Origin: an uncultured archaeon
Lineage (GTDB): Archaea > Asgardarchaeota > Thorarchaeia > Thorarchaeales > Thorarchaeaceae
Reading direction: 5' to 3'
Length of the DNA: 64,000 nt
NCBI GenBank assembly: GCA_964458565.1
Contig: CAYWJO010000007.1
Coordinates: forward strand, 32,001 to 96,000
The position numbers and the translations under genes are program-made. The notes beneath the pieces are model-generated. The model ran no database searches. It saw nothing but the letters and a program-made list of their open reading frames with translations, and was not told the DNA's origin. This document shows positions 1 through 64,000 of the stretch, piece by piece (the stretch's first letter is position 1; every line of letters starts with the position of its first letter).

Positions 1-414
1 CTCATCGTGGAGTATATTCTTCTTGAACTCTATTTCATTCAGAGAACTGGACAGCAAATAATATCTAACCCATATTTTTGCATAACCTCCAGACACTACA
101 CCAGCAAGGATATGATAGTTCAAGTTCCAATCTGCAGAGCAATGGACTCTCCCGGTGGAAGGTGGAGTGAACTGCATTGCAACAAACAACTTTGCAAAGT
201 GCACACTTGCAGAATCCCACTGACCATAGACCTCAATCTCACCAGTAAGATAACTAGCTGTTCTTAATGAAAATGCCCAGATGGAGTAAACACCGTTAAC
301 TGTACTATAATCGGTACTATCATTTTCTGTGAATGAATAAGCTGAAACACCTGGAGCAATCATTCCAAAAACAAGAACTACTAAAAGTATGGATTTGAAT
401 CTCCTATACCTCAT
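1..414 (-). CDS. Secreted protein, 5' part only (runs off window start; absent from ORF track)
   Basis: Manual translation from ATG at 414: MRYRRFKSILLVVLVFGMIAPGVSA|YSFTENDSTDY..., a Sec signal peptide, with the frame open to base 1. Confidence 0.75.
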   Translation of the reverse strand, partial: MRYRRFKSILLVVLVFGMIAPGVSAYSFTENDSTDYSTVNGVYSIWAFSLRTASYLTGEIEVYGQWDSASVHFAKLFVAMQFTPPSTGRVHCSADWNLNYHILAGVVSGGYAKIWVRYYLLSSSLNEIEFKKNILHDE

Positions 415-581
415 CGTAAATTCCTCATTATTCACAATATTAGAAATATTGTGCAAATTAATTAAACATCTACTTATTTAAATGATTTGTGTACTTTTGT
501 CATTATTGATTGTAATTCAAGCCCAGATAACGTACGATTAGATTGACGGATAATTCAAATATTAGTTAAATACCCCTATTC

Positions 582-1103
582 CTAAATCATCAAAATAGAT
601 TTAGAATTACGTTTATGCTTAGTATATAACACCACCAAAATACCAAACACTCCTAATAGAGATAGCAATAAACCTATAGAGAACAAACCTACATCAGGCA
701 GAGTTGGTGTAATTGTAATAATGCAATTTATTTCCTCAGTAGAATTATCAGGCTTCAGCAGGATTACAAGCCAACGATTATTTTGAGTTCTAATAAGACC
801 GTCGTAGGAAGTAATGTTTTGATGAATTTCATAAACACTTACGTTTTCCAGAGATTGCTCCGCGAACGCTCTTATTCCATTTTCATAATCTAGTAGATAA
901 AGGGTGAATGTATGGTTCATGATTTCTCTAACTCTGATATATTTCATATTGCTACATTCAAAAAAACGTCCCTCATACTCTTCTGGATTCTCGATATGGA
1001 TACGTGTCATTTGTGAAATATCGATAAAAGCCACTGTATAGGATAGTATAATAAAAGTAATCCCAGTCAAAACGAATAGTGTTTGTAATCTCATATATTT
1101 CAT
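582..1103 (-). CDS. Membrane-anchored accessory protein of ABC module (paralog of 2914-3432)
   Basis: N-terminal TM, beta-rich middle, C-terminal TM plus basic tail; shared motif TLYLLDYENG...SLENVS; start at 1103 preferred over 1127. Confidence 0.7.
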   Translation of the reverse strand: MKYMRLQTLFVLTGITFIILSYTVAFIDISQMTRIHIENPEEYEGRFFECSNMKYIRVREIMNHTFTLYLLDYENGIRAFAEQSLENVSVYEIHQNITSYDGLIRTQNNRWLVILLKPDNSTEEINCIITITPTLPDVGLFSIGLLLSLLGVFGILVVLYTKHKRNSKSILMI

Positions 1104-1104
1104 T

Positions 1105-1926
1105 CTATACATCCATCCTCCATACAAATACCAAAGAAACTAAAAACATGCATATTCCCAACAGTAGGCTTCCCAACAGACCATAAAGTAAATCCATTGG
1201 TAGGATCTCATAAACGAACACCCCAATATAGGCATAGCCTTGAAAGAAAGCAGTGGATAAATAAACTGGATTCAATATTCCACGTAAAATTGCGGGTTGA
1301 TAAGTGATGAAGTAGCTCACAAATAGAAACAGTGAGGTCAGACTCAGACCTCCAAGTGCTGTGTAAGAAGACTTCCTGGTTATTATTGCAATCAGCACAG
1401 AGACAGAAATAACAAAGATTACGCTGATATTGAATGCGACAAGTAAGATGATGAATACAATGAAATTATTACCTCCTCCCAAAAGAAAGTAGGGAATTAT
1501 AATTCCTAATGTTGAGGGGCCGCAAGTAAGAGCCCAGATAATAAAGATTCTAATTAGTATTATCTCAATTCTACCAATTGGGTATGAAATATATCTCCGA
1601 AATAGATTGGATTCAAAATCATGCGCGATTTGAAAGGACACCATGAGGGGGATGATGCCATATAGAACAAGAGTCAGAGCGTTAAGCGGTGCTGAGATAT
1701 GAAAGATATCTATATCTTCAAGTTTATGCAATACTTCCGTTATGGAATCTTGGGATATGTCAAGTTCAGGTACCAAGTAAATACCAACAAGACGAAACTG
1801 ACTATAAACACCTACAATAGCTAGGGAAATAAGGAATATAAGTAGTAATTCTATTCGAGGAAAGGGAAACGAGACATCTAGCTCGAATTTGAAAAGTGCT
1901 TTCAGATGTTTGAATTTATTCCTCAT
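1105..1926 (-). CDS. ABC-2 type exporter permease
   Basis: About 6 TM; IAHDFESNLFRRYISYPIGR ABC-2 motif; overlaps ATPase stop. Confidence 0.85.
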   Translation of the reverse strand: MRNKFKHLKALFKFELDVSFPFPRIELLLIFLISLAIVGVYSQFRLVGIYLVPELDISQDSITEVLHKLEDIDIFHISAPLNALTLVLYGIIPLMVSFQIAHDFESNLFRRYISYPIGRIEIILIRIFIIWALTCGPSTLGIIIPYFLLGGGNNFIVFIILLVAFNISVIFVISVSVLIAIITRKSSYTALGGLSLTSLFLFVSYFITYQPAILRGILNPVYLSTAFFQGYAYIGVFVYEILPMDLLYGLLGSLLLGICMFLVSLVFVWRMDV

Positions 1927-2842
1927 TATCAACCACCCTTCTAAAAGCACCCTCGAGAGAACTTCTTCGCTCTATTGAATAAACTCTGATATCATCGCGA
2001 TCCGATATAGCTGAAACTATCTCAGTGAGGTCTTGTTCTGTGAACTCCGAGCCTATTTCGACAACCAAAGATCTACTCCCTGAAATCTGTACATTGTTGA
2101 TACATTCCTCGTTCTTGAGGTCTCGTTGAAGTAGTGTAGGATTTGATACAACGATGATATACTCATTTGGCACCTCTGCCCATACGACATCAAGGATATC
2201 TCCTTGTTTTACTATCCGTCCTTTATTCAAGAATGCAACAGATGTACACACCTTCTCTAAATCACTCAGAACGTGCGAGGCAATAAGGAAAGAGGTTCCT
2301 GACTTCTGATGAAGTTCAACTATTAGATTAAGAATAGCTTCACGCCCTAAAACATCCAGATTTGAAGTAGGTTCGTCAAGGAGGATGAGTCTTGGATGTC
2401 CAATGAGTGCCTGTGCCAGCCCCAGACGTTGGATCATTCCTGCTGAAAATGTCTTTACTTTTCTGTCTGCAGCCTCTGATAATCCCACTAGTGCGAGGTA
2501 TTCTTCTGGATCTCCTGACGAATCGTAGAGATCAGATATATGTTGAAGATATGTTCTTGCAGAGAGATGCTTCGGATATATTGGACGTTCATGAAGAACA
2601 CCCATAATTCTTCTGATCTCCAAAGAATGGTCATGAATACTTTGTCCGCACACATATGCTTCTCCAGAATCGGGAGAAATGAGTCCTATCAAGATTCGAA
2701 ATAGAGTCGTTTTTCCAGCACCGTTAGGTCCAATCAAGCCAAAAATTCCTTCAGGTATTTCCATTGTTACACCATTCAATGCAGTTACATCATTGAAGTG
2801 CTTCACGAGTTCATGAGTTGACACCATTATTTCGCTACACAT
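1916..2842 (-). CDS. ABC transporter ATP-binding protein (CcmA/DrrA type)
   Basis: Walker A GPNGAGKTT, signature FSAGM, Walker B LILLDEP, H-loop SH; GGTGA RBS before ATG 2842. Confidence 0.95.
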   Translation of the reverse strand: MCSEIMVSTHELVKHFNDVTALNGVTMEIPEGIFGLIGPNGAGKTTLFRILIGLISPDSGEAYVCGQSIHDHSLEIRRIMGVLHERPIYPKHLSARTYLQHISDLYDSSGDPEEYLALVGLSEAADRKVKTFSAGMIQRLGLAQALIGHPRLILLDEPTSNLDVLGREAILNLIVELHQKSGTSFLIASHVLSDLEKVCTSVAFLNKGRIVKQGDILDVVWAEVPNEYIIVVSNPTLLQRDLKNEECINNVQISGSRSLVVEIGSEFTEQDLTEIVSAISDRDDIRVYSIERRSSLEGAFRRVVDNEE

Positions 2843-2913
2843 AATATCACCTTGGCACCATATTTGATTAGCCACTCATTTATTATATCAAAGCTCAATT
2901 TCGATTGCCCGCT

Positions 2914-3432
2914 CTAGGTTTGACCATTTTTAGAAACATGAGATACATCTCCTATTACTCTTCGTTCTGAAACCATCTTATATAATTTAAAGAAGATACA
3001 ACAGCTAATGAGAGATAAACCTAGTATGAGAGGTCCAATGTGGGGAATATTCCTACTGATATTGATATCATATCTTATGACTGTGTACTCTGCATTAGAC
3101 GATGTGACGAGTATAGTGTACCATCCTGGTTTGGGGATAATGATGTTAGTATCTATATATGACAGATTCTCAAAGCTGCACAAATATGAGACATTTTCGA
3201 GAGAGCTCTCATTGATTGCTCTATAACCATTGTCAAAATCAAGAATGTACAATGTTAGATTTCTGTTATCAACCCCCCATGCTTGAATATGTAATCCCTC
3301 CGTCACTGCTACGAAATGTCCACGATACTCTCCATAGGATATTAACTTTCCTGAGGTAGCTGAACCACTGGGCAGACAGGAGATAATCAAAAAGGTCACA
3401 CCAAGACCAAAAATTAGTTTCAAACTACGCAA
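2914..3432 (-). CDS. Membrane-anchored accessory protein of ABC module
   Basis: Signal peptide, beta-rich domain, C-terminal TM; motif TLYILDFDNG...SLENVS. Confidence 0.7.
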   Translation of the reverse strand: MRSLKLIFGLGVTFLIISCLPSGSATSGKLISYGEYRGHFVAVTEGLHIQAWGVDNRNLTLYILDFDNGYRAINESSLENVSYLCSFENLSYIDTNIIIPKPGWYTILVTSSNAEYTVIRYDINISRNIPHIGPLILGLSLISCCIFFKLYKMVSERRVIGDVSHVSKNGQT

Positions 3433-3443
3433 TATCTCTCACC

Positions 3444-4262
3444 TCATTCTACCTCGACACTATTAAACCTGACCACTGATATAACTAGGAGGAGTAGAGC
3501 GAATATAAAACAGCATTCCATTGAGAGAAGAAGCAGAGGGAGACCTAAAGACATCCCTGATAAATAAGATTGAACTCCCATGTAGATGTTGGTTGCATAA
3601 ATTGGATTGACGATTCCGAGTAGCTGTATTGGAAGTAACCTTGCATTTGATGCCAAGAATAAGACATAGCATATCGCAAGACTAAGAAATGTGCCCTTCA
3701 TCAGACTTTTTGTCTGAATTGCTACTAATATAGAAATTGCGATGTTAAAAAAGACAACAAGTAGTAAGGAGACACTCAATAATATGTGTGTGGTGACAGA
3801 GATTGAATTTTGTAGAAACCAAAAAGTACCAAGCAATAGACCAAAGACAGAAGGAATTGCAATGATGGAGAACACGATCAGTACTTTAGCAAATAAAACT
3901 GAATTTCTTGTTATGGGGAGTGAAAGTAGGTTCCGTAGAGTTCCATTCTCAAAGGAACTAGCAAATGTGATGGAAATTACAAGAGGGATGATTGAAACAA
4001 TGAGGTAGCTCATAATATATGTTGATGTCCACATAGCATTAAGCGTAACTCTATTCATAATCTTAGTGAATTGCCCAGTCCCTGGCAAATTACTAGGACT
4101 TCCAAGCTGAAATCCAGTGTAAACACTTGCAAATGCAGTCAACAATAGGAGAGAATATACGATGAGGATCAAGGCGATTAGAGAAGATAGTGCGAAGGGA
4201 GGCCAAGACTCATCAAGTTCGAGCTTTGATATATTGATGCCATACCGAAAACGTTCTCTCAT
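3444..4262 (-). CDS. ABC-2 type exporter permease
   Basis: About 6 TM; FASSFENGTLRNLLSLPITR..V..AK motif. Confidence 0.85.
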   Translation of the reverse strand: MRERFRYGINISKLELDESWPPFALSSLIALILIVYSLLLLTAFASVYTGFQLGSPSNLPGTGQFTKIMNRVTLNAMWTSTYIMSYLIVSIIPLVISITFASSFENGTLRNLLSLPITRNSVLFAKVLIVFSIIAIPSVFGLLLGTFWFLQNSISVTTHILLSVSLLLVVFFNIAISILVAIQTKSLMKGTFLSLAICYVLFLASNARLLPIQLLGIVNPIYATNIYMGVQSYLSGMSLGLPLLLLSMECCFIFALLLLVISVVRFNSVEVE

Positions 4263-4678
4263 TTGTATAACAAATCCCCTTTATTAATTCGGACATATTC
4301 ATTTAAGAATCTTCTTTATCAGATAGAATACAGCTAACTTTCATTTTGACAACAATTCTCTCTCTGAAGAGCAACCATTATCCATCATTAGTATGAAATG
4401 TCATTATTAAAACGGAATGCTACACACGAGTCTGTCACTTTAGTAATTAATTGAATTAGAATGAGTAGTATAAGTGCTACAACTAAGCCTTTCTTCCGAA
4501 ATTTATATCTTATTCTTTTTCCTCCAAATAGTATACACGACTTATGCTGTTTCCGTAAAGACATTAAAGCTATATACTGAATTTAGTATTCAAATGTGTG
4601 TCCTAGTAGATGACTTGGTCATATAATAGAACGGACTTTTCAAACTCAAACCATAAAAACCGATAATCCATTATTTGT

Positions 4679-5625
4679 ATGGGAGCTATTGTGTTCAGCG
4701 AACCGGGTGGTCAATCCAATCAAAGCAAACAAGGTACGACCCTTGAAAGTGATAGAAGAACATTGAAAGAGATCCTAATTACAGGAATCCTTTTCGGTCT
4801 CACTCTGAATCTCATCTCTGACTTTATCAGTTCGTTTCCCCTTCTTATATCAGATTCCGTTTAATTTCTTTGGATGTTGTCTTGGTTTGTGGGATCAGGG
4901 ATGGCAATTGTGTATTTGCTGACTCATCTATCTGGGCAGTATCTTAGAGAGGAATCTGAGATATCACACACAATCAACTCGGTGTTAATCTGGAATATAA
5001 AAGAGAGATGTATTGCCAAGAGAGATACTGGATATAGACCTCAATTGGATGTTATTGATTATGAGAAGGGCTTGTCTGATGAACAGAAAGCGAAGGTGTC
5101 AGAAGCCTTATCAAATGGTCTAGAAGGACTCAAAAACTCAAAACTACCCATGTTTACAATAGAAGCTGCATTAATGGATTTTTTGATTCGACGATCGGTA
5201 GTAGATAAAAAGATGGTAAAAGAAACTAGCGTGACGACCGAAAAGTCTTGTCTATTGGAAACCTACGCAATCTTATCCGTTCGGAAAATCAATCGATTTC
5301 GGAATATGCTACTGAGATGATGCAAATCGCTCTTGATAATCCTGATTCATTACTCATTGATGAAAATCGAATCATTAGGAAATTAGGTTTAAGGTGTAAA
5401 GAACCACGGATTGTGCAACTTATTTGGTTTGAAAAGACCAACCGTGTTTCAGCAACATGGACTTTGTATGTGAGCGATCAGATTTCAATTGCTAAATGGG
5501 GTCTATTAGCACTACCACATGACAACCTTAAGCGAATGAATCTTCTTGAGTGGATGTCAAAGAAACCGGATATAGTAGCAGAAGCAAGAAGACAATTAAT
5601 CATTGATGGACTATTGAAAGAATAA
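4679..5625 (+). pseudogene. Probable disrupted gene for a 2-TM membrane protein
   Basis: ORFs 4679-4864 and 4874-5320 share a frame and are separated by one TAA between two hydrophobic segments; ORF 5248-5625 overlaps in another frame (apparent frameshift). Confidence 0.5.
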
Positions 5626-5681
5626 TTGGCTAGACAGAATGTGTTATTAGTTTCTCTCATTGAAAAGCTTGTGTGAATCTC

Positions 5682-6512
5682 ATGTCCACATCCGAAAAGC
5701 ACTTTGCAAGATATTACCTCAGAGAAGAGAGTTTACCCACCGCATTCTGTCCTGGATGTGGGAATGGTACAATCACGAATTCGTTCCTCAAGGCAGTTAG
5801 TGATTTGGGTCATGAGGACTTGAGTAAGTTTGCATTTGTTTCTGGAATTGGGTGTGGAGCCTGGATCCCTTCCCCACACTTCAATGCAGACTCATTGCAC
5901 ACTACCCATGGACGTGCAGTAGCATTTGCTACCGGTCTCAAACTGGCCCGTTCTGAGCTGGAGGTGGTTGTGATAAGTGGAGATGGGGACCTTGCTGCTA
6001 TAGGTGGAAATCATCTGATTCATGCTGCACGACGTAACATCGACTTGACAGTTATTTGCAGTAACAATTACATCTACGGGATGACTGGGGGACAGGTTGG
6101 ACCAACAACCTTCACTCATGATCGAACTACTACTACCCCCTATGGGAATCCTGAACGTCCATTTGACCTTGCCAGACTTGTTACTGCAGCAGGAGCCAAT
6201 TATGTAGCTCGATGGACTACAGCTCACCCAATTCAAGCAGCACGTGCAATACGAACCGCACTTCAACGAAAGGGATTCTCTTTCATTGAGATGTTGAGCC
6301 AATGCCCGACTGCATATGGACGACGAACAAAGACTGGAGGTCCTATTGAATTCTTAGAATGGTTCAAGCGTTTGCCTGTACGTAAGAAGGATGATCCAAT
6401 CGAGTATAAAGTACCAACAAAGGATGGTATAGACCTCGGTGTATTTGCGGACAGACATGAAAAGGAATTCATAGAATCAATGAATGAGATCTATTCAGGT
6501 CTGAAGGAGTGA
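5682..6512 (+). CDS. korB: 2-oxoacid:ferredoxin oxidoreductase beta subunit
   Basis: FCPGCG, SGIGC, HTTHGRA, TPP motif GDGD...NN, YGMTGGQ, SQCPT. Confidence 0.93.
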   Translation: MSTSEKHFARYYLREESLPTAFCPGCGNGTITNSFLKAVSDLGHEDLSKFAFVSGIGCGAWIPSPHFNADSLHTTHGRAVAFATGLKLARSELEVVVISGDGDLAAIGGNHLIHAARRNIDLTVICSNNYIYGMTGGQVGPTTFTHDRTTTTPYGNPERPFDLARLVTAAGANYVARWTTAHPIQAARAIRTALQRKGFSFIEMLSQCPTAYGRRTKTGGPIEFLEWFKRLPVRKKDDPIEYKVPTKDGIDLGVFADRHEKEFIESMNEIYSGLKE

Positions 6513-6518
6513 GAGTGT

Positions 6519-7046
6519 GTGAGGATAGAAATTCGTATTGCAGGTACGGGTGGCATGGGAGTAGTCCTCGCAGGAGTAATTATGGGTCACGCAGCAGTAG
6601 TTTATGGCGGGCTTGATGCAGTTCAAACACAGAGCTACGGCTCTGAGGCACGTGGTACTGCAGCCAAAAGTGAAGTAATTATAAGCGATCAGCCAATTCG
6701 ATATCCTAAGGTACGAAAGTCAGATTTTCTGATTGCAATGAGTCAAAAAGCATTTGATATGTACGCTCCAGATATCAGGGAGGGTAGTACTGTGATTGTA
6801 GATCAAGACCTTGTAGACTCCTCAAATTCTCCAATTACCTGTGAGATTGTGAAAGTACCAGCGATGCAAATTGCTGATGATCTAGGTCGTCGAATGATTT
6901 CGAATATGGTCATGCTCGGTGCATTAACAAAGAAGTCTAACGTTATACCAATGGACGTTCTTGAGAGGGCAGTAGCTGATATGGTACCTCCTAACACATT
7001 TGAACTTAACAAGAATGCAATCATGGCTGGAGCTAACTTTGTCTAA
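6519..7046 (+). CDS. korC: 2-oxoacid:ferredoxin oxidoreductase gamma subunit
   Basis: IRIAGTGGMGV, QSYGSEARG, NMVMLGA. Confidence 0.92.
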   Translation: MRIEIRIAGTGGMGVVLAGVIMGHAAVVYGGLDAVQTQSYGSEARGTAAKSEVIISDQPIRYPKVRKSDFLIAMSQKAFDMYAPDIREGSTVIVDQDLVDSSNSPITCEIVKVPAMQIADDLGRRMISNMVMLGALTKKSNVIPMDVLERAVADMVPPNTFELNKNAIMAGANFV

Positions 7047-7318
7047 CCTCCATGAATGAGTGGAAGTATCACAATTGTTTCTTCATTATACACATTGGTT
7101 TCCAACCCACCACTAAGCCCTATATCTGCATCATTTCTTAATATCAAAGCTTCACGGTCCATGGTCTGTACTTCTAACCAAAGGTTTCGCACCTCTTCGT
7201 TCTCATCAATCAACCTTTGAAGGATATCCAGTACTTTGGTTGGATTTTTAATTTGTATCTCGATTTGTCGGTTTCCCAATCGTGCAGCAATTGGGCCTCG
7301 TATCGTAATCTTGACCAT
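7043..7318 (-). CDS. MoaD/ThiS/SAMP ubiquitin-like sulfur carrier
   Basis: 91 aa beta-grasp pattern ending ILPLIHGG (di-glycine). Confidence 0.88.
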   Translation of the reverse strand: MVKITIRGPIAARLGNRQIEIQIKNPTKVLDILQRLIDENEEVRNLWLEVQTMDREALILRNDADIGLSGGLETNVYNEETIVILPLIHGG

Positions 7319-7431
7319 GACGGATGACCTAAAATTTTGTCAGAGTATTTGAAAATAAAGGAGACGGAATCACCAAGCTCGAATACCTAGAGCAATCATC
7401 TTATCAAGCAAAGCATATGGTTTTCTGATTT

Positions 7432-8886
7432 ATGGCCGAGGAGTCCGAATCACAAGAGCTCATAGAGAGCACTTTTGCAAAAGTATTCGGTATAGCGCAG
7501 CCTACCGAAAATGCAGTTCGTCTTGTGAAGATACTATCAGTTCTCATGCCATCCTTTGCAGCCTCTTTTCAGATTTCAACCACGTTCTATATGATTTTCA
7601 TTGCAGAAACCCTTGGTGGTGACTATGTAACAGGTATTGCCTACGTTGGGATTCTGGTGACAATCCAACTCGCAATCCAAACACTCCTCGATTATCCCAC
7701 AGGTGCCATTGGTGACTGGATTGGACAAAGGTATGTGATTGCTTCAGCATTGCTCTGTTATTCTGTGGCTTTCTTCCTTACAGCTCAAATCACACCTGAA
7801 ACCCCTTTCGGTCTATTTGTTGTAATATATGTTCTATTTGGTCTTGGATCGTCACAGGAAAGTGGGGCATTCAATGCATGGTTCGACAATAATTATCGTG
7901 TTGCTATGCCTCATGATACGGATAGAAAACAGTATGGTGTGTTTTGGGGACGTGTTGGGATGGTATGGCAGGTCTCATCTACTTTAGTTTTAATACCTGG
8001 TTCTTATCTTGCTCTCATAACGGATAGAACTTGGGTATTCTTTTTACAATCAATCTTCTGCTTGATTCTATCAGTTGTTGTCATGATGGTTGTGAAGGAC
8101 CTACCTGGAGTAAGAGATCAGGACGAAGCTCGTCGCTCGCTTGGTGAATACAAAAACCTTCTAGTAGATGGTGTGAGGTTCCTGGGTTCTACACGATTTG
8201 TCACATTCATAATTCTTGGTGAGGTACTGCTCTGGTCTGTGGGTCCAGTTTGGTGGAACCTCCATCTTTTCCCATTTTATTATTGGTTCCTCCTGACCGA
8301 GGTAGCTGTATCCTCCTTCAGAACTCTGGTGTTTATTCCACAGGCGATAGCCAATGAACGCAGTGGCGTCTGGTCAAAGCGCTTCAGTCCCGAAAAATGG
8401 GTTCCCCGATTTAGATTTCTACAGTTTGGAGGTCCAGTTTTCTACATTATCATAGCAGCAATTGTTCATGTCTTTCCAGGAGCTGTGGAGGGAGTAGCTG
8501 TGATTCCCTTCCTAGATTTTCCAATTTCCACACTGATCCCTGTATTCCTAATCTTTGCAACCTTTGTAGGAGTAAGTATGTTTGGAGGATTTGCACAGAT
8601 ACTGACCCAACGTGTGATGTTAGATGTGATTCCAAACAGAATTAGAAATAGCATGTACTCACTCCAACCTACATTGGTAATGCTTCTATCTATGCCACTT
8701 CTTCTCTTCTTTGGCTGGTTGACATCAGAAAGCGGATTCACACTGCCGTTCATATTGTGTGGTTTAATCGCATTTTTCGGAATAGTCTTTATTGCGAAAG
8801 CATTCACATATCCAATCGTAAAAGCTGAGATTCAAGTTGCTGATGCCGAAGAGGCTGAAGTGGTAGAGGAGCTTGACGTAACTTAG
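7432..8886 (+). CDS. MFS transporter
   Basis: About 12 TM; DYPTGAIGDWIGQR MFS motif A. Confidence 0.88.
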   Translation: MAEESESQELIESTFAKVFGIAQPTENAVRLVKILSVLMPSFAASFQISTTFYMIFIAETLGGDYVTGIAYVGILVTIQLAIQTLLDYPTGAIGDWIGQRYVIASALLCYSVAFFLTAQITPETPFGLFVVIYVLFGLGSSQESGAFNAWFDNNYRVAMPHDTDRKQYGVFWGRVGMVWQVSSTLVLIPGSYLALITDRTWVFFLQSIFCLILSVVVMMVVKDLPGVRDQDEARRSLGEYKNLLVDGVRFLGSTRFVTFIILGEVLLWSVGPVWWNLHLFPFYYWFLLTEVAVSSFRTLVFIPQAIANERSGVWSKRFSPEKWVPRFRFLQFGGPVFYIIIAAIVHVFPGAVEGVAVIPFLDFPISTLIPVFLIFATFVGVSMFGGFAQILTQRVMLDVIPNRIRNSMYSLQPTLVMLLSMPLLLFFGWLTSESGFTLPFILCGLIAFFGIVFIAKAFTYPIVKAEIQVADAEEAEVVEELDVT

Positions 8887-9011
8887 TCATTGTTATTTTA
8901 ATGGAAAAAGGAGCTAAAACCATTTACAATCAAGAATAATTTATCCGATTTCTCATAGACGTTCAATCAGAAAACTTTATCTCAGAATCATCGAGGATGC
9001 TGGTTACACAA

Positions 9012-9119
9012 GCCCCAGTAGCTTAGACCGGTTAGATCGCTTCCTTGGTAAATGTGTGGGCTTTCCCCACATGTCTGGTTAGGAAGAGGCCGCGAGTTCA
9101 AATCTCGCCTGGGGCTCCA
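9012..9119 (+). tRNA. tRNA-Thr(GGT) with 30-nt canonical (37/38) intron at 9051-9080
   Basis: Acceptor GCCCCAG/CTGGGGC, anticodon stem CTTCC/GGAAG, GGT at 9047-9049, T-arm GCGAG-TTCAAAT-CTCGC, encoded CCA; intron hairpin. Confidence 0.9.
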
Positions 9120-9126
9120 TTATCTC

Positions 9127-9441
9127 TCACTTATTCTCCAACTTCTCTATCTTGAAGATGACTGGTCTTAATCCATCACCACAGGGTTGATAGGTGACTC
9201 CCGATTTGGGGTAGTTGTAATCCCCTCCATTATAATAGACCATTAGAGTGGTATAGAGGTCCTGCCAAGCTCTTCCGCAGAAATCCTTGGGTCTATCAAG
9301 ATGATGGTCTATAATGAATTCTTCTCCGTCCTCATAACTACAGGGACCAATGATTTCTCCATTTTCACGCTTCATTGTGTGACCAAAGACGTCTTCCGGG
9401 CTGAATCTTTTAACAACTGTAACTTTCAGTTTTGTATTCAT
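9127..9441 (-). CDS. TIGR04076-family protein
   Basis: PC...G.EF, FCGRAWQDL, C.DGLRPVIFKIE motifs. Confidence 0.75.
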   Translation of the reverse strand: MNTKLKVTVVKRFSPEDVFGHTMKRENGEIIGPCSYEDGEEFIIDHHLDRPKDFCGRAWQDLYTTLMVYYNGGDYNYPKSGVTYQPCGDGLRPVIFKIEKLENK

Positions 9442-9656
9442 TCCACTCTCTCCTCGACTGATGAATTACATTGATGCCACTTCTTCTTGTCTTTAGGATT
9501 TACCCACTCACGCAAAGGATGTTTAGGAATTAACGTGTAATGATAACTTTGTATAGACAGAATCAATGTTGTCAGTTGCAGATGAAATCAGAAATCACAA
9601 TAACAGCGCCTCAAATTATGTGGTTGTTGAAAATCCGATCTAAGGCTCCATAATCT

Positions 9657-10037
9657 TTAATTCTCATGATTGTTGCAATAGTCATTAACTATATCGTCTA
9701 CGTTTATTCCAGACTGTTTTATCAGTAGATGATCTCCTTGCATATCTTTGAATGCCTTAAACACGAGATAACCCCCAACCAATAGGAGAATGATTATTCC
9801 TGCAGAAAGCCCCAGGATAAATGGCAGAACACTCTCTAGTTCATAATATTGAGAAGTAGCAATGAGTATCGTGAGCAGTGACATAGGAATTGTAATTATT
9901 CCAATTCCAGTTCTAAGTTCTGCGAGATGGGTACGTTTTTCCGCCTCGATAGTACGAATTATTGCTAATCTAGTTGTGATATGTCTGTCATTGCCATCTG
10001 AATGATTGAATCGAACTTCGGTGTCCATGGTTTTCAC
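9657..10037 (-). CDS. DUF202 (YidH-like) small membrane protein
   Basis: RT.EAEKRTHLAELRTG followed by 2 TM. Confidence 0.7.
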   Translation of the reverse strand: MKTMDTEVRFNHSDGNDRHITTRLAIIRTIEAEKRTHLAELRTGIGIITIPMSLLTILIATSQYYELESVLPFILGLSAGIIILLLVGGYLVFKAFKDMQGDHLLIKQSGINVDDIVNDYCNNHEN

Positions 10038-10042
10038 TTTTC

Positions 10043-10348
10043 TCAGGTCTGTCTACGTTTTTTTCCCATCATTTTCATTAAAACAATTCTAGCTTGTTCA
10101 GGACCATATAACTCAGACAGTCTCTCTAAGACCTCATCCTCTTCCATCTTATCCAGCCATTTTTCTATCTGTTTCTGCATCTCAGGCGAGAGGTCTTTCG
10201 CTAACTTTTTAGCTCGTTCCTTTCTTCCAAGATCAAAATCATCCGGTCCCAAAAGGCTCATTTTCATACACCAACATTGACTATCATAAAGTGAACATTT
10301 GACCTTTGTCATCTGGCTGTTAGAATCATCATCTAATATAGTCCACAT
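10043..10348 (-). CDS. Small hypothetical helical protein (true start probably near 10267)
   Basis: Charged helical ORF closely coupled to the DUF202 gene. Confidence 0.55.
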   Translation of the reverse strand: MWTILDDDSNSQMTKVKCSLYDSQCWCMKMSLLGPDDFDLGRKERAKKLAKDLSPEMQKQIEKWLDKMEEDEVLERLSELYGPEQARIVLMKMMGKKRRQT

Positions 10349-10421
10349 TACGCTTGATAAGTAGATAAAAAAGGGTGTTGGAATGCTACTAGTGAAATTA
10401 TAGCAAACAGGAATTTTCTAT

Positions 10422-12131
10422 ATGCCAAGGCAAAGCCGAAAGGAACTACAATGGTGGAAAAAGACCACAGTATACCAAGTATATCCCCGAAGCTTCAAAG
10501 ATAGCACAGGTAACGGAATTGGAGATATTCCCGGTATTATATCCAAATTAGATTACTTGCAAGACTTGGGGATTGAAACAATCTGGGTTTCACCGTTATT
10601 CTCTAGTCCCCAAGCGGACCATGGTTATGATGTCAGTAACTACCGCGATATCGCGCCAGAATATGGCACACTGTCTGATTGTGAACGGCTCATAAATGAG
10701 ATTCATAATCGTGAAATGTATGCAGTATTTGATATGGTTTTGAACCATACCAGTGATCAGCACAATTGGTTCTTAGAATCTCGGGAAAGCCGTGATAACC
10801 CGAAACGTGATTGGTATATATGGCATGATGGACAGAAACCCGGTGGAAAAAAGCCTCCGAATAACTGGAATTCGATGGTTGGAGGTTCTGGATGGCATTA
10901 TGATGAATTGACCGATCAATGGTACTGGGCACAGTTCCTTCCTTTTCAGCCAGATCTCAACTACCGTAATGCTGAAGTGAAGGAAGAGATGTTTGATACA
11001 GTCCGCTTCTGGTTGGATAAAGGGGTTGATGGTTTTCGCTTGGATATAATTAATACCATATACGAAGACCCCGCTCTAAGAGATAATCCCTTTGCTTGGA
11101 CTTACCTGCCTTCAGAAGAACACACAAAGAGCTTCTTCAAGGACAACATCTACACAATAAATCATCCTGACAACTTCATCTTTGTAAAAGAACTACGTAG
11201 TGTTATGAACGAATTTTCAGATCCAGAACGATTCTTGGTGGGTGAAGTAGGAGCTCCTTTGGCTATTCTGAAACAATACTGTGGTGATATCGTTGATGAA
11301 ACGGTTACCGATGGACTTCATTTGATTTTTCAATTTCAATCATTAGGTGCAAAGTTAACAGCTGGCAGATTTAGAACTCTGTTCCAAGACTATGAGCAGG
11401 TCTTCTCGGAGCCCTATATTCCAACCTGGGTGTTTTCCAATCACGATCAAAAACGACGGATAAGTAGACTGAATGGGAATGTGGAAAAAGCCAAACTCAA
11501 TACCACATTGCAACTCACGACCCGAGGTGTTCCATTCATCTACTATGGTGAAGAAATCGGGATGCTTCAGTCTAAAATCCCTCTTAAAAGTGCACAAGAC
11601 CCTGTTGCTCAGAAACTCGCATTGTTGCCCCGCATACTTACCTCTTTATTTCAGAAAATTGGGGATATCTCATTGAATCGAGATGAGTGCAGGACACCAA
11701 TGCAATGGGATTCAGGACCCAATGCAGGGTTTTGCCAATCAGAAACCAACCCGTGGCTGCCTATAGGACCAGATTATGAAGAGATTAATGTTGACATAGA
11801 AGAAAGTGACCCTGCTTCTTTACTTAATTGTTACAAGGAATTATTGAAACTTCGTCGCAAAACACCCGCTCTGCATTCCGGAGCGCTTAGATTTAGTCAA
11901 CTCCATAATGGTCAAAAATCACTCCTAATGTATGAACGAATATTCAGCAGTGACGAATCAGAACAAATAGTAGAAATCTGGTTAAATCTTTCAGATAAAT
12001 CAATTCAAGTTGCCCAGGATTTGATTTCCTGTAAACTAAGATTTTCTACGATGAAGAGTACAACTCCACTCCGTGATGATAGTTTGTACCTAGAACCTCA
12101 TCAGGGAATTGTTCTAGAGATTGTAGACTGA
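10422..12131 (+). CDS. GH13 alpha-glucosidase / oligo-1,6-glucosidase
   Basis: YQVYPRSFKDS, DMVLNHTS, QPDLN, GVDGFRLD, LVGE, SNHD, RDECRTPMQW. Confidence 0.95.
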   Translation: MPRQSRKELQWWKKTTVYQVYPRSFKDSTGNGIGDIPGIISKLDYLQDLGIETIWVSPLFSSPQADHGYDVSNYRDIAPEYGTLSDCERLINEIHNREMYAVFDMVLNHTSDQHNWFLESRESRDNPKRDWYIWHDGQKPGGKKPPNNWNSMVGGSGWHYDELTDQWYWAQFLPFQPDLNYRNAEVKEEMFDTVRFWLDKGVDGFRLDIINTIYEDPALRDNPFAWTYLPSEEHTKSFFKDNIYTINHPDNFIFVKELRSVMNEFSDPERFLVGEVGAPLAILKQYCGDIVDETVTDGLHLIFQFQSLGAKLTAGRFRTLFQDYEQVFSEPYIPTWVFSNHDQKRRISRLNGNVEKAKLNTTLQLTTRGVPFIYYGEEIGMLQSKIPLKSAQDPVAQKLALLPRILTSLFQKIGDISLNRDECRTPMQWDSGPNAGFCQSETNPWLPIGPDYEEINVDIEESDPASLLNCYKELLKLRRKTPALHSGALRFSQLHNGQKSLLMYERIFSSDESEQIVEIWLNLSDKSIQVAQDLISCKLRFSTMKSTTPLRDDSLYLEPHQGIVLEIVD

Positions 12132-12387
12132 TTCGGATGAGTTACCCGTCAACAAACCTTTCTTCGTTATTTGGGAGGTATAGTTTACGTGATGAGCAGA
12201 ATTTATTAGTTAATCGTATGACTAACATATGAGTCCTCTGATTCCAATCCGAGGATATTGTGAGTTGGAGATGGATTCGGGCTTGATGATTGGATAACAT
12301 CAATCGTAAGCGTTAGAGAATGTATCCATTACAAGTGCATTATCCGCCGCTTCATATTCGAATTCTTCCAAATTAGGGGCATGAAAC

Positions 12388-15351
12388 ATGATATCATCAA
12401 AACATGTTCAAATCGTTGGATTTCTGCTTCTTTTTCTTCTACCAATGTTTGGATTGTATTATAGCAATAAGAAGGAAATACCAACGGTCTATATTGTAAT
12501 ATCGGATAATTATGATGTAAGAGTGGACTTGGCATCAACTACAATTCATAAGGAGTTTGAATCTGTAAGAGTAAAAGTAATTGAGATATTGTTGAGCCAA
12601 TGGGATAAAATACGAGGTAAACCTGATGCTTTAGTCATCATAGGTCATGGCCGAACAGACGGAATTGAAACCCCTTCGGGTGTGCTTCCATGGACTGAAC
12701 TCTATACAGATATTTCTGTGATTGACCCAACGCGAACAGTAGTCCTTGCATGCAAATCGCCTACAGATTTGAGATACAACATCTATGGATTTGTTGGGCA
12801 AATCGATGCTGAAGCAGGGGCATTATTATCAGTATGGCATATCCGCCAGATTATCAATTATGATATAATGGATACTACTTGTCGTCAACGTATTTTTGAA
12901 TGTCAACTGAATATGGCAAATCCGTTGGGCACTTATCTATACTTTGTACATGGTTACTATGGAAATAATGGTGAATTTGATCATATGATAAATATAATCC
13001 AGCCTGATCTATTATTGAAGTATGATGGATTCAGGTATTTCGATTATTTTGAAGACTATCCTAGTCTAACTCCAATTGAGATTCACAATGTCGAGTTTGG
13101 TATATCAGCATATGCTAATAATTTTGCCAACAAAATTCTTAGTTCTCATAATTCAGGAGATCAGATTGACATCGTTGCACACAGTATGGGTGGAATCATC
13201 ACACGAGAACTATTGAATCTTAATCGAACAGAATTGGATTTAGCTGGAATTGGAATTGGAAAAATCATCACATTAGGAACACCTCATTTGGGAACAGTTG
13301 CAGCGGTGAATCCTGTTGGAGATTTGGTAGCATTCATCATGTCATTAATGGGACAAAATTGGGACACACCCGTCTTTCGCTCTTTAGCACCAGATAGTGC
13401 TCTAATGTATTTTCTCAATTACAACCCCATGATTTACTCAGAAGGTATTGAATGGTATACCATAGCTGGAATAAACTATGCCGTCAATGCACAATTTATG
13501 GGTATATTCGAAGGTGATAACGACGGGATTGTTGCTGTCAGTAGTGCTCATCTATCTTTTTCAGATCAGCTTACAATCGAGGATATCGCTCATGAAAACT
13601 TAATCAATGATACTCTGTATTGCACTTATGGATATATTGACGAATGGCTCGTTGGACCTCTTGATTCTGATGGTGATGACATCTCCAATGCCTTAGAGAT
13701 TAGTGTCTATCATACAAACCCCTACAATACAGATAGTGATGGAGATGGAATGCCAGATGATTGGGAAATACGGTTCCTTCCTGACCTGAATCCTCTGACA
13801 GATGACGCACATGCTGACTGTGATTCGGATGATCTGGATAACATAAACGAGTATTTACTGGGAACTGATGTTTTGGACTTTGATAGTGATGATGATTATC
13901 TCTACGATGGAGAGGAAGTTGATGACTATCTGACAGATCCTCTCAATAGTGATTCGGATTATGACACTTTATTGGATGGGGATGAAATCGATATCTATGG
14001 TTCCGACCCCCTGAGCATCGATTCTGATGATGATGGAATGCCAGATCAGTGGGAGGCACAATATTACGACTTGCTTTACTTAAATTATGATGACTCACAG
14101 GATGATCTTGATAGTGATGGTCTAGATAATCTAGATGAGTATCTGTATGGTAGTGATGCCTTCAATATAGACAGCGATGGTGACTCGTTGTTTGATGGGA
14201 ATGAAGTTAATCAATACTTTACAGACCCGATGGATTCTGATAGTGATGATGATGAACTTAGTGACGGGTACGAAATCAATACGTCACATACATATCCCTA
14301 TGACTGGGACAGCGACGATGATACGCTCTCTGATGGATTTGAGTTGGATGCCGGGTCGGACCCTATGAGTAGTGATGGAGATTCTGATCAGATGCCTGAC
14401 GTGTGGGAAGTGCAGTATATGCCTTACCTAGACCCAATGTATCCTGATGCATATTATGACTGCGATGATGACGAATTGACCAATCTAAATGAATACCTTC
14501 TCTCCACAAACCCTATTGACTGTGACAGTGATTCAGACCAAATGCCTGATGGCTGGGAGGTGCAATATGGTCTGAATCCACTCGTTGATGACTCTCAATC
14601 CGACCTAGACTCAGATGATCTAACAAATGTTCAAGAATATATCTGTGAAACATTTCCAGACGATTCTGACAGTGACAATGATGCCATACCAGATGAATGG
14701 GAGGTACAAAACGGTCTGAATCCGCTGTTTAGTGATGCACAACAGGACACAGATGCAGATGGACTGAGTAATCTGGAGGAATATCAGTATTCCACCAATC
14801 CGCAGGACTCTGACAGTGACAATGATGCCCTATCCGACTGGGTAGAGATCTATACCTATTCAACGGATCCGCTTGACAATGATTCTGACAATGATGCTCT
14901 GACCGATGGTTCTGAGATCAACAGTCATGGAACCAATCCACTGGCATGGAGCACCGATGCAGATTTTTTGAGCGATGGTCAGGAGATTGCCTGGGGGTAT
15001 GATCCCAATGACTCGGACGACCCAATAACAGCTACAGAACTCATCGCCTCAGCATGGAGCAAGTCCATCCTTGGGTATGTCCGAGTGAATGACCCTCTTG
15101 CTGTGGACTATGTAAAGGTGTACGTGAAATACAAGGACAGTTCTGGTTGGTGGACGAACTATTATTACCTGGGTCGGGTCGATGATGTACATCCGGTCTA
15201 TCAGGATTACTATATGTGTTGGACCCTTCAATATGGCTATGTCCAGATGAAGGTGTATGTCAAAGCCTATGACTCTGGTGCTCACTTCATAGGGAGTGAT
15301 GTCTACTATGCGAACATAAAGACTGATGGAGGTGACCCTCCGCCTCTGTAA
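12388..15351 (+). CDS. Secreted/anchored multidomain protein: putative clan-CD protease-like domain, alpha/beta hydrolase (PGAP1/lipase-like), and thrombospondin-3-like Ca-binding repeats
   Basis: N-terminal hydrophobic segment; IIGHG...VLACKS; VHGY, AHSMGG, LGTPHLG, NDGIV, IAHE; many DSDxDGLxDxxE repeats. Confidence 0.85.
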   Translation: MISSKHVQIVGFLLLFLLPMFGLYYSNKKEIPTVYIVISDNYDVRVDLASTTIHKEFESVRVKVIEILLSQWDKIRGKPDALVIIGHGRTDGIETPSGVLPWTELYTDISVIDPTRTVVLACKSPTDLRYNIYGFVGQIDAEAGALLSVWHIRQIINYDIMDTTCRQRIFECQLNMANPLGTYLYFVHGYYGNNGEFDHMINIIQPDLLLKYDGFRYFDYFEDYPSLTPIEIHNVEFGISAYANNFANKILSSHNSGDQIDIVAHSMGGIITRELLNLNRTELDLAGIGIGKIITLGTPHLGTVAAVNPVGDLVAFIMSLMGQNWDTPVFRSLAPDSALMYFLNYNPMIYSEGIEWYTIAGINYAVNAQFMGIFEGDNDGIVAVSSAHLSFSDQLTIEDIAHENLINDTLYCTYGYIDEWLVGPLDSDGDDISNALEISVYHTNPYNTDSDGDGMPDDWEIRFLPDLNPLTDDAHADCDSDDLDNINEYLLGTDVLDFDSDDDYLYDGEEVDDYLTDPLNSDSDYDTLLDGDEIDIYGSDPLSIDSDDDGMPDQWEAQYYDLLYLNYDDSQDDLDSDGLDNLDEYLYGSDAFNIDSDGDSLFDGNEVNQYFTDPMDSDSDDDELSDGYEINTSHTYPYDWDSDDDTLSDGFELDAGSDPMSSDGDSDQMPDVWEVQYMPYLDPMYPDAYYDCDDDELTNLNEYLLSTNPIDCDSDSDQMPDGWEVQYGLNPLVDDSQSDLDSDDLTNVQEYICETFPDDSDSDNDAIPDEWEVQNGLNPLFSDAQQDTDADGLSNLEEYQYSTNPQDSDSDNDALSDWVEIYTYSTDPLDNDSDNDALTDGSEINSHGTNPLAWSTDADFLSDGQEIAWGYDPNDSDDPITATELIASAWSKSILGYVRVNDPLAVDYVKVYVKYKDSSGWWTNYYYLGRVDDVHPVYQDYYMCWTLQYGYVQMKVYVKAYDSGAHFIGSDVYYANIKTDGGDPPPL
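13663..15025 (+). repeat. Tandem Asp-rich DxDxDG(L/M)xDxxE...T(N/D)P repeats (TSP3-like)
   Basis: About 20 degenerate repeat units visible in translation. Confidence 0.85.
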
Positions 15352-15423
15352 TAGAGTCTAATTTGCATCTAGAAGATGGAAATCATCATATACACGAAGT
15401 CAGTATGGGAGAAGATGGCTAAC

Positions 15424-16587
15424 ATGAGTAATAGTCGGGTATCAATACTGAGAGCCAATATCATAGTTGCAAGTATTTTATTCATTATAACAATCAGTCC
15501 CTCAGTTAATGCAATCTCTTGTTGCAGAGAATCAACTACTGAGCATTCTATGGACACGATTTGGACAGAAATAACTCATGGCTATATTCGTGAGGATGTC
15601 ATGCCTTGGGATATAAAATTCAAGAATATAACACATGGCTGGGTTCTCAGTCAGAATGAGAGTAGTTTTGGTGATGGAATCATCCTATTCACAAATGATA
15701 GTGGATACTCATGGAATCTCCAAGTATACAGGGAACTGATGTGGTTCTCACGAATCACATTTGTTGAAACAACTGTCTGGATAACTGCACAGGGTGGGCT
15801 GTTTCGCTCTGACACTGATGGAAAGACCTGGGAATACCTTGCACTTGGTGAGGATACTGATGGATTCAGAGGAATATGCTTCATCAACGATACTGTTGGG
15901 TGGACAGGTTCAAATCGGGGGATATACAAGACAGAAGACGGAGGTTCATCATGGGACGAGATTACAACATGGCCCTTTGGTGATATTCCGCTTGATATCC
16001 ATTTCACAACCGAACAAAATGGATGGATCACAGGGGGCTATGGTATCTATCATAGTGTTGATGGAGGTATCACATGGGTGCGAGAACACAGCAAGGGTGG
16101 ATGGCGGTTCTCTTTCATCAGTGCAACTGATGCTTGGGTGGTGGGAGACAACATGCTCGCTCACATGGTTGATGGAGAAAACTGGATTGAACAATCGCGC
16201 CCTACAAATGAGTATAGTAGACCTCCGTATTTTACAGATATTCTATTTCTAAATAAGACTCATGGCTGGATTGGTGGTTCCACTCCTCAGATAGCTCACA
16301 CTCAGAATGGGGGAGTTGACTGGTATAAACAGTCTGTTGCTGAAGATGGGAGAATCTATGCAATATGGTTCTATAACGAATCTCTTGGCTGGGCGACAGG
16401 TAGAGATGGCCGCATTTTTAGAACGACCATAGGAAGCGAGCTGGGAGAATTCTCATGGAGCACATCGACTCCTACTCTTGTATACGGTGTTGGCTTTGCG
16501 ATTATTGCTGTCATCAGCATCTCACTCGTTTTTGTAAGATATAGGAGAAAACACTCGGTTAGATTTCAAGCTCCAGTTATCGAATGA
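15424..16587 (+). CDS. YCF48/BNR-type beta-propeller with C-terminal membrane anchor
   Basis: Signal peptide, repeated F.....GW...T.DGG.TW Asp-boxes, C-terminal TM plus RRK. Confidence 0.88.
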   Translation: MSNSRVSILRANIIVASILFIITISPSVNAISCCRESTTEHSMDTIWTEITHGYIREDVMPWDIKFKNITHGWVLSQNESSFGDGIILFTNDSGYSWNLQVYRELMWFSRITFVETTVWITAQGGLFRSDTDGKTWEYLALGEDTDGFRGICFINDTVGWTGSNRGIYKTEDGGSSWDEITTWPFGDIPLDIHFTTEQNGWITGGYGIYHSVDGGITWVREHSKGGWRFSFISATDAWVVGDNMLAHMVDGENWIEQSRPTNEYSRPPYFTDILFLNKTHGWIGGSTPQIAHTQNGGVDWYKQSVAEDGRIYAIWFYNESLGWATGRDGRIFRTTIGSELGEFSWSTSTPTLVYGVGFAIIAVISISLVFVRYRRKHSVRFQAPVIE

Positions 16588-16870
16588 GTATGTATATGAC
16601 ACGATCTCATTGATGCGTAGCGTTATTCTTATAACACTCTATGATTGTGCCTGTCAAAGCATGGGGATCGTACTAGAGGTTAAGATTAAATTTATCCAGT
16701 TCACCCTCGCTCTGATGAAATACGAAACAGATAGGACACTCAACATAATGAATACGGATGAATAGTTGTCCAATGCTACATCAACATTAGAAAAATAAAT
16801 GAGAATATTCAATTCTTTAACAATGAAAAAGACTATAGGCAGTTATACTATTTAAATCTGAGAAAAGGGA

Positions 16871-17263
16871 GTGAGATTGATGTCTTCGAAGAAATCATCC
16901 AAGGATAAAGAATTAGTAGTATTTGAATACCAATATGCCCCTGATTTCAAAGAATATTATGTTACAGGAGCAAGAGGTGGGATTCAGAATATCTACCATC
17001 TAAGACTCGATTTCTATTCAGAGAGAATAAGACTGCGATCTATGGAGGATGTCTTGGTTGAAGACGAAAAAGGCAAAAGAGTCATTATACCTAGAAAAGC
17101 TAAAAAGGGACCAGAAGTTGTTGAACGTAATTTCAAAATAGGTCTTAATTTATCGTTTAATGCTGTGAAAGAATTAGCAAATTTCCTTAATGTAAAAGTC
17201 AAAGAAATTGAAGAACTTGAAGAAAGAATGAACAAAGAAGGAATCATAGAAGAGGAGGGTTAG
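16871..17263 (+). CDS. DUF3467-like hypothetical protein, first gene of TA locus
   Basis: Y(V)TG..GG......LRLDF strand pattern and C-terminal L.LS...KEL...L helix. Confidence 0.6.
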   Translation: MRLMSSKKSSKDKELVVFEYQYAPDFKEYYVTGARGGIQNIYHLRLDFYSERIRLRSMEDVLVEDEKGKRVIIPRKAKKGPEVVERNFKIGLNLSFNAVKELANFLNVKVKEIEELEERMNKEGIIEEEG

Positions 17264-17265
17264 TC

Positions 17266-17601
17266 ATGTCAGAGGAGAATTGGATTTCAAGCATTCGTAA
17301 AGAAACCGGTTCAACCTATGCTGGATGGTATAGGCCAAATGGAATTGAAGGCACAGCAGCTATCTCGCGACCAATTTCGTTTGATATAATAGTATCTCCC
17401 AAAGGCATCGAAAGGAAATCGGATACAGGAAGAACGTGGATCACATTGATGAGAGAAAGTGATAATGTTTTTGACAAACTTTTCGGATTGCTAGATGAAG
17501 ATTCAGCAAAGAAGCTTGAGCTATTAATTTCTGAAATCAGAAAGGAAATGGATGACGATTTTAGAGAGAGAACAAGAGAGATGTTTGATGATTCTAGCTG
17601 A
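17266..17601 (+). CDS. Putative VapB-type antitoxin
   Basis: Overlaps vapC start; C-terminal LFGLLDEDSAKKLE...IRKE helix resembles archaeal VapB toxin-binding tails. Confidence 0.65.
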   Translation: MSEENWISSIRKETGSTYAGWYRPNGIEGTAAISRPISFDIIVSPKGIERKSDTGRTWITLMRESDNVFDKLFGLLDEDSAKKLELLISEIRKEMDDDFRERTREMFDDSS

Positions 17602-17983
17602 TACTTCTTTTATCATTGATATATTGAGAGGAAATAAAGAAGCGAAAAAGCTGCAAGAAAGATATACTGCTACTAATCAGAGTACCGTTATTTCTACGAT
17701 TTCATTATATGAGCTCTTTATAGGAGTATCAAAAGCTGAATTTCCTAATGAAGAAGAAGAAAAAATTAACAAATTACTTAATCGACTCTTAACAACTGAA
17801 TTTGATGAGATGAGTGCGAAAGAAGCAGGAAGCATATATGTTAATTTGAAGCATCGTGGAGAACTGATAGGTTCTATTGATATTCTTCTTGCGGGTATAG
17901 CAAAATCAAGTGGAATTCCAATAATAACCCGTAATGATGACCATTTCAAGAGGATTCAAGGGCTTGATGTAATTACGTATTAA
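17588..17983 (+). CDS. vapC: PIN-domain toxin VapC
   Basis: MILADTSFIID, SLYEL, IGSIDILLAG, ITRNDDHF; acidic tetrad intact. Confidence 0.92.
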   Translation: MILADTSFIIDILRGNKEAKKLQERYTATNQSTVISTISLYELFIGVSKAEFPNEEEEKINKLLNRLLTTEFDEMSAKEAGSIYVNLKHRGELIGSIDILLAGIAKSSGIPIITRNDDHFKRIQGLDVITY

Positions 17984-18102
17984 CCAATCACTTGACTAAT
18001 GAATCTAGAGATACCAATATCTCAACTCTCTGGGTTTTCTTAGAGAATTTCGATTTTTCCAAATAAACCTATTATTCAATCATCTTGTTTTGGTTAGCTT
18101 GG

Positions 18103-19305
18103 CTATGAGGACCTATCTCTTACATGTGTTGAGTGAACTGTAAGAAATTTCTGTGTTTCACCTTTCTTACGACTACTGTCACCAGCCTTCTTCTGTTTTG
18201 ACTCATTAGAAGCGACGTAATCTTTCTCCAACTTCATTTGGACATGGTCCATCTGTTGACACCAGGTTTCTGTCCTCTGCATTTTGTTTTCATTAGCGTC
18301 AGATACATTTTTTGTTCTAATGATAGCAGAAGGGTTTTCCACAGTCTTTTCCATGGCAGGGTCTTTAGTGTTATCAAACATAGCTAATGATGTCTGACTC
18401 TCACACTCAGCCACGGATCGTCTCCTTGAATCTGACGACTTCGAAGACGATATGGACTCCCTTTTAGAGCATTTACTCCTTGAGGTATTTGGGATGGCTT
18501 TTGACTTGCAAAGCCAAACTCCTAGTCCATTCTTCTCATCTCTTAGTGAATTGATGAGCTTGATGACACGCATTCCAATATTGATTGCTCCATTAAGGTC
18601 TGCGTTTGCTCTGAAACCACAAGTGTGACAAATGAAAAGACTTTGTTTTGGTCGTACTCCCTTGTTCCCACATCTATGACATATAATCGAGGTCCAAGCT
18701 TCATTGACTGCCAAGAATCTTTTTTTGTCAAATCCTTTAGTTACCAAGGAATGTTCAAGATAGACTCTTATACGAGCAAAAGACCATCGATGTATCATTC
18801 TTCGATATTTCTTACCTCTCAGATTACCTCTCCTCGCTGATTCACGAATTCCACGAAGTTTTCCTATGGCAATCCATATGTCATAGTCTTTTGTTAACTC
18901 AATGATTCTGGAAACAATATCACTCACAAGTTTCTTATCGAATTCTTTACTAACTCTATCTCGTTTCCCACTCAAGATTCTTAATCGTTTAGCGACTTGG
19001 CTTGAATCCTTTCTTTGTGATATCAGGCGTTCCTTCATTTTCTGTAGACTAGCAATATTCTCGTCATATTTTGATATGACTTGCAGCTTGTCATCTTGAT
19101 ACCAATACTGAACATGTTTGAATCCAGATTTTGTCAATAAGACAGTGCATGCTGCTTTATCAATACCCAAATCGATTCCAAAAACAGCAGAGGGTTTTCC
19201 AACCGACTCGATTTTTTGAACATCTATTGTGACTGTAAAAATCGCCCACCATTTCTTATGGGTGTCCTTGAAGAGTCTTACAGTCTTTACATTCCCACGT
19301 TTCAT
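18103..19305 (-). mobile_element. tnpB: IS200/IS605-family TnpB (RNA-guided nuclease), 5'-truncated, with long C-terminal extension
   Basis: RuvC-I GIDLG (D45), IAIG (G148), VNEAWTS (E202), Zn finger CHRC..CHTC, RuvC-III NADLNGAINI (D236); REC/WED N-terminus missing; no tnpA. Confidence 0.88.
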
Positions 19306-19431
19306 TTGTCTGAGATGAAATGTAATGAATCTAAGACCAGTTAATTTGCATCACATCTTCATTGCCTATCTATTTTCATCGATATTTATGAATAAGTTTA
19401 TCAATCAAATAAAAAGGGCATGTATAGTCAT

Positions 19432-19570
19432 GGGTCGGTGGTCTAGCTACCAGGTCAGGTTTTCTGTCTTGGCTAGAATGGCTATGATTCTTGGTTTGGG
19501 TCCGAGAGTCAATCTGACTCTCTAGCAAGGATCCAAGGGATCGGGCGTTCGAATCGCCCCCGGCCCACCA
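19432..19570 (+). tRNA. tRNA-Pro(TGG) with two introns: 19449-19478 (D-loop, about 17/17a) and 19501-19531 (37/38)
   Basis: Acceptor GGGTCGG/CCGGCCC, anticodon stem CTTGG/CCAAG, TGG at 19497-19499, T-loop TTCGAAT, CCA; removing both introns gives a normal cloverleaf. Confidence 0.88.
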
Positions 19571-19616
19571 TTTCTTCTTGATTCTCTGTGGTGCTTTTTA
19601 GGTATCATACAAGTAA

Positions 19617-20321
19617 ATGTCCGAGAGAAACGTTATGCAGACTGGACAAGAACTTGCCATCACTGCTAATATTGCGGCTTTCATTGTATCCGCAGCAGTT
19701 GCAGCATTTTTACTTCGCCTATGGTATCGACAGGAGAACAAAATCTACACTGACCTACCGTTGATGTTTGGAATTACTTTCGCATCGATGGCTTTGAATG
19801 CCTTAATTCAAGCTATCACAATATCTGAAATTATTGGTGCCACGATGGATATTTTTCGTATTCGGGCTCTAGTAATCAGTGGGTCTGCATTCCCTCTACT
19901 TGGTGCATTACTCAATATCTGGCTTCCAAAATATCAGAAACATCATGTACAAATCATGTTGTCACTCATTGGATATTGGATCCTTGTATCTGTTCTGGGT
20001 CCAACAGAAGCATTAGTAATGTCACTTTTGATTCCCCTGCTTCTTGTATTCACCATTGGCATGATGGTTACCTTCTCTATTACTTGGAAGACGGGTCGAT
20101 TAGAAGAAGTCCGGAGCGACCTCATGGTCCTGACGCTACTCATTGGTTTTGTAAGCCAAGTAATCCGTGTCCCAATGACATCGATGGGTCTAGATTTCAT
20201 TCCGATTAGTATTGCTGCATTATCTGCCGTAATTGGTGGGTTCGCATTGGCAAATCCATGGTACCATCAGAAACAGGCACGAGCCAAGATAGAATCACAT
20301 TCAGTTGTAGTTGGTGTATAG
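19617..20321 (+). CDS. Hypothetical 7-TM membrane protein
   Basis: About seven hydrophobic segments in 234 aa. Confidence 0.75.
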   Translation: MSERNVMQTGQELAITANIAAFIVSAAVAAFLLRLWYRQENKIYTDLPLMFGITFASMALNALIQAITISEIIGATMDIFRIRALVISGSAFPLLGALLNIWLPKYQKHHVQIMLSLIGYWILVSVLGPTEALVMSLLIPLLLVFTIGMMVTFSITWKTGRLEEVRSDLMVLTLLIGFVSQVIRVPMTSMGLDFIPISIAALSAVIGGFALANPWYHQKQARAKIESHSVVVGV

Positions 20322-20323
20322 TC

Positions 20324-21226
20324 TTGAATGCAAGATTAGTAGTTTTATATAACAACAAAGCCCCAGCTAACAGTCCTTTCAAGAGTTCAAACGGGCTCAG
20401 TTGGTATTTAGAGTTTGAAGACCAGCATATTCTATTTGATTTGGGATTGAAGGGATCGACACTTTTACACAATATGGAACAAATAGGAATTAGTCCTGAC
20501 GATATCGATATACTTGTCCTATCACACGCTCATATTGACCACACAGGTGCCTTACCTGATTTCCTTAAAGCTCGAACTACTGCAAAAAAACTCCTAGTTA
20601 TTGCCCATCCAAGTGTACTGGAACCAAAACGTGCTGCTCGTTTGTTGAATATTGGATTACCTGACCTAGATTTAGAACTTAAGCAACGGGTTCGGTTACA
20701 GATGACTGATGCCCCATACGCCATCAATCCATTTGTGTTCACAACAGGGGAAATCTCTGACCGTAGCGAAAAGGATGGCACAGGATGGGTGATGCAACAT
20801 CTGTTTGATGGACATTGGTCCACAGATCCCATATTGGATGACCAATCAATCGTCCTGAGTACCAAAAAGGGGCTAATTGTAATTTGTGGGTGTTGCCATG
20901 CTGGTTTGATTAACACATGCAACCATGTCAAGAATATGGTTCATTCAAGAATCATCCATGTGTTAGGCGGGACTCACACCAGATCCTTCTCTCGTGATCA
21001 AATGGAATATATTGGGGACAAACTCGAATTGGAACTTGAGCTTCCAAATCTCTCTCTTGGTCATTGCGTGGGTCGTAAACAGTTACAGTATCTGAAAGAC
21101 CGGTTTGGAACAAAACTAGTGGGAGAATTAGAGGTCGGAGATGAGTTCACTTTCGAACTATCCGTACCTGATCCAATGGTGATGCAGGAAATCTGGCGAA
21201 TACAGAATCATCCGGCATCCGACTAA
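20324..21226 (+). CDS. MBL-fold metallo-hydrolase (COG1237 / MJ0301-like)
   Basis: GLS, ILFDLG, LSHAHIDHTG, DDQS, GCCHAG, GGTH, GHC; TTG start after the upstream stop. Confidence 0.88.
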   Translation: MNARLVVLYNNKAPANSPFKSSNGLSWYLEFEDQHILFDLGLKGSTLLHNMEQIGISPDDIDILVLSHAHIDHTGALPDFLKARTTAKKLLVIAHPSVLEPKRAARLLNIGLPDLDLELKQRVRLQMTDAPYAINPFVFTTGEISDRSEKDGTGWVMQHLFDGHWSTDPILDDQSIVLSTKKGLIVICGCCHAGLINTCNHVKNMVHSRIIHVLGGTHTRSFSRDQMEYIGDKLELELELPNLSLGHCVGRKQLQYLKDRFGTKLVGELEVGDEFTFELSVPDPMVMQEIWRIQNHPASD

Positions 21227-21283
21227 TACGAGTTCGTCAATAGTCGAAATCCTTATCTTCTAGCTCTGAGGAAATAATTCCAC

Positions 21284-22009
21284 ATGTCAACTCAGACATC
21301 AGCTAGGGAAAGGCTTGCCAAAAGGATTGCTGGCGAGATTGCATTGTCTGATATGCCCGGACAAACTATGCGTATTTGGAGAGAGCGATTCAGGCTCCCC
21401 CAGATTGTACTAGCTGACTATCTGAATATCAGCCCCAGTGTGATAAGTGACTATGAGTCAGGGCGAAGAAAATCCCCTGGGACTGCAACAATACGTCGTT
21501 TTGTCATGGCACTTCTTGCATTGGATGAGCGAAATGGGGGTCAAGTCATTTCGGCTTTCCTTCGTCTGATGGATGTTTCCTTAGTCGACATGAACATAGT
21601 ATTAGCCATGAGTGATTTTCGATCCCCCATCACGATTCGTGAATTCTGTAAGCAACTGAAATGTGATATTCTTACGGGAGAATCCATGTTAGATAAGGAA
21701 CTCTATGGCTACACATTGGTTGATGTTGAACGTGCAGTAAAGGAACTTGATAATGAGGCTTTTCTCAAGTTATTTGGGGCGACAACTGAACGTTGTTTGC
21801 TATTTACTAAAGTGAGTACTGGCCGGGCGCCTCTGATTGCAATCAAGTCTCAAGAATTCAAGCCCACACTCGTTATATTACATGGTGCGAGTGAGGTTGA
21901 CAGATTAGCTTTGGACCTCTCAGAACAGATGAGAATCCCCCTTGCAGTCAGCAGAATCGGACCGATTGAGTCTCTTGTTAAAGAACTCAGAGGTGTAGAC
22001 CCTAATTAA
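21284..22009 (+). CDS. Archaeal XRE-HTH transcriptional regulator (COG1709-like)
   Basis: IAGEIALS..PG..MR.WRE, SVISDYESGRRKSPG, FTKVSTGRAP. Confidence 0.88.
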   Translation: MSTQTSARERLAKRIAGEIALSDMPGQTMRIWRERFRLPQIVLADYLNISPSVISDYESGRRKSPGTATIRRFVMALLALDERNGGQVISAFLRLMDVSLVDMNIVLAMSDFRSPITIREFCKQLKCDILTGESMLDKELYGYTLVDVERAVKELDNEAFLKLFGATTERCLLFTKVSTGRAPLIAIKSQEFKPTLVILHGASEVDRLALDLSEQMRIPLAVSRIGPIESLVKELRGVDPN

Positions 22010-22920
22010 CCGAGAATCATCTTAAGAATCGCCATTCTAGTAACTACACCACTGTAGACTTGATCAAAGTACTTTGCATGGGGCGTAGCATCAACATCAG
22101 GATCAATTTCATCTACTCGTGGGAGTGGATGCAAGATTATTGCTTCAGGTTTCATCTGTTCTACTTCATTCATCGTAATGCGGAATTTACCCTTTACAGA
22201 ATCATATTCACGAATATCAGGGAATCGTTCTTTCTGTATTCGTGTCATGTAAACTACATCAACATCTTTCACCGCATCTTCCAGATTCTCCACTTCTTCC
22301 ACTTCGATTCCAGCTTCTTTCATCTCATTAATGATTGTGGGTTTCATTCTGAGAGCTTGAGGTGCTGCCAGTTTGACCTTGACATTATAATATCTAAGCG
22401 CAAGACCGAGGGAATGTACTGTTCGTCCGTACTTCAAATCTCCACAGAGGGATATCGTAATTCCGTCAATCGAGTTTTTCATTTTCTTTATCGAGTATAA
22501 GTCTAAGAGTGCCTGTGTTGGATGTTCTTCAGATCCGCTTCCTGCATTGATAACGGGAATTTTAGAGAACTCAGATGCCACTCGTGCTGAACCATCTAGT
22601 GGATGACGAATGACAATAATATCTGCATAACGCTCTACAGTTCTTATTGTATCTGCAAGTGTTTCCCCTTTCCCCCCGGCACTAGTTGCTATCACATCAG
22701 CAAACCCGAGCACCTTACCACCAAGCCGGAGCATCGCACTCTCAAATGAAAGTCTGGTTCTTGTAGATGCTTCAAAGAAGAGAGTTGCCATTATCTTGTT
22801 GCTTAGCTCATTAGATCTATCGATTGCAATTTTCTCCATACTTGCTGCATTGTCCAAAATGAGATCGATATCTTCCCTTTTCAGGTCGTGAATACTAATT
22901 AGATTATGAAGCTTACCCAT
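22006..22920 (-). CDS. pyrB: Aspartate carbamoyltransferase catalytic subunit
   Basis: FFEASTRTRLSFE, HPTQALLD, GDLKYGRTVHS, YMTRIQKERF, HPLPR. Confidence 0.97.
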   Translation of the reverse strand: MGKLHNLISIHDLKREDIDLILDNAASMEKIAIDRSNELSNKIMATLFFEASTRTRLSFESAMLRLGGKVLGFADVIATSAGGKGETLADTIRTVERYADIIVIRHPLDGSARVASEFSKIPVINAGSGSEEHPTQALLDLYSIKKMKNSIDGITISLCGDLKYGRTVHSLGLALRYYNVKVKLAAPQALRMKPTIINEMKEAGIEVEEVENLEDAVKDVDVVYMTRIQKERFPDIREYDSVKGKFRITMNEVEQMKPEAIILHPLPRVDEIDPDVDATPHAKYFDQVYSGVVTRMAILKMILG

Positions 22921-22971
22921 ATAGCCACAATCCTAGACTATCTGGGATTTTTCAACTAAGATATACCTTCT

Positions 22972-23460
22972 TTAACCTTCCTGATTGTTAGATGCATTTC
23001 TCCCATATTTTCTCACTATGTCTATTTTTCTAACAGTGAGATCTGCCTCTCTGACAAGTTGGGCTGCAAGTTCATCATCGTATTCTTCGATATAGATTAT
23101 CTCATTGATACCTGCATTGATTATCATCTTTGTACAGATACTGCAAGGTTTGGTTGTACCGTAAATCTTTGCACCACGAACACTCACACCATGATAAGCA
23201 GCTTGAATAATCGCATTTTGCTCTGCATGAAGTCCTCGACAGAGTTCGTGGCGTTCACCGGGTTTTACTCCCAACTGCTCTCTGATACATCCAACCTCAT
23301 CACAGTGCGGTAATCCCTTTGGAGCTCCATTATAACCAGTGGATAGAATTTGGCCGTCTTTAACTATGACGGCTCCTACTTGATTTCTTAGGCAGGTACT
23401 CCTAGATGAAACCAGATCTGAAATCTCACCAAAGTATACATCCTTGCTCTTTCGTTTCAA
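22972..23460 (-). CDS. dCMP deaminase (ComEB family)
   Basis: RSTC, TGYNG, HAEQNA, PCSIC. Confidence 0.93.
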
Positions 23461-23601
23461 TGGTCATTCATTCCTTGATTATTCCACTCGTGTGTGATTG
23501 AATTCCTCTTAAGAAGTTCACCTTAGTCATAGATGGGAAAGATAAAAAGAACACACCTTTTGAGAATAGATATCTCCTCAATTAGATGGATGATTTCAAA
23601 G

Positions 23602-23946
23602 ATGCGTAAGAAAGACGGTATTGTGATTTGGCCTGCATATATAGACTCAACATTGTCTCGTTCAGAGGGACGAAGGATTCCTAAAAATCTGGCTGCACCT
23701 ACTGTCACGGTCTCTATATTGGCAAAGGCAGCAGAGGCTTCCGCAATGGAATATAAAATCGAGCAGTCAAAACTCTATCCACGTACATGGATAAGCGGTA
23801 ATAGTGGTTACATAGTCGTGAAGGGAACAAGTCATCCCAAGAAAAGATTACTCTTGATGCTGGCTAAGAGTGTAAGAAAGATTGTTGCACAACGCGAATC
23901 TGCTACTAAGGAATCTAAGAAGAAGAGTAAAAAACGACGAAAGTAG
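23602..23946 (+). CDS. srp19: Signal recognition particle 19 kDa protein
   Basis: VIWPAYIDS..SRSEGRRIPK, YPR. Confidence 0.92.
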   Translation: MRKKDGIVIWPAYIDSTLSRSEGRRIPKNLAAPTVTVSILAKAAEASAMEYKIEQSKLYPRTWISGNSGYIVVKGTSHPKKRLLLMLAKSVRKIVAQRESATKESKKKSKKRRK

Positions 23947-23960
23947 GAGATTTATGTATA

Positions 23961-24203
23961 ATGCGGCGTCTTGGTGAAGTCTTACATCTTTCAAAACGTG
24001 GCTCTTTGATCCTTAGAACTGAGAAGACTCCTCCCATTGGACACCATGCTCTTGTTCTAGATAAGAAGGCAAACAGAATTGGTACCATAATCGATGTATT
24101 TGGTCCAGTTGGAAATCCCTACGTGGCAATTCGACCGTTCAATAACACAAATTCCGAATCTCTGATAGGGCAAGTATTATACCTTCAGAAGAAAGAAAAA
24201 TGA
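23961..24203 (+). CDS. gar1: H/ACA RNP subunit Gar1/Naf1
   Basis: MRRLG.VLH, IG.IIDVFGPV.NPYVAI. Confidence 0.9.
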   Translation: MRRLGEVLHLSKRGSLILRTEKTPPIGHHALVLDKKANRIGTIIDVFGPVGNPYVAIRPFNNTNSESLIGQVLYLQKKEK

Positions 24204-24337
24204 CGTACACAAATGTACATTAGGGAACATTCTATATCATAAAGGATGCGATTATGTTTGGCACCTTCCGAAATCTAAATAATCCTCCATATACTATGGC
24301 TAGTATTGCCATGTGTCTAATATCAAGGGTCATACCA

Positions 24338-24679
24338 ATGAACGAGATAGCAACCCAAATCCTAAGCGTACTTCGCGCTGCAGGTAGTAGTGGCTTGCTA
24401 ATTGATGAACTTATAGACAAGATTGGCGTCGACGCAGATACAATTACAGAAACCTTAGACAAGTTATCAACAGAGGGACTAATAATGCAGAAACAAGAAC
24501 TAAAAAATGAACAACCCACGATTAGAGCACATATTGGCAATGAACCTGATGGAAGCAGCATGACAGATTTGAATGGCTGTCCGTGTTTCCATTGTCTCAG
24601 AATAGGCCGATGCGGTCTCAGGCAACCTGATTCTCCAGCTGACTGTAGAGAACTAGAGTCTTGGATGGGTTCCAGCTAG
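24338..24679 (+). CDS. TFE-beta / RPC34-like winged-helix plus Fe-S protein
   Basis: N-terminal wHTH; C-terminal CPCxxCxxxxxC-x10-C..L..W; located after gar1. Confidence 0.8.
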   Translation: MNEIATQILSVLRAAGSSGLLIDELIDKIGVDADTITETLDKLSTEGLIMQKQELKNEQPTIRAHIGNEPDGSSMTDLNGCPCFHCLRIGRCGLRQPDSPADCRELESWMGSS

Positions 24680-24683
24680 GAAC

Positions 24684-25295
24684 CTATTCATTCTCCACAC
24701 GCTTCTTTGGATTTGCTGCGAGGAGATATATTTCCGCGCTAGTTTGTCTTGAGGCATGAGGTTTTACTAATCTTACAGATCCGAATTTATTACGAGTTTC
24801 CTGCAGGAATTGTTGAAATCCTGCACCCTGAAAGACTTTTGTCACAACTTTTCCTTTTGCTCCTAATAATGTGATTCCAATTTCCAGAGTTATCTCTGCC
24901 AATTCTAATTGTCGTGCAACATCTAACTCCCAATGACCACTTACCTTCGGTGAACAATCTGATATAATAAGGTCTGCCTTTCCTCCTATCAGTTCCTCAA
25001 CCTGGCTAATGACTTTTGGATCTGTTATATCTCCCTGAACAAATTTGACGCTCTCAATAGGCTGCATTTGGTCCAAATCAACCGCCACAATCTCGAGGCC
25101 TTTATCAAACTCGAGAAGTACCTGCGTCCAACTTCCAGGACTGGAACAGAGTTCAACTACTTTATCAACACCCTTGAGCAGATTATATTTTTCAATCAAC
25201 TGTCTTAGTTTGTAGGCTGAACGAGCTCTATAACCATGTTTCTTAGCAGCCTGGTAGTAATGCTCTTTTGTTCTTGGTCGCCTTGGTCTTCCCAT
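24684..25295 (-). CDS. rlmE: 23S rRNA 2'-O-methyltransferase RlmE/RrmJ
   Basis: GYRARSAYKL, PGSW, AVDL, GDI, KVFQG, KP.ASR..SAE.Y. Confidence 0.95.
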   Translation of the reverse strand: MGRPRRPRTKEHYYQAAKKHGYRARSAYKLRQLIEKYNLLKGVDKVVELCSSPGSWTQVLLEFDKGLEIVAVDLDQMQPIESVKFVQGDITDPKVISQVEELIGGKADLIISDCSPKVSGHWELDVARQLELAEITLEIGITLLGAKGKVVTKVFQGAGFQQFLQETRNKFGSVRLVKPHASRQTSAEIYLLAANPKKRVENE

Positions 25296-26495
25296 TTATT
25301 CACTCGCCCTGTTTATGTGTTCGATAGTTTTTGCAATATATTCGATATCTGCATTGGTTCTAATTGCTGTTGGTCTGAAGTGGGTCCTACTCACATCATA
25401 TCCATTGTTCCTTAATGCTTCTATGATATCACCTGTTTTTGGTGGTCTATTATCATGAAGATCACAGAGTTCATGAATATCAACATAGAGGTTATCTGTT
25501 AGATTATGCTCCTCAATCATCAGCTCCAATATGCGTATTGCTCTTTTTTCAAAAACGAAATCGTTTTCCCTGTATAGCTCACACGCGTTGCTCAATATCC
25601 TTTTGTCATACAAATTTCCAATCCAAAGTGGACCTGCTACTCTACCCTTACCTTCACATCTATCGCATCTGCTATGCAAACTTTTCGAATTTAACAATGA
25701 TACTTTCCATCCACTCATACATTTTGGGCAGTAGTAGATGAACCCAATCTGATTCGCCTGTTTGTTGGTAGTTTTCCTTTCTGCATCTACTTTGAGCCAT
25801 AATCGCACATAATGGTCTGTACTGAGAGAAATTAATGGGTTGATTGCTCGGTCATTCATTCCTGCAACATGGTATATCAGACCAATGAGCAGACGTATTG
25901 CAATCTCATGCAGAAATGGTGCCTTTATGGAAATACCCCCATACTTTCTGAGTGCAACTCTTGGAAACACTCCACATAGCACCGGCATATCTGTTGCTGT
26001 GACAGCCAATAGTCCGTTTTTTGGAACCAGTGATTGGATTGCTGCATTGATGAACACAGCAGGTGAACCAAACGGGTCGACGTCAACATAGTCAAATCGC
26101 TTCCCCCTTGATTCCGATAAAAGGAGCAATTTAGCATCCCCCGTCAGTACTTTTGCACGATGTTGGAGATTATTATGTTCTATATTTTGTTTGGCAATTT
26201 TGGATGCTTCGGGATTGATGTCAAACATCAGGCCTTCATAATCACCTATTCCTTCGTTTAGGTATCTTAGAGTTCTCACTCCTGAGCTCGCAAGAGGTTC
26301 ACAAAAGTTCTTGATGGGATACATTTGATTATAGGTTGAGAGAAACAGTACTGAGAGGTCTCGATTTACTACCATTCGAGGGTTATAGAAGATGGGAAGC
26401 GAGGCTTTTGGCTGTGTCTTATTCTCACTATAATGATCAAGATCTGCACTGAAGAAGGGTGTTCTTCCTTCATAATACTCCTTGAGCTTCACCAT
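25296..26495 (-). CDS. trm1: tRNA (guanine26-N2)-dimethyltransferase
   Basis: FYNPRM..NRDLS, SGVR.LRY, DVDPFGSP, VTATD, GPLWIG, SRTHF. Confidence 0.95.
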   Translation of the reverse strand: MVKLKEYYEGRTPFFSADLDHYSENKTQPKASLPIFYNPRMVVNRDLSVLFLSTYNQMYPIKNFCEPLASSGVRTLRYLNEGIGDYEGLMFDINPEASKIAKQNIEHNNLQHRAKVLTGDAKLLLLSESRGKRFDYVDVDPFGSPAVFINAAIQSLVPKNGLLAVTATDMPVLCGVFPRVALRKYGGISIKAPFLHEIAIRLLIGLIYHVAGMNDRAINPLISLSTDHYVRLWLKVDAERKTTNKQANQIGFIYYCPKCMSGWKVSLLNSKSLHSRCDRCEGKGRVAGPLWIGNLYDKRILSNACELYRENDFVFEKRAIRILELMIEEHNLTDNLYVDIHELCDLHDNRPPKTGDIIEALRNNGYDVSRTHFRPTAIRTNADIEYIAKTIEHINRASE

Positions 26496-26546
26496 AGGTC
26501 TTCTTTCTGATAGAACCCTGTTGCATTAATAAACGAGTGGGAGTAA

Positions 26547-26645
26547 GTGTCATGGCCCGAAACCGCACCTGTCATAGAAAAGAAGCCGCTACTCAGCAAG
26601 TGGGGGAAAATGAGTATATTGGAGGCTCTTAGAGGACCATGACAT
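26547..26645 (-). ncRNA. Candidate structured RNA upstream of trm1
   Basis: 11-bp closing stem TGTCATGGTCC/GGGCCATGACA (G-U on - strand, C-A mismatch on +) enclosing AAGAGCC/GGCTTCTT and TACTCA/TGAGTA helices. Confidence 0.4.
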
Positions 26646-26757
26646 ATCTCTGTTATCATAGCCCCTTTTGAAGTCCTAGTTATTTGTTCACAATCCACAA
26701 CCTCTAAGTGGGATTAGATACCCATGCAAATTGAATACCATTTAGTGGTGGTAGATT

Positions 26758-27246
26758 ATGGCTACAAAAGTTAGAATAGACACACAATATGGTCCGATTC
26801 ATGCAGAATTCTGGAATGATGATGCTATAAACACGGTCAAGAATTTCATCGTGCTTGCCCAGAGTGGTTATTACGATGGACTGACATTCCATCGAGTGGT
26901 TGACGATTTCGTTATACAGGGCGGAGACCCAACCGGTTCTGGTAGTGGAGGTCCTGGCTACGCAATACCCTGTGAAACCCGAGGTCATAGACAGAAGCAC
27001 GAAGATGGGTCCTTCTCAATGGCTCATGCAGGCCGCGACACTGGTGGTAGTCAATTCTTCATTGTTTTAAACAAGAACAGCACTAAGCACCTTGATGGTC
27101 GACACACAGTCTTTGGTAAGGTCACAGAAGGTTTTGACATTGTCCAGAAGATCAAACAGGGTGATAAGATGCTAAAAGTAGAAGTACTTGAAGTAGACCC
27201 TGAGATTGAAAGTCACGAACTTCAGAAACTCAAATCTTGGAGATAG
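26758..27246 (+). CDS. Cyclophilin-type peptidyl-prolyl isomerase
   Basis: FHRVV..FVIQGGDP, SMAHAG.DTGGSQFF, HLDGRHTVFG. Confidence 0.96.
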   Translation: MATKVRIDTQYGPIHAEFWNDDAINTVKNFIVLAQSGYYDGLTFHRVVDDFVIQGGDPTGSGSGGPGYAIPCETRGHRQKHEDGSFSMAHAGRDTGGSQFFIVLNKNSTKHLDGRHTVFGKVTEGFDIVQKIKQGDKMLKVEVLEVDPEIESHELQKLKSWR

Positions 27247-27266
27247 TTACATAGTCCACTTGAGGG

Positions 27267-28157
27267 ATGAGCTTGAGATACGGATTAGTCCCCCTTGAAT
27301 TCAAACCCACTGTTGACCGAATAATCACTGACGGTAAACCTGATTTCTCTCGGTTCAACATTGTTGATATGGTTAGAGATGCTGTACAGATTGAACACAT
27401 TAGTGTCATAGAGGTCACGATGGACGTTTGGTATGTGATTCCTGGAGCTCTTACTCCTGATACAATAAATCAGCTAGCAGAGCTCAAGGACGACTATGGA
27501 CACTCCTATACTGCTCATCTTCCTCTCTGGTCTATTGAACTTGCAACGTTTAATGACCCGGTTAGAACAGGTGGTGTAAGGAGTATTGTTGATTCCATCA
27601 AACTGGTTGAGCCTCTTGAACCCGAATTCTACGTGTTACATTCTACAGGCTCACTAGCCGCAGAGTTTGCAAGGTTGGATTTTGCTAAAGAGATGGTGAA
27701 CGTGATATGCACAGCAATGGCAGGATTTTCAGCTACAAGTGTTGAAGAAATTCTGGCCCAGAGTGAGATAGACCCTCGACGAATTGCTGTGGAAAATGTT
27801 GAATTCCCCTTTGAGACAACTCGTGCAATAATTGATGAGTATGACCTGAGCATCTGTTTTGATACGGGACACCTCTTGACCAAGTATTCTGGTAACGAGT
27901 CTGTACTTGAGTTCTATCAAGAGCACAAAGACCGTATTACTGAACTCCACCTGAATGATGGTACATATAGAGAGGTAGACGGGGTCCCTATTCATGCCGA
28001 TCATCTTGCCCTTGGAACTGGAGAGCTCCCTGTAAGGGAATTTCTTCTTGAATTACTCAAGGATGACTTTGACGGACCTATGATCTTTGAGCTTACCGCT
28101 GAAGAGGCTCGTCAATCCTTACAGAAAATTCATGAAGTTATACCCGAGGCAATTTAA
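27267..28157 (+). CDS. Xylose-isomerase/AP-endonuclease-2 TIM barrel (possibly CbiR-like)
   Basis: HLP, VLH, VEN, CFDTGH, HLND, DHLALG.G, FE. Confidence 0.8.
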   Translation: MSLRYGLVPLEFKPTVDRIITDGKPDFSRFNIVDMVRDAVQIEHISVIEVTMDVWYVIPGALTPDTINQLAELKDDYGHSYTAHLPLWSIELATFNDPVRTGGVRSIVDSIKLVEPLEPEFYVLHSTGSLAAEFARLDFAKEMVNVICTAMAGFSATSVEEILAQSEIDPRRIAVENVEFPFETTRAIIDEYDLSICFDTGHLLTKYSGNESVLEFYQEHKDRITELHLNDGTYREVDGVPIHADHLALGTGELPVREFLLELLKDDFDGPMIFELTAEEARQSLQKIHEVIPEAI

Positions 28158-28230
28158 GATACTGTTCTACGAGCGTGATTGCTAAGGCACATACTGACAT
28201 AGCCCGAAACTCTGAGGACTGTGAACTATA

Positions 28231-29151
28231 ATGACTACCAAGATGCGCTCGTTTCATTGGAAGGATGACTTTGAATTAGTAAAGTCCTTTCTAATTGAGA
28301 CATTTGAGTTGACTCCGTACCACAACTGGATTCCTTCAAGACTCGAAAATGTAAGATTTGGTCCTTGTGGGCCCGAATACCAAGATGAAGAGGACGAATA
28401 TATCAAAATTTGGGAGGAAATTACAGATTTAGGTACAAAGATAATAGCTGTATCCTATATGAAACCATCACTGGAATGTTGGATTCATACACATCCTGAT
28501 TACAAGCACGTTGAGAGAGAGATCATTCTCTGGACTGAGAATCATGCAAAAGAGATGAAACCCGATGCAGGTGAACGAAAAATCAGCTTCATCACGCGTG
28601 ACATAGATGAGAAGCGCGTTTCACTATTGAACGAAATGGGTTATCAAGAGATTGAGCTATATGGAGACTTACAAGTACGCCCTACTGATTTACCTGCTCC
28701 TGATTATACAGTGCCTGATGGATTCTCGATCACACACGCTCTCATGGAGCAAGATTTTGAGAAATACACAGAAGTACAAGGATCTGTCTTTCCACACTGC
28801 AAAAATATGACTAAGAAGTTGCTGATGCATTATGCTTCAGCTTCGTTCTACAACGCAGAACTTGATATTGTAGCTGTAGCTCCAGATGGCAGGTTTGCTG
28901 CATTCTGTACAGTGCGAATAGATCCCGTAAGCAAAATCGCTGAACTAGAACCCGTTGGTACAAATCCTGAGTTCAGGAAATTGGGCCTTGCGAGAGCTGT
29001 GGTACTAGAGGGACTACATCGTGTTAAGAAATACAATCCTTCCGCGATATGCATACCTGGTGCTGCAGCGACTGAGGGGGCGCGGAATCTCTACAAATCA
29101 GTTGGTTTCCAAATAATCGGTGGCGAATACCTCTGGAATAAGACGATTTAG
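28231..29151 (+). CDS. Tandem GNAT acetyltransferase
   Basis: EPVGT.PEFRKLGLA motif A; A..LYKSVGF. Confidence 0.88.
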   Translation: MTTKMRSFHWKDDFELVKSFLIETFELTPYHNWIPSRLENVRFGPCGPEYQDEEDEYIKIWEEITDLGTKIIAVSYMKPSLECWIHTHPDYKHVEREIILWTENHAKEMKPDAGERKISFITRDIDEKRVSLLNEMGYQEIELYGDLQVRPTDLPAPDYTVPDGFSITHALMEQDFEKYTEVQGSVFPHCKNMTKKLLMHYASASFYNAELDIVAVAPDGRFAAFCTVRIDPVSKIAELEPVGTNPEFRKLGLARAVVLEGLHRVKKYNPSAICIPGAAATEGARNLYKSVGFQIIGGEYLWNKTI

Positions 29152-29313
29152 GACAGATTCTCTATCAGGAATACCACGATACCTATCTGTCTCTTCATGA
29201 CATCATGAAAATCAAATTTGCCTAAAGTTATTGGGTTTTGACTGGCTTGTGAATGGTCAACGAATATTGCAGTAACGTTTTTATCGGAACGCTCTCCCCC
29301 AACTATCACCCAT

Positions 29314-29419
29314 GGGCCCGTGGCATAGCCTGGTGAAATCGACCACGGTCATTTCGGGTTTTTATTGCGCCGCTCTGATAAGGCGGATGTCGGGTGTTCA
29401 AATCACCCCGGGCCCACCA
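29314..29419 (+). tRNA. tRNA-Ile(GAT) with about 28-nt D-loop intron (29334-29361, about 19/20)
   Basis: Acceptor GGGCCCG/CGGGCCC, anticodon loop CT-GAT-AA (29377-29379), T-arm GGGTG-TTCAAAT-CACCC, CCA; BHB with central helix GCCT/GGGT. Confidence 0.88.
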
Positions 29420-29486
29420 CTTTCTATTGAATTGAACCCAATCCTTTTTCACAAAGTACAACTCATGTTATTTGCTGTTGTTTGCT

Positions 29487-30332
29487 ATGACAAAGTCTAA
29501 CAATTTACCAGTAGTCATTGATATTAGCACACGTCTAACAATGGTTGGTTTTGCAGGAGAAGTAGCTCCACGTTTCGTTTGGCCCACTGTTGTTGGATAT
29601 TCAATAGATCATAGTATGATAGATAGTGATTCCTCAGTTCCTTACAAGATCGGCAAGTATGCATTAGACTCGTTATCCCCTATGCTAGTCTATCCGTTAA
29701 AGGCTGGAATCATCGAAGATTGGGATGCAATTGAGGCTATCTTGGCATTTACTTTCAAATCACTTGAAATCAAATCTTCTGAGAGTAAAGTTTTGATAAC
29801 AGAATCAATATCTTCTCCCCCTGAAACTCACCAACATCTGATGCAATTGATGTTTCATAAATTCGGTGTGAGTCATCTCTACGTGACACTTCGACAGGTA
29901 CTCGCTCTATATGCTGTCCGGAAAGGATCAGGTGTTGTCATCGATTTCGAGCCAGACTATGCATTAATCGTACCAATATTCGAAGGTCTTGCCATTCCAC
30001 ATGTAAAAGAAATCCTGAATCTGCCGGTCATAACGGGATTTGAGCTTTCGTTTCTTGCAGAACGATTAATAGCTGCAGTTGAGAATACAAATCCAGACAT
30101 CTACGATGATTTATACAGCAACATTGTACTTACGGGTAGTTCTACAACAACACCTCAATTCAGAGAGAGCCTTGAGAAAGAGATTGCTGAACGGATAGCC
30201 TCGGATAGAAACTTCTCAATAATTGATATTCCAGAAAAGCTCTACATGGCTTGGATTGGAGGGAGCAGGTTAGCAAATGTATCATCATTCAATGAGGTAT
30301 GGATGAGTCGTACTGAATTCACACAGAAATGA
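29487..30332 (+). CDS. Actin-related protein (Asgard ARP), internally deleted
   Basis: VVID....VGFAGE.APR..WPTVVG, YPL..GII.DWD, VLITE, VPIFEG, LYSNIVLTG, WIGGS.LA. Confidence 0.9.
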   Translation: MTKSNNLPVVIDISTRLTMVGFAGEVAPRFVWPTVVGYSIDHSMIDSDSSVPYKIGKYALDSLSPMLVYPLKAGIIEDWDAIEAILAFTFKSLEIKSSESKVLITESISSPPETHQHLMQLMFHKFGVSHLYVTLRQVLALYAVRKGSGVVIDFEPDYALIVPIFEGLAIPHVKEILNLPVITGFELSFLAERLIAAVENTNPDIYDDLYSNIVLTGSSTTTPQFRESLEKEIAERIASDRNFSIIDIPEKLYMAWIGGSRLANVSSFNEVWMSRTEFTQK

Positions 30333-30386
30333 CCTGATCGACCGCAGTAGCAACAACTTGCATTGAATTCCATCTCCTATGGGATT

Positions 30387-32513
30387 CTAGAACATACCAC
30401 TCAACCACTGGTGAATATGCGCAATAACAGGAAGGAAGAGTGTAGCAGTCAGGGAAATCACGACAAGCAAAGTATTGATTGATGGGCCTGCAGTGTCTTT
30501 GAATGGGTCGCCCACCATATCTCCACGTACTGAGTTCCGGTGTATTTGATCATATCGTGGGTGGTCATGGTCATACTCAGGAGACTCAATCATCTTCTTT
30601 GTATTATCCCAAGCCCCTCCAGCATTACTCATCAATAGGGCCATGATAAAGCCGACCAAGACTGCACCACCAAGATATCCACCAAGCGCTTCAAGCCCCA
30701 AGATTGAACCAGTTAAAATTGTAACACCTATTACGATGATAGTAGATGGCATGAGTTCTCTTATAGCGCCAGATGTTGCTATTTCAATACATTTGTCATA
30801 ATCTGGTTTTGAGGTTCCTTCAAGAATACCAGGATCTACGCGGAACTGTCTACGAATCTCTTCAATCATTCGTCCTGCATTACGATCAACACCAAGAATG
30901 AGCATCGCAGTAAATGTAATTGGCACTAACGCTCCGATGAATGCACCCGCCAAGATGAATGGATCTGCTATATTGACAATAATCTCTTCTCCAATGAGCA
31001 TCTCCGCTGCTTCAACAAATGCTGCAAATAAGGCAAGAACGGATATAGCTGCAGACCCAATAGCAAATCCCTTTGTGATTGCCTTAGCCGTATTACCTGC
31101 TGCATCTAATTTATCACAAGCTATAATGGCTTCTTCTGAAGCATTCGATTGTTCAATAATACCTCTCGCGTTATCAACAATAGGTCCATAGCTATCAGAG
31201 CTCATGGTAAGTCCATTTGTTGCCAGGAGTCCAACTGCAGCAATTGCTACCGCATAAATTCCCCCCATCCAACCTCCAAGTCCCAGAGATGTTGTTGTCG
31301 AACCGAGGATGAATGATGCCACAAGTGCTACAATAACTCCAATTACTGAAGGTACGGCACTGAGAAGACCGTATGAATATCCTGACAGTATGAGGTTCGC
31401 TGTGCTCTTCTCAGCATTTTCTACCATATTCCTTACTGGTTGAAATCCGAAGAGACCTTTATCATTTGTAAAGACATCAGAGGTGAATCCTATAAACACA
31501 CCAGCAAGTAGTCCAAAGATTGCAGAGGCTGCAATTACAATATCAATTCCAAGAATGAGAATTACAGCTACAACCAATACACCAAAGAGAATAGTTGTTA
31601 TGTAAGTGCCTCTGTTAAGGGCTGGACCAGGATCATCCTGTTCATTAGGTCTTACCAAATAAACTCCAATCACTGATGCGATGGTACCTAATGCTGCTAT
31701 TACTAGAGGCAGGAGTCCAAAGGCGTATGGTAATGCAAATGTTGCATCAAGTCCTGCTCCTAGAAGGGCAGCAGCCAGAATTGCGGCGACATTGCTATCG
31801 AAGATGTCTGCACCTGTTCCAGCAACATCTCCCACGTTGTCGCCAACAGCGTCTGCAATTGCCGCAGGATTTCTCGGGTCATCCTCTGGAATGTGCTGCT
31901 CGATTTTACCAACAATGTCTGCTGACATATCCGCAGTTTTGGTAAAGATTCCTCCACCTGCTTTTGCAAACAGCGCCACAGTACTCGCGCCAAATGAAAA
32001 GCCTGTAATCATCTCCCATAGGAATGGGGCCGCAATTCCTGGAAATATCACGAACCACATCAAGTAAAGAGCTGATAATCCAACAAGAGCAATGCCTGCT
32101 ATCATCAGCCCCATTACCGAACCCGATCTAAACGCTATCTTGAATGCAGGACCAAGCCCTCCTTCTGCGGCTGCAGCTGCTGTTCGTCGATTCGCTTGTG
32201 TTGCCACTGCCAGACCTATATATCCCGCTCCCATACTAGCAAAGGATCCTATGATGTATGAGATTGCAATGGGTATTCCATAGTCAACAAAGACAATTGC
32301 AATGACAACTGCTAGGAACAGAGTAAAGAATGTAAGTATACGATATTGTATCTTAATGAAAGAGTCAGCTCCATCTTGTATCAACCGACTGACTTCATGC
32401 ATTCTCTTGTCACCTTCATCCGCTCTCATAACTACGCGATATGTGTATAGAGCTACAAGGATGGCAAGTAGACCTGATAAAAGCGAAATGGATAGAAATA
32501 GAAGATCTGACAT
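30387..32513 (-). CDS. hppA: Membrane-bound pyrophosphatase, K+-independent type
   Basis: GGGIFTKTAD, PEDDPRNP, DAVGDNVGD, DSYGPIVDNA, GNTAKA (Lys indicates K+-independence), GDPFKDTAGP. Confidence 0.95.
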   Translation of the reverse strand: MSDLLFLSISLLSGLLAILVALYTYRVVMRADEGDKRMHEVSRLIQDGADSFIKIQYRILTFFTLFLAVVIAIVFVDYGIPIAISYIIGSFASMGAGYIGLAVATQANRRTAAAAAEGGLGPAFKIAFRSGSVMGLMIAGIALVGLSALYLMWFVIFPGIAAPFLWEMITGFSFGASTVALFAKAGGGIFTKTADMSADIVGKIEQHIPEDDPRNPAAIADAVGDNVGDVAGTGADIFDSNVAAILAAALLGAGLDATFALPYAFGLLPLVIAALGTIASVIGVYLVRPNEQDDPGPALNRGTYITTILFGVLVVAVILILGIDIVIAASAIFGLLAGVFIGFTSDVFTNDKGLFGFQPVRNMVENAEKSTANLILSGYSYGLLSAVPSVIGVIVALVASFILGSTTTSLGLGGWMGGIYAVAIAAVGLLATNGLTMSSDSYGPIVDNARGIIEQSNASEEAIIACDKLDAAGNTAKAITKGFAIGSAAISVLALFAAFVEAAEMLIGEEIIVNIADPFILAGAFIGALVPITFTAMLILGVDRNAGRMIEEIRRQFRVDPGILEGTSKPDYDKCIEIATSGAIRELMPSTIIVIGVTILTGSILGLEALGGYLGGAVLVGFIMALLMSNAGGAWDNTKKMIESPEYDHDHPRYDQIHRNSVRGDMVGDPFKDTAGPSINTLLVVISLTATLFLPVIAHIHQWLSGMF

Positions 32514-32704
32514 TGCGGGCTCCTGTTGAGGATTTTCAAACCATATTATAGACATTGCTATGCATCGGCTAATTACAAGCCGGACCATTTGGTATGCCCA
32601 ACTTCAATGAATTGTAGTACGGATATATTGGAACACGTGTTCCAATCCTAATTTTGGTATCTATAGTAAAACCAATCAATTTGTTTTCTGTCTATCATCT
32701 CGCA

Positions 32705-33160
32705 ATGAAAGACGAAGACGAGAATAAATTTGATTCAATCGCAAAAAAACTCGAAGCTGCACTTGAAGACAAGAAAGAGGAGCTCGCTAATGGTGAATTA
32801 AATGAGATTGAAGATACAACAGGGCTTGAGAATATTAAGCGTCTAAATACTGCAATTATTGAATTTTATACCACAAATTGTCCCTATTGTAAACAAATGA
32901 CACCTATTCTTGAGGAGCTCGCAGAGAGCTTCAAGTCAAAGGTCTATTTTGCCAAGGTTAACATTGAGAACATACCCACCGTTATAGAAAAATTCTCCAT
33001 TTTAGGAGTGCCAGAGCTCATTGTTTTCAAAAAAGGACAAGAAGTGGGGAGAGCTGAGGGTCTCCAAATCTATGAAACACTGGATGAGTGGATTGATAGC
33101 ATTCATAGAGGACTCAGACCAATGGGGATGATTCTAGGGCTTTCAACTAAAACGCGTTAG
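32705..33160 (+). CDS. Thioredoxin-family protein
   Basis: EFYTTNCPYC, cis-Pro GVP. Confidence 0.88.
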   Translation: MKDEDENKFDSIAKKLEAALEDKKEELANGELNEIEDTTGLENIKRLNTAIIEFYTTNCPYCKQMTPILEELAESFKSKVYFAKVNIENIPTVIEKFSILGVPELIVFKKGQEVGRAEGLQIYETLDEWIDSIHRGLRPMGMILGLSTKTR

Positions 33161-33175
33161 ACCCGACTACTTTTC

Positions 33176-33598
33176 TTAATCATCAGCGGAGCTGCCTTCT
33201 ATGGCAATATCTGATGAATCTGGCTTAGGATATCTTCCGCTTCGAACACGCCATCCATCATAGCAGATATACAAGAATATCCCATAGAATATGATCATTG
33301 CAAGGTATAGTCCTACAACAATGATGAGCGACTCTGCTAATGGACCAAGAATTGCCTCAAGAATAATCTGAGGGAATAGCATGGTGACTAAAATGAGTGC
33401 GGTCATGGTTAGAGTTACAACAAACATCACAGGGAATATTCCAGCAGAGTGATGTGATGAAGAACAATAGACTTTTTTTCCGTCTTTCCAAGTTCTCTCT
33501 TCAACAGGAGCTCCACACCAAGCACATGTCATTTTTCCTTCATCTACTGAATCTGACTTATCTGTCAATACAATCTCCCTTACAATCTCTATGGCCAA
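33176..33598 (-). CDS. Zn-finger (CxxC..YCS) plus 2-TM membrane protein
   Basis: CAWCG...YCSSSH followed by two TM helices. Confidence 0.7.
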   Translation of the reverse strand: MAIEIVREIVLTDKSDSVDEGKMTCAWCGAPVEERTWKDGKKVYCSSSHHSAGIFPVMFVVTLTMTALILVTMLFPQIILEAILGPLAESLIIVVGLYLAMIIFYGIFLYICYDGWRVRSGRYPKPDSSDIAIEGSSADD

Positions 33599-33655
33599 TC
33601 AAATCCACATATCTCTTATGCTTCTAATCCGTGATTCAGGTACGTTTCGGTACTC

Positions 33656-35542
33656 TCAGAGTTTCAATTTGAAGATGTACTCATCATCAGCCCTTGAGAG
33701 ATGACTCTCCACTACACGATCGGTTCGATGAAGGAATCTAATCATTGGTAGATTTCTTGGATGCACATATGCTATAAATGCGTCAATCCCCTTGCTCTTT
33801 GCAATTCTCATGAGGTGATTGAGAAGGAACGTTCCAACACCTTTTCCTTGATATTCGTCCTGGATCAATAGTGCAAACTCAGCCTCATTCGTACTTCTGT
33901 CTAGGAGATATCTCCCTGCACCGATTATTCTCTCAGTTTCGTGTTCTTTGTCTGGATATATTACAGCGATAATGGACACATCTCTGTCTGCATCAACATC
34001 ATAGAAGTCTTGCAACGTCTTTCTTGGTAGACTTCTTAATGGTGTGAGGAATCTGAAATAGATGCTTTCTTCAGAGAGATCATAGAACAGATCTTTAATC
34101 CTATCAGTGTCATCGGGCCTAACAAGACGGAAATAAACAGTCACCGGACCATCGGGACCTTTGAATTCTTCTTGTGTTTCGTATTCACTAGCGAAATACG
34201 TACCTGTGACCTGAAATGGTACTTGGTCTTCGTGGACGTATTGCATTTTCTTTGCAGCGTCTAATAATTCGTTTCTAAAGTCGGGGTGTGCAATTGCAAT
34301 CAATGAAAGTACACGTTCACGTATAGTCTTTCCATGTAGTGTCGCGAGACCATATTCTGTGATTATAACATCGACGTCGCCTCTAGTTGTAACGACACCC
34401 GCACCTTCACTGAGTTGGGGCACAATGCGTGAAACAGTACCCTCCATTGCTGTACTCTGCATTGTGATGATTGCCTTCCCACCAATTGATCTATTAGCAC
34501 CACGAATGAAGTCTACTGCGCCGCCTATCCCCGAAAAGAAGCGATGTCCAATTGAGTCTGCGCACACTTGTCCTGTGAGGTCAATCTCAAGCGCAGAGTT
34601 GATGGCTATCATTTTCGTGTTCTGTCCAATCACATACGGATCGTTCACATACTCCGTGGGATAAAAATGAAACATTGGATTATCATTGATATATTCATAG
34701 AGCTTCTCTGAACCCATAGCGAATGATGCGATTACCTTATCCTTGTTTATGCTCTTTTTCCTATTTGTTACAATTTCCTGTTGGATCAGTGGAATGAGAC
34801 TATCACTGAACATTTCGGTGTGAATTCCTAAGTCCTGTACACCAATTTCAAGGAGACTATTACATACCGCCTGAGGCAACGCACCAATTCCTAATTCTAT
34901 GGTTGACTCATTTTCAATTAACCTGGCTACAAAACTTCCTATCTTGTTTATAGTATCTGATCCTTCTGCAGGCTCAAATTCACGAAGTGGTTCATTATAC
35001 GATACTAACCAATCAATGTCCCTCACATTCATGAACGAATCGCCATGTGTGATTGGCATTCTCTCGTTGACCTGTGCTATTACTAAATCTGCGCTTTCAG
35101 CTGCGGACTTGGTGATATCTACTGCTATTCCTAGTGAAACATAACCATGTTGATCAGGAGGGCTCACTTGAATCATGGCTACATCAAGTGGCATTCTCTT
35201 TTGTCTGAACAGACGTGGGATGTCTGAGAGCATGATGGGTGTGTAATCCGCACGTCCATCAGTGACTGCCTCTCGGATATTCTCAGAGACAAAGAACGTG
35301 TTATGCCTGAATGCATTTTGAAATTGAGGGTCTGCTGATGGTGTATCTCCCAGAGTAAGCAAATGCACAATTTCATTATCTGCCATCTTTACTGCATTCT
35401 TTGCGAGTTCCTGAACTAGATGATATGGTACTCCACATCCTGTACCTAGGAATATTCTAGTCCCTCGCTTGATTTTTCTAATGGCTGTACTAGAGTCAAC
35501 AGTCTTCTTTTTGTATTTCTCAATCCAGTTTTCAGCAGTCAT
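33656..35542 (-). CDS. Acetyl-CoA hydrolase/CoA-transferase fused to a C-terminal GNAT
   Basis: VSLG, LGIG, GIHTEMFSD (catalytic Glu), DLTGQVCADS, SGIGG..DF.RGA, TEYG; GNAT FRFL, AEFA, YQGKGVGT, N..M. Confidence 0.92.
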   Translation of the reverse strand: MTAENWIEKYKKKTVDSSTAIRKIKRGTRIFLGTGCGVPYHLVQELAKNAVKMADNEIVHLLTLGDTPSADPQFQNAFRHNTFFVSENIREAVTDGRADYTPIMLSDIPRLFRQKRMPLDVAMIQVSPPDQHGYVSLGIAVDITKSAAESADLVIAQVNERMPITHGDSFMNVRDIDWLVSYNEPLREFEPAEGSDTINKIGSFVARLIENESTIELGIGALPQAVCNSLLEIGVQDLGIHTEMFSDSLIPLIQQEIVTNRKKSINKDKVIASFAMGSEKLYEYINDNPMFHFYPTEYVNDPYVIGQNTKMIAINSALEIDLTGQVCADSIGHRFFSGIGGAVDFIRGANRSIGGKAIITMQSTAMEGTVSRIVPQLSEGAGVVTTRGDVDVIITEYGLATLHGKTIRERVLSLIAIAHPDFRNELLDAAKKMQYVHEDQVPFQVTGTYFASEYETQEEFKGPDGPVTVYFRLVRPDDTDRIKDLFYDLSEESIYFRFLTPLRSLPRKTLQDFYDVDADRDVSIIAVIYPDKEHETERIIGAGRYLLDRSTNEAEFALLIQDEYQGKGVGTFLLNHLMRIAKSKGIDAFIAYVHPRNLPMIRFLHRTDRVVESHLSRADDEYIFKLKL

Positions 35543-35691
35543 AATCCCAACATCCTGATGCGTCTATTCCGCTAGAGGTTGCATATAGGACTTTCCAAGT
35601 GGTACAAGATATTATGACACGACAGAAACCTTTTTGCTCACCATGTTCGGGCTCAGTCTTGTTTGACAACATATTATGGGAGAACACTCTC

Positions 35692-36966
35692 ATGTCTGAA
35701 GAAAAAATTGGTAATCGATATTTGGTGATACTTGGTGCAATTATCGTGCAACTATGTTTGGGTACAATCTACGCATGGTCCGAGTTTCAGAATGCATTGA
35801 AACTTGAAGGCGGTCTGTATCAGTGGACCCCTCTAAGCACTCAATTGCCGTTCGCCGCAGGTCTTGCTTCTTTTGCCCTTTTCATGGTCTTTGCAGGACG
35901 ATGGCAGGATAAGGCTGGGCCTCGAAAGGTAGCCACAGTGGGCGGTGTTCTGCTTGGTGTTGGTTATCTCCTTGCATCTTTGGTGGATACACTAGCATTA
36001 GATGAACTCACCGGAACCATTTACCTCATCATCACCTATGGTATAATTGGTGGTGCTGGTATTGGATTCGCATACGTATGTCCCATTGCAGCATTAGTCA
36101 AATGGTTCCCTGATAAGAAAGGAAGCGTTTCTGGAATTGCTGTTGCAGGGTTTGGTGGTGGTGCACTTATCTTTCTATTTGTGGAAGATTTCCTGATCAA
36201 TACAGTATTTGGTGGTTATATTGGCTTTGCATTTCTGGTTCTTGGTGTCGTATATCTCATTGGCGTAGTACTGGGCTCACAGATACTTGTCAATCCACCA
36301 GTAGGATGGGCTCCTGAAGGATGGACACCTCCCATCACAATCGCTGATGGTTCTGGTGGTGGAATGATGCCTGGTGAAATGATTAGGAAGGCAACATTCT
36401 GGCTTCTCTGGCTCTCGTTTATATTTGCAGCAACCGCTGGTCTAATGACCCTTGGCAATGTGAAAAGTGCCGCTGCTGAAGTAGACCCCACAGTGATTCC
36501 ACTCGGTCTGGGTGCATTGATAGGTGGAATAATGTCCATCTTTAACGCAATAGGACGAATTGTATGGGGTATTACATCAGATAAGCTTGGTCGAGCTAGG
36601 ACTATGGTTTTAATGTTCTTGTTCCTCATGATTGCAATGTACAGTTTTGCATTCGTGGCATTATTACCTGATACAGAGGGACTTTGGATTACCGTCACTC
36701 TGATTGCTTCAGTGATAGGATTCTGTTTTGGTGGGAATTTTGCCCTCTTCCCCTCAGCAACAGCTGACTATTTCGGTTCAGAGAACGTAGGTAAGAACTA
36801 TGGTGTAGTCTTTACAGCATATGGTATTGCAGGTATTGTTGGTGGTCTTGTTGCAGGATCATTTGTAGGTCTAACTGGCTCCTACTTCCTTGCATTCATA
36901 ACAACAGAATTTCTTGCTATGTTCGCTATCTTGCTAACACTCTACCTATACTGGAAATACGAGTAG
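35692..36966 (+). CDS. OFA-family MFS (oxalate/formate/lactate-type) transporter
   Basis: LG.IYAWS.F, GRWQDK.GPR, KWFPDKKG, N..GR..WG..SDKLGR, FGGNF, NYG. Confidence 0.92.
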   Translation: MSEEKIGNRYLVILGAIIVQLCLGTIYAWSEFQNALKLEGGLYQWTPLSTQLPFAAGLASFALFMVFAGRWQDKAGPRKVATVGGVLLGVGYLLASLVDTLALDELTGTIYLIITYGIIGGAGIGFAYVCPIAALVKWFPDKKGSVSGIAVAGFGGGALIFLFVEDFLINTVFGGYIGFAFLVLGVVYLIGVVLGSQILVNPPVGWAPEGWTPPITIADGSGGGMMPGEMIRKATFWLLWLSFIFAATAGLMTLGNVKSAAAEVDPTVIPLGLGALIGGIMSIFNAIGRIVWGITSDKLGRARTMVLMFLFLMIAMYSFAFVALLPDTEGLWITVTLIASVIGFCFGGNFALFPSATADYFGSENVGKNYGVVFTAYGIAGIVGGLVAGSFVGLTGSYFLAFITTEFLAMFAILLTLYLYWKYE

Positions 36967-36977
36967 TATACTAAAAC

Positions 36978-37020
36978 GAGGTTATGGGGATATTTTCCCA
37001 TACCTCTCTCAATTCTTTTT
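36978..37020 (+). terminator. Hairpin plus T-tract after OFA gene
   Basis: GAGGTTATGGG...CCCATACCTC then TTCTTTTT. Confidence 0.5.
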
Positions 37021-37139
37021 AGCACTCCCTGATTTGACAAGTTGAACGATACTTTGATGAAAATCCGTTTTTCAATTAAATATCGTGCCCTTGGATAAGC
37101 GTTATATAGATAAACCTGCGGACGGCGCTCAAAGCATCG

Positions 37140-39158
37140 ATGCTTAAGGTGACTAATTTGTCTGAAGAAAAAAAGATCACTGTTTTAGAAGCGGAAGCAA
37201 GAAGATTCGCGCCTCCCAAGAGCTTTGTCGATAAAGCATATATCAAGTCTCACGAGGAACGAATGGAGATGTGGAAGAAGTCCATCTCGGATCCAGATGG
37301 CTTCTGGCTAGATATAGCAACATCGGATTTGTTCTACTGGAAGACTAAACCGACAAAGGGTTTCGAATGGCAAGATACACAGAATGTTAAATTCACATGG
37401 TTCGCCGATGGCGTGACCAATATGGCCTACAATTGCATGGATAAGTGGGTCGAGCAGGGTCGTGGTGACCAGGTCGCAATTATTTGGCAGGGTGACCCCG
37501 TTGATGAGTCGCGTACCTACACCTACAAGCAGCTTCAAATCGAGGTAAGCAAAGCTGCCAATGTTCTAAAAAATCTCGGTCTGAAGAAAGGTGATACCGT
37601 CACAATCTACCTACCTATGATTCCTGAACTAGCTATTCTCATGCTTGCCTGTGCTCGAATTGGTGCTGTCCACAGTATCGTCTTCGGTGGCTTCACTGCA
37701 GACTCACTGAAAGACAGGATTGAGGACTGTCAGAGCAAAGTTCTCATCACTGCTGATGGTTACTATCGCGCATCTAAGGTCATTCCACAGAAGAAAAACG
37801 CTGACGCCGCGCTTGAGAATATCTCAGTGGTTGAGAAAATCCTCGTTGTCAAACGTGGTATTGATGGCCTTGACGTACCAATGAAATCCGGTCGCGATTT
37901 CTGGTTCCATGAAGAACTTGAGAAGGTTGAGGAAACGTGCGAGCCCGAATGGTTAGGTGCTGAAGACCCACTATTCATCCTTTACACATCTGGTTCAACC
38001 GGAAAACCAAAGGGTGTGCTTCACACACTCGGTGGTTACATGGTCTATACCGCTCACACATTCCTGAATATCTTCGATTGGCATCCTGGTGATGTCTATT
38101 GGTGTACGGCGGACATAGGTTGGATAACTGGACATTCCTACCAAGTATATGGCCCACTCGGTGCAGGTGCAACCTCAATGATGTTTGAGGGCGTGCCAAC
38201 ATACCCTGATGCAAGCCGATTCTGGATGGAGGTAGAGCGCTGGAAAGTAAACCAATTCTATACAGCCCCGACAGCCATACGTGCCCTGATGAAATTCGGC
38301 GAAGAACCCGTTAAGAAACACGATCTCTCCTCACTGAATCTTTTGGGCACAGTAGGAGAACCCATCAATCCAGCCGCTTGGATGTGGTATCACGAGGTAG
38401 TAGGCAAAGAGAGATGTCCAATTGTGGACACCTACTGGCAAACAGAAACAGGCGGAGTAATTTTTACACCCCTTCCCGGAGCAACTGAGACAATACCCGG
38501 AAGTTGCACCTTTCCATACTTTGGAGTTGACCCTGTCATCGTAGATGAAGGCGGCTCTGCAACAGGCCCTAATGAGGGCGGATACCTCTGTATCAAATCA
38601 CCATGGCCAGGTCTCATGCGTACTGTCTTCGGAGACCACCAGAGGTTTGTGAATACCTATTGGACTCAATACAAAGATCCCGAAACAGGCAATCCAATGT
38701 ATATGACCGGAGATGGTTCACGCTTCAACGATGATGGCTACTTCTTCGTGATGGGTCGAATCGACGACGTACTGAAAGTATCTGGTCACAGACTTGGAAC
38801 TGCTGAGATTGAGTCAGCTCTCGTCAAGCACCCCGCAGTTTCAGAGTGTGCAGTTGTAGGTTTCCCACATGAGATAAAGGGAGAAGATATCTATGTCTTT
38901 TGTACACTCAGAAAAGGTGTCGAAGGAACCGAGGAACTTCGCCAAGAGCTGCGGAAACACGTCAGGACTGAAATTGGACCAATCGCTACACCAGCTAAAG
39001 TACAGTTTGCTGACGCGCTACCGAAGACCAGAAGCGGAAAGATAATGCGCCGAATATTGAAACGCATCGCTGCTGGAAAGATTGAGGACATCGGAGATAC
39101 CTCCACACTCGCAGATCCAACAGTTGTCGAAACCCTCGTTCGTGAGAGAATCGAGTAA
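37140..39158 (+). CDS. acs: AMP-forming acetyl-CoA synthetase
   Basis: [51 protein letters not shown]; start may be TTG 37158. Confidence 0.97.
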
Positions 39159-39170
39159 ATGGCACAATTA

Positions 39171-39212
39171 AAGTGTAGAGAGGTTTTATCCTCTCTCCAC
39201 ACTTCTGTTTTT
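39171..39212 (+). terminator. Hairpin plus T-tract after acs
   Basis: AAGTGTAGAGAGG...CCTCTCTCCACACTT then GTTTTT. Confidence 0.55.
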
Positions 39213-39275
39213 AATGAATATTTTTCAAAAGGTTTATCGGTTTTAAAGACTAATTGATAATGGGTATGTCACATT

Positions 39276-39521
39276 TTGAATTGGCCAATTTATAATAAAT
39301 GTGACTCTCAATCAGGAACTTGTTATCGACGTTTCTTTATACTCTATATCATACTGCTCATCATATCGACTATTGAATTTCTTGGTAATACCTCATTCTT
39401 TTACGATTTTCAACTTGTGCTTTACATTCTACTTGGTGTTGGAATCATGAGCACCATGATTGCAATCTATCTCATCGTGAAGAACCCTCCAAATTCATCA
39501 TCTTTTGATTCTCACATCTAG
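39276..39521 (+). CDS. Small 2-TM hypothetical protein
   Basis: Two hydrophobic segments; fills intergenic gap. Confidence 0.5.
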   Translation: MNWPIYNKCDSQSGTCYRRFFILYIILLIISTIEFLGNTSFFYDFQLVLYILLGVGIMSTMIAIYLIVKNPPNSSSFDSHI

Positions 39522-39524
39522 AAA

Positions 39525-40127
39525 TTAGACTGGAAAGAACCGTCGTGTTCGCTTCATATATTCCAGATACTTCTCTCCAAATGCGTCAGTAAGCATCTGT
39601 TCTTCCTGTTTTGCTACGAATGGAAACGCAACAAGTATGATGAATGCGAATATAATAATCAGAGTGTTTGCAGTGACCAGAGCCATCCCTAGAGAGAACA
39701 AACCAAGCACTGTGTACATTGGATGCCTTACTCTTGTATAGGGTCCTTCAGTGATTAACCTATGTTTGGATTTTATCTCTAGCTGAGCTGAGTATTGACG
39801 GTCGAGCGTTCTATGTATCCATGCGAGCAGTGGAATCACAATAAGTACGAGAACAACTCCACTCCATCTCAGAACGACCGGATACAGATCATACTGAAAT
39901 AGGTCCATCAGAGGAAAGCCAATGAGATAAGGAATGTAAGATCCAAAAGAGCCCAATATTCCAATGATGATTAATGCTCCACCAAGTCCTAGGTTTCTTC
40001 TTACTTCACTCTCTTCCGTATCGGGTTCTTCTCGTCTTGGTTTCACGAATCGATAATATCCACGAACAGTGAAGAACAACGCATAGAGACCTATGAAGAG
40101 TGCTCTGTAGAATATATCATCTGCCAT
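39525..40127 (-). CDS. Isoprenylcysteine carboxyl methyltransferase (ICMT/PEMT) family
   Basis: H.LIT.GPY..VRHPMY, EE..L...FG..Y.EY. Confidence 0.9.
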   Translation of the reverse strand: MADDIFYRALFIGLYALFFTVRGYYRFVKPRREEPDTEESEVRRNLGLGGALIIIGILGSFGSYIPYLIGFPLMDLFQYDLYPVVLRWSGVVLVLIVIPLLAWIHRTLDRQYSAQLEIKSKHRLITEGPYTRVRHPMYTVLGLFSLGMALVTANTLIIIFAFIILVAFPFVAKQEEQMLTDAFGEKYLEYMKRTRRFFPV

Positions 40128-40256
40128 CTTGTCACATCCATGCGGAGTATCTAATACATACTCAATAGTCAGTATACATACTTAACAGTCATTTTTATAA
40201 GCCTTTCCAGCTAAGCAGATATGTCAAATGAACCAGAATTGGATGTCTAAACATCA

Positions 40257-40865
40257 ATGCCAAGAGTAGTACCTGAATACAAAGAACAAGCAAGAAGAAG
40301 AATTATCGAAGCCGCTGGAGCAGTCTTCATAGAGCGAGGGTATTATCAATCTACAATGGATGACATTGCATCAGCGATGGAGGTGAGTAAAGGGGCAATA
40401 TATCAGTACTTTAGGAGCAAAGAACAGCTCTTCTACTCAGTGATAGACCTCATGATCACATCCAAAAAAGATGAGGTGATGACGATACTCACATCTGAAA
40501 ATCCAATGTTCATTTCAACAAGTGATTTCTTTGATATGAAAATACGAAGAGCCATTGAAACACGAGCTTTCGGACTTGATTTACTTCTTGAAGCGACTAA
40601 GGATGAACATCTTCAGACTCGAATCAAGGAGTTGTATGATGCAGCCTATCGCGATCTCATTGAACAAGTTGAGAAGCTCAAAGAGCGCGGTGTTGTGAGA
40701 GAGGATGCAGACATAGCTCTAATTTGGAGGGGATTAGTTGCTCTACGTGATGGATTGATAATGTCATCTCTGCTTGGAGCTGAAATAGATGAAGCAAAGA
40801 GAACCTGGGAGCATTTATCGAAGATAATACTCAATCAAGTCATATCTGAACAGTCAGCTAAATAG
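40257..40865 (+). CDS. TetR/AcrR regulator
   Basis: GY...TMDDIA....SKGAIYQYF.SKEQL. Confidence 0.93.
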   Translation: MPRVVPEYKEQARRRIIEAAGAVFIERGYYQSTMDDIASAMEVSKGAIYQYFRSKEQLFYSVIDLMITSKKDEVMTILTSENPMFISTSDFFDMKIRRAIETRAFGLDLLLEATKDEHLQTRIKELYDAAYRDLIEQVEKLKERGVVREDADIALIWRGLVALRDGLIMSSLLGAEIDEAKRTWEHLSKIILNQVISEQSAK

Positions 40866-40914
40866 CCATTCCACTATAGTTAAGATAATTCGCATCTCAT
40901 TCTATCTGATTAAA

Positions 40915-41376
40915 ATGACTTCGATAATTGATGCTGAGATAAGACATTCCACGTTTGTTAGACAGTCCCCTGAAGTGGTCTATGATGCTATTTCTACCAC
41001 AGTCGGTCTCAACGGGTGGTTTTGCACAGGTGGAGAGGTAGATGCCCGTCCCGGTGGACATATCAAGTTCCGATGGGAAGACTGGCGACCTGACATGGGC
41101 ATAATAGAGGATGGAGGTCCAGTTATTGAGGCAGATCGTGGGAAACGGTTCGTCTTCCAATGGCATCCTGATGATGAATCATATGCAACGCTCGTAAAGC
41201 TGACATTTGAGCCACATGAAGATGGGACTATCATGAGGGTGGTAGAATCTGGTTTCCAAGACACACCTCAGGGTCTAAGAGCAATGATTGGGTGTGCTAC
41301 GGGATGGGGTGAAGCACTCACTCTTCTCAAGTTCTATGTAGAACACAACATCGTATATTGGCCTGATAAGAAATAA
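40915..41376 (+). CDS. SRPBCC/AHSA1-like START-fold protein
   Basis: PE.VYDA......L..WF, RFVFQW, T...V.ESGF, GW...L..LK. Confidence 0.88.
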   Translation: MTSIIDAEIRHSTFVRQSPEVVYDAISTTVGLNGWFCTGGEVDARPGGHIKFRWEDWRPDMGIIEDGGPVIEADRGKRFVFQWHPDDESYATLVKLTFEPHEDGTIMRVVESGFQDTPQGLRAMIGCATGWGEALTLLKFYVEHNIVYWPDKK

Positions 41377-41820
41377 CTAGGGTTCCTCTTTAAGGGTGAA
41401 AAAACATCCACATGTCACAGTCTGTCCCACTCCTGGTATCTGACGCAGTTTGTCAACTACTAACTCTCCGATTTCCTTGAGCGACTCACCTCTTGCTTTG
41501 ACAATGATGTCCCAGCTACCTGCCACTACATGGACCTCTACTATCTTTTCAATGTCAGCAATCGTCTTTGCCACATCATGTTGAGATGTTTTGTGAGTTG
41601 GAAGAAAGGTGACCAAGATAATCGCGGTCACCGGCAGGCCAATCTTCTCATAGTCCGGCACTACTACGGTTTTCCTAATCACACCTGTTTCTCTCAACTT
41701 TTCTATTCGATGCTGTACAGTAGATCTTGGCAAGTCTAATTCTCGTGCAATCTTGGTCACAGGCTTAGATGCATCCCTTCTAAGCACAGTGAGGATTTTT
41801 CTATCATTGGAATCCAACAT
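41377..41820 (-). CDS. Lrp/AsnC transcriptional regulator
   Basis: LD..D.KIL..L..DA, HTH, RAM domain V.G.WD. Confidence 0.93.
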   Translation of the reverse strand: MLDSNDRKILTVLRRDASKPVTKIARELDLPRSTVQHRIEKLRETGVIRKTVVVPDYEKIGLPVTAIILVTFLPTHKTSQHDVAKTIADIEKIVEVHVVAGSWDIIVKARGESLKEIGELVVDKLRQIPGVGQTVTCGCFFTLKEEP

Positions 41821-41842
41821 ATTGGCAAGTTGATAATAATAG

Positions 41843-41888
41843 CAATATAATATTGTCTATTTACGTCATTATGCCAATAATATTGACA
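41843..41888. promoter_or_regulatory. Candidate Lrp/AsnC operator palindromes
   Basis: CAATAT-A-ATATTG (41843-41855) and TGCCAATA-A-TATTGACA (41872-41888) in the divergent intergenic region. Confidence 0.45.
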
Positions 41889-41930
41889 AAATGCTTATAC
41901 CCACTTTACATATTGGCAATATGATGAGAA

Positions 41931-42932
41931 ATGACCTTAATATCCACACAGATGCCAGACGAAACATCCATTGAAGATGGGGTGCGTTACAGATATCGCT
42001 CCATTCGAACAGAACGAGCAAGAAGAATACTTGAAGTTCAACACAACTTATCACGAGCAATTCGAGCGTGTCTTGACTCGGAAGGATTTGTTGAATTACT
42101 CCCTCCTGTGATTGGTCCGGTGACGGATCCGGGAGTCAGAGGAGCAGGTACTGCAAGAATGGACTACTATGGCGAACCATACGTAGTCATGACAAGTATG
42201 ATTCTGTACAAACAAATGGCAGTGGCAACATTTCCGAAAATCTATTCGTTCTCTCCAAATGTTCGACTTGAAATTCCTGAAGGTCTCACAACCAGTAGGC
42301 ATTTAGCAGAATTCTATCAGGTTGATCTTGAGGTCGCCTATGGCACATGTGACTCCTTGATGGCTCTGGGTGATAAGCTGATATACGAGGTCATTGATTC
42401 TATTCATCAACATTGCAGCGAACACTTAGAGTTTCTTGGACGTGATTTATCAAAACCACCCAAGCATCTTCCTAGGGTGACTCATCACGAAGCTATTGAG
42501 ATGCTTCGTGCTGAAGGGTACGATATTCCACATGATGAAGAACTTTCATGGACTGCAGAGAAAAAACTCTCCGAACTGTTTGAAACACCCTTCTGGATAA
42601 CCCACTATCCCCGTGGGTCTCGAGGTTTCTATTATGCTGAAGACCCTGAAGATCCTTCTGTTCTACGCTCGATGGACCTTATTCTACCAGAAGGATTTGG
42701 AGAAGCGTCAAGTGGTGGCGAGCGTGAATACACAAAAGAAGGAGTCGTTCGATCCATGATTGCATCCGGTGAGGATCCATCACGATATGGATGGTATATG
42801 AAAATGATAGAAGAAGGTATCTCTCCCTCTGCGGGATTTGGTGTCGGAGTTGAAAGGTTAACTCGATATGTATGTGGAATTGACCATATTTGGGAATGCT
42901 CAGCATTTCCAAAGGTTCCAGGTGTAGTATAA
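41931..42932 (+). CDS. Archaeal asparagine synthetase (AsnRS catalytic-core paralog, AS-AR)
   Basis: No anticodon OB domain; PVTDP, SMILYKQ, SPNVRLE, RHLAEFYQVD.E, GE..SGGERE, GFGVGVERL. Confidence 0.88.
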   Translation: MTLISTQMPDETSIEDGVRYRYRSIRTERARRILEVQHNLSRAIRACLDSEGFVELLPPVIGPVTDPGVRGAGTARMDYYGEPYVVMTSMILYKQMAVATFPKIYSFSPNVRLEIPEGLTTSRHLAEFYQVDLEVAYGTCDSLMALGDKLIYEVIDSIHQHCSEHLEFLGRDLSKPPKHLPRVTHHEAIEMLRAEGYDIPHDEELSWTAEKKLSELFETPFWITHYPRGSRGFYYAEDPEDPSVLRSMDLILPEGFGEASSGGEREYTKEGVVRSMIASGEDPSRYGWYMKMIEEGISPSAGFGVGVERLTRYVCGIDHIWECSAFPKVPGVV

Positions 42933-43046
42933 TTCACTATTCCTTTCTTCGAAGGTATTATCAACCATACTTTCTACGGCTCTAACACAATATACAATAA
43001 TGCATCAAATTTTGTTTCCACAATCAGATAATAGGTCAGTGTCAAT

Positions 43047-43280
43047 GTGAATACACGAAATGTTACAGGTGTGTTAGGTGCAATTCTACTATTCATTTTC
43101 TGGGTGATAGTAGATATGATAATCTTTCCAACTCTTTTGACAACAATAACCTATCCTGTATATGAACTGATAGTCTATGGATCATGGTTTGTCATCATTC
43201 TCATTATTGTTGGCATTCTTTCTTGGTCTGAAGCTATTCCAAATCCCTATAAGAAATCAGAAGATGTGGTGGGCGTCTAG
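43047..43280 (+). CDS. Small 2-TM protein
   Basis: Two hydrophobic helices. Confidence 0.55.
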   Translation: MNTRNVTGVLGAILLFIFWVIVDMIIFPTLLTTITYPVYELIVYGSWFVIILIIVGILSWSEAIPNPYKKSEDVVGV

Positions 43281-43396
43281 ATTTGAAATACATGAGAAGT
43301 CTTCATTAGGATCACATCATTTTACAATAATTACTGAAACATGATTCAGATTATGTATTAGGTAGTACATTAATAGAAAAAAAGGATTGGAGCATA

Positions 43397-44263
43397 TTGC
43401 AAGGAAAAATCTGTATTGTCACTGGGAGTAATTCCGGGATTGGTAAGGAAACAGCTATTGCATTGGCTGAAAAAGGTGCAACAGTGATAATGCTTGTGAG
43501 AAATAAAGAGAAAGGGGAAGCTGCAAGAAACGAAATCGTGGAGAATACCGGCAATGATTCAATCGAGCTAATGCTCTGTGATCTTGCACTTACAAGTGAG
43601 ATAAAGCGATTTGCTCAAGAATTCGGGAATAAATATAGTCGATTGGACGTTCTTGTCAATAATGCCGGGGCTGTATTTTCAAAACGCGAAGTAACTGAGG
43701 AGGGACTCGAAAGAACACTCGCTGTGAATTATATCGCACCTTTCATTCTAACACATGAACTCCTTCCAATTCTTAAAACAAGTTCACCCTCACGAATAAT
43801 TAACATCAGCTCTGGACTTCATAAATCCGCAAAGATAAATTTAGACGATATTCAAAATGAGCATGGATACAAATCAAGAAAGGTATACGGCCAGGCTAAA
43901 CTCTATGTTATTATGTACACATATGAACTAGCACGACGATTGGAAGGAACCGGAGTAACTGCTAATGTTCTCCATCCTGGATTTGTGGCTACTAACCTTG
44001 GTCAGAATTCAGGAAGCACATCATCTAAAATAATGTTCAAAATGATGAAACCATTTCAGATAAGACCCGAAGAAGGTGCAGAAACTTCCATCTATTTGGC
44101 GACATCAGAGGATCTAATTGGTGTCAATGGTGCTTATTTTCATAAAAAAGAGCAGATCACCTCGTCTGAGATATCGTACAATCAAACACTGCAACATACC
44201 CTCTGGGACAAAACACTGGAATTACTGAAATCTTCCGGAATCCAATTATCGGATAATGCCTAA
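43397..44263 (+). CDS. SDR oxidoreductase (retinol-dehydrogenase-like)
   Basis: TGSNSGIG, NNAG, YGQAK, HPGFV.T. Confidence 0.93.
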   Translation: MQGKICIVTGSNSGIGKETAIALAEKGATVIMLVRNKEKGEAARNEIVENTGNDSIELMLCDLALTSEIKRFAQEFGNKYSRLDVLVNNAGAVFSKREVTEEGLERTLAVNYIAPFILTHELLPILKTSSPSRIINISSGLHKSAKINLDDIQNEHGYKSRKVYGQAKLYVIMYTYELARRLEGTGVTANVLHPGFVATNLGQNSGSTSSKIMFKMMKPFQIRPEEGAETSIYLATSEDLIGVNGAYFHKKEQITSSEISYNQTLQHTLWDKTLELLKSSGIQLSDNA

Positions 44264-45001
44264 ATCAGATTCAGGTTGTATCTGTCCACCATTGGGTTCC
44301 ACTATTTGTTTCAGAACTGCTTTTGTTATCATGAGCGTCGCTATTGCTGAAAGGATTACCTTGACTGGAGTTATGATACTCGCACCTACCCATATGTATT
44401 GTAACTGTTCTACTGTCAATCCATAGAATAACCAATATGCCTGACCTGGTACGAGAACAAATATCCGAAAGAGAATGTCCGCTTCTAATCCAATGACTGC
44501 CGCAAATACAATCGTCAGTGAATCAAGTCTTGGTGCTAGCAAATCCCTTTTGTTCATCTCTACCAATAGCGAAAATATAATGACGAGTCCAAATCCAACT
44601 AATGTGTCCCAAATTCCCCAAATTGGCAGCATCCAAGATATTGGAAATAGGAAATATGCTGCAAGCAATACCATATATATTCCACAAACAGGTTGCCATT
44701 TTCTTTGAGAAACGAAACCCGCGACTGCAGCTCCGAGGGGTGCTCCCCACATGAAGACTAACTCAAATGGGTCTCTGAAATATATCAAATGTCCGAGTAC
44801 ACTTCCCATACCCACTGATACCGCACCATAAAAGGGTCCGAGCAATATCCCAATAAGTGGACTTAGAAGAAAGAGCCACGAGTCCCAAATTCCACTATAG
44901 AAGCCTGGGATTATCGGAATCACATCGAGAACTGCTCCTAGTGCAGTAAACATGGCTAGATATGCAATATTCTGGCTGATGTTATTCCCTTGTAACACCA
45001 T
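44246..45001 (-). CDS. ECF transporter S component (solitary)
   Basis: A.FTAL, PLIGILLGP.YG, about 7 TM. Confidence 0.75.
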   Translation of the reverse strand: MVLQGNNISQNIAYLAMFTALGAVLDVIPIIPGFYSGIWDSWLFLLSPLIGILLGPFYGAVSVGMGSVLGHLIYFRDPFELVFMWGAPLGAAVAGFVSQRKWQPVCGIYMVLLAAYFLFPISWMLPIWGIWDTLVGFGLVIIFSLLVEMNKRDLLAPRLDSLTIVFAAVIGLEADILFRIFVLVPGQAYWLFYGLTVEQLQYIWVGASIITPVKVILSAIATLMITKAVLKQIVEPNGGQIQPESDLGIIR

Positions 45002-45114
45002 CTAGTAGACACCGCGTTCTGGTTCTACTTTAGTCTGTTTACAAATCCTCGTTATAACCTCAGCTGATGAATACTAGGGGATCAACTGAAGAACCAATTA
45101 TTCCACGATTCTAC

Positions 45115-46275
45115 CTAACTTCTCTTTTTAATCGCAATTACTGTGATCACTAAAAGGCCCGTAACACCAGCAATGGTCACAATGACAATGATAGTTGGAA
45201 ACTCACTTGAAGGGATGGTATTACTTGTGCTTGATCCAGTTGATGAAACCATAGTGGAAGAACCACTTGTGTTAGTGGATTCAGTCTTTGTAGTAGTTGT
45301 AGGTATATTAGTGACCTCGATAATGGCCATATCATAATATGTAATCTCATTGCCAAATATATCTACTAACCAGAAATCTACTGTGTAGTTGTTCTTTGTA
45401 CTGATATCTATTTCAGCAGAATAGGTTCCATTTTCATACTCATCATACATCGGTTCTGCATCGATTGAAGAATTCGATGTACGTGCTCCAATTTCATATG
45501 AATAGGGATAAAATCTCACATAGACGTATTCTATCCCGGTCTCATCATATACGTCTGCTTGTACTTCTATTGTGCCATATGGTTCAACCACAATGGGACT
45601 AATAGTGATATTTGAGATTGTAGGTGGATTTTCTTCATAGACACCAAGCGCAGTTGCTATCGCGATACACATCTCTTCTCTATAATATCTACTTCTTACA
45701 CCTGTAACTATATTGCCATCGATAACAGGTGGTACAACTCCCATATATGTGGCACCTGCTGCTTCATATTCATCGATAAATCCTCCATCACCTGTGACAT
45801 TCTTTCCATCTATCACATCCGCTGCGGCTAAGACACGAACCGCTTTACACCATGCACTTACAACCAATTCAGCTGATACCGCATCCGCAATTAAATCCAG
45901 AACATCCTGATCTGTACGTAGTATCTCATGTGATTCCCCTGGCATAATGGAAATGGCATCATATTCAGTAATGTTTTGAATATCCCACACCAGAACATCT
46001 GGAATCACTATTTCCTCATCATTTTGATAATCACATGGTGTTAATTCTTCAGCTGTTCCTGCTATTGTAACATTCCAACCGTAACTCTCTAAGATCGGTC
46101 GAATGTAATGATAATTAGCACCATAATCATGGTCCATCAAGAAAAGAATCTCGATTTGCTCTTCAACAGTTTCTGGCAATAATGTCCCATTAGCATGGGT
46201 GTATATAGAAAATGATGAAACAGTCATTATACAGAGAACCACCAATGTGAGCGCTCTACCATTATTATATCGCAC
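45115..46275 (-). CDS. Surface-anchored DJ-1/PfpI family protein
   Basis: Signal segment, YDAI..PG, SAWC, GKNVT, VIDGNIVTG; Ig-like domain, Ser/Thr linker, C-terminal TM plus KKR. Confidence 0.85.
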   Translation of the reverse strand: MRYNNGRALTLVVLCIMTVSSFSIYTHANGTLLPETVEEQIEILFLMDHDYGANYHYIRPILESYGWNVTIAGTAEELTPCDYQNDEEIVIPDVLVWDIQNITEYDAISIMPGESHEILRTDQDVLDLIADAVSAELVVSAWCKAVRVLAAADVIDGKNVTGDGGFIDEYEAAGATYMGVVPPVIDGNIVTGVRSRYYREEMCIAIATALGVYEENPPTISNITISPIVVEPYGTIEVQADVYDETGIEYVYVRFYPYSYEIGARTSNSSIDAEPMYDEYENGTYSAEIDISTKNNYTVDFWLVDIFGNEITYYDMAIIEVTNIPTTTTKTESTNTSGSSTMVSSTGSSTSNTIPSSEFPTIIVIVTIAGVTGLLVITVIAIKKRS

Positions 46276-46442
46276 AGTAAATGCACCTGTGCAATCTACA
46301 ATTCTCCTTAACAAAAGGTTCTGAGATTTAAGCAATTGTTTGCGCTGAACCTTCAGTGTGAATCTTTTCAGCGTGTTTTATTTCATCATCATCCAAACCG
46401 AAACGTAAAACTATCTTTCGTGTTAACATCGATTGTTGATTA

Positions 46443-46988
46443 GTGATGTCATTGTCTCTCAAAGATGAAGCGCATCAAGTTGTAGAGGATCTAGATGTAA
46501 TGGCTTTACTCCGTGCTTACGGTCATGCTGAGATTGTTGGAAGTGTTGCCCTAGATCTGATTGTAAAGAGAGATATTGATATCCATGTACATCTTCTACT
46601 ACAGGACCCTTACGCCATGGCTGGTGAAGTCCTTCCTGTCTTGCTTGACAAAAAATGGGTCCGGAACATTCGCGTTGATAAATATTCAAGCAAGAGTGCG
46701 GTAAAATTAGCCATTGATGCATATCCCGGTCCTACAGGTCCTTGGAATATAGACATCTGGATTACTTCCGATGTTTCTACTACAGGATTCGAAGTCACCA
46801 ATATTTTACTCGAAAGTTTAACGGCTGAACAAAGAAGTGCGATTCTGGAAATCAAAGAATATTATCACAATCTGGGTGTTCTTAGAAACGGACTGAGTCT
46901 AAGAATATATGATGCTGTATACAAGAATGGTGTACGGTCTATTGAAGAATTCAAAGCCTATTTGCCTACTCTTAGCCGAGCAACATGA
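46443..46988 (+). CDS. Pol-beta superfamily nucleotidyltransferase-like protein
   Basis: GS....L....DIDI and W.IDIW. Confidence 0.7.
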   Translation: MMSLSLKDEAHQVVEDLDVMALLRAYGHAEIVGSVALDLIVKRDIDIHVHLLLQDPYAMAGEVLPVLLDKKWVRNIRVDKYSSKSAVKLAIDAYPGPTGPWNIDIWITSDVSTTGFEVTNILLESLTAEQRSAILEIKEYYHNLGVLRNGLSLRIYDAVYKNGVRSIEEFKAYLPTLSRAT

Positions 46989-46994
46989 ATTATG

Positions 46995-47705
46995 TTAATA
47001 CTTGTCCGGAATAAATAGGATGAAACATGTCATCGGTTCAGATTTGACTCGAATCTTCCATCCATGAGCACTCACTATTCCTTGAATAATCGCTAGTCCA
47101 TAACCCTTTCCAAATCTCCTTTTAGTAAGTTCCTGTCCAAAAGTTTCTAAATGGAACTCTCTTGATAATGGTTCACCATCATTACAGACATGTATCTCTC
47201 TTCCATTCTCTACGATCTCAGCTTTTATTTCAATTCGAGTTGGAGCTCCATGTTTAATGGCATTATCTAGGAGTAGAGTAAATATCTGTTGAATTCTTTG
47301 TCCATCACCTATGACTTCAGGTAGAACATCTTGTTCATAGTCAATATTGACTGGAATGATTAATTTTGCCAGTGTTGTTAACATATGATTTAGATCTATC
47401 TTACTAGGGTTCTCAATAACCAAACCCGCATCTATAAGCGCAACTGATTTATCAAGAATGTCCGATTGACCTTCTGAAAGTTGAATTATTTTATCTATAT
47501 ATGCGGGATTCAATTCATCTCTAAGCAGTTCTGCATATCCCATGATATTATGTAGGAACCCCTTCAAATCATGCGCCAGACCATGAACAAACTCACTCAG
47601 CAACTTATTCTGTTCTACAAGAACATGACTTTTCTTCTTACCATCTGTCATGTTATCAGATTGCTCATGCATGTGCATTTTCTCCTTTGACATACAAGAG
47701 TACAA
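46995..47705 (-). CDS. Soluble histidine kinase without sensor domain
   Basis: H-box AHDLK, N-box LLDNAIKH, NDG, GKGYGL. Confidence 0.88.
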   Translation of the reverse strand: MYSCMSKEKMHMHEQSDNMTDGKKKSHVLVEQNKLLSEFVHGLAHDLKGFLHNIMGYAELLRDELNPAYIDKIIQLSEGQSDILDKSVALIDAGLVIENPSKIDLNHMLTTLAKLIIPVNIDYEQDVLPEVIGDGQRIQQIFTLLLDNAIKHGAPTRIEIKAEIVENGREIHVCNDGEPLSREFHLETFGQELTKRRFGKGYGLAIIQGIVSAHGWKIRVKSEPMTCFILFIPDKY

Positions 47706-47797
47706 GCAATATAGCTCCTATAACTACTTGCTTCATATACTCTCTATTTGGAACTCATTCTCTATGAGCATATTAGCACCGATTCAAACACACCATC

Positions 47798-48007
47798 ATG
47801 ACCGACGAGATTGACAAGTACACACTAGTAGGTGGACAGGTTTACAAGCTTGCTGAATCATTTGTCGATCCAAGAGATGCAGTTGCATTGGCGAAAGAGC
47901 TATCTAATGAACATCATGTATACATCACTAAAGCTCAACAAAACCTATGGGCAATCTATTGGCGACCACGTGATGTCGAAATCCAATGCTCTCTCAAGAT
48001 CACTTGA
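47798..48007 (+). CDS. Small hypothetical protein
   Basis: 69-aa ORF with plausible composition. Confidence 0.6.
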   Translation: MTDEIDKYTLVGGQVYKLAESFVDPRDAVALAKELSNEHHVYITKAQQNLWAIYWRPRDVEIQCSLKIT

Positions 48008-48041
48008 GTGAATCCAATATTGCCTATCACATTTGTTTCTA

Positions 48042-50144
48042 CTATCTCTTGACCTCACCAAAAAGAGATTCAAATTCCTTGGCTTTTTCATGGAATCCAT
48101 ACTTCTTCCAAGCCCCTATCGCAATCTCAAGAATCTCCTGTGCGTTACTTCTTAACTTATCGTCACCCAGTATTTTCCAAGCTTTCATTAACAGGCTTAG
48201 AAGCGAATACCCCATCATTGCGACTTCATAATCGTGTTTGCTCATATCTTGTAGGGAAACACGATTCAATACCTCAATAATGCTAACAAATTGTCTGAGT
48301 TCTTTCATTTCGATGAAGTCTGTTGCCTCTGATAAGAGGTATGTTAAGGCAATTATGTCATCTCTGCAGACAAGACCCTGAGTCATGAAAAATTGGTGAA
48401 CTGACAATACCGTTTTCAATGCATTATATTGCACTTCTGACTGACAACTCTTGTCCAAAACCTTAGATCCAAGAGATGCCAATGCCATCATGATATTTCC
48501 CACATTCGTAGCGAATGTCATTGGGTCTAGAATTCTTAGTGCATCAACATCTCCCACGTCAAGAGTCTTAATGGTCGCTAGTATCAGCTTGATTTCGTCA
48601 TGATGTAATTCACCGGCAATTGTAAGTACAGGTGATATTGCATTCATAAATACATCAAGAGAAAGACGGCCTCTGAGTTTTGGCCACTCCTCTTCCAGAA
48701 CCAACACAATATCATGCAGGAAATCGGCAATATCAGCAAGATTACTGTCTCTCTCACCTCCTGTAGTTAGATGGAAGTATTCTGCGTAAGCAACACTCAA
48801 ACTTTGAAAGACACTATCCACTGTGTAAGAGAAGAGAGGTATGTTGAATCTGAGAAGTTTTCTGAAATACATGGAGTATAGTGATATGACCTCTTTCAGA
48901 AACCCTCTCTTTTCTCCAATTGAAAGAACCGGGGACTCAGCTATAGCTGTCAATAGCGTGATATAATTCTGAAGCTGTAAGGATCCTGTCTGGCCTGCAC
49001 GGATAATTTCACTCTCAATAGATTCTTTGTTATTCTGACTGATTACGCTATCAAGTAGTTTCACCGTAGTACCTATTCTAACCTTCCACAAACCAAGTTC
49101 ATCTTTGAAGTCATCCATACTAGTCATACTGTATAATTTTTGAAACAAAGCACTTCTCTCGATGACCGCATCTAAATAGCTGCAAATGACATCGAATCCA
49201 TGTTTTTCAAATAGCATCGAGAGCTGTTTAGCAAAATCAGGATGGTCTCCTATTCTCGAATCAAGAAAAACAAAGGATTTGAGTAGACAGTCTTCATTAT
49301 CTTCAATTTGGAAGGTTTTGATTGCGTGTTCAAATGAATGTTCATAATCAATTGGTGCAATCTCACCAAAAATCCTACCTATCATACTCCTTCCAAGCTG
49401 GTATAACGTTCCAGATGGAAGTGAATTCGCAATACCACGGAATATCTCTCGTGGGGGTGCTCGTGTTTTAGTCATAGTGGATGCAAGGGCTCCCATTTTC
49501 AGTGCAAATAACTTGACAGCTGGATTGTCATGTTTCAAACTAGCTATACACGCTTTGTCAAACGCTCCATTTTTTGCATATCGCATTGCACTGTCAACAT
49601 CAGTTTCAATGCTCTCTGTTAGATTTTTCCACTCTTCTTCAAGCTCGACTGTTTCAACAGTGTTCTCTAAATCATCAAGTATCTGTTTGTATGTGGGATT
49701 TTTCTTCAAAGTTTCTAAAATCGGAATCCATGTTGTTTCTAATATATCACTCAAACTGAATTCTAGACTATGCTTCACATATGAATCAAGAATTGCGCAT
49801 ACTAGATCTTTGTGCAAGTCCGTAACGCTCCCATCAGCAGGAGGCACGCGGGACTCATCAATCTCTTCAGCAATAATACGAATTAGTATATCCATGTAAT
49901 CTTCTGCTCTGTCAACAAGGGCTACAATAGTATACCCCTTCTTACTCTCTGTCATAAGCAGTTTCTGTTCTCTGAAATCGAGCTTCAATACATTACCTGA
50001 AGATATCGTTGAACTCAATGTCTTAGTGGCTTCAATTAGAGCTCCAACTAGCATATCGCTTCTTGTTGCAAAATTGCTTTTGACCTGGACTGAAATGCCG
50101 CCTTCTGAAAGAACACCAATCAGACGTATCATTAGGAGCACCAA
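48042..50144 (-). CDS. Longin-like N-terminal domain plus alpha-helical solenoid protein
   Basis: IRLIGVLSEGG....(helix LVGALIEA...LS)...G....LDF....L.......YTIVALVD..(helix) longin pattern; remainder helical. Confidence 0.7.
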   Translation of the reverse strand: MVLLMIRLIGVLSEGGISVQVKSNFATRSDMLVGALIEATKTLSSTISSGNVLKLDFREQKLLMTESKKGYTIVALVDRAEDYMDILIRIIAEEIDESRVPPADGSVTDLHKDLVCAILDSYVKHSLEFSLSDILETTWIPILETLKKNPTYKQILDDLENTVETVELEEEWKNLTESIETDVDSAMRYAKNGAFDKACIASLKHDNPAVKLFALKMGALASTMTKTRAPPREIFRGIANSLPSGTLYQLGRSMIGRIFGEIAPIDYEHSFEHAIKTFQIEDNEDCLLKSFVFLDSRIGDHPDFAKQLSMLFEKHGFDVICSYLDAVIERSALFQKLYSMTSMDDFKDELGLWKVRIGTTVKLLDSVISQNNKESIESEIIRAGQTGSLQLQNYITLLTAIAESPVLSIGEKRGFLKEVISLYSMYFRKLLRFNIPLFSYTVDSVFQSLSVAYAEYFHLTTGGERDSNLADIADFLHDIVLVLEEEWPKLRGRLSLDVFMNAISPVLTIAGELHHDEIKLILATIKTLDVGDVDALRILDPMTFATNVGNIMMALASLGSKVLDKSCQSEVQYNALKTVLSVHQFFMTQGLVCRDDIIALTYLLSEATDFIEMKELRQFVSIIEVLNRVSLQDMSKHDYEVAMMGYSLLSLLMKAWKILGDDKLRSNAQEILEIAIGAWKKYGFHEKAKEFESLFGEVKR

Positions 50145-50451
50145 TTATTTTCTAGCTCGACAATACTTTGGTAAACCCCCCGAAAAAGATTCTCCATAGG
50201 TACTCTCATATGTTACACCCATTTAAAGCTCGCCGAACCATTATATTCAGGTTATTTCTGTCAATTGGTAATATTGGAAACCATGAGGGAATTTGTTGCA
50301 ATTAATGATCCACGCATTGGAAGAAAAATCAAGAATGGTCGATATAATAAATTCCAAGGTAATAGATGCATGGCTGGACCCTGAAACTCTCCATGAAATT
50401 ATCGCCTTCAAACCAATTCGATGAAGATTACTATCTCGATGTTGTCCGTTC

Positions 50452-52008
50452 TCATGTAGAATCCCATATTTCATCTTGTACATAGTTACGTCCTGATTTC
50501 ATGCAAATCTCCGCCTTGGTTAATTCACACCCTAGATACGAAGCATGACTAAGATGACTGATTATTCCTCTGGTCAATATGGCCTGTAACAGAGCATTAG
50601 CTGTCTCGGACTTCAAGTTAATTGTTGAGTTGTCTGACTTTTTATGCTGGCAGAGTATTCTTCTTCTACGCCGATCCACTGCAATCCTAAAACAACCTTT
50701 AGGATCAGTTTGATGCTTAGAAGTTTCCTTCATGACAACTTCAAAGCTATCATTGTCGCTTAATGTCTGTGGATCAAATTGCGGAGATTTGATATAAAAT
50801 GCTGAGAATCCTATATCTCTAGGTGGAGCATTCAAAATCTTAGCCGCAAAGGACATCTGACTGGCAAGATGGAGTTCTTTTGTACTATACACGGTAGAAG
50901 CTCTCTCCTCAGTTGTGAGAAACACTGAGATTCCTAATTCAATGCCCAAACAAGCAAGTAATGCGTTAACTCCTGTTGTATCCGAGTCTATGAACTCTGT
51001 AACATTCCCAAAACCTGCCAAAAATGGTCTATCGGAATCTAATTGACGACACATGTAATAAGCAGTCAATGATTTCATTAGTCCCGGATGAATCGCAGCT
51101 TCCATCAGTGGATCGGCAAATAGCTTAGTATAGCCTTTCTTTTCTAACTTTTCACAAATCTCTTTACACAATCTAGCTCGTTCTGACGGCTCATTTGGAA
51201 AAACACCCTCTGACACATTCGTTGGAAGGCAGACAATCGCTACATCTTCTGGAAGTCGTTGTACTACACCTATGTTTCCATGGTCAACTGAGAGAACGAT
51301 TTCAGCACCCGCATCAACTCCTGCTAGAATTTCTGAAGGATTCAGTGTGTCAATACTGACAGGCAGTCCTAGTTTTTTAACTTCAGTAACTAGTTCTGCT
51401 ATCTTTTCAGGGTCTGTTTTCTCTATGTTCGTACCAAGGTCTATGATATCTGCCCATTCAACAAATTTCTTTGCTTTCTCCAGTGACTCATCAATCGAAC
51501 GAGTGGTGACATCTACAACCTCCGCCATGACTTTTGGAGGGAAATCCAATCCTATTGGAATGCCTGATATTAGCTTAAAGTTACGGGTTTTGAAACTAAC
51601 TTTGTCTTCTAATTCTTGGATATATTGGTGAAGATTCTCCTTTTGTTTCTCCTTGATTATAATATCAGCAGATTCAATTGGTGATAGCAGGTGTGCAAAA
51701 TCTTCGAACCCTCTTAGGAGTAAAGGCAAGCCCGAAACATTTCTAGTACCTTTTAGTACACGTGTTCTAAGTTCTCTTCCGACCTGGGTGAAATCTCCTT
51801 GGGCCATTCCAGAGATAATAATCACATCCGGATCATGTTTGGATATGAACTCCAATCCATGTCTTAGCACCAATCTGGTCGTTGTGAAAGCAGCTACTGA
51901 AATTGGAAGGACATCAACATACACATTGTCAAACGCTTCTACACTTCTTCTAACATCATCTTGAGCCATTCTTCCTGTCAAAAGCAGTATCCTGCTCTTC
52001 TTCGACAT
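50452..52008 (-). CDS. Archaeal dihydropteroate synthase-like protein (MJ0107-like, with DUF4346)
   Basis: LLLTGR.A, VAAF, KGT, ADIIDLG, VSIDT, ADP, GNVTE..D.D, DPKG.F.I, HA.YLG.EL.KAE. Confidence 0.88.
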   Translation of the reverse strand: MSKKSRILLLTGRMAQDDVRRSVEAFDNVYVDVLPISVAAFTTTRLVLRHGLEFISKHDPDVIIISGMAQGDFTQVGRELRTRVLKGTRNVSGLPLLLRGFEDFAHLLSPIESADIIIKEKQKENLHQYIQELEDKVSFKTRNFKLISGIPIGLDFPPKVMAEVVDVTTRSIDESLEKAKKFVEWADIIDLGTNIEKTDPEKIAELVTEVKKLGLPVSIDTLNPSEILAGVDAGAEIVLSVDHGNIGVVQRLPEDVAIVCLPTNVSEGVFPNEPSERARLCKEICEKLEKKGYTKLFADPLMEAAIHPGLMKSLTAYYMCRQLDSDRPFLAGFGNVTEFIDSDTTGVNALLACLGIELGISVFLTTEERASTVYSTKELHLASQMSFAAKILNAPPRDIGFSAFYIKSPQFDPQTLSDNDSFEVVMKETSKHQTDPKGCFRIAVDRRRRRILCQHKKSDNSTINLKSETANALLQAILTRGIISHLSHASYLGCELTKAEICMKSGRNYVQDEIWDST

Positions 52009-52122
52009 ATATCACCACTCCCAAATCATAAAGACTGAACCCTTTGAAGAATTCTCTGGTTCCCCTGGTATGTTCGTTTAATTTATGTAGACTGCTTTAC
52101 TGTAAATCGGATGGTGTGATTA

Positions 52123-52710
52123 TTGACTGAAGATGATAAGCACAAGGATGTTCATTTTGCAACCACTCTTGAACTAAATGTTGAGAGAATCAAAGGTGAT
52201 GGCTACATTCTTGATATTGGTGGAGGCGGTGAGGGTGTTATTGGTCAACTTGAGGGACGAAGAGTTGTTGCAATTGATATTCGCAAAGATGAACTTGAGG
52301 AAGCTAATGTTGGCGATTATCTCCGGGTTGTAATGGATGCTACAGACCTTAAATTCTTGGAAGGGAGTTTTCCCACTGTTACGGCATTCTTCTCGATGAT
52401 GTATATGGATAATGAAATGAAGGAGAAAGTCTTCAGAGAGATATATCGAGTTCTTGCTCCAAAGGGAGAATTCCTCATCTGGGATTTAGTTGTTCCCAAA
52501 CAATTCGATGAAACTAAACGTGTGTACGCTATATTGTTGAAAATTCATCTGCCTGATAGGACTATTGAAACGGGGTATGGCTGTCCTTGGGCCAAACGTG
52601 TACAAAACTTCTCTGATTTCAAGGATTTTGCAATGAACGTTGGATTTGATCTTCTTGAGGAGGACATTGGAGAACATTCTTTCTTCCTCCGATGGACAAA
52701 ACCAGAATAA
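52123..52710 (+). CDS. Class I SAM-dependent methyltransferase
   Basis: ILDIGGGGEG, MDA, E..RVL.P.G. Confidence 0.88.
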   Translation: MTEDDKHKDVHFATTLELNVERIKGDGYILDIGGGGEGVIGQLEGRRVVAIDIRKDELEEANVGDYLRVVMDATDLKFLEGSFPTVTAFFSMMYMDNEMKEKVFREIYRVLAPKGEFLIWDLVVPKQFDETKRVYAILLKIHLPDRTIETGYGCPWAKRVQNFSDFKDFAMNVGFDLLEEDIGEHSFFLRWTKPE

Positions 52711-52865
52711 CCTGTTCCTAGGAGTCCGTTTGCTATTGTATTTGATATGTTTCAGCGTACTCAGTAACATTTATAACTAAATTATGTATAGTACTATATA
52801 ACATAGAGTATATGGTGTTACACAATGGTAAACAACATAAATCGTTTCAATGGCGGTAACAACGA

Positions 52866-53237
52866 ATGAGTAAATTGCATCGAAAAGCCCTTGATGAGTT
52901 TGACCGCTGGTCGAAAGAAGTCAAGAGAGGTGCTGCATCATTGGCGATACTATCAGTCTTGGAAGGCGAAAGCAACTATGGTTATGAGATAGTAAATGCT
53001 CTGAAACGGAAAGGTGCTGATTTTCTCGCTTTTGAAGAAGGTACAGTGTATCCTCTTCTTAAGAGGCTCGAACAACGAGATCTTTTGAAGGCTGAATGGA
53101 ATTACGATGATCCTGCAAAGCCGAGGAAGTACTATACCACAACCGCGGAGGGTAAGGAAGCACTTCGACTGATGAAGGAAAAGTGGAATGAACTTGGGAG
53201 AGAAATGGAACGCATTTTAGAAGGTGACGCACTATGA
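52866..53237 (+). CDS. PadR family regulator
   Basis: YGYEI, EGTVYPLL.RLE, RKYY..T..G. Confidence 0.93.
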   Translation: MSKLHRKALDEFDRWSKEVKRGAASLAILSVLEGESNYGYEIVNALKRKGADFLAFEEGTVYPLLKRLEQRDLLKAEWNYDDPAKPRKYYTTTAEGKEALRLMKEKWNELGREMERILEGDAL

Positions 53238-54352
53238 CAAGAGATCCAGATAGAGTAATTGAAGAATATTTAGAACGTGTGAAAGTATATCTGCCACTAG
53301 GCAGCGAAGATACATTGACAGAGATTCGGACCCACATCTTAGATTCAGCCGAACGAATAGGCGAAGGCAAGGTGACTGAGGGGTCTGTTATAATGGCGAT
53401 TGAACGAATTGGTGAACCCCAAAGAGTTGCTAATGAATACGCAGGCACAGGCGAGAAAGTAGGTCCGGTTCCTGCTGAATATGTACAACCATTATTTAGA
53501 ATTCTGTTGACTCTTCTTGCAATCAGTATTGCATTAATTATTGGACTAAATGTAGTCGGGATAGCATTTGATGCATTTATCGATCTTAGCGTTCTCCCGT
53601 ATTACTTCCCAATAGTAGTCGTTCTGAATGTCTTTATCGTTGTATCCATAATTGCCCTGATTTCATTGATCGTGGACCGCGACAAGCGGATTACAGAGAG
53701 AACTACACTTGAGGCTATCTTTGGTGCTGGAAGTGAAGGTTTCAAACCTAAAGGTCGTCTGGATGCAGCTGGTGAAGTATTCTTTGGTTTCCTTTGGGCA
53801 TTAGTGATCATTCTTCCTCCGGTATTAGCTGCTCTAAATCCAGCTATCCTCCTCCCAATGGTCATAGCAGCATTTCTGTTGCTCATCGGTTCCGTAAAGG
53901 GGTCTCTCTTCTACACTGCCGGCGAGAACAATCTCAACTTATTGTTTGAAGCCCTATTGAGTATTGCATGGATTATCCTTGCATTGTTTCTAGCTGGAGT
54001 TCCATATCCTATGGACAAAATCTACTACAATACTAATGGCGTCTGGATGACTATGACTGTGGAGGAACTTACTACTCTTGTACCAATTGATGTATTTGAC
54101 CTCACAATTGTTTTCGCAATTGGTTGGAGCATCTTCATCTTCATTCTTGTAGTGACCAATGTCTGGAGAGTATTGGTATCAGTATCTAAGATATCCCTAT
54201 ACCTGCGAGATGGAAAAGGTTGGTGGTGGCAAGGTGGCTGGGGTAAGCCACAATACAGGCGTAGTCGCTGGTATAAGAGATTCTTTGCCAAAGATGACAA
54301 TGAGTCAGAAGAATACACAACTTACACTGACGGTTATACGGGAAACGAATAA
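53234..54352 (+). CDS. PadR-coupled membrane protein with N-terminal HAAS-like domain
   Basis: IEEYL..V...L.....EI..HI...G.P..VA.EY; multiple TM; ATGA overlap with padR. Confidence 0.8.
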   Translation: MTRDPDRVIEEYLERVKVYLPLGSEDTLTEIRTHILDSAERIGEGKVTEGSVIMAIERIGEPQRVANEYAGTGEKVGPVPAEYVQPLFRILLTLLAISIALIIGLNVVGIAFDAFIDLSVLPYYFPIVVVLNVFIVVSIIALISLIVDRDKRITERTTLEAIFGAGSEGFKPKGRLDAAGEVFFGFLWALVIILPPVLAALNPAILLPMVIAAFLLLIGSVKGSLFYTAGENNLNLLFEALLSIAWIILALFLAGVPYPMDKIYYNTNGVWMTMTVEELTTLVPIDVFDLTIVFAIGWSIFIFILVVTNVWRVLVSVSKISLYLRDGKGWWWQGGWGKPQYRRSRWYKRFFAKDDNESEEYTTYTDGYTGNE

Positions 54353-54366
54353 CTAATCATTGATTC

Positions 54367-54397
54367 GAGAGCCCCTTCAAGGGGTTCTCTTTTTCTT
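54367..54397 (+). terminator. Hairpin plus T-tract
   Basis: GAGAGCCCCT-TCA-AGGGGTTCTC then TTTTTCTT. Confidence 0.6.
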
Positions 54398-54483
54398 ATT
54401 CTATTGATTTTGAAGCTATCTATCAACACATACGCGATTCTTATATATCCCTAATCTTTTTTCAAGCCTTCAGAACAAACGCG

Positions 54484-55362
54484 GTGACTTGTATGTGTAA
54501 ATGGTGCTTCAAACACGGTGATGGCGGCAAGTGGTATGAGAACGCCCGTCTCTATTCCAACGAATTAGCCGATGAGTACAACGCTCAAGAATACCTTGAA
54601 GAACAATGGAAGAATATGGAAACTTTGTTCATCAGAAAAATCATGGGATTCAATTCCATTGGTCTCGGGTATAAGATGCAGATGCCAATCATTGGCAGAG
54701 TAATACGGAAAGTCGTTGAGGGGCAAATCCATAGTGAAAAGAAGAACAGGAATCCTGTACGTGCGGATGGTCACTTTGGTCAGGTGTTACCAATGGAGGA
54801 TGCAGTTCATATCCTTGGTAATTTGGCAGCCGAACCTATAATCAAAAACTACTGCATATGCAGATACATGCAGCGAGGAGTAAAAGATGCTGTGTGCATT
54901 AATTTTGGGCAGCTTTCCGAAGTTATCGAGAAACACACCCGCTACATCCCAGAGGGTGTGAAATACCGACTAGATAGAGAGGAAGCTATTGAAGCACTGA
55001 TGGAACAGAACAAGAAAGGTTACGTTGCATCGGTATGGTTTCAACCAGTTCCCTACATCAATGCGATTTGCTCATGCGAAACTCCTGAGTGTGGTGGTCT
55101 CCGTCTGAGAAACGACTTTGGATTGGAAACAGTATACAAGGGTGAATATATCATTGAAATTAACATTGATAACTGTCAAGGTTGTAAGAGCTGTGTAAGT
55201 ATGTGTCAATTCAATGCTCTCAGATATCTCCCCTCAGTTGACCGAGTGATAGTTGACCTTGACAAGTGCTTTGGCTGTGGAGTCTGTAGACATGCATGTA
55301 AGCATGATGCACTCAATCTCGTCCCCCGTGAGTCTGTTCCAGGACAGGCTGGTAAGTACTGA
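54484..55362 (+). CDS. 4Fe-4S dicluster domain protein
   Basis: N-terminal C..C..HG.G.KWY, CICR, CSC...C, two CxxCxxCxxxC motifs; start probably 54493. Confidence 0.85.
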   Translation: MTCMCKWCFKHGDGGKWYENARLYSNELADEYNAQEYLEEQWKNMETLFIRKIMGFNSIGLGYKMQMPIIGRVIRKVVEGQIHSEKKNRNPVRADGHFGQVLPMEDAVHILGNLAAEPIIKNYCICRYMQRGVKDAVCINFGQLSEVIEKHTRYIPEGVKYRLDREEAIEALMEQNKKGYVASVWFQPVPYINAICSCETPECGGLRLRNDFGLETVYKGEYIIEINIDNCQGCKSCVSMCQFNALRYLPSVDRVIVDLDKCFGCGVCRHACKHDALNLVPRESVPGQAGKY

Positions 55363-55377
55363 TGATGGGTGGTAGAT

Positions 55378-55662
55378 ATGGTAAAGAAGACAAAAATCAA
55401 GATAGACCATTCGAAATGTGGATTTGCTGGCAATATCGACCCGAGAAGCTGCAGAAAATGCCTGTATGTCTGCGACCCCGCGGTTCTACTCCTTCATCCT
55501 ACACTCGAGCAACACCCCGATCCTCATAATCCAGAAAAATGGGTAATTGATGCCATATGGCTATCAAAATGTACAGGTTGTATGAAATGTTCTGAAATAT
55601 GTCCAGAGTCTGCAATTGAAGTCTTTCCGGGTGACTCATTGGCATATATCAGAGCTACATAG
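55378..55662 (+). CDS. Ferredoxin
   Basis: C...CRKC...C.P and CTGCMKCSEICP. Confidence 0.85.
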   Translation: MVKKTKIKIDHSKCGFAGNIDPRSCRKCLYVCDPAVLLLHPTLEQHPDPHNPEKWVIDAIWLSKCTGCMKCSEICPESAIEVFPGDSLAYIRAT

Positions 55663-55682
55663 GTAGGTACATGACATATCTC

Positions 55683-56672
55683 CTATCGTAAGGTAGTGAT
55701 GGGTCGTGATTGTAATATGATAATCTCGTTTCCTGTCATGCACCACTCAATATCCTGAGGCCCACCCATTTTCCTCTCGATTTCAAGACCAATCTCCGCA
55801 ACTTGCATCAAGGCATTATTGGTCAACGTGAACTCGGAACGTTTCTCTATGGGCGTATCCTTCATTACCGACTGAACATAACCATCCACAACTTCGGGTC
55901 GAGAAAATCTCTCCTTTGTTCCTATGCTCTTTGCAGTTACCTTGAGGGGATTCTTTGAGAGAATGAATGTATCTGGGATTACTTTTCCTGAAACCAAAGT
56001 GTTTCCAAGTCCCCACGTTGAGTTGATTAACATCTCATCTATATCATTATTGACCACATTTGCAGTGAACGTGACTCCAGACACATCTGCAGAAATCATC
56101 TCTTGTACAAAGACACTCATCATCATCTGGCTTAGGGGGATGTCTTTTGTATTCAGATAGATGACTGCACTTGGAGAAAACCCTGATATCCAGACATCTT
56201 TGATTGCTTTGATAACATCACTAGGCTCTACAATACACAGAAAACTCTCCGCCTGACCCGCAAATGAAATATCAGTACGATCTTCTATTGTTGCTGAAGA
56301 TCGGACCGCACATCCGTGTTCTAACTTTCTTGTTCTTGTTTGAAGATTGTGAAACTCTTCTATTATCTGTGTTTCAATATCCCGTGGTATGCTGTATCGA
56401 TTCACTAGTACTTGAAGACCTACTGCAAGCTCTAGCATCTCTTCATAATCATCACATCTCTCAATATTCATAACCAACTCTGACAGCTGAGGTATATCTG
56501 TTAACATCCTCTGAAAACATGAAGTAGTTACTGAGAAACCCAATGGAACTGGAAAACCCATTTCATGCAAACGTGCAAGATTGACCCCTTTTCCTCCATA
56601 TTTCACTACGTCCTTCGAATCAATCTCAGCTAAGGGAACTACCCATCGTATTGAGTCATCTCCTTCGTTCAA
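55683..56672 (-). CDS. Stand-alone PEP-synthase/PPDK nucleotide-binding (ATP-grasp) subunit
   Basis: GGKG.NL, VP.GF, AVRSSA..ED....SFAGQ, VQEM, SGV.FT, WGLG..LVSG...PD, PQDIEW, LQSRPIT at the C-terminus; GGTGAG RBS before TTG 56672. Confidence 0.92.
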   Translation of the reverse strand: MNEGDDSIRWVVPLAEIDSKDVVKYGGKGVNLARLHEMGFPVPLGFSVTTSCFQRMLTDIPQLSELVMNIERCDDYEEMLELAVGLQVLVNRYSIPRDIETQIIEEFHNLQTRTRKLEHGCAVRSSATIEDRTDISFAGQAESFLCIVEPSDVIKAIKDVWISGFSPSAVIYLNTKDIPLSQMMMSVFVQEMISADVSGVTFTANVVNNDIDEMLINSTWGLGNTLVSGKVIPDTFILSKNPLKVTAKSIGTKERFSRPEVVDGYVQSVMKDTPIEKRSEFTLTNNALMQVAEIGLEIERKMGGPQDIEWCMTGNEIIILQSRPITTLR

Positions 56673-56688
56673 GACCAACTCACCACAT

Positions 56689-57129
56689 TCATTCAGTAAG
56701 GAATAATGATCCGGAGAGGCCATCATCTGGCTTTATGATAACTTGCTTTCTGTTCAGTTCATGAGGATTATCAATTTTCACACCCATTAATGCAGGGATT
56801 TCAAACTCACGTGTTACTATAGCAAGATGTGACCCAAGAGCTCCAGACATGCAAACTACACCTGCTAACTTTGAAAGTACAGGTGCGAGAAAAGTTGTAC
56901 CTGCATCATCGACGAGAACGATCTTTCCTTCTGCACCCTCCTTCAATAATTGAATAACTTCTGGTACGGATGTAATATATCGTAGCTCTCCATCAGCCTC
57001 TAATTTTAGGGATATTAATCCCTGTCCAACCTTTTGCATCTCATTAGTCACCTTGCAAGCTTCAGCAATTGAATCCACTGGGAGATATAAGATTTGATAC
57101 TCTGTTTTACAATTAATCATATTGCGCAT
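56689..57129 (-). CDS. Stand-alone PEP-utilising phospho-His swivel (mobile) domain
   Basis: GVVC..G...SHLAIVTREF.IPA.MG with catalytic His. Confidence 0.88.
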   Translation of the reverse strand: MRNMINCKTEYQILYLPVDSIAEACKVTNEMQKVGQGLISLKLEADGELRYITSVPEVIQLLKEGAEGKIVLVDDAGTTFLAPVLSKLAGVVCMSGALGSHLAIVTREFEIPALMGVKIDNPHELNRKQVIIKPDDGLSGSLFLTE

Positions 57130-57211
57130 TTGATTGTGAAACCACCATACTTACATAATGGGCTGTCTAGTCTGAGAATAATCAGGCTGCAAGAGTGCCA
57201 GGTGAGATGCA

Positions 57212-58366
57212 GTGAAGGTGAATGAAGTCAATCCTCTATTACGTCATGTTTCCAATGTATTTAGTGATATCCTTGCTGAGCGTGGCCTTTTGGAATCTAA
57301 ACTCTTTCCGGTAAATGAGTACATCTCAGTAGCCTGTTATCACACATATGACCATCTATACAACTTAATGAAACTAGTCTGGGATAGGATTACTCCTGAG
57401 GATTTAGCCAAGCAGAGCAAGGTGCTACTTTCAGAGGTACATGCACTCTCTATCACTTACCAATGGCTCTATTATGGTCTGGGACGGATGGGTATTATAA
57501 ATAACAAGTTAGAGAGTGATGCCTCAAAAGAGCCTGAGGAGAAACGCAATCAGTGGAAATGGATTCTTGAGAACTGGTACAGACTAGCGAAGTCCTATTT
57601 CAATACTAATGAACCCACTGTAGCTGCTTCAGGAGGTACGAATCTAGCTTTTGAGGAAAAGACTATCGAATGGTTGAAGGATAATCTTGAACCTGTAGAT
57701 ACAGAACAGGTAAAGAAAATCCGAAGGTCTCTTGGTTCGGTGGAACTCTATGCTTTCTTGGATGAATGTGAAGCACGTGCCAAGCTCATAGATCACGGTC
57801 CATATCCAATTGATGACGAAATCCTTGTCATCTCAGAATTTACTCGCCTCAATGATGGTAAGGGAGAGCCTTGGATGCCATGGTCTGACACAGAGTCAAA
57901 ACTGCCGTCTTCTGCAATGGGAATAGCTATGACTATCAAAAATGTGACAGCCTTCTTCAATGATATCGGAACTATGATGATAGAACCCGGTGATTATTCT
58001 GGTCTTGTAACAAGCGTATGTGCATATACTAATCGAGGTCAAAAAATTGTTCCTATTGGTCTGGATGAGTTGCCTGCTTATGCTGAGGCTGCAGATGCAG
58101 CTCAAACAGAGCTTTACATGAAGTTTGCAGAGTGGGACAAGTCTAAGCTTATGCTTGCAGGAGCTGCTGCATACTGGCGAGGATTTATGAGATTTACAGA
58201 CCGAGTTGGTGTGAGCGATAAGATTGACTGGATGCTATCGAAGGACATTGAAGAGGAATACGTACCCTTCTTTATGGATAATGATGCAGATCCAGCTTTT
58301 ATTCGATTTGGACGTTTTGACGAGGATATGGAGGAGGACCCCACACTCTACTTATTGCCTGAATAA
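57212..58366 (+). CDS. Uncharacterised soluble protein, candidate substrate-binding subunit of the split dikinase
   Basis: 384-aa ORF with GGTGAG RBS; divergent from the swivel gene; motif FLDECEAR....DHGPY. Confidence 0.8.
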   Translation: MKVNEVNPLLRHVSNVFSDILAERGLLESKLFPVNEYISVACYHTYDHLYNLMKLVWDRITPEDLAKQSKVLLSEVHALSITYQWLYYGLGRMGIINNKLESDASKEPEEKRNQWKWILENWYRLAKSYFNTNEPTVAASGGTNLAFEEKTIEWLKDNLEPVDTEQVKKIRRSLGSVELYAFLDECEARAKLIDHGPYPIDDEILVISEFTRLNDGKGEPWMPWSDTESKLPSSAMGIAMTIKNVTAFFNDIGTMMIEPGDYSGLVTSVCAYTNRGQKIVPIGLDELPAYAEAADAAQTELYMKFAEWDKSKLMLAGAAAYWRGFMRFTDRVGVSDKIDWMLSKDIEEEYVPFFMDNDADPAFIRFGRFDEDMEEDPTLYLLPE

Positions 58367-58369
58367 GAT

Positions 58370-59275
58370 ATGGTGAATCGGATGGCATCTCTATCAGAAA
58401 AGGACGACCACGCACATGAGCCAGATGCAAAACTTGCTTGGCGTGAGAGCTATTACTTCAACTGGGTTGACCTTAAGCGGGGTATATCCGGATTTTCTAC
58501 AGTCGGGCTTCTCCCCAATGCGAACAAAAGGGAATTTGTCTTTGCACTCTTCTATGATAATGAGCGTGAAACCTATTGGGAAGAACCAGATGGTGCAATA
58601 CCTACTGATTTTCGTAACTCGTTATCATTTGATAGACTATCCTTTGAGATGATAGAACCCTTGAAGGAATGGCGAATAAAATACATTCTTGATCATCTAG
58701 AGGTGGATATCAAATGGAAAGCACGTTTTCCAGCATACGACTTTGGCGGTGGTTCCGGTACATCATGGAATGGACATTTTGAGCAATCTGGATTTGTTGA
58801 AGGCTCGATAAAACTACCTACCGGTCCCATACTTGCCTTCAAAGGTTATGGTGAGCGTGATAAGTCATGGGGATCAAGAGATTGGCACATCGAAGCATGG
58901 TATGCATTTCACGCTCAGTTCAAAGACATATCATTCGGCCTTCGACGTGATCAAGTGAAGGGAGAATTTGTTGTATCTGGTGGAATCTCGACCGTAGATG
59001 GACATGTACCAATTGAAAAAGTGGATGTGGATACTGAATACGTAGGCTCTCCGCAAAAGATACCCTATGCCGCGACTACAACTATACATGGTGCAGATGA
59101 GAGTCAATACACCATCAAATCAAAGACGCTTTCACCTAAGAGCTTCGTTCGATTTGAACGTGCATTTCAGGGTGGAAGTACTGAGCTATTCGAGAATATG
59201 GCACATCATTACTGTGAAGAACTTGATGAGGATGGGACCGGACTTTTAGAATGGTTATTCACCTATACAGAGTGA
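58370..59275 (+). CDS. Tocopherol-cyclase/CrtC-like double beta-barrel protein (DUF7064/7065-like)
   Basis: W.ESYYF, EPL.EW, HFEQ.G.V.G, G.RDKSWG.R.W, G.G..E. Confidence 0.7.
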   Translation: MVNRMASLSEKDDHAHEPDAKLAWRESYYFNWVDLKRGISGFSTVGLLPNANKREFVFALFYDNERETYWEEPDGAIPTDFRNSLSFDRLSFEMIEPLKEWRIKYILDHLEVDIKWKARFPAYDFGGGSGTSWNGHFEQSGFVEGSIKLPTGPILAFKGYGERDKSWGSRDWHIEAWYAFHAQFKDISFGLRRDQVKGEFVVSGGISTVDGHVPIEKVDVDTEYVGSPQKIPYAATTTIHGADESQYTIKSKTLSPKSFVRFERAFQGGSTELFENMAHHYCEELDEDGTGLLEWLFTYTE

Positions 59276-59503
59276 ATGAAATAACAGTTATGCAAATTAT
59301 CCAAAAATCGTACAATTTTATTGGTAATAAACTCACCAAAAAATCTCATATGGTTTTACATGTTAAATAGAGTGGAATTCTATTTGACATGCTATGAATG
59401 CCGCTCACTCTTTGTATAATCCAATACAGTCACACATCTATAGATAGATGTTAAAAACCCCCTTCAAAAATAACTACTCCCTCCCTTATTCCACAATCAC
59501 TGC

Positions 59504-59540
59504 AAAAACCGGACGGGGGCTGATATTTCCTCCGTCCGGT
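59504..59540 (-). terminator. GC-rich hairpin plus T5 downstream of the minus-strand hydrolase
   Basis: ACCGGACGG...CCGTCCGGT inverted repeat with adjacent A5 on the + strand. Confidence 0.6.
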
Positions 59541-59558
59541 AGTATTAGATTTCTTCTA

Positions 59559-61271
59559 TCATGTAAATGGTAATATTGTAGCTAACATCCATCCAAAAAT
59601 CAGTCCATTCAGGATGGCGGCGAGATAGTAGTTACCTGTCATTTTGTAGCAAAATACTATGATTACTGCACCTACAGCAAACCAGGGTGTGAATGCGAAG
59701 AAGAAGAGGAAGGAAAATCCAATCAGTCCTTGTGCCACTGGAAATCCTGTGAGGAGTCCCACTCCCATCTGCATAGCGATGAGTAAGAGATACGGGATGC
59801 ATTTGATAAATCCTGCTAGAATGGATGATTTTGTTATCGATCTGACAGGGCTTCCTGGAGCATCTGTTTTCATGATGCCCATCAACCACATTCCTTCAAC
59901 TAGACTATATATCATAAAGACAACAAAGTATAACGGAACATAGATTGCTCTAAGCGCAGTTAGGTCATTTAACCCTGGTAAGAAAGCTCGAAACTCTAAG
60001 ACGAATCCAATATCTACAACAAGTGTCCATGCATATAACCATACAAACACAACCAATGCAAGCACAAGTGTCTTCACAAACTTTGGAACAAATTTCACCC
60101 CTTCTCCCATTGTCCAGAGTCGTTTCCACTCGAGCCCCGACGGTTTCCTCGTTCTAAGAATGATATATAGGACCAGAGCAGCAATCAGTGCACTTCCCAA
60201 TATCCATGAGATAATTGAAGTTGCACGATACTGTGGTGATGGAAGGAACATACCAACTGCAAGCAGCGGAAGGAAACAACCCGCTCCAATTATTGCATAT
60301 ACTGAACCATAACCTAAGTATAGCTTTGTTGTTGCGGTATACTCCATTTCACGCTCATTCTTGAGACCACTGAAAGGTTTCAAATCAATTAGAATGGCTA
60401 TGAGAGGAAAGATCGTCAAGACAATACCAAGTACGCTCAGAAAACCCCCAACCAACCATAGTTGGTATATTTGGCTCTCGGAAGGGATCCAGTAGGAATC
60501 CTCTGTACCTTTCAGACTGTCCTTCACCCATTCAACAGTTTCACTCACAAAGAGTGGATCAACTGTGGAGAACAGGTGATTTGTCCGTGATACTATTAGT
60601 CTTCGCGCTGTTCCACTTGAAAAGTCACCATAGGTCACTCCAACCTCTATATCAGTTACTCCAAACGATGGTTCCAAGGCGGTGATATTCAGGGGATAGA
60701 TTAACTCATCAAACTCTCCCACTGCGACCAACATGTTGTTCGGGTAAGTCGAATTGGCTATAGCTCGCACCCGACTTCCAACAAGAACTATTGCATTAAT
60801 TGTTTGTTCCGAATCATCTAATGCACTCCATGAAATGTCTCCTCCCATGCTATGACCTATTAATGCCAATTGACTTTCATCGACAAAGTCACGATTTGCC
60901 AGATAGTCAATTGCCGCAGCTCCGCTCCCTGAACCCGGATCTGAATTTCCATGACCATTAGCATCTATTGTAAGCACGACAAACCCCCTTCGAGCAATCT
61001 CGATTCCAAATGCCATGAGCCACTCCTTGCTCTGAAGTATCCCGTGGATTACAACCACTCCAGGCATTGGATTTGACGAAGTTGCCTCAACAGGTTTTTG
61101 CAAAGTGCTATGGATCATGGATCCATCAGAGGATTGAAAATCAGCCTCCGTAACAATGACGGAACCAAATCCACTTTGAATTGTACCTGCTAGTCCAACG
61201 CCAGATAGCATAATCACCATACTGACAACTAGAACAACATACCTTAGTTTCATCTTGTGCGACTCCTGCAA
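59559..61271 (-). CDS. Membrane-bound alpha/beta hydrolase
   Basis: N-terminal TM, VVIHG, GHG.S, GHSMGG, G.FDE, H; about 8 C-terminal TM. Confidence 0.88.
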   Translation of the reverse strand: MQESHKMKLRYVVLVVSMVIMLSGVGLAGTIQSGFGSVIVTEADFQSSDGSMIHSTLQKPVEATSSNPMPGVVVIHGILQSKEWLMAFGIEIARRGFVVLTIDANGHGNSDPGSGSGAAAIDYLANRDFVDESQLALIGHSMGGDISWSALDDSEQTINAIVLVGSRVRAIANSTYPNNMLVAVGEFDELIYPLNITALEPSFGVTDIEVGVTYGDFSSGTARRLIVSRTNHLFSTVDPLFVSETVEWVKDSLKGTEDSYWIPSESQIYQLWLVGGFLSVLGIVLTIFPLIAILIDLKPFSGLKNEREMEYTATTKLYLGYGSVYAIIGAGCFLPLLAVGMFLPSPQYRATSIISWILGSALIAALVLYIILRTRKPSGLEWKRLWTMGEGVKFVPKFVKTLVLALVVFVWLYAWTLVVDIGFVLEFRAFLPGLNDLTALRAIYVPLYFVVFMIYSLVEGMWLMGIMKTDAPGSPVRSITKSSILAGFIKCIPYLLLIAMQMGVGLLTGFPVAQGLIGFSFLFFFAFTPWFAVGAVIIVFCYKMTGNYYLAAILNGLIFGWMLATILPFT

Positions 61272-61347
61272 TCGTGCCCCCTTTCTATGCTTGCCAAGAT
61301 ATATCTCATTGGGTTAACTTGAATGTATAATGCGATGGTGATTTTGA

Positions 61348-61977
61348 GTGCCTGAATGGGATGCTATCTTCAAGGAACAAGGGCGGGTTTTCACAGACCC
61401 CCATCCGGATATGAAGCGCATTACTGAGATGTTTCAGGAACGAGATATTAGACGAATACTCGATCTGGGGTGCGGTACTGGACGTCATCTAATCTATCTC
61501 TCAAAATGTGGTTTTGATATGTATGGATTTGATTCATCTCCCACAGCAATAGAGATTGCATCTCAGTGGGTAAAAACTGAGAGATTTGATGTACCAATTA
61601 TACTGCATAGAATGGAAGAGCCATTTCCATACGATGACAACTTCTTTGATGCTGTGATTTCTATTCAGGTCATTCATCATAACCTCACAAGAGATATCTT
61701 GATTACTGTGGAAGAAACAGAGCGTGTTCTTAGGAGTGGTGGTTTCTTTTTTGTTACATTACCCATTCTCACGACCGGACCTATGAATGATGATGATGAT
61801 TGGGCACTTGAGAAAATCGAAGAAGGTACTTATTTGCCAATGAAAGGACCCGAAAGTGGTATTCCACATCATTACTTCACAATAGATGAAATTAATGATG
61901 TTTTCAGAAATTTCAATATAATTGAATTATTCACTGACTCCAATAATCATCGTTGTATTCTTGGAATTAAGAGATGA
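61348..61977 (+). CDS. Class I SAM-dependent methyltransferase
   Basis: ILDLGCGTGRH, PY.D..FDAV, RVL..GG. Confidence 0.9.
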   Translation: MPEWDAIFKEQGRVFTDPHPDMKRITEMFQERDIRRILDLGCGTGRHLIYLSKCGFDMYGFDSSPTAIEIASQWVKTERFDVPIILHRMEEPFPYDDNFFDAVISIQVIHHNLTRDILITVEETERVLRSGGFFFVTLPILTTGPMNDDDDWALEKIEEGTYLPMKGPESGIPHHYFTIDEINDVFRNFNIIELFTDSNNHRCILGIKR

Positions 61978-61979
61978 AC

Positions 61980-63164
61980 CTACTCAAGTCCGAAATATGG
62001 AAAAATAAGATTCTTTACTTTAGCAATCGATTCATCTACTGCTCTCTGCACCTTGGTATGCTGAGTTTCAGGTAGTCGCTGTGGTCGATCTGTCCATCCA
62101 CCACGTTGCACATCAAATCCATAACTATGGCAGAGTTTTATCCATTCAGCAGGTAAAACCGGCGGAAGTGCAATATCTGCTAGATCTGCAAGTAAAATTG
62201 TCCATATCTTAGCAGTTGGCACTGGATTATAACCGCCCCCGCCAAGAATGACCAATTGTCTATTTCCAAGATGTACAAGTTGTCTCACTGTCATCGAAAG
62301 TCGACGATATGTTTCGTAAGTCAGCATGAGGTCTGCAAGTGGGTCCTGCATATGTGCATCAGCACCGGCATTCCACATTACAAAATCAGGCTTGTACGCC
62401 AACCAGATGGGAATCACAGCATCTTCAAATGCATTTGCGAACTCAACATCATCTGTCAGGGGTGGTAGCGGTATATTTACGGAGTACCCCTTGCCTTCTC
62501 CAATCCCCATATCTTCCGGTCTACCTGTTCCTGGAAAGAATCCCAAGCTCAGCTCATGCATTGAGATAGTTAGTACATTTGGATCATCATAGAATGCCTC
62601 TTGTACTCCATTACCATGATGCACGTCAGTATCTAAATACAGAACCTTCTTGTTTGGGAACTTCTCTTTGTATGCTTTGAGAGCACACGCGCAGTCATTA
62701 TAGTAACAGAATCCAGCCGCATTATCTCGAGAAGCATGATGAAATCCTCCAAAGAAGGACATAGCATCCTCAAATCTTCCCTCTGCTACTCCCATTACTG
62801 CATCTATTGTAGCACCAACAGGATAGCTTGCATATTTGTGCATGTCAGTAAAGACTGGATTTTCATCAGTATCCAACCCGAGACGTGAGGAAAATGCATA
62901 ACCCGTGTTACCAAAAAGCTCCACTGTTTCAATGTATGATTGGTCATGGTATAATCCTAATTCGTCCCTTGTCGCCAATCGCATCAGTTGTAGGGATATA
63001 CTTTCACTTTCAGTCATCCCTGCCATGACTGGAAGCTTCCACGTGATTTCAAAGCGTGCACGGTTCCAAAATGGGTTTGGTTCAGGTCTAGTTCTCTCTA
63101 GGTCATCTATCCCCTCCATAAGTAAAAACTCAAGAGGGTCGTACAATGCAGTCAACCTAGACAA
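61980..63164 (-). CDS. Histone-deacetylase/AcuC family Zn deacetylase
   Basis: GGFHHA, GFCYYND, YLD.DVHHGNG, FPGTG, GADAH..DPL, GGGGY. Confidence 0.93.
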   Translation of the reverse strand: MSRLTALYDPLEFLLMEGIDDLERTRPEPNPFWNRARFEITWKLPVMAGMTESESISLQLMRLATRDELGLYHDQSYIETVELFGNTGYAFSSRLGLDTDENPVFTDMHKYASYPVGATIDAVMGVAEGRFEDAMSFFGGFHHASRDNAAGFCYYNDCACALKAYKEKFPNKKVLYLDTDVHHGNGVQEAFYDDPNVLTISMHELSLGFFPGTGRPEDMGIGEGKGYSVNIPLPPLTDDVEFANAFEDAVIPIWLAYKPDFVMWNAGADAHMQDPLADLMLTYETYRRLSMTVRQLVHLGNRQLVILGGGGYNPVPTAKIWTILLADLADIALPPVLPAEWIKLCHSYGFDVQRGGWTDRPQRLPETQHTKVQRAVDESIAKVKNLIFPYFGLE

Positions 63165-63282
63165 CTAAATACCTCCAATTCGAACATATGATGTATTGCT
63201 TAACTATTTTAGACTACTGCATTCATCCCGTGAAAATTAACATAAAACGATTATCCTGTCGCCGATTTATTGTGTTTCTTTT

Positions 63283-64000
63283 TTACAGGCTGATACTTTT
63301 GAGAAATTGTTTTGTTTCATTTTTCCCAATTATGATTGATAGCCCTTTGCCGGTATCTTCTCTTACCTTGGTAAACATCATTGGGTCAGACCTAGACAAA
63401 ATCTCCAAACCACTTTTCATTACTTCAGCATACCTTTCTTTTCCTTCCAGATTTCCTTTCTTATCGAGAATTGTAACCGTTCTTGCCACCTTTCGAAGAA
63501 CTCTTGCTAGTGACTTAGTATCAACATCCTCTTGAGCTATCATCTCTTCTAGTTTATCGATATTGCTTACTTTATCGTTCTCTCCACCAATACGACCCTC
63601 AATGAACTTTGATATCATTGGTCTTATTGAATCAGTAGTCATTTTCGAAAAATCCTGTGGAATATTTCCAAGAGTAGCTTCTAGATCTTTGATGACATCT
63701 TCGCCAACAGCTTCTTTTACCTTATCTCTGATTAGCTGTCCTATCGCGCCAGGAATCGATTTTTCCTCTTTTAACTCGTGTTTTGGCTCAGAAACACTAA
63801 TCTCTGGTTTCACATCTTGTTTGGGTACTTCAGTAATAGGGCCTGTAATGGCGAACAATCCTTGACTTAATGGACTTTCAATATGTTCACTAGCCAATTG
63901 CAGTACCATTTCATCAATCTCTCCAACTCCGAAATTCTTGGCAGCAAAATACGAATACGCAAGAAGTGGTTCAAGCCCTCCCGAATTATCTACTTGATAC
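63283..64000 (-). CDS. Hypothetical helical protein, 5' end beyond window
   Basis: Frame stays open upstream of ATG 63909 to the window edge (YQVDNSGGLEPLLAYSYFAAK...). Confidence 0.7.
   Translation of the reverse strand, partial: YQVDNSGGLEPLLAYSYFAAKNFGVGEIDEMVLQLASEHIESPLSQGLFAITGPITEVPKQDVKPEISVSEPKHELKEEKSIPGAIGQLIRDKVKEAVGEDVIKDLEATLGNIPQDFSKMTTDSIRPMISKFIEGRIGGENDKVSNIDKLEEMIAQEDVDTKSLARVLRKVARTVTILDKKGNLEGKERYAEVMKSGLEILSRSDPMMFTKVREDTGKGLSIIIGKNETKQFLKSISL

Follow-up and report, generated by a model that had tools for sequence, protein, structure and literature searches.

Thorarchaeal mini-actins lack subdomain 4 and carry a remodelled nucleotide cleft

In the window (the whole 64,000-nucleotide stretch of DNA analysed here), an open reading frame on the plus strand at 29487–30332 encodes a protein of 281 amino acids plus stop with a three-subdomain actin fold (subdomains 1, 2 and 3), hereafter mini-actin. 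ORF calling placed its ATG start codon at 29487 and its stop codon at 30330–30332. An in-frame TTG at 29472, five codons 5' of the ATG, is an unlikely start because the N-termini of the orthologues (MTK...) coincide with the ATG at 29487. Sixty-seven nucleotides 5' of the reading frame and on the same strand, reading of the sequence identified a tRNA-Ile(GAU) gene at 29314–29419 with ∼27 extra nucleotides in its D arm; it was missed by ARAGORN, and the Rfam tRNA model matched only its 3' part (29356–29416; 29.7 bits). Orthologous tRNA-Ile genes in relatives carry no D-arm insert, and that of G014 (L053:4452–4560) has a T-arm insert instead. Besides the tRNA gene, the neighbours of mini-actin are metabolic: a flavodoxin, an AAT-family acyltransferase and an acetyl-CoA hydrolase. 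A promoter and terminator scan near mini-actin gave nothing above chance with a bacterial-type procedure that is unsuited to archaea.

Mini-actin matched the Pfam Actin family (PF00022) in two stretches with an E value of 7.1e-56 and 190 bits, against a curated cut-off of 27 bits, which confirms both the reading frame and the preliminary description of an actin-like protein of about 281 amino acids. Searches against solved structures also aligned it to actins in two stretches (E values of 1e-42 to 1e-46), with about 76–80 target residues skipped. Its best solved relative was 9wc4, 'HC1 actin', where residues 4–179 of the query aligned with 28–207 of the chain and residues 173–279 with 284–390. 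Solved chains matching at E values up to 0.01 numbered 159, and the best 60 of these 159 were all actins. Identity to Thorarchaeal actins was 40–42% over the shared parts, and the W-loop, the WIGGS helix and subdomains 1–3 were recognisable in the alignment. Public annotations of the relatives read 'hypothetical protein' or 'actin-related protein'. A search for fused or longer forms of mini-actin returned only eukaryotic tandem actins and no domain fusion. Searches of the ESM Atlas by features and by shape found only ordinary eukaryotic actin clusters, including a 313-amino-acid chordate 'isoform X2' cluster that may be a gene-model artefact. Two Promethearchaeota proteins (P0013 and P0016, 356–360 amino acids) that BLAST aligned over 98% of mini-actin are Lokiarchaeial-type actins, 15–20 residues shorter than usual.

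The mini-actin family comprises 11 distinct members with 40–67% identity, all of which share the deletion and the remodelled cleft. A first set contained nine proteins of 264–290 amino acids (46–67% identity); exhaustive searching added two more distant members, P0122 and P0121, the latter with a full-length form, P0277. All named sources are Candidatus Thorarchaeota metagenome-assembled genomes (MAGs). When residues were numbered by alignment on a 375-amino-acid eukaryotic actin, every family member showed a gap at actin residues 176–258, 83 residues that make up essentially all of subdomain 4, and single-residue gaps recurred family-wide at positions 64 and 91. In the window copy the junction lies between Lys174 and Glu175 (30006–30011, plus strand), where actin position 175 is joined directly to 259. 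The flanking strand (...IPHA-) is kept, followed by the segment 259–274 including the 262–274 'plug'. The missing region had been put at residues 181–268, which was about right in extent except that the plug segment is retained.

An AlphaFold2 model of mini-actin from a 90-sequence alignment reached a pLDDT of 90.7 and a pTM of 0.88, and only the N-terminus and residues 43–49 (the D-loop) were disordered. For P0009, a member of the second branch (branch B) with 264 amino acids and without the C-terminal helices, the pLDDT was 92.1. Subdomain 4 was missing from the models of both branches, and neither contained a replacement domain. Foldseek aligned the mini-actin model to actins with TM-scores of 0.86–0.91 by query and ∼0.68 by target. 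Structural alignment with VIA-align gave a Z-score of 33.0 for actin 4pl7_A (rmsd 1.6 Å over 261 residues), 31–32 for Arp3 and Arp4, 25.9 for the dynactin chain 5adx_J and 16.6 for AlfA (rmsd 3.9 Å). The four-subdomain architecture (1, 2, 3 and 4) of the actin family is thus not that of the mini-actin family, and the models describe mini-actin as a stable three-subdomain actin core.

The nucleotide site is altered at nearly every element. Phosphate loop 1, which in actin reads D-N-G-S/T-G-x-x-K, is D-I-(G/S)-T-R-L-T-M in the family; in the window copy it is DISTRLTM (residues 12–19; 29520–29543, this and the following sites being on the plus strand), with actin N12 replaced by I, G15 by R and K18 by M. 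The G15 position holds Arg in nine of the ten members that cover it, and the K18 position Met or Ile in all. Phosphate loop 2, D-S-G-D-G-V in actin, is D-(F/C)-E-P-(D/E)-Y in the family and DFEPDY in the window copy (residues 153–158; 29943–29960), corresponding to G156→E (invariant), D157→P, G158→D and V159→Y. These readings confirm the degenerate DISTR and DFEPD loops noted earlier. In the sensor loop (residues 72–73; 29700–29705), Glu72-His73 of actin is replaced by K-(A/G/S), K-A in the window copy, with the Lys invariant. Both catalytic residues are absent: an invariant Arg (Arg136; 29892–29894) occupies the position of Gln137, and His161 is replaced by L, F, V, C, I, S or A. The adenosine motif SGG(S/T)TM reads TGSSTT (residues 216–221; 30132–30149), with Gly302 changed to Ser (Gly in one member) and Met305 to Thr; Tyr306 became Thr (Pro or Arg in two members) and Lys336 Leu. 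Lys213 and Glu214 of actin were deleted along with subdomain 4. The residues K72, R136, D153, E155 and H172 are invariant across the family, and nearly all family-specific invariant changes fall in the former nucleotide cleft.

In actin, the backbone amides of the phosphate-loop glycines hold the phosphates; in mini-actin, three of these glycines are Arg, Glu and Asp. Canonical ATP binding and hydrolysis appear very unlikely because the three loop glycines, Lys18, Gln137, His161 and Lys336 are lost. The proposal that the protein is nucleotide-free was therefore borne out at the level of sequence, where loops, catalytic residues and adenosine motif are all altered. We hold the anatomy of mini-actin and its loss of canonical nucleotide handling with high confidence, and are equally sure that it is a nucleotide-independent, non-canonical actin derivative under selection.

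The surfaces of mini-actin have diverged unevenly. In the branch closest to the window copy, subdomains 1, 2 and 3 are 49%, 33% and 39% identical to those of Thorarchaeal actin; identity within that branch is ∼65% in all three. The base of subdomain 2 and the W-loop segments remain actin-like, and residues 286–294 of subdomain 3 are partly kept. In the target-binding cleft, Y143 is mostly Ile or Met, G146 is Arg, Lys or Gln, and T148 is variable and mostly charged; at position 168, members carry Arg, Glu, Tyr, His or Asn, with the Gly of actin kept only in the window copy. The lateral-contact residue K113 is Pro or Ser in the window copy's branch. The preliminary description had read the D-loop as short. 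In the window copy and its closest relatives it has the length of eukaryotic actin, only two residues less than in Asgard actins; a shortened D-loop is confined to the second branch. The tip of the D-loop in the window copy's branch is acidic and Ser-rich. The C-terminus is variable or cut: the window copy ends ∼9–10 residues earlier than its orthologues, at a TGA (30330–30332, plus strand) where these have a Gly codon (GGA) and continue ...QEGPEVFGREI, and the second branch is shorter by at least 28 residues, with truncated C-terminal helices. The codons that follow the TGA (window 30330–30386) still resemble the ...PE... tail of the orthologues. By its sequence, the TGA is a recent nonsense change that would trim about nine C-terminal residues. 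With the cleft, C-terminus, D-loop tip and K113 all altered, canonical co-polymerisation with actin seems unlikely. The supposedly intact face of subdomains 1 and 3 did not hold up, as residues 143, 146, 148 and 168 are changed, and the idea of a profilin or gelsolin decoy acting through a conserved face drew no support from the changed cleft.

Selection on the family was assessed from dN/dS (Nei–Gojobori). The sole unsaturated pair, P0003 and P0004, gave 0.146 (dN 0.087, dS 0.60), and the other computable pairs gave 0.06–0.23. The family is under purifying selection. At least 11 diverged members have an uninterrupted reading frame, and a protein identical to the window copy occurs on four contigs. 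Relatives share the deletion: the same gap was found in all members, at a dN/dS of ∼0.15, and orthologues from independent assemblies as well as four sequencing runs have it, so that it is not peculiar to this assembly. In these runs, from salt-marsh samples, contigs of X1, X5 and X6 (DNA) and X7 (an RNA library) bridge the junction without differences. A 272-nucleotide contig from a salt-marsh metatranscriptome is identical to 29874–30145; strand, level and transcript ends cannot be read from it. It is a weak sign of transcription and not proof, because DNA can carry over into such libraries.

Ten flanking genes are shared in the same order with L036, the contig of the mini-actin orthologue P0005, and the context of mini-actin is chromosomal and vertically inherited. 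Compared with L036, L052 and L053, the conserved block reads TRM – cyclophilin – AP_endonuc_2 – acetyl-CoA hydrolase/GNAT – transporter – Acs. The same tRNA-Ile immediately precedes mini-actin in L051, L036 and L037, whereas in L039 the two are 1.6 kb apart, with the tRNA again upstream; it is also found at the syntenic site of the mini-actin-less genomes L052 and L053. Outside the host, one species genome, G016 (Candidatus Thorarchaeota archaeon CSMAG_1925), carries mini-actin. Two of its genus-level neighbours without the gene have the same block and the tRNA-Ile, and no remnant of mini-actin was found in their block, including a 700-nucleotide gap in G014. The surroundings of the gene (28231–29151 and 30387–32588) are a local hot spot of rearrangement. 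No conserved cytoskeletal or operon partner was found among the compared neighbourhoods, which are loosely conserved, and no adaptor or centromere-like gene lies near mini-actin. Two further differences between the blocks concern other genes. The GNAT gene at 28231–29151 has no counterpart in the L036, L052 and L053 blocks, and the membrane pyrophosphatase gene has, in G014 and G018, the reverse orientation and a place across AP_endonuc_2 from the one it has in the window, while the L036 block lacks it.

As mini-actin is located directly 3' of a tRNA-Ile gene and is patchily distributed, we considered an origin by a mobile element or tRNA integration. This was rejected as the main reading: there is no integrase and no repeat, housekeeping synteny is kept, and the same tRNA site exists elsewhere without the gene. 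Between a gain of mini-actin beside the tRNA and its loss, these comparisons cannot decide.

The host genome is a Thorarchaeia MAG of 3.7 Mb, 93% complete, whose actin family consists of one full-length actin and mini-actin, with no other member. Mini-actin was present in 2 of 87 Thorarchaeia species genomes, the host and G016, and in 2 of 400 Asgard species genomes; nearly all other Thorarchaeia species genomes have full-length actin only. The 85 Thorarchaeia without it include five genus-level neighbours of the host that are at least 74% complete. Any role of mini-actin is dispensable, given this absence from 85 of 87 Thorarchaeia species genomes. The marks of the Lokiactin group, namely high conservation, near-universal presence and one copy per genome, are not those of mini-actin.

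Alignment and phylogeny with Asgard actins placed mini-actins with the Thorarchaeal Lokiactins. In a careful maximum-likelihood tree, mini-actins and Thorarchaeal actins together were separated from the other 30 sequences with support of 100/100; the tree set lacked crenactin, Arp2/3 and other outgroups, and the cyanobacterial protein P0150 had been removed from it. A first quick tree had put mini-actins outside all actins beside P0150. This placement was flagged as long branches meeting, and the tree was rebuilt without P0150, whereupon the quick tree likewise gave 100% support for mini-actins with Thorarchaeal actins, apart from every other Asgard and eukaryotic actin. The placement is therefore sensitive to P0150, whose inclusion moves the family away from Thorarchaeal actins. 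Arp1, the only eukaryotic Arp in the tree, was not joined by mini-actins; Arp2–11 were compared by structure alone. The mini-actin stem measured 1.57 changes per site, against 0.01–0.05 among Thorarchaeal actins. The probable course is duplication of a Thorarchaeal Lokiactin, rapid remodelling and later losses, a reading we hold with some reserve because of the long branch and the missing outgroups. Mini-actin is a late, lineage-specific invention and not an ancestral trait.

The host's own cytoskeleton genes are located outside the window. Its only full-length actin gene is on the minus strand at L001:1501–2661 (G000:C1:109551–110711). In this gene an insert of exactly 30 nucleotides, which contains an in-frame TAA, separates ...SLKTFQ from MWVSRKEF...; the insert is absent from 13 other Thorarchaeal actins, and its removal restores the consensus TFQKMWVSRKEF. 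The RNA folds into a bulge-helix-bulge-like structure (minimum free energy −38.7 kcal/mol, z −2.6), in which a 4-bp helix (CCAG/CUGG) is flanked by bulges AAU and UAA and accompanied by an inner helix of 9 bp and an outer one of 12 bp. No second copy of the insert occurs in the genome, which encodes two splicing-endonuclease paralogues. A two-domain gelsolin (Pfam Gelsolin, E values of 4e-16 and 2e-11) is encoded on the plus strand of the same contig, ∼17 kb from actin, at G000:C1:91967–92482, and two weak single-domain gelsolin candidates were seen on C10 and C33. A Pfam PF00235 search of the genome for profilin gave no match, and the controls likewise gave none.

Overall, we propose a model in which a Lokiactin duplicate of Thorarchaeota lost subdomain 4 (actin 176–258) and conserved charged residues came to line its rebuilt cleft: actin positions 15 and 137 now hold Arg, 72 holds Lys, 156 Glu and 158 Asp. 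As judged from the alignment, these residues may occupy the site of Mg-ATP and keep the core locked, which would make mini-actin nucleotide-independent. Mini-actin would not propagate the canonical two-stranded filament of actin, as it lacks the subdomain-4 contacts and most of the remaining polymer contacts have been altered. The earlier term 'non-polymerising' does not follow from the deletion alone, since AlfA polymerises without this subdomain. The best explanation overall, to which we give roughly even credence, is that of a fast-evolving, Thorarchaeota-specific Lokiactin paralogue that would serve the Lokiactin cytoskeleton as an ARP-like accessory partner which the cell can do without. 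Docking through its subdomain 1/3 side, it could attach to an actin monomer or to the end of a filament, the pointed end being the simplest case, and would then present no subdomain 4 to the next subunit. The host genome holds possible targets in its full-length actin and two-domain gelsolin. However, the would-be docking surfaces (146, 148, 168, D-loop tip, K113 and C-terminus) are themselves changed. That mini-actin acts on Lokiactin as an end-binder or monomer-binder is a tentative suggestion, and the more specific idea of a nucleotide-free, three-subdomain actin as a dedicated pointed-end terminator or monomer trap is unlikely, though worth stating.

Replacement of most polymer-contact and cleft residues would also fit a scaffold or pseudo-ATPase that has given up acting on actin and uses the actin core as a stable fold for another partner, be it through HSA-helix-type binding as in nuclear Arps or through a different ligand held in the rebuilt cleft. 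Family-specific conservation is strongest in this former nucleotide cleft and not on a known actin-binding face, the neighbouring genes are the metabolic ones named above together with the tRNA, and ATP-independent or divergent Arps (Arp7/9, Arp8 and Arp11) match the model at Z-scores of 24–29. Yet the parent is the cell's actin, the base of subdomain 2 and the W-loop segments are still actin-like, and neither a conserved operon partner nor a domain fusion accompanies the gene in its loosely conserved neighbourhood. We regard such a scaffold as doubtful, slightly less plausible than binding to Lokiactin. A further alternative is a minimal polymer of the AlfA kind, forming filaments of its own through new interfaces, either independently of nucleotide or with an unconventional site. 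AlfA polymerises although it is IIb-less (bioRxiv 10.1101/186080), the window copy keeps a normal-length D-loop and the plug segment, and the family's own surface is ∼65% conserved. This alternative is improbable: AlfA keeps five nucleotide motifs, whereas in mini-actin phosphate 1, phosphate 2 and adenosine are degenerate and the catalytic residues gone; in the second branch the D-loop is shortened and the C-terminal helices are missing; the structural match is Z 16.6 to AlfA against 33 to actin; and an adaptor or centromere-like gene is missing nearby. A decaying duplicate or assembly artefact without function would suit the rare, patchy distribution, the stop codon where orthologues have Gly, and the rank of mini-actin as the fastest-evolving gene of its syntenic block (62% identity against 64–91% for its neighbours), but it is hardly credible in view of a frame intact in at least 11 members, a dN/dS of ∼0.15, invariant family residues, confident folds, a junction bridged in four independent runs and an identical protein on four contigs. 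The accessory-partner model remains our preferred reading; in broader terms, mini-actin probably works without nucleotide as a regulator or scaffold derived from actin, and not as the usual filament-former.

Work on Asgard actins and their regulators (profilin and gelsolin) treats them as the root from which the eukaryotic cytoskeleton grew, and divergent Asgard actin paralogues are known from trees only, as 'ARPs' to which no function has been given. Against this background, an Asgard lineage made, and kept under selection, a radically simplified actin derivative with neither subdomain 4 nor a canonical nucleotide site, and the family is a genuine, conserved addition to the actin/ARP kind. 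Should mini-actin bind actin, it would show in a prokaryote the regulation of actin by its own paralogues on which Arp2/3 and Arp11 are built, and a terminator or trap would parallel capping of the Arp11 or tropomodulin type, invented independently in archaea. If it does not bind actin, it would offer a compact, probably nucleotide-independent core for asking what share nucleotide and subdomain 4 have in fold stability. If the model is true, side chains can take over from Mg-ATP in stabilising an actin core of the eukaryotic type. The weight of mini-actin for eukaryogenesis is limited because it is rare.

Our literature search found no description of an Asgard actin without subdomain 4. Mini-actin shares with Lokiactin the fold, the Pfam Actin match, subdomains 1–3 and the tree placement (100/100), but differs in the loss of residues 176–258, in the phosphate loops, Q137, H161, K18 and K336, and in its occurrence in 2 of 87 genomes against nearly all. 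Another protein without subdomain 4 is the cyanobacterial 'actin family protein' of Brasilonema bromeliae (WP_169154283.1, P0150; 289 amino acids), for which we found no description in print. It is of the eukaryote-like type, with degenerate phosphate loops (DITGGLVK and NITNDF). In contrast to mini-actin, it has a short linker in place of roughly actin 183–252 (judged by eye) and sits on a long, separate branch; it seems to be an independent case of subdomain-4 loss. Plasmodium Alp1 carries an insertion in subdomain 4, not a loss.

Nuclear Arps with divergent nucleotide sites (Arp7/Arp9, Arp8 and Arp4) are actin-fold, non-polymerising structural modules and match the mini-actin model at Z-scores of 25–31. 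They differ in being eukaryotic, in having four subdomains with insertions and in working in chromatin remodellers via HSA helices; nothing comparable to the HSA-type arrangement was seen for mini-actin. Yeast Arp10 has only ∼284 amino acids. The nearest functional analogy, and the basis of the capping hypothesis, is Arp10/Arp11, a very divergent actin paralogue that terminates the Arp1 filament of dynactin, without extending it, by capping the pointed end (PMC3583065). Arp11 nevertheless keeps four subdomains and is no orthologue, as mini-actins branch with Thorarchaeal actins, and p62/p25/p27-like partners such as those of dynactin are not known in the host genome. The nearest described architecture is that of AlfA (PDB 6f95; bioRxiv 10.1101/190744), which has ∼270–280 amino acids and, like mini-actin, no subdomain IIb (actin subdomain 4); it is the only described actin-family branch without IIb that we found. 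In AlfA, the plasmid-segregating actin of Bacillus subtilis pLS32, a five-residue loop replaces subdomain IIb; the protein forms polymers by means of larger cross-strand contacts, and its mode of ATP binding is new (bioRxiv 10.1101/186080). However, AlfA is a ParM-like bacterial actin that keeps its five nucleotide motifs, binds ATP and polymerises, and the nearest relatives of mini-actin are Asgard and eukaryotic actins. The loss of subdomain 4 in mini-actin is independent of that in AlfA and took place inside the eukaryote-like actin lineage.

Follow-up and report, generated by a model that had tools for sequence, protein, structure and literature searches.

The window analyzed here is a 64,000-nucleotide stretch of DNA from the metagenome-assembled genome of an uncultured Asgard archaeon of the Thorarchaeaceae (Thorarchaeota). 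It contains a divergent group of four genes, flanked on one side by two genes encoding iron-sulfur proteins and on the other by a hydrolase gene. The features of this region are as follows.

54484–55362, plus strand: 292-aa protein with a C-terminal 2x[4Fe-4S] domain (Fer4)
55369–55662, plus strand: 97-aa ferredoxin-like protein (Fer4)
55683–56726, minus strand: ATP-grasp (PPDK_N) protein of 347 aa, stand-alone dikinase subunit
56689–57129, minus strand: phospho-His swivel carrier of 146 aa, stand-alone
56827–56829, minus strand: codon for His101 of the swivel
57130–57211: divergent intergenic region, 82 bp as annotated
57212–58366, plus strand: 384-aa protein (P0003), proposed acceptor/phosphotransfer subunit, family and fold without a known match
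57281–57283, 57770–57772 and 57776–57778, plus strand: codons for R24, E187 and R189, the conserved patch of P0003
58370–59275, plus strand: DUF7065 double beta-barrel protein of 301 aa (P0004), proposed phosphate-eliminating C-O lyase
58859–58861, plus strand: codon for D164, within the P0004 motif R163-D164-K-S-W-G-S-R170
59559–61271, minus strand: 570-aa alpha/beta-hydrolase, convergent with the DUF7065 gene

All four open reading frames of the central module are present as the original prediction had described them, and the barrel gene does begin 3 bp past the stop codon of the P0003 gene, in divergent orientation to the swivel gene. The ATP-grasp and swivel subunits are likewise encoded by separate open reading frames, although the codon at 56672, first taken as the ATP-grasp start, is a TTG inside the reading frame, and the ATG at 56726 is possible too; with a TTG at 56678 as a further option, the start codon is uncertain. 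The spacer of 82 bp holds for the genes as annotated, but homologues of the swivel start at the residue aligned with Met31, so that the true start is probably Met31 (57039) and the spacer to the P0003 gene would then be 172 bp.

Based on domain analysis, the ATP-grasp gene product matches Pfam PPDK_N (E value 8.3e-74) over profile positions 5–312 of 328, and its C-terminus reads LQSRPITTLR. The swivel matches Pfam PEP-utilizers (E value 1.8e-10) and bears GALGSHLAIVTRE, which includes His101; the His of this GSH loop is invariant in the 19 homologues that were aligned. Among solved chains, the nearest to the ATP-grasp subunit is an archaeal PEP synthase (8a8e; E value 1.5e-50), followed by rifampin phosphotransferase (RPH; 5hv1 and 5fbs; E value ~4e-43), and this ranking would suit an ordinary PEP synthase or PPDK in pieces, with the pyruvate-binding subunit encoded elsewhere. 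The domain scan, however, bears out the earlier observation that the cluster lacks a pyruvate-binding TIM barrel. The genome also holds no orphan pyruvate-binding subunit of the kind that, according to the original prediction, might reconstitute PEP synthase: its single PEP-utilizers_C barrel lies inside a fused PEP synthase (ATP-grasp, swivel and barrel) on contig C86, in a gene cut by the contig end. Since the split genes are moreover tied to P0003 and DUF7065 across about 100 genomes, a PEP synthase in pieces can hardly be what this module encodes.

The two iron-sulfur genes are a lineage-restricted accessory of the module. The pair adjoins it in 13 Thorarchaeota loci and recurs in an Asgard archaeon from a different family, there located downstream of the DUF7065 gene. 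The alpha/beta-hydrolase, recognized by abhydrolase Pfam matches, is kept as a neighbor in 13 related Thorarchaeota loci. A scan of 14 ORFs from 48042 to 63164 found no APH domain.

The P0003 gene has a GTG start preceded by an AGGTGA ribosome-binding box at 57200–57205. Its product is uncharacterized, as had been surmised from the start: there are no matches in Pfam or NCBIfam, and the AF2 model (pLDDT 96.4) has no fold match in PDB or Atlas, with no RPH chains among the fold-search matches. The same genome encodes, on another contig, a 903-aa RPH/PRK06241/YvkC-type protein, and comparison of the P0003-family profile with the central domain of this RPH-like protein gave an hhalign Prob of 0.2%, a value at which remote kinship is still possible. 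Within the P0003 family, R189 does not vary, the conservation of R24 is 89%, and position 187 is either Glu or Asp throughout. Conserved residues in addition to this patch are R92, G196-P197-Y198, E209, and W224.

The linkage of these genes was surveyed in 400 Asgard genomes. The P0003 family is present in 111 genomes and the stand-alone swivel in 107, with both in 106; DUF7065 is present in 112, of which 109 are in common with the P0003 family, and a stand-alone ATP-grasp in 99. A P0003-family gene lies within 1 kb of 94 of the 115 swivel genes, and the same number (94 of 115) have an ATP-grasp orthologue of ~330 aa within 1 kb. A DUF7065 gene is located no more than 300 bp from 114 of the 148 P0003-family genes, and paralogous P0003/DUF7065 pairs remain adjacent. 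Orthologues of the module share 40–79% identity across Asgard families and are kept in about a quarter of the sampled Asgard species, while in six genomes of one family no stand-alone ATP-grasp was detected beside the pair at E ≤ 1e-40. With the same gene neighborhood recurring in about a hundred other Asgard genomes, the arrangement is not the product of chance, and the expectation that homologues of the 384-aa protein would be linked to swivel and ATP-grasp genes holds.

Related genes occur outside the Asgard archaea. In Actinobacteria, the swivel and P0003 are found as fusion proteins, named in Gordonia and Citricoccus, in which the swivel is N-terminal. A DUF7065-family gene (hhalign Prob 100%, E value 2e-42) adjoins or is near these fusions, and APH genes accompany the actinobacterial module. 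At loci of other archaea, swivel and P0003-like genes come after a squalene-hopene-cyclase-like gene, and at one such locus a cis-prenyltransferase-family gene comes next. The Nitrososphaerota and Bathyarchaeia loci have no stand-alone ATP-grasp within 6 kb at E ≤ 1e-40 and no DUF7065 gene in the DNA examined around the swivel/P0003 pair; thus, elimination need not always come after phosphorylation. The neighbors at other loci include genes for P450, aldehyde and alcohol dehydrogenases, and terpene-cyclase-like and prenyltransferase-family proteins. From this gene context the substrate is probably an isoprenoid alcohol, and the aromatic substrate offered as an option in the original prediction is without support.

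The original prediction had suggested modeling the complex of the swivel with the 384-aa protein to see whether the His would dock. The resulting models have a median ipSAE of 0.73, as compared with 0.00 for the best control; of 80 solved complexes, 58 score this high, as do 2 of 110 mismatched pairs, a calibration that is only approximate for the alignments used here. At least 89% of the contacts are common to the runs, and the pLDDT of the partners is at least 86. The predicted interface consists of the GSH loop of the swivel together with P0003 residues 23–25, 187, and 189, and in the model the His loop sits on R24/E187/R189, the patch of P0003 with the highest conservation. In combination with the gene linkage and the actinobacterial fusions, the complex model supports P0003 as the putative missing acceptor module.

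P0003 genes almost always lie next to DUF7065 genes, with paralogues paired, which suggests a physical complex and could also mean that P0003 is a scaffold, chaperone, or regulator holding the swivel, while the substrate is phosphorylated in the DUF7065 barrel or in another protein. Such a role seems to us quite improbable, given that the fusion partner of the swivel is P0003 rather than the barrel, that the C-terminal extensions of the long P0003 homologues have no similarity to the DUF7065 barrel, and that archaea of other phyla have the swivel and P0003 with no barrel gene alongside. The His-loop contact predicted by the model would, furthermore, fall on an invariant Arg and on acidic residues, as is typical of a phosphoryl-transfer site. 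A protein phospho-relay or signaling system, in which the swivel would phosphorylate P0003 or some other protein and phosphatases would reset it, draws on the composition of particular loci. In one Asgard family, a protein with seven PAS domains is encoded between the ATP-grasp gene and a P0003 paralogue, and a PTP/DSP-type phosphatase gene follows the barrel gene; a Y_phosphatase3 gene follows the actinobacterial swivel-P0003 fusion, and Y198 of P0003 is 97% conserved. The phosphatase genes that adjoin the module in some lineages are unexplained by the dehydration model proposed below. Nevertheless, there are no PAS or phosphatase genes in the window or at most loci, Y198 is replaced with Phe or Trp in two members, the metabolic neighbors listed above prevail elsewhere, and the constant partner belongs to a lyase/hydratase superfamily, all of which makes a signaling role very doubtful. 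Our preferred reading remains that P0003 is an acceptor subunit.

P0004 scores 42.8 bits against Pfam DUF7065 (cut-off 27) and 39 bits against NCBIfam Rv3169_fam, below the cut-off of 150. Among solved structures, sequence comparison finds a single relative, 25-phosphosteroid lyase (25-PSL), with a profile E value of 2.6e-11 and the motifs YYFN and RDxSWGxR common to both proteins. The AF2 model of P0004 (pLDDT 93.9) matches 25-PSL in Foldseek (E value 3.5e-14, TM 0.73), and the structural alignment (VIA Z 24.4) has an rmsd of 3.1 Å over 271 residues with 19–20% identity. 25-PSL is longer than P0004 by ~60 residues, and the homology does not imply that P0004 acts on a steroid. The R163–R170 motif is invariant in 32 homologues. 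At the position matching D164, the ligand complex of 25-PSL (9g4c) carries an Asp-to-Asn change, and this deposited mutant suggests that D164 is important. The sequence homology to 25-PSL lends backing to phosphate elimination as a possible role, one of those initially put forward for the barrel.

The structural comparison by itself is less selective. AttH, kievitone hydratase, and the fungal Diels-Alderases align with P0004 at Z scores of 23.5–26.8 over 270–291 residues (AttH 26.8, kievitone hydratase 24.8), so that the fold is equally near to these proteins and sequence alone singles out the lyase. The characterized members of the AttH/CrtC superfamily listed here are proteins that bind isoprenoid or polyketide substrates of a lipophilic nature. 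The tocopherol-cyclase/CrtC-like label originally given to P0004 is appropriate at the level of superfamily and fold, but not at the level of sequence, where P0004 matches neither the CrtC nor the tocopherol-cyclase family of Pfam and DUF7065 alone is found at E ≤ 0.1. The similarity of fold would allow a reverse order of reactions, in which the barrel would first convert an alkene to an alcohol, as a hydratase or cyclase of the CrtC/kievitone hydratase type that needs no cofactor, and the dikinase would then phosphorylate this alcohol, trapping it or activating it for a later step. A phosphorylated end product would also fit the Nitrososphaerota and Bathyarchaeia loci, where swivel/P0003 genes lie beside terpene-cyclase-like and prenyltransferase-family genes and no DUF7065 gene was seen. 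We consider this order unlikely, because 25-PSL is the sole match at the sequence level, with no hydratase chain matching the P0004 profile at E ≤ 1, and because P0004 and the lyase have in common both the RDxSWGxR motif and the Asp that is mutated in 9g4c.

Thus, we propose that the four genes encode a system for ATP-driven dehydration, consisting of a three-component dikinase and a phosphate lyase, a proposal for and against which we find the evidence about evenly balanced. By the established chemistry of PEP synthase, RPH, and HpeHI, the ATP-grasp subunit would load His101 of the swivel, with ATP converted to AMP, Pi, and phosphohistidine. The phospho-swivel would then dock at the Arg/Glu patch of P0003 (R24, E187, and R189), and the phosphoryl group would pass to the hydroxyl of a lipophilic substrate bound by P0003, most likely of the isoprenoid type and possibly a tertiary alcohol; this step is suggested by the fusions, the gene linkage, and the complex model. 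Finally, by homology to 25-PSL, the DUF7065 barrel would expel phosphate to leave an alkene. The net reaction would convert an alcohol to an alkene at the expense of ATP, spent to AMP, and the use of an AMP-forming dikinase would be expected to render phosphorylation irreversible. The physiological role might be isoprenoid or lipid remodeling, or anaerobic catabolism. More speculatively, P0003 may represent an unseen fold and a third, independent class of dikinase acceptor, which together with the DUF7065 lyase would dehydrate tertiary isoprenoid alcohols in archaea by spending ATP (to AMP), in a step, not yet known from archaea, of lipid remodeling or of anaerobic isoprenoid catabolism; the fold would then be an old one, common to Asgard archaea, Nitrososphaerota, Bathyarchaeia, and Actinobacteria. 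We offer this wider proposal as a tentative one, about which some skepticism is in order.

Phospho-His dikinases are known with two acceptor modules, one being the PEP synthase TIM barrel and the other the helical domain of the RPH type. If the proposal is true, a third, structurally unrelated module would broaden the design space of these enzymes. To our knowledge, ATP-dependent dehydration of an unactivated alcohol via a phosphoester has so far been found only in anaerobic sterol degradation, and we know of no description of a combined dikinase/phosphate-lyase system in archaea. A gene-clustered archaeal version built on a different kinase would, if real, make ATP-dependent dehydration a more general chemistry and provide a compact four-protein system for biochemical reconstitution. 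Asgard lipid and isoprenoid metabolism is, in addition, of interest because of the archaeal-eukaryotic lipid question.

Several known systems share parts of this design. PEP synthase and PPDK have homologous ATP-grasp and swivel domains, whereas the module is without their PEP/pyruvate TIM barrel (PF02896). RPH and the PRK06241/YvkC-type proteins follow the same logic of transfer from ATP-grasp to His swivel to a non-pyruvate acceptor, but RPH consists of one polypeptide whose central acceptor domain is helical, and P0003 is unrelated to that domain by sequence profiles. P0004 has the fold of the AttH/CrtC/kievitone hydratase/Diels-Alderase superfamily without a sequence-level match to it. In the two-component small-molecule dikinases HpeHI, CreHI, and PpsAB (phenylphosphate synthase), as in the module, the ATP-grasp is a separate subunit and the swivel His carries phosphate from ATP to the hydroxyl of a small molecule (PMC12167813); a Ser precedes the catalytic His in PpsA and CreH, as it does in the swivel described here. 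In those enzymes the swivel is fused C-terminally to an acceptor domain that is a homologue of the part of RPH that binds rifampin, the substrates are phenols, and HpeH by itself catalyzes phosphate exchange (PMC12167813). In contrast, the swivel of the module is a free protein of 116–146 aa with its own ORF on the strand opposite P0003, making three components; the actinobacterial fusions carry the swivel N-terminally rather than C-terminally, and the constant partner is a lyase-family barrel. The closest parallel to the proposed overall reaction is the tandem of 25-hydroxysteroid kinase (25-HSK) and 25-PSL (PDB: 9fzn, 9g2i, 9g4c), a kinase and a lyase which likewise spend ATP to dehydrate an alcohol, in Sterolibacterium denitrificans a tertiary one (PMC8449060). 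The ADP-forming 25-HSK step is readily reversible (Keq 0.34; PMC8449060), and 25-HSK is a 40-kDa APH-type kinase near whose gene, according to the authors, there is no candidate lyase gene (PMC8449060, PMC11061730). In the archaeal module, an AMP-forming three-part dikinase would replace the APH-type kinase, and its genes adjoin that of the lyase-family protein.

The module consists of four open reading frames, all located where the original prediction had placed them when the frames were checked, and has an Fe-S pair as its neighbour:

54484-55662: Fe-S pair, 292 aa and 97 aa
55683-56726, minus strand: ATP-grasp protein with a complete PPDK_N domain, 347 aa (Pfam E value 8.3e-74), C-terminus ...LQSRPITTLR
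56689-57129, minus strand: swivel protein (PEP-utilizers), 146 aa (Pfam E value 1.8e-10), carrying GALGSHLAIVTRE
57212-58366, plus strand: P0003, 384 aa, GTG start with an AGGTGA box upstream
58370-59275, plus strand: P0004, DUF7065 protein, 301 aa (Pfam 42.8 bits; cut-off 27)

The catalytic His of the swivel is residue 101 (codon 56827-56829). In an alignment with 19 homologues, the match begins at the position of Met31, which is mostly also where the homologues start, and the swivel gene therefore probably begins at 57039. The divergent spacer would then be 172 bp; the 82 bp originally given agrees with the positions of the open reading frames but not with this probable start. As predicted, the cluster encodes no pyruvate-binding TIM barrel, and there is no separate pyruvate-binding subunit elsewhere: the sole PEP/pyruvate TIM barrel of the 3.7-Mb genome is part of a fused PEP synthase, cut by the contig end. 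On another contig of the same genome (G000:C22, L076:612-3323) lies the gene for an RPH/YvkC-type 'PEP synthase-like' protein of 903 aa (RPH, rifampin phosphotransferase), in which an ATP-grasp and a C-terminal swivel flank a long central domain; it is distinct from the true PEP synthase as well as from the split module.

Each of the four proteins was searched in 400 species-level Asgard genomes, and the positions of the matches were then compared. Members of the P0003 family were found in 111 genomes and stand-alone swivels in 107, and 106 genomes have both. DUF7065 is present in 112, of which 109 also have P0003, and the stand-alone ATP-grasp (about 330 aa) in 99; the latter was not found in six genomes of one family in a search at E ≤ 1e-40. 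The set is present throughout some families (6/6, 3/3, 2/2, 2/2), absent throughout others (0/31, 0/22, 0/14), and patchy within the Thor-type (32/85) and Loki-type (55/135) families. A P0003-family gene lies within 1 kb of 94 of the 115 swivel genes and within 10 kb of 106, an ATP-grasp gene lies within 1 kb of 94 of the 115, and a DUF7065 gene lies within 300 bp of 114 of the 148 P0003-family genes, although the genomes are related and these counts do not represent independent events. The survey thus bears out the linkage of P0003 homologues to swivel genes. Divergent, co-directional and duplicated layouts all occur, the result of several rearrangements that left the genes together. Moreover, diverged P0003 paralogues (31-36% identity) adjoin equally diverged DUF7065 paralogues (26-32%), which indicates that the two families evolve as a pair. 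Salt-marsh metagenomes also contain the stretch 55683-59275: apart from the possible source sample, four runs have 58-97% of its sampled words, and no RNA run is among those listed.

P0003 is without any Pfam or NCBIfam match, and a Pfam scan of 112 family members yielded no real family. Across 1.84 billion representatives, searched exhaustively, 172 clusters of homologues reached E ≤ 1e-3, and beyond Asgard these include Nitrososphaerota, Bathyarchaeia, and Actinobacteria. Asgard homologues carry the annotations Thor-, Hod-, Hermod- and Promethearchaeota, the closest loci being Thorarchaeota MAGs. Longer homologues were also sought in a 5.8-billion set and none turned up, which is weak evidence. 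The most conserved residues are R189 and G196 (invariant), Y198, P197, W224, R24, R92, and acidic residues at positions 187 and 209. The P0003 profile detected no PDB sequence below an E value of 0.07. The AlphaFold2 model, built from a 112-sequence alignment, has a pLDDT of 96.4 and a pTM of 0.93; searched as a whole chain, it gave a best E value of 0.1 with every TM-score ≤0.15 in Foldseek against the PDB, a best Z of 2.8 in VIA-align against 48,161 representative chains, and TM ≤0.27 among ESM Atlas representatives. Because these searches used the whole-chain model, we describe the predicted fold as one with no match found, short of a proven new fold. The best scores in an Atlas feature search (0.88-0.89) were under the lead threshold of 0.9; one such cluster is terpene-synthase-like and is taken as a lead only. 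When compared by hhalign with the rifampin-binding-type central domain of the RPH-like protein encoded in the same genome, the P0003 profile scored a probability of 0.2%.

The search of the 1.84 billion representatives revealed four, of 516-794 aa, in which an N-terminal swivel is fused to a P0003-like domain; Gordonia otitidis and Citricoccus zhacaiensis supply the named members, entered as 'PEP-utilizing enzyme'. Near the actinobacterial fusion genes there is likewise a DUF7065-family gene (hhalign probability 100%, E value 2e-42; Pfam E value 5e-5). A fusion of P0003 to the barrel was also considered and rejected, the C-terminal extensions of two long homologues, P0204 and P0237, both scoring below 1% probability against the DUF7065 profile. 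The Gordonia-type (L079:1-17728) and Citricoccus-type (L059) clusters contain a PPDK_N+swivel protein, a free swivel, the swivel-P0003 fusion and a DUF7065-like gene. The former also encodes a 577-aa protein (recorded as Rph_4th + PEP-utilizers) whose swivel is C-terminal, along with a 2OG oxygenase and a luciferase-like monooxygenase, and the latter two APH kinases, Y_phosphatase3, a P450, and aldehyde and alcohol dehydrogenases.

In complex prediction, P0003 with the swivel had a median ipSAE of 0.73, whereas the best of three controls scored 0.00; among solved complexes 58 of 80 attain that mark, and among mismatched pairs 2 of 110. Since the prediction used our own alignments, this calibration is only approximate. 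The runs had at least 89% of contacts in common, with a partner pLDDT of at least 86. The predicted interface joins the G-x-x-x-S-H loop of the swivel to P0003 residues 23-25, 27-32, 187, and 189, so that the phospho-carrying His is set against the conserved Arg/Glu cluster of P0003, as would be expected if the 384-aa protein were the acceptor originally proposed. P0003 could instead be a scaffold and not the catalytic acceptor; the model lends support to binding at what may plausibly be a site of phosphoryl transfer.

The AF2 model of P0004 (pLDDT 93.9) has the double beta-barrel fold typical of the AttH / kievitone hydratase / Diels-Alderase superfamily, and structural Z-scores of 23.5-26.8 do not separate the members of that superfamily. 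The P0004 family profile, however, detected among PDB sequences only entries of 25-phosphosteroid lyase (25-PSL) of Sterolibacterium denitrificans, 9fzn/9g2i (E value 2.6e-11) and 9g4c (E value 2.8e-10). The same enzyme ranks first in Foldseek (E value 3.5e-14, TM 0.73), a ranking that also weighs sequence, and has the highest identity in structural alignment (19-20%, versus 8-14% for others). Both proteins include the motifs YYFN and RDxSWGxR. In the 25-PSL entry containing phosphate and desmost-1,4-diene-3-one, the Asp of RDxSWGxR is replaced with Asn, from which we infer a catalytic role for this residue; its counterpart in P0004, D164, does not vary across a 32-sequence alignment. No papers on 'DUF7065' were found, and among the Rv3169 papers listed none is, judging by titles and abstracts, a functional study.

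In S. denitrificans, 25-hydroxysteroid kinase (25-HSK), a 40-kDa, ADP-forming phosphotransferase (PMC8449060), phosphorylates the tertiary C25 alcohol, and elimination of phosphate yields the delta-24 alkene, so that overall the alcohol is dehydrated at the expense of ATP (PMC8449060, PMC11061730). The kinase reaction is freely reversible, with a Keq of 0.34, owing to the high energy of the tertiary phosphoester (PMC8449060). We propose that the Asgard module would employ the same two-step chemistry with another kinase. The ATP-grasp protein would load the swivel His, by analogy with the well-established chemistry of the family (PMC12167813). The swivel would then dock on P0003, which would hold the alcohol and catalyze the phosphoryl transfer, as suggested by the fusions, the linkage and the model. 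Finally, the DUF7065 protein would eliminate the phosphate, a role assigned by homology. Release of AMP and Pi by the dikinase would pull the unfavourable phosphorylation forward. The two steps could also occur in reverse order, with the barrel acting first as a hydratase.

Those enzymes of the barrel superfamily that have been characterised use isoprenoid or polyketide chains as substrates. In a Nitrososphaerota locus (L077:4130-7128) and a Bathyarchaeia locus (L078:660-4657), a squalene-hopene-cyclase-like gene (E values 1.6e-12 and 5e-8, respectively), a stand-alone swivel, and a P0003-like gene follow in order, with a cis-prenyltransferase-family gene (E value 8.5e-9) after the latter in the Bathyarchaeia locus. 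DUF7065 and ATP-grasp genes were not seen in either stretch, the first of which stops about 300 bp past the P0003-like gene, and the swivel and P0003 may be put to another use at these loci, one linked to terpenoids. At the bacterial fusion loci there are genes for P450 and for aldehyde and alcohol dehydrogenases, together with APH-type kinases and a weak SCP2-like carrier. The last, a 137-aa gene (L060:5589-6002, minus strand) divergent from a fusion, has a borderline SCP2 sterol-carrier match (E value 3e-4; 21.4 bits against a cut-off of 21.3) that hints at a lipophilic ligand. Taken together, the gene contexts and the superfamily substrates favour a lipophilic, isoprenoid-type alcohol; for the aromatic alternative of the original prediction, neither offers any indication.

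No partner beyond the four genes is universal among the loci compared. The Fe-S pair, an alpha/beta-hydrolase, an HDAC-like gene, a methyltransferase, and an acyl-CoA synthetase recur mainly within Thorarchaeota. The 292-aa protein (54484-55362) has an N-terminal CxCxxC, about 220 residues of no known family and a 2x[4Fe-4S] domain; together with the 97-aa ferredoxin-like protein, it accompanies the module, in varying positions, in Thorarchaeota and in a single genome from a different Asgard family. Speculatively, the pair may donate or accept electrons in an adjacent reaction. Elsewhere in the window, a 518-aa protein (50452-52008, minus strand) combines DUF6513, a pterin-binding domain, and PterinBD-DUF4346. 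In a closed Asgard genome, three tandem genes of 537-552 aa (L062:11576-16707, minus strand) directly adjoin the module, and the two scanned encode B12-binding radical-SAM proteins. In Asgard family f14, the gene for a 1019-1145-aa protein with seven PAS domains separates the ATP-grasp gene from a P0003 paralogue (L063:4951-8010; also L069), and a 148-aa PTP/DSP-type phosphatase (PF22784, E value 1.8e-22) follows the DUF7065 paralogue (L063:10406-10852; also L069). These may provide regulation or a phosphate-resetting step, and the presence of PAS and phosphatase genes beside the module in some lineages leaves room for a regulatory phospho-relay.

With regard to known systems, the module would work like the two-component small-molecule dikinases HpeHI, CreHI, and PpsAB (PMC12167813). 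It departs from one of their defining features, the fusion of the swivel to the acceptor domain, and probably from a second, an acceptor domain of the RPH type, to which P0003 has no detectable similarity. Identity as a PEP synthase is ruled out, since there is no TIM barrel. The barrel passed every computational test of relatedness to the 25-PSL/DUF7065 family, although the partner kinase of 25-PSL belongs to a different class from that of the module. We therefore file the module as a putative three-component dikinase whose candidate acceptor has an unrecognised fold, genetically coupled to a phosphate-lyase homologue.
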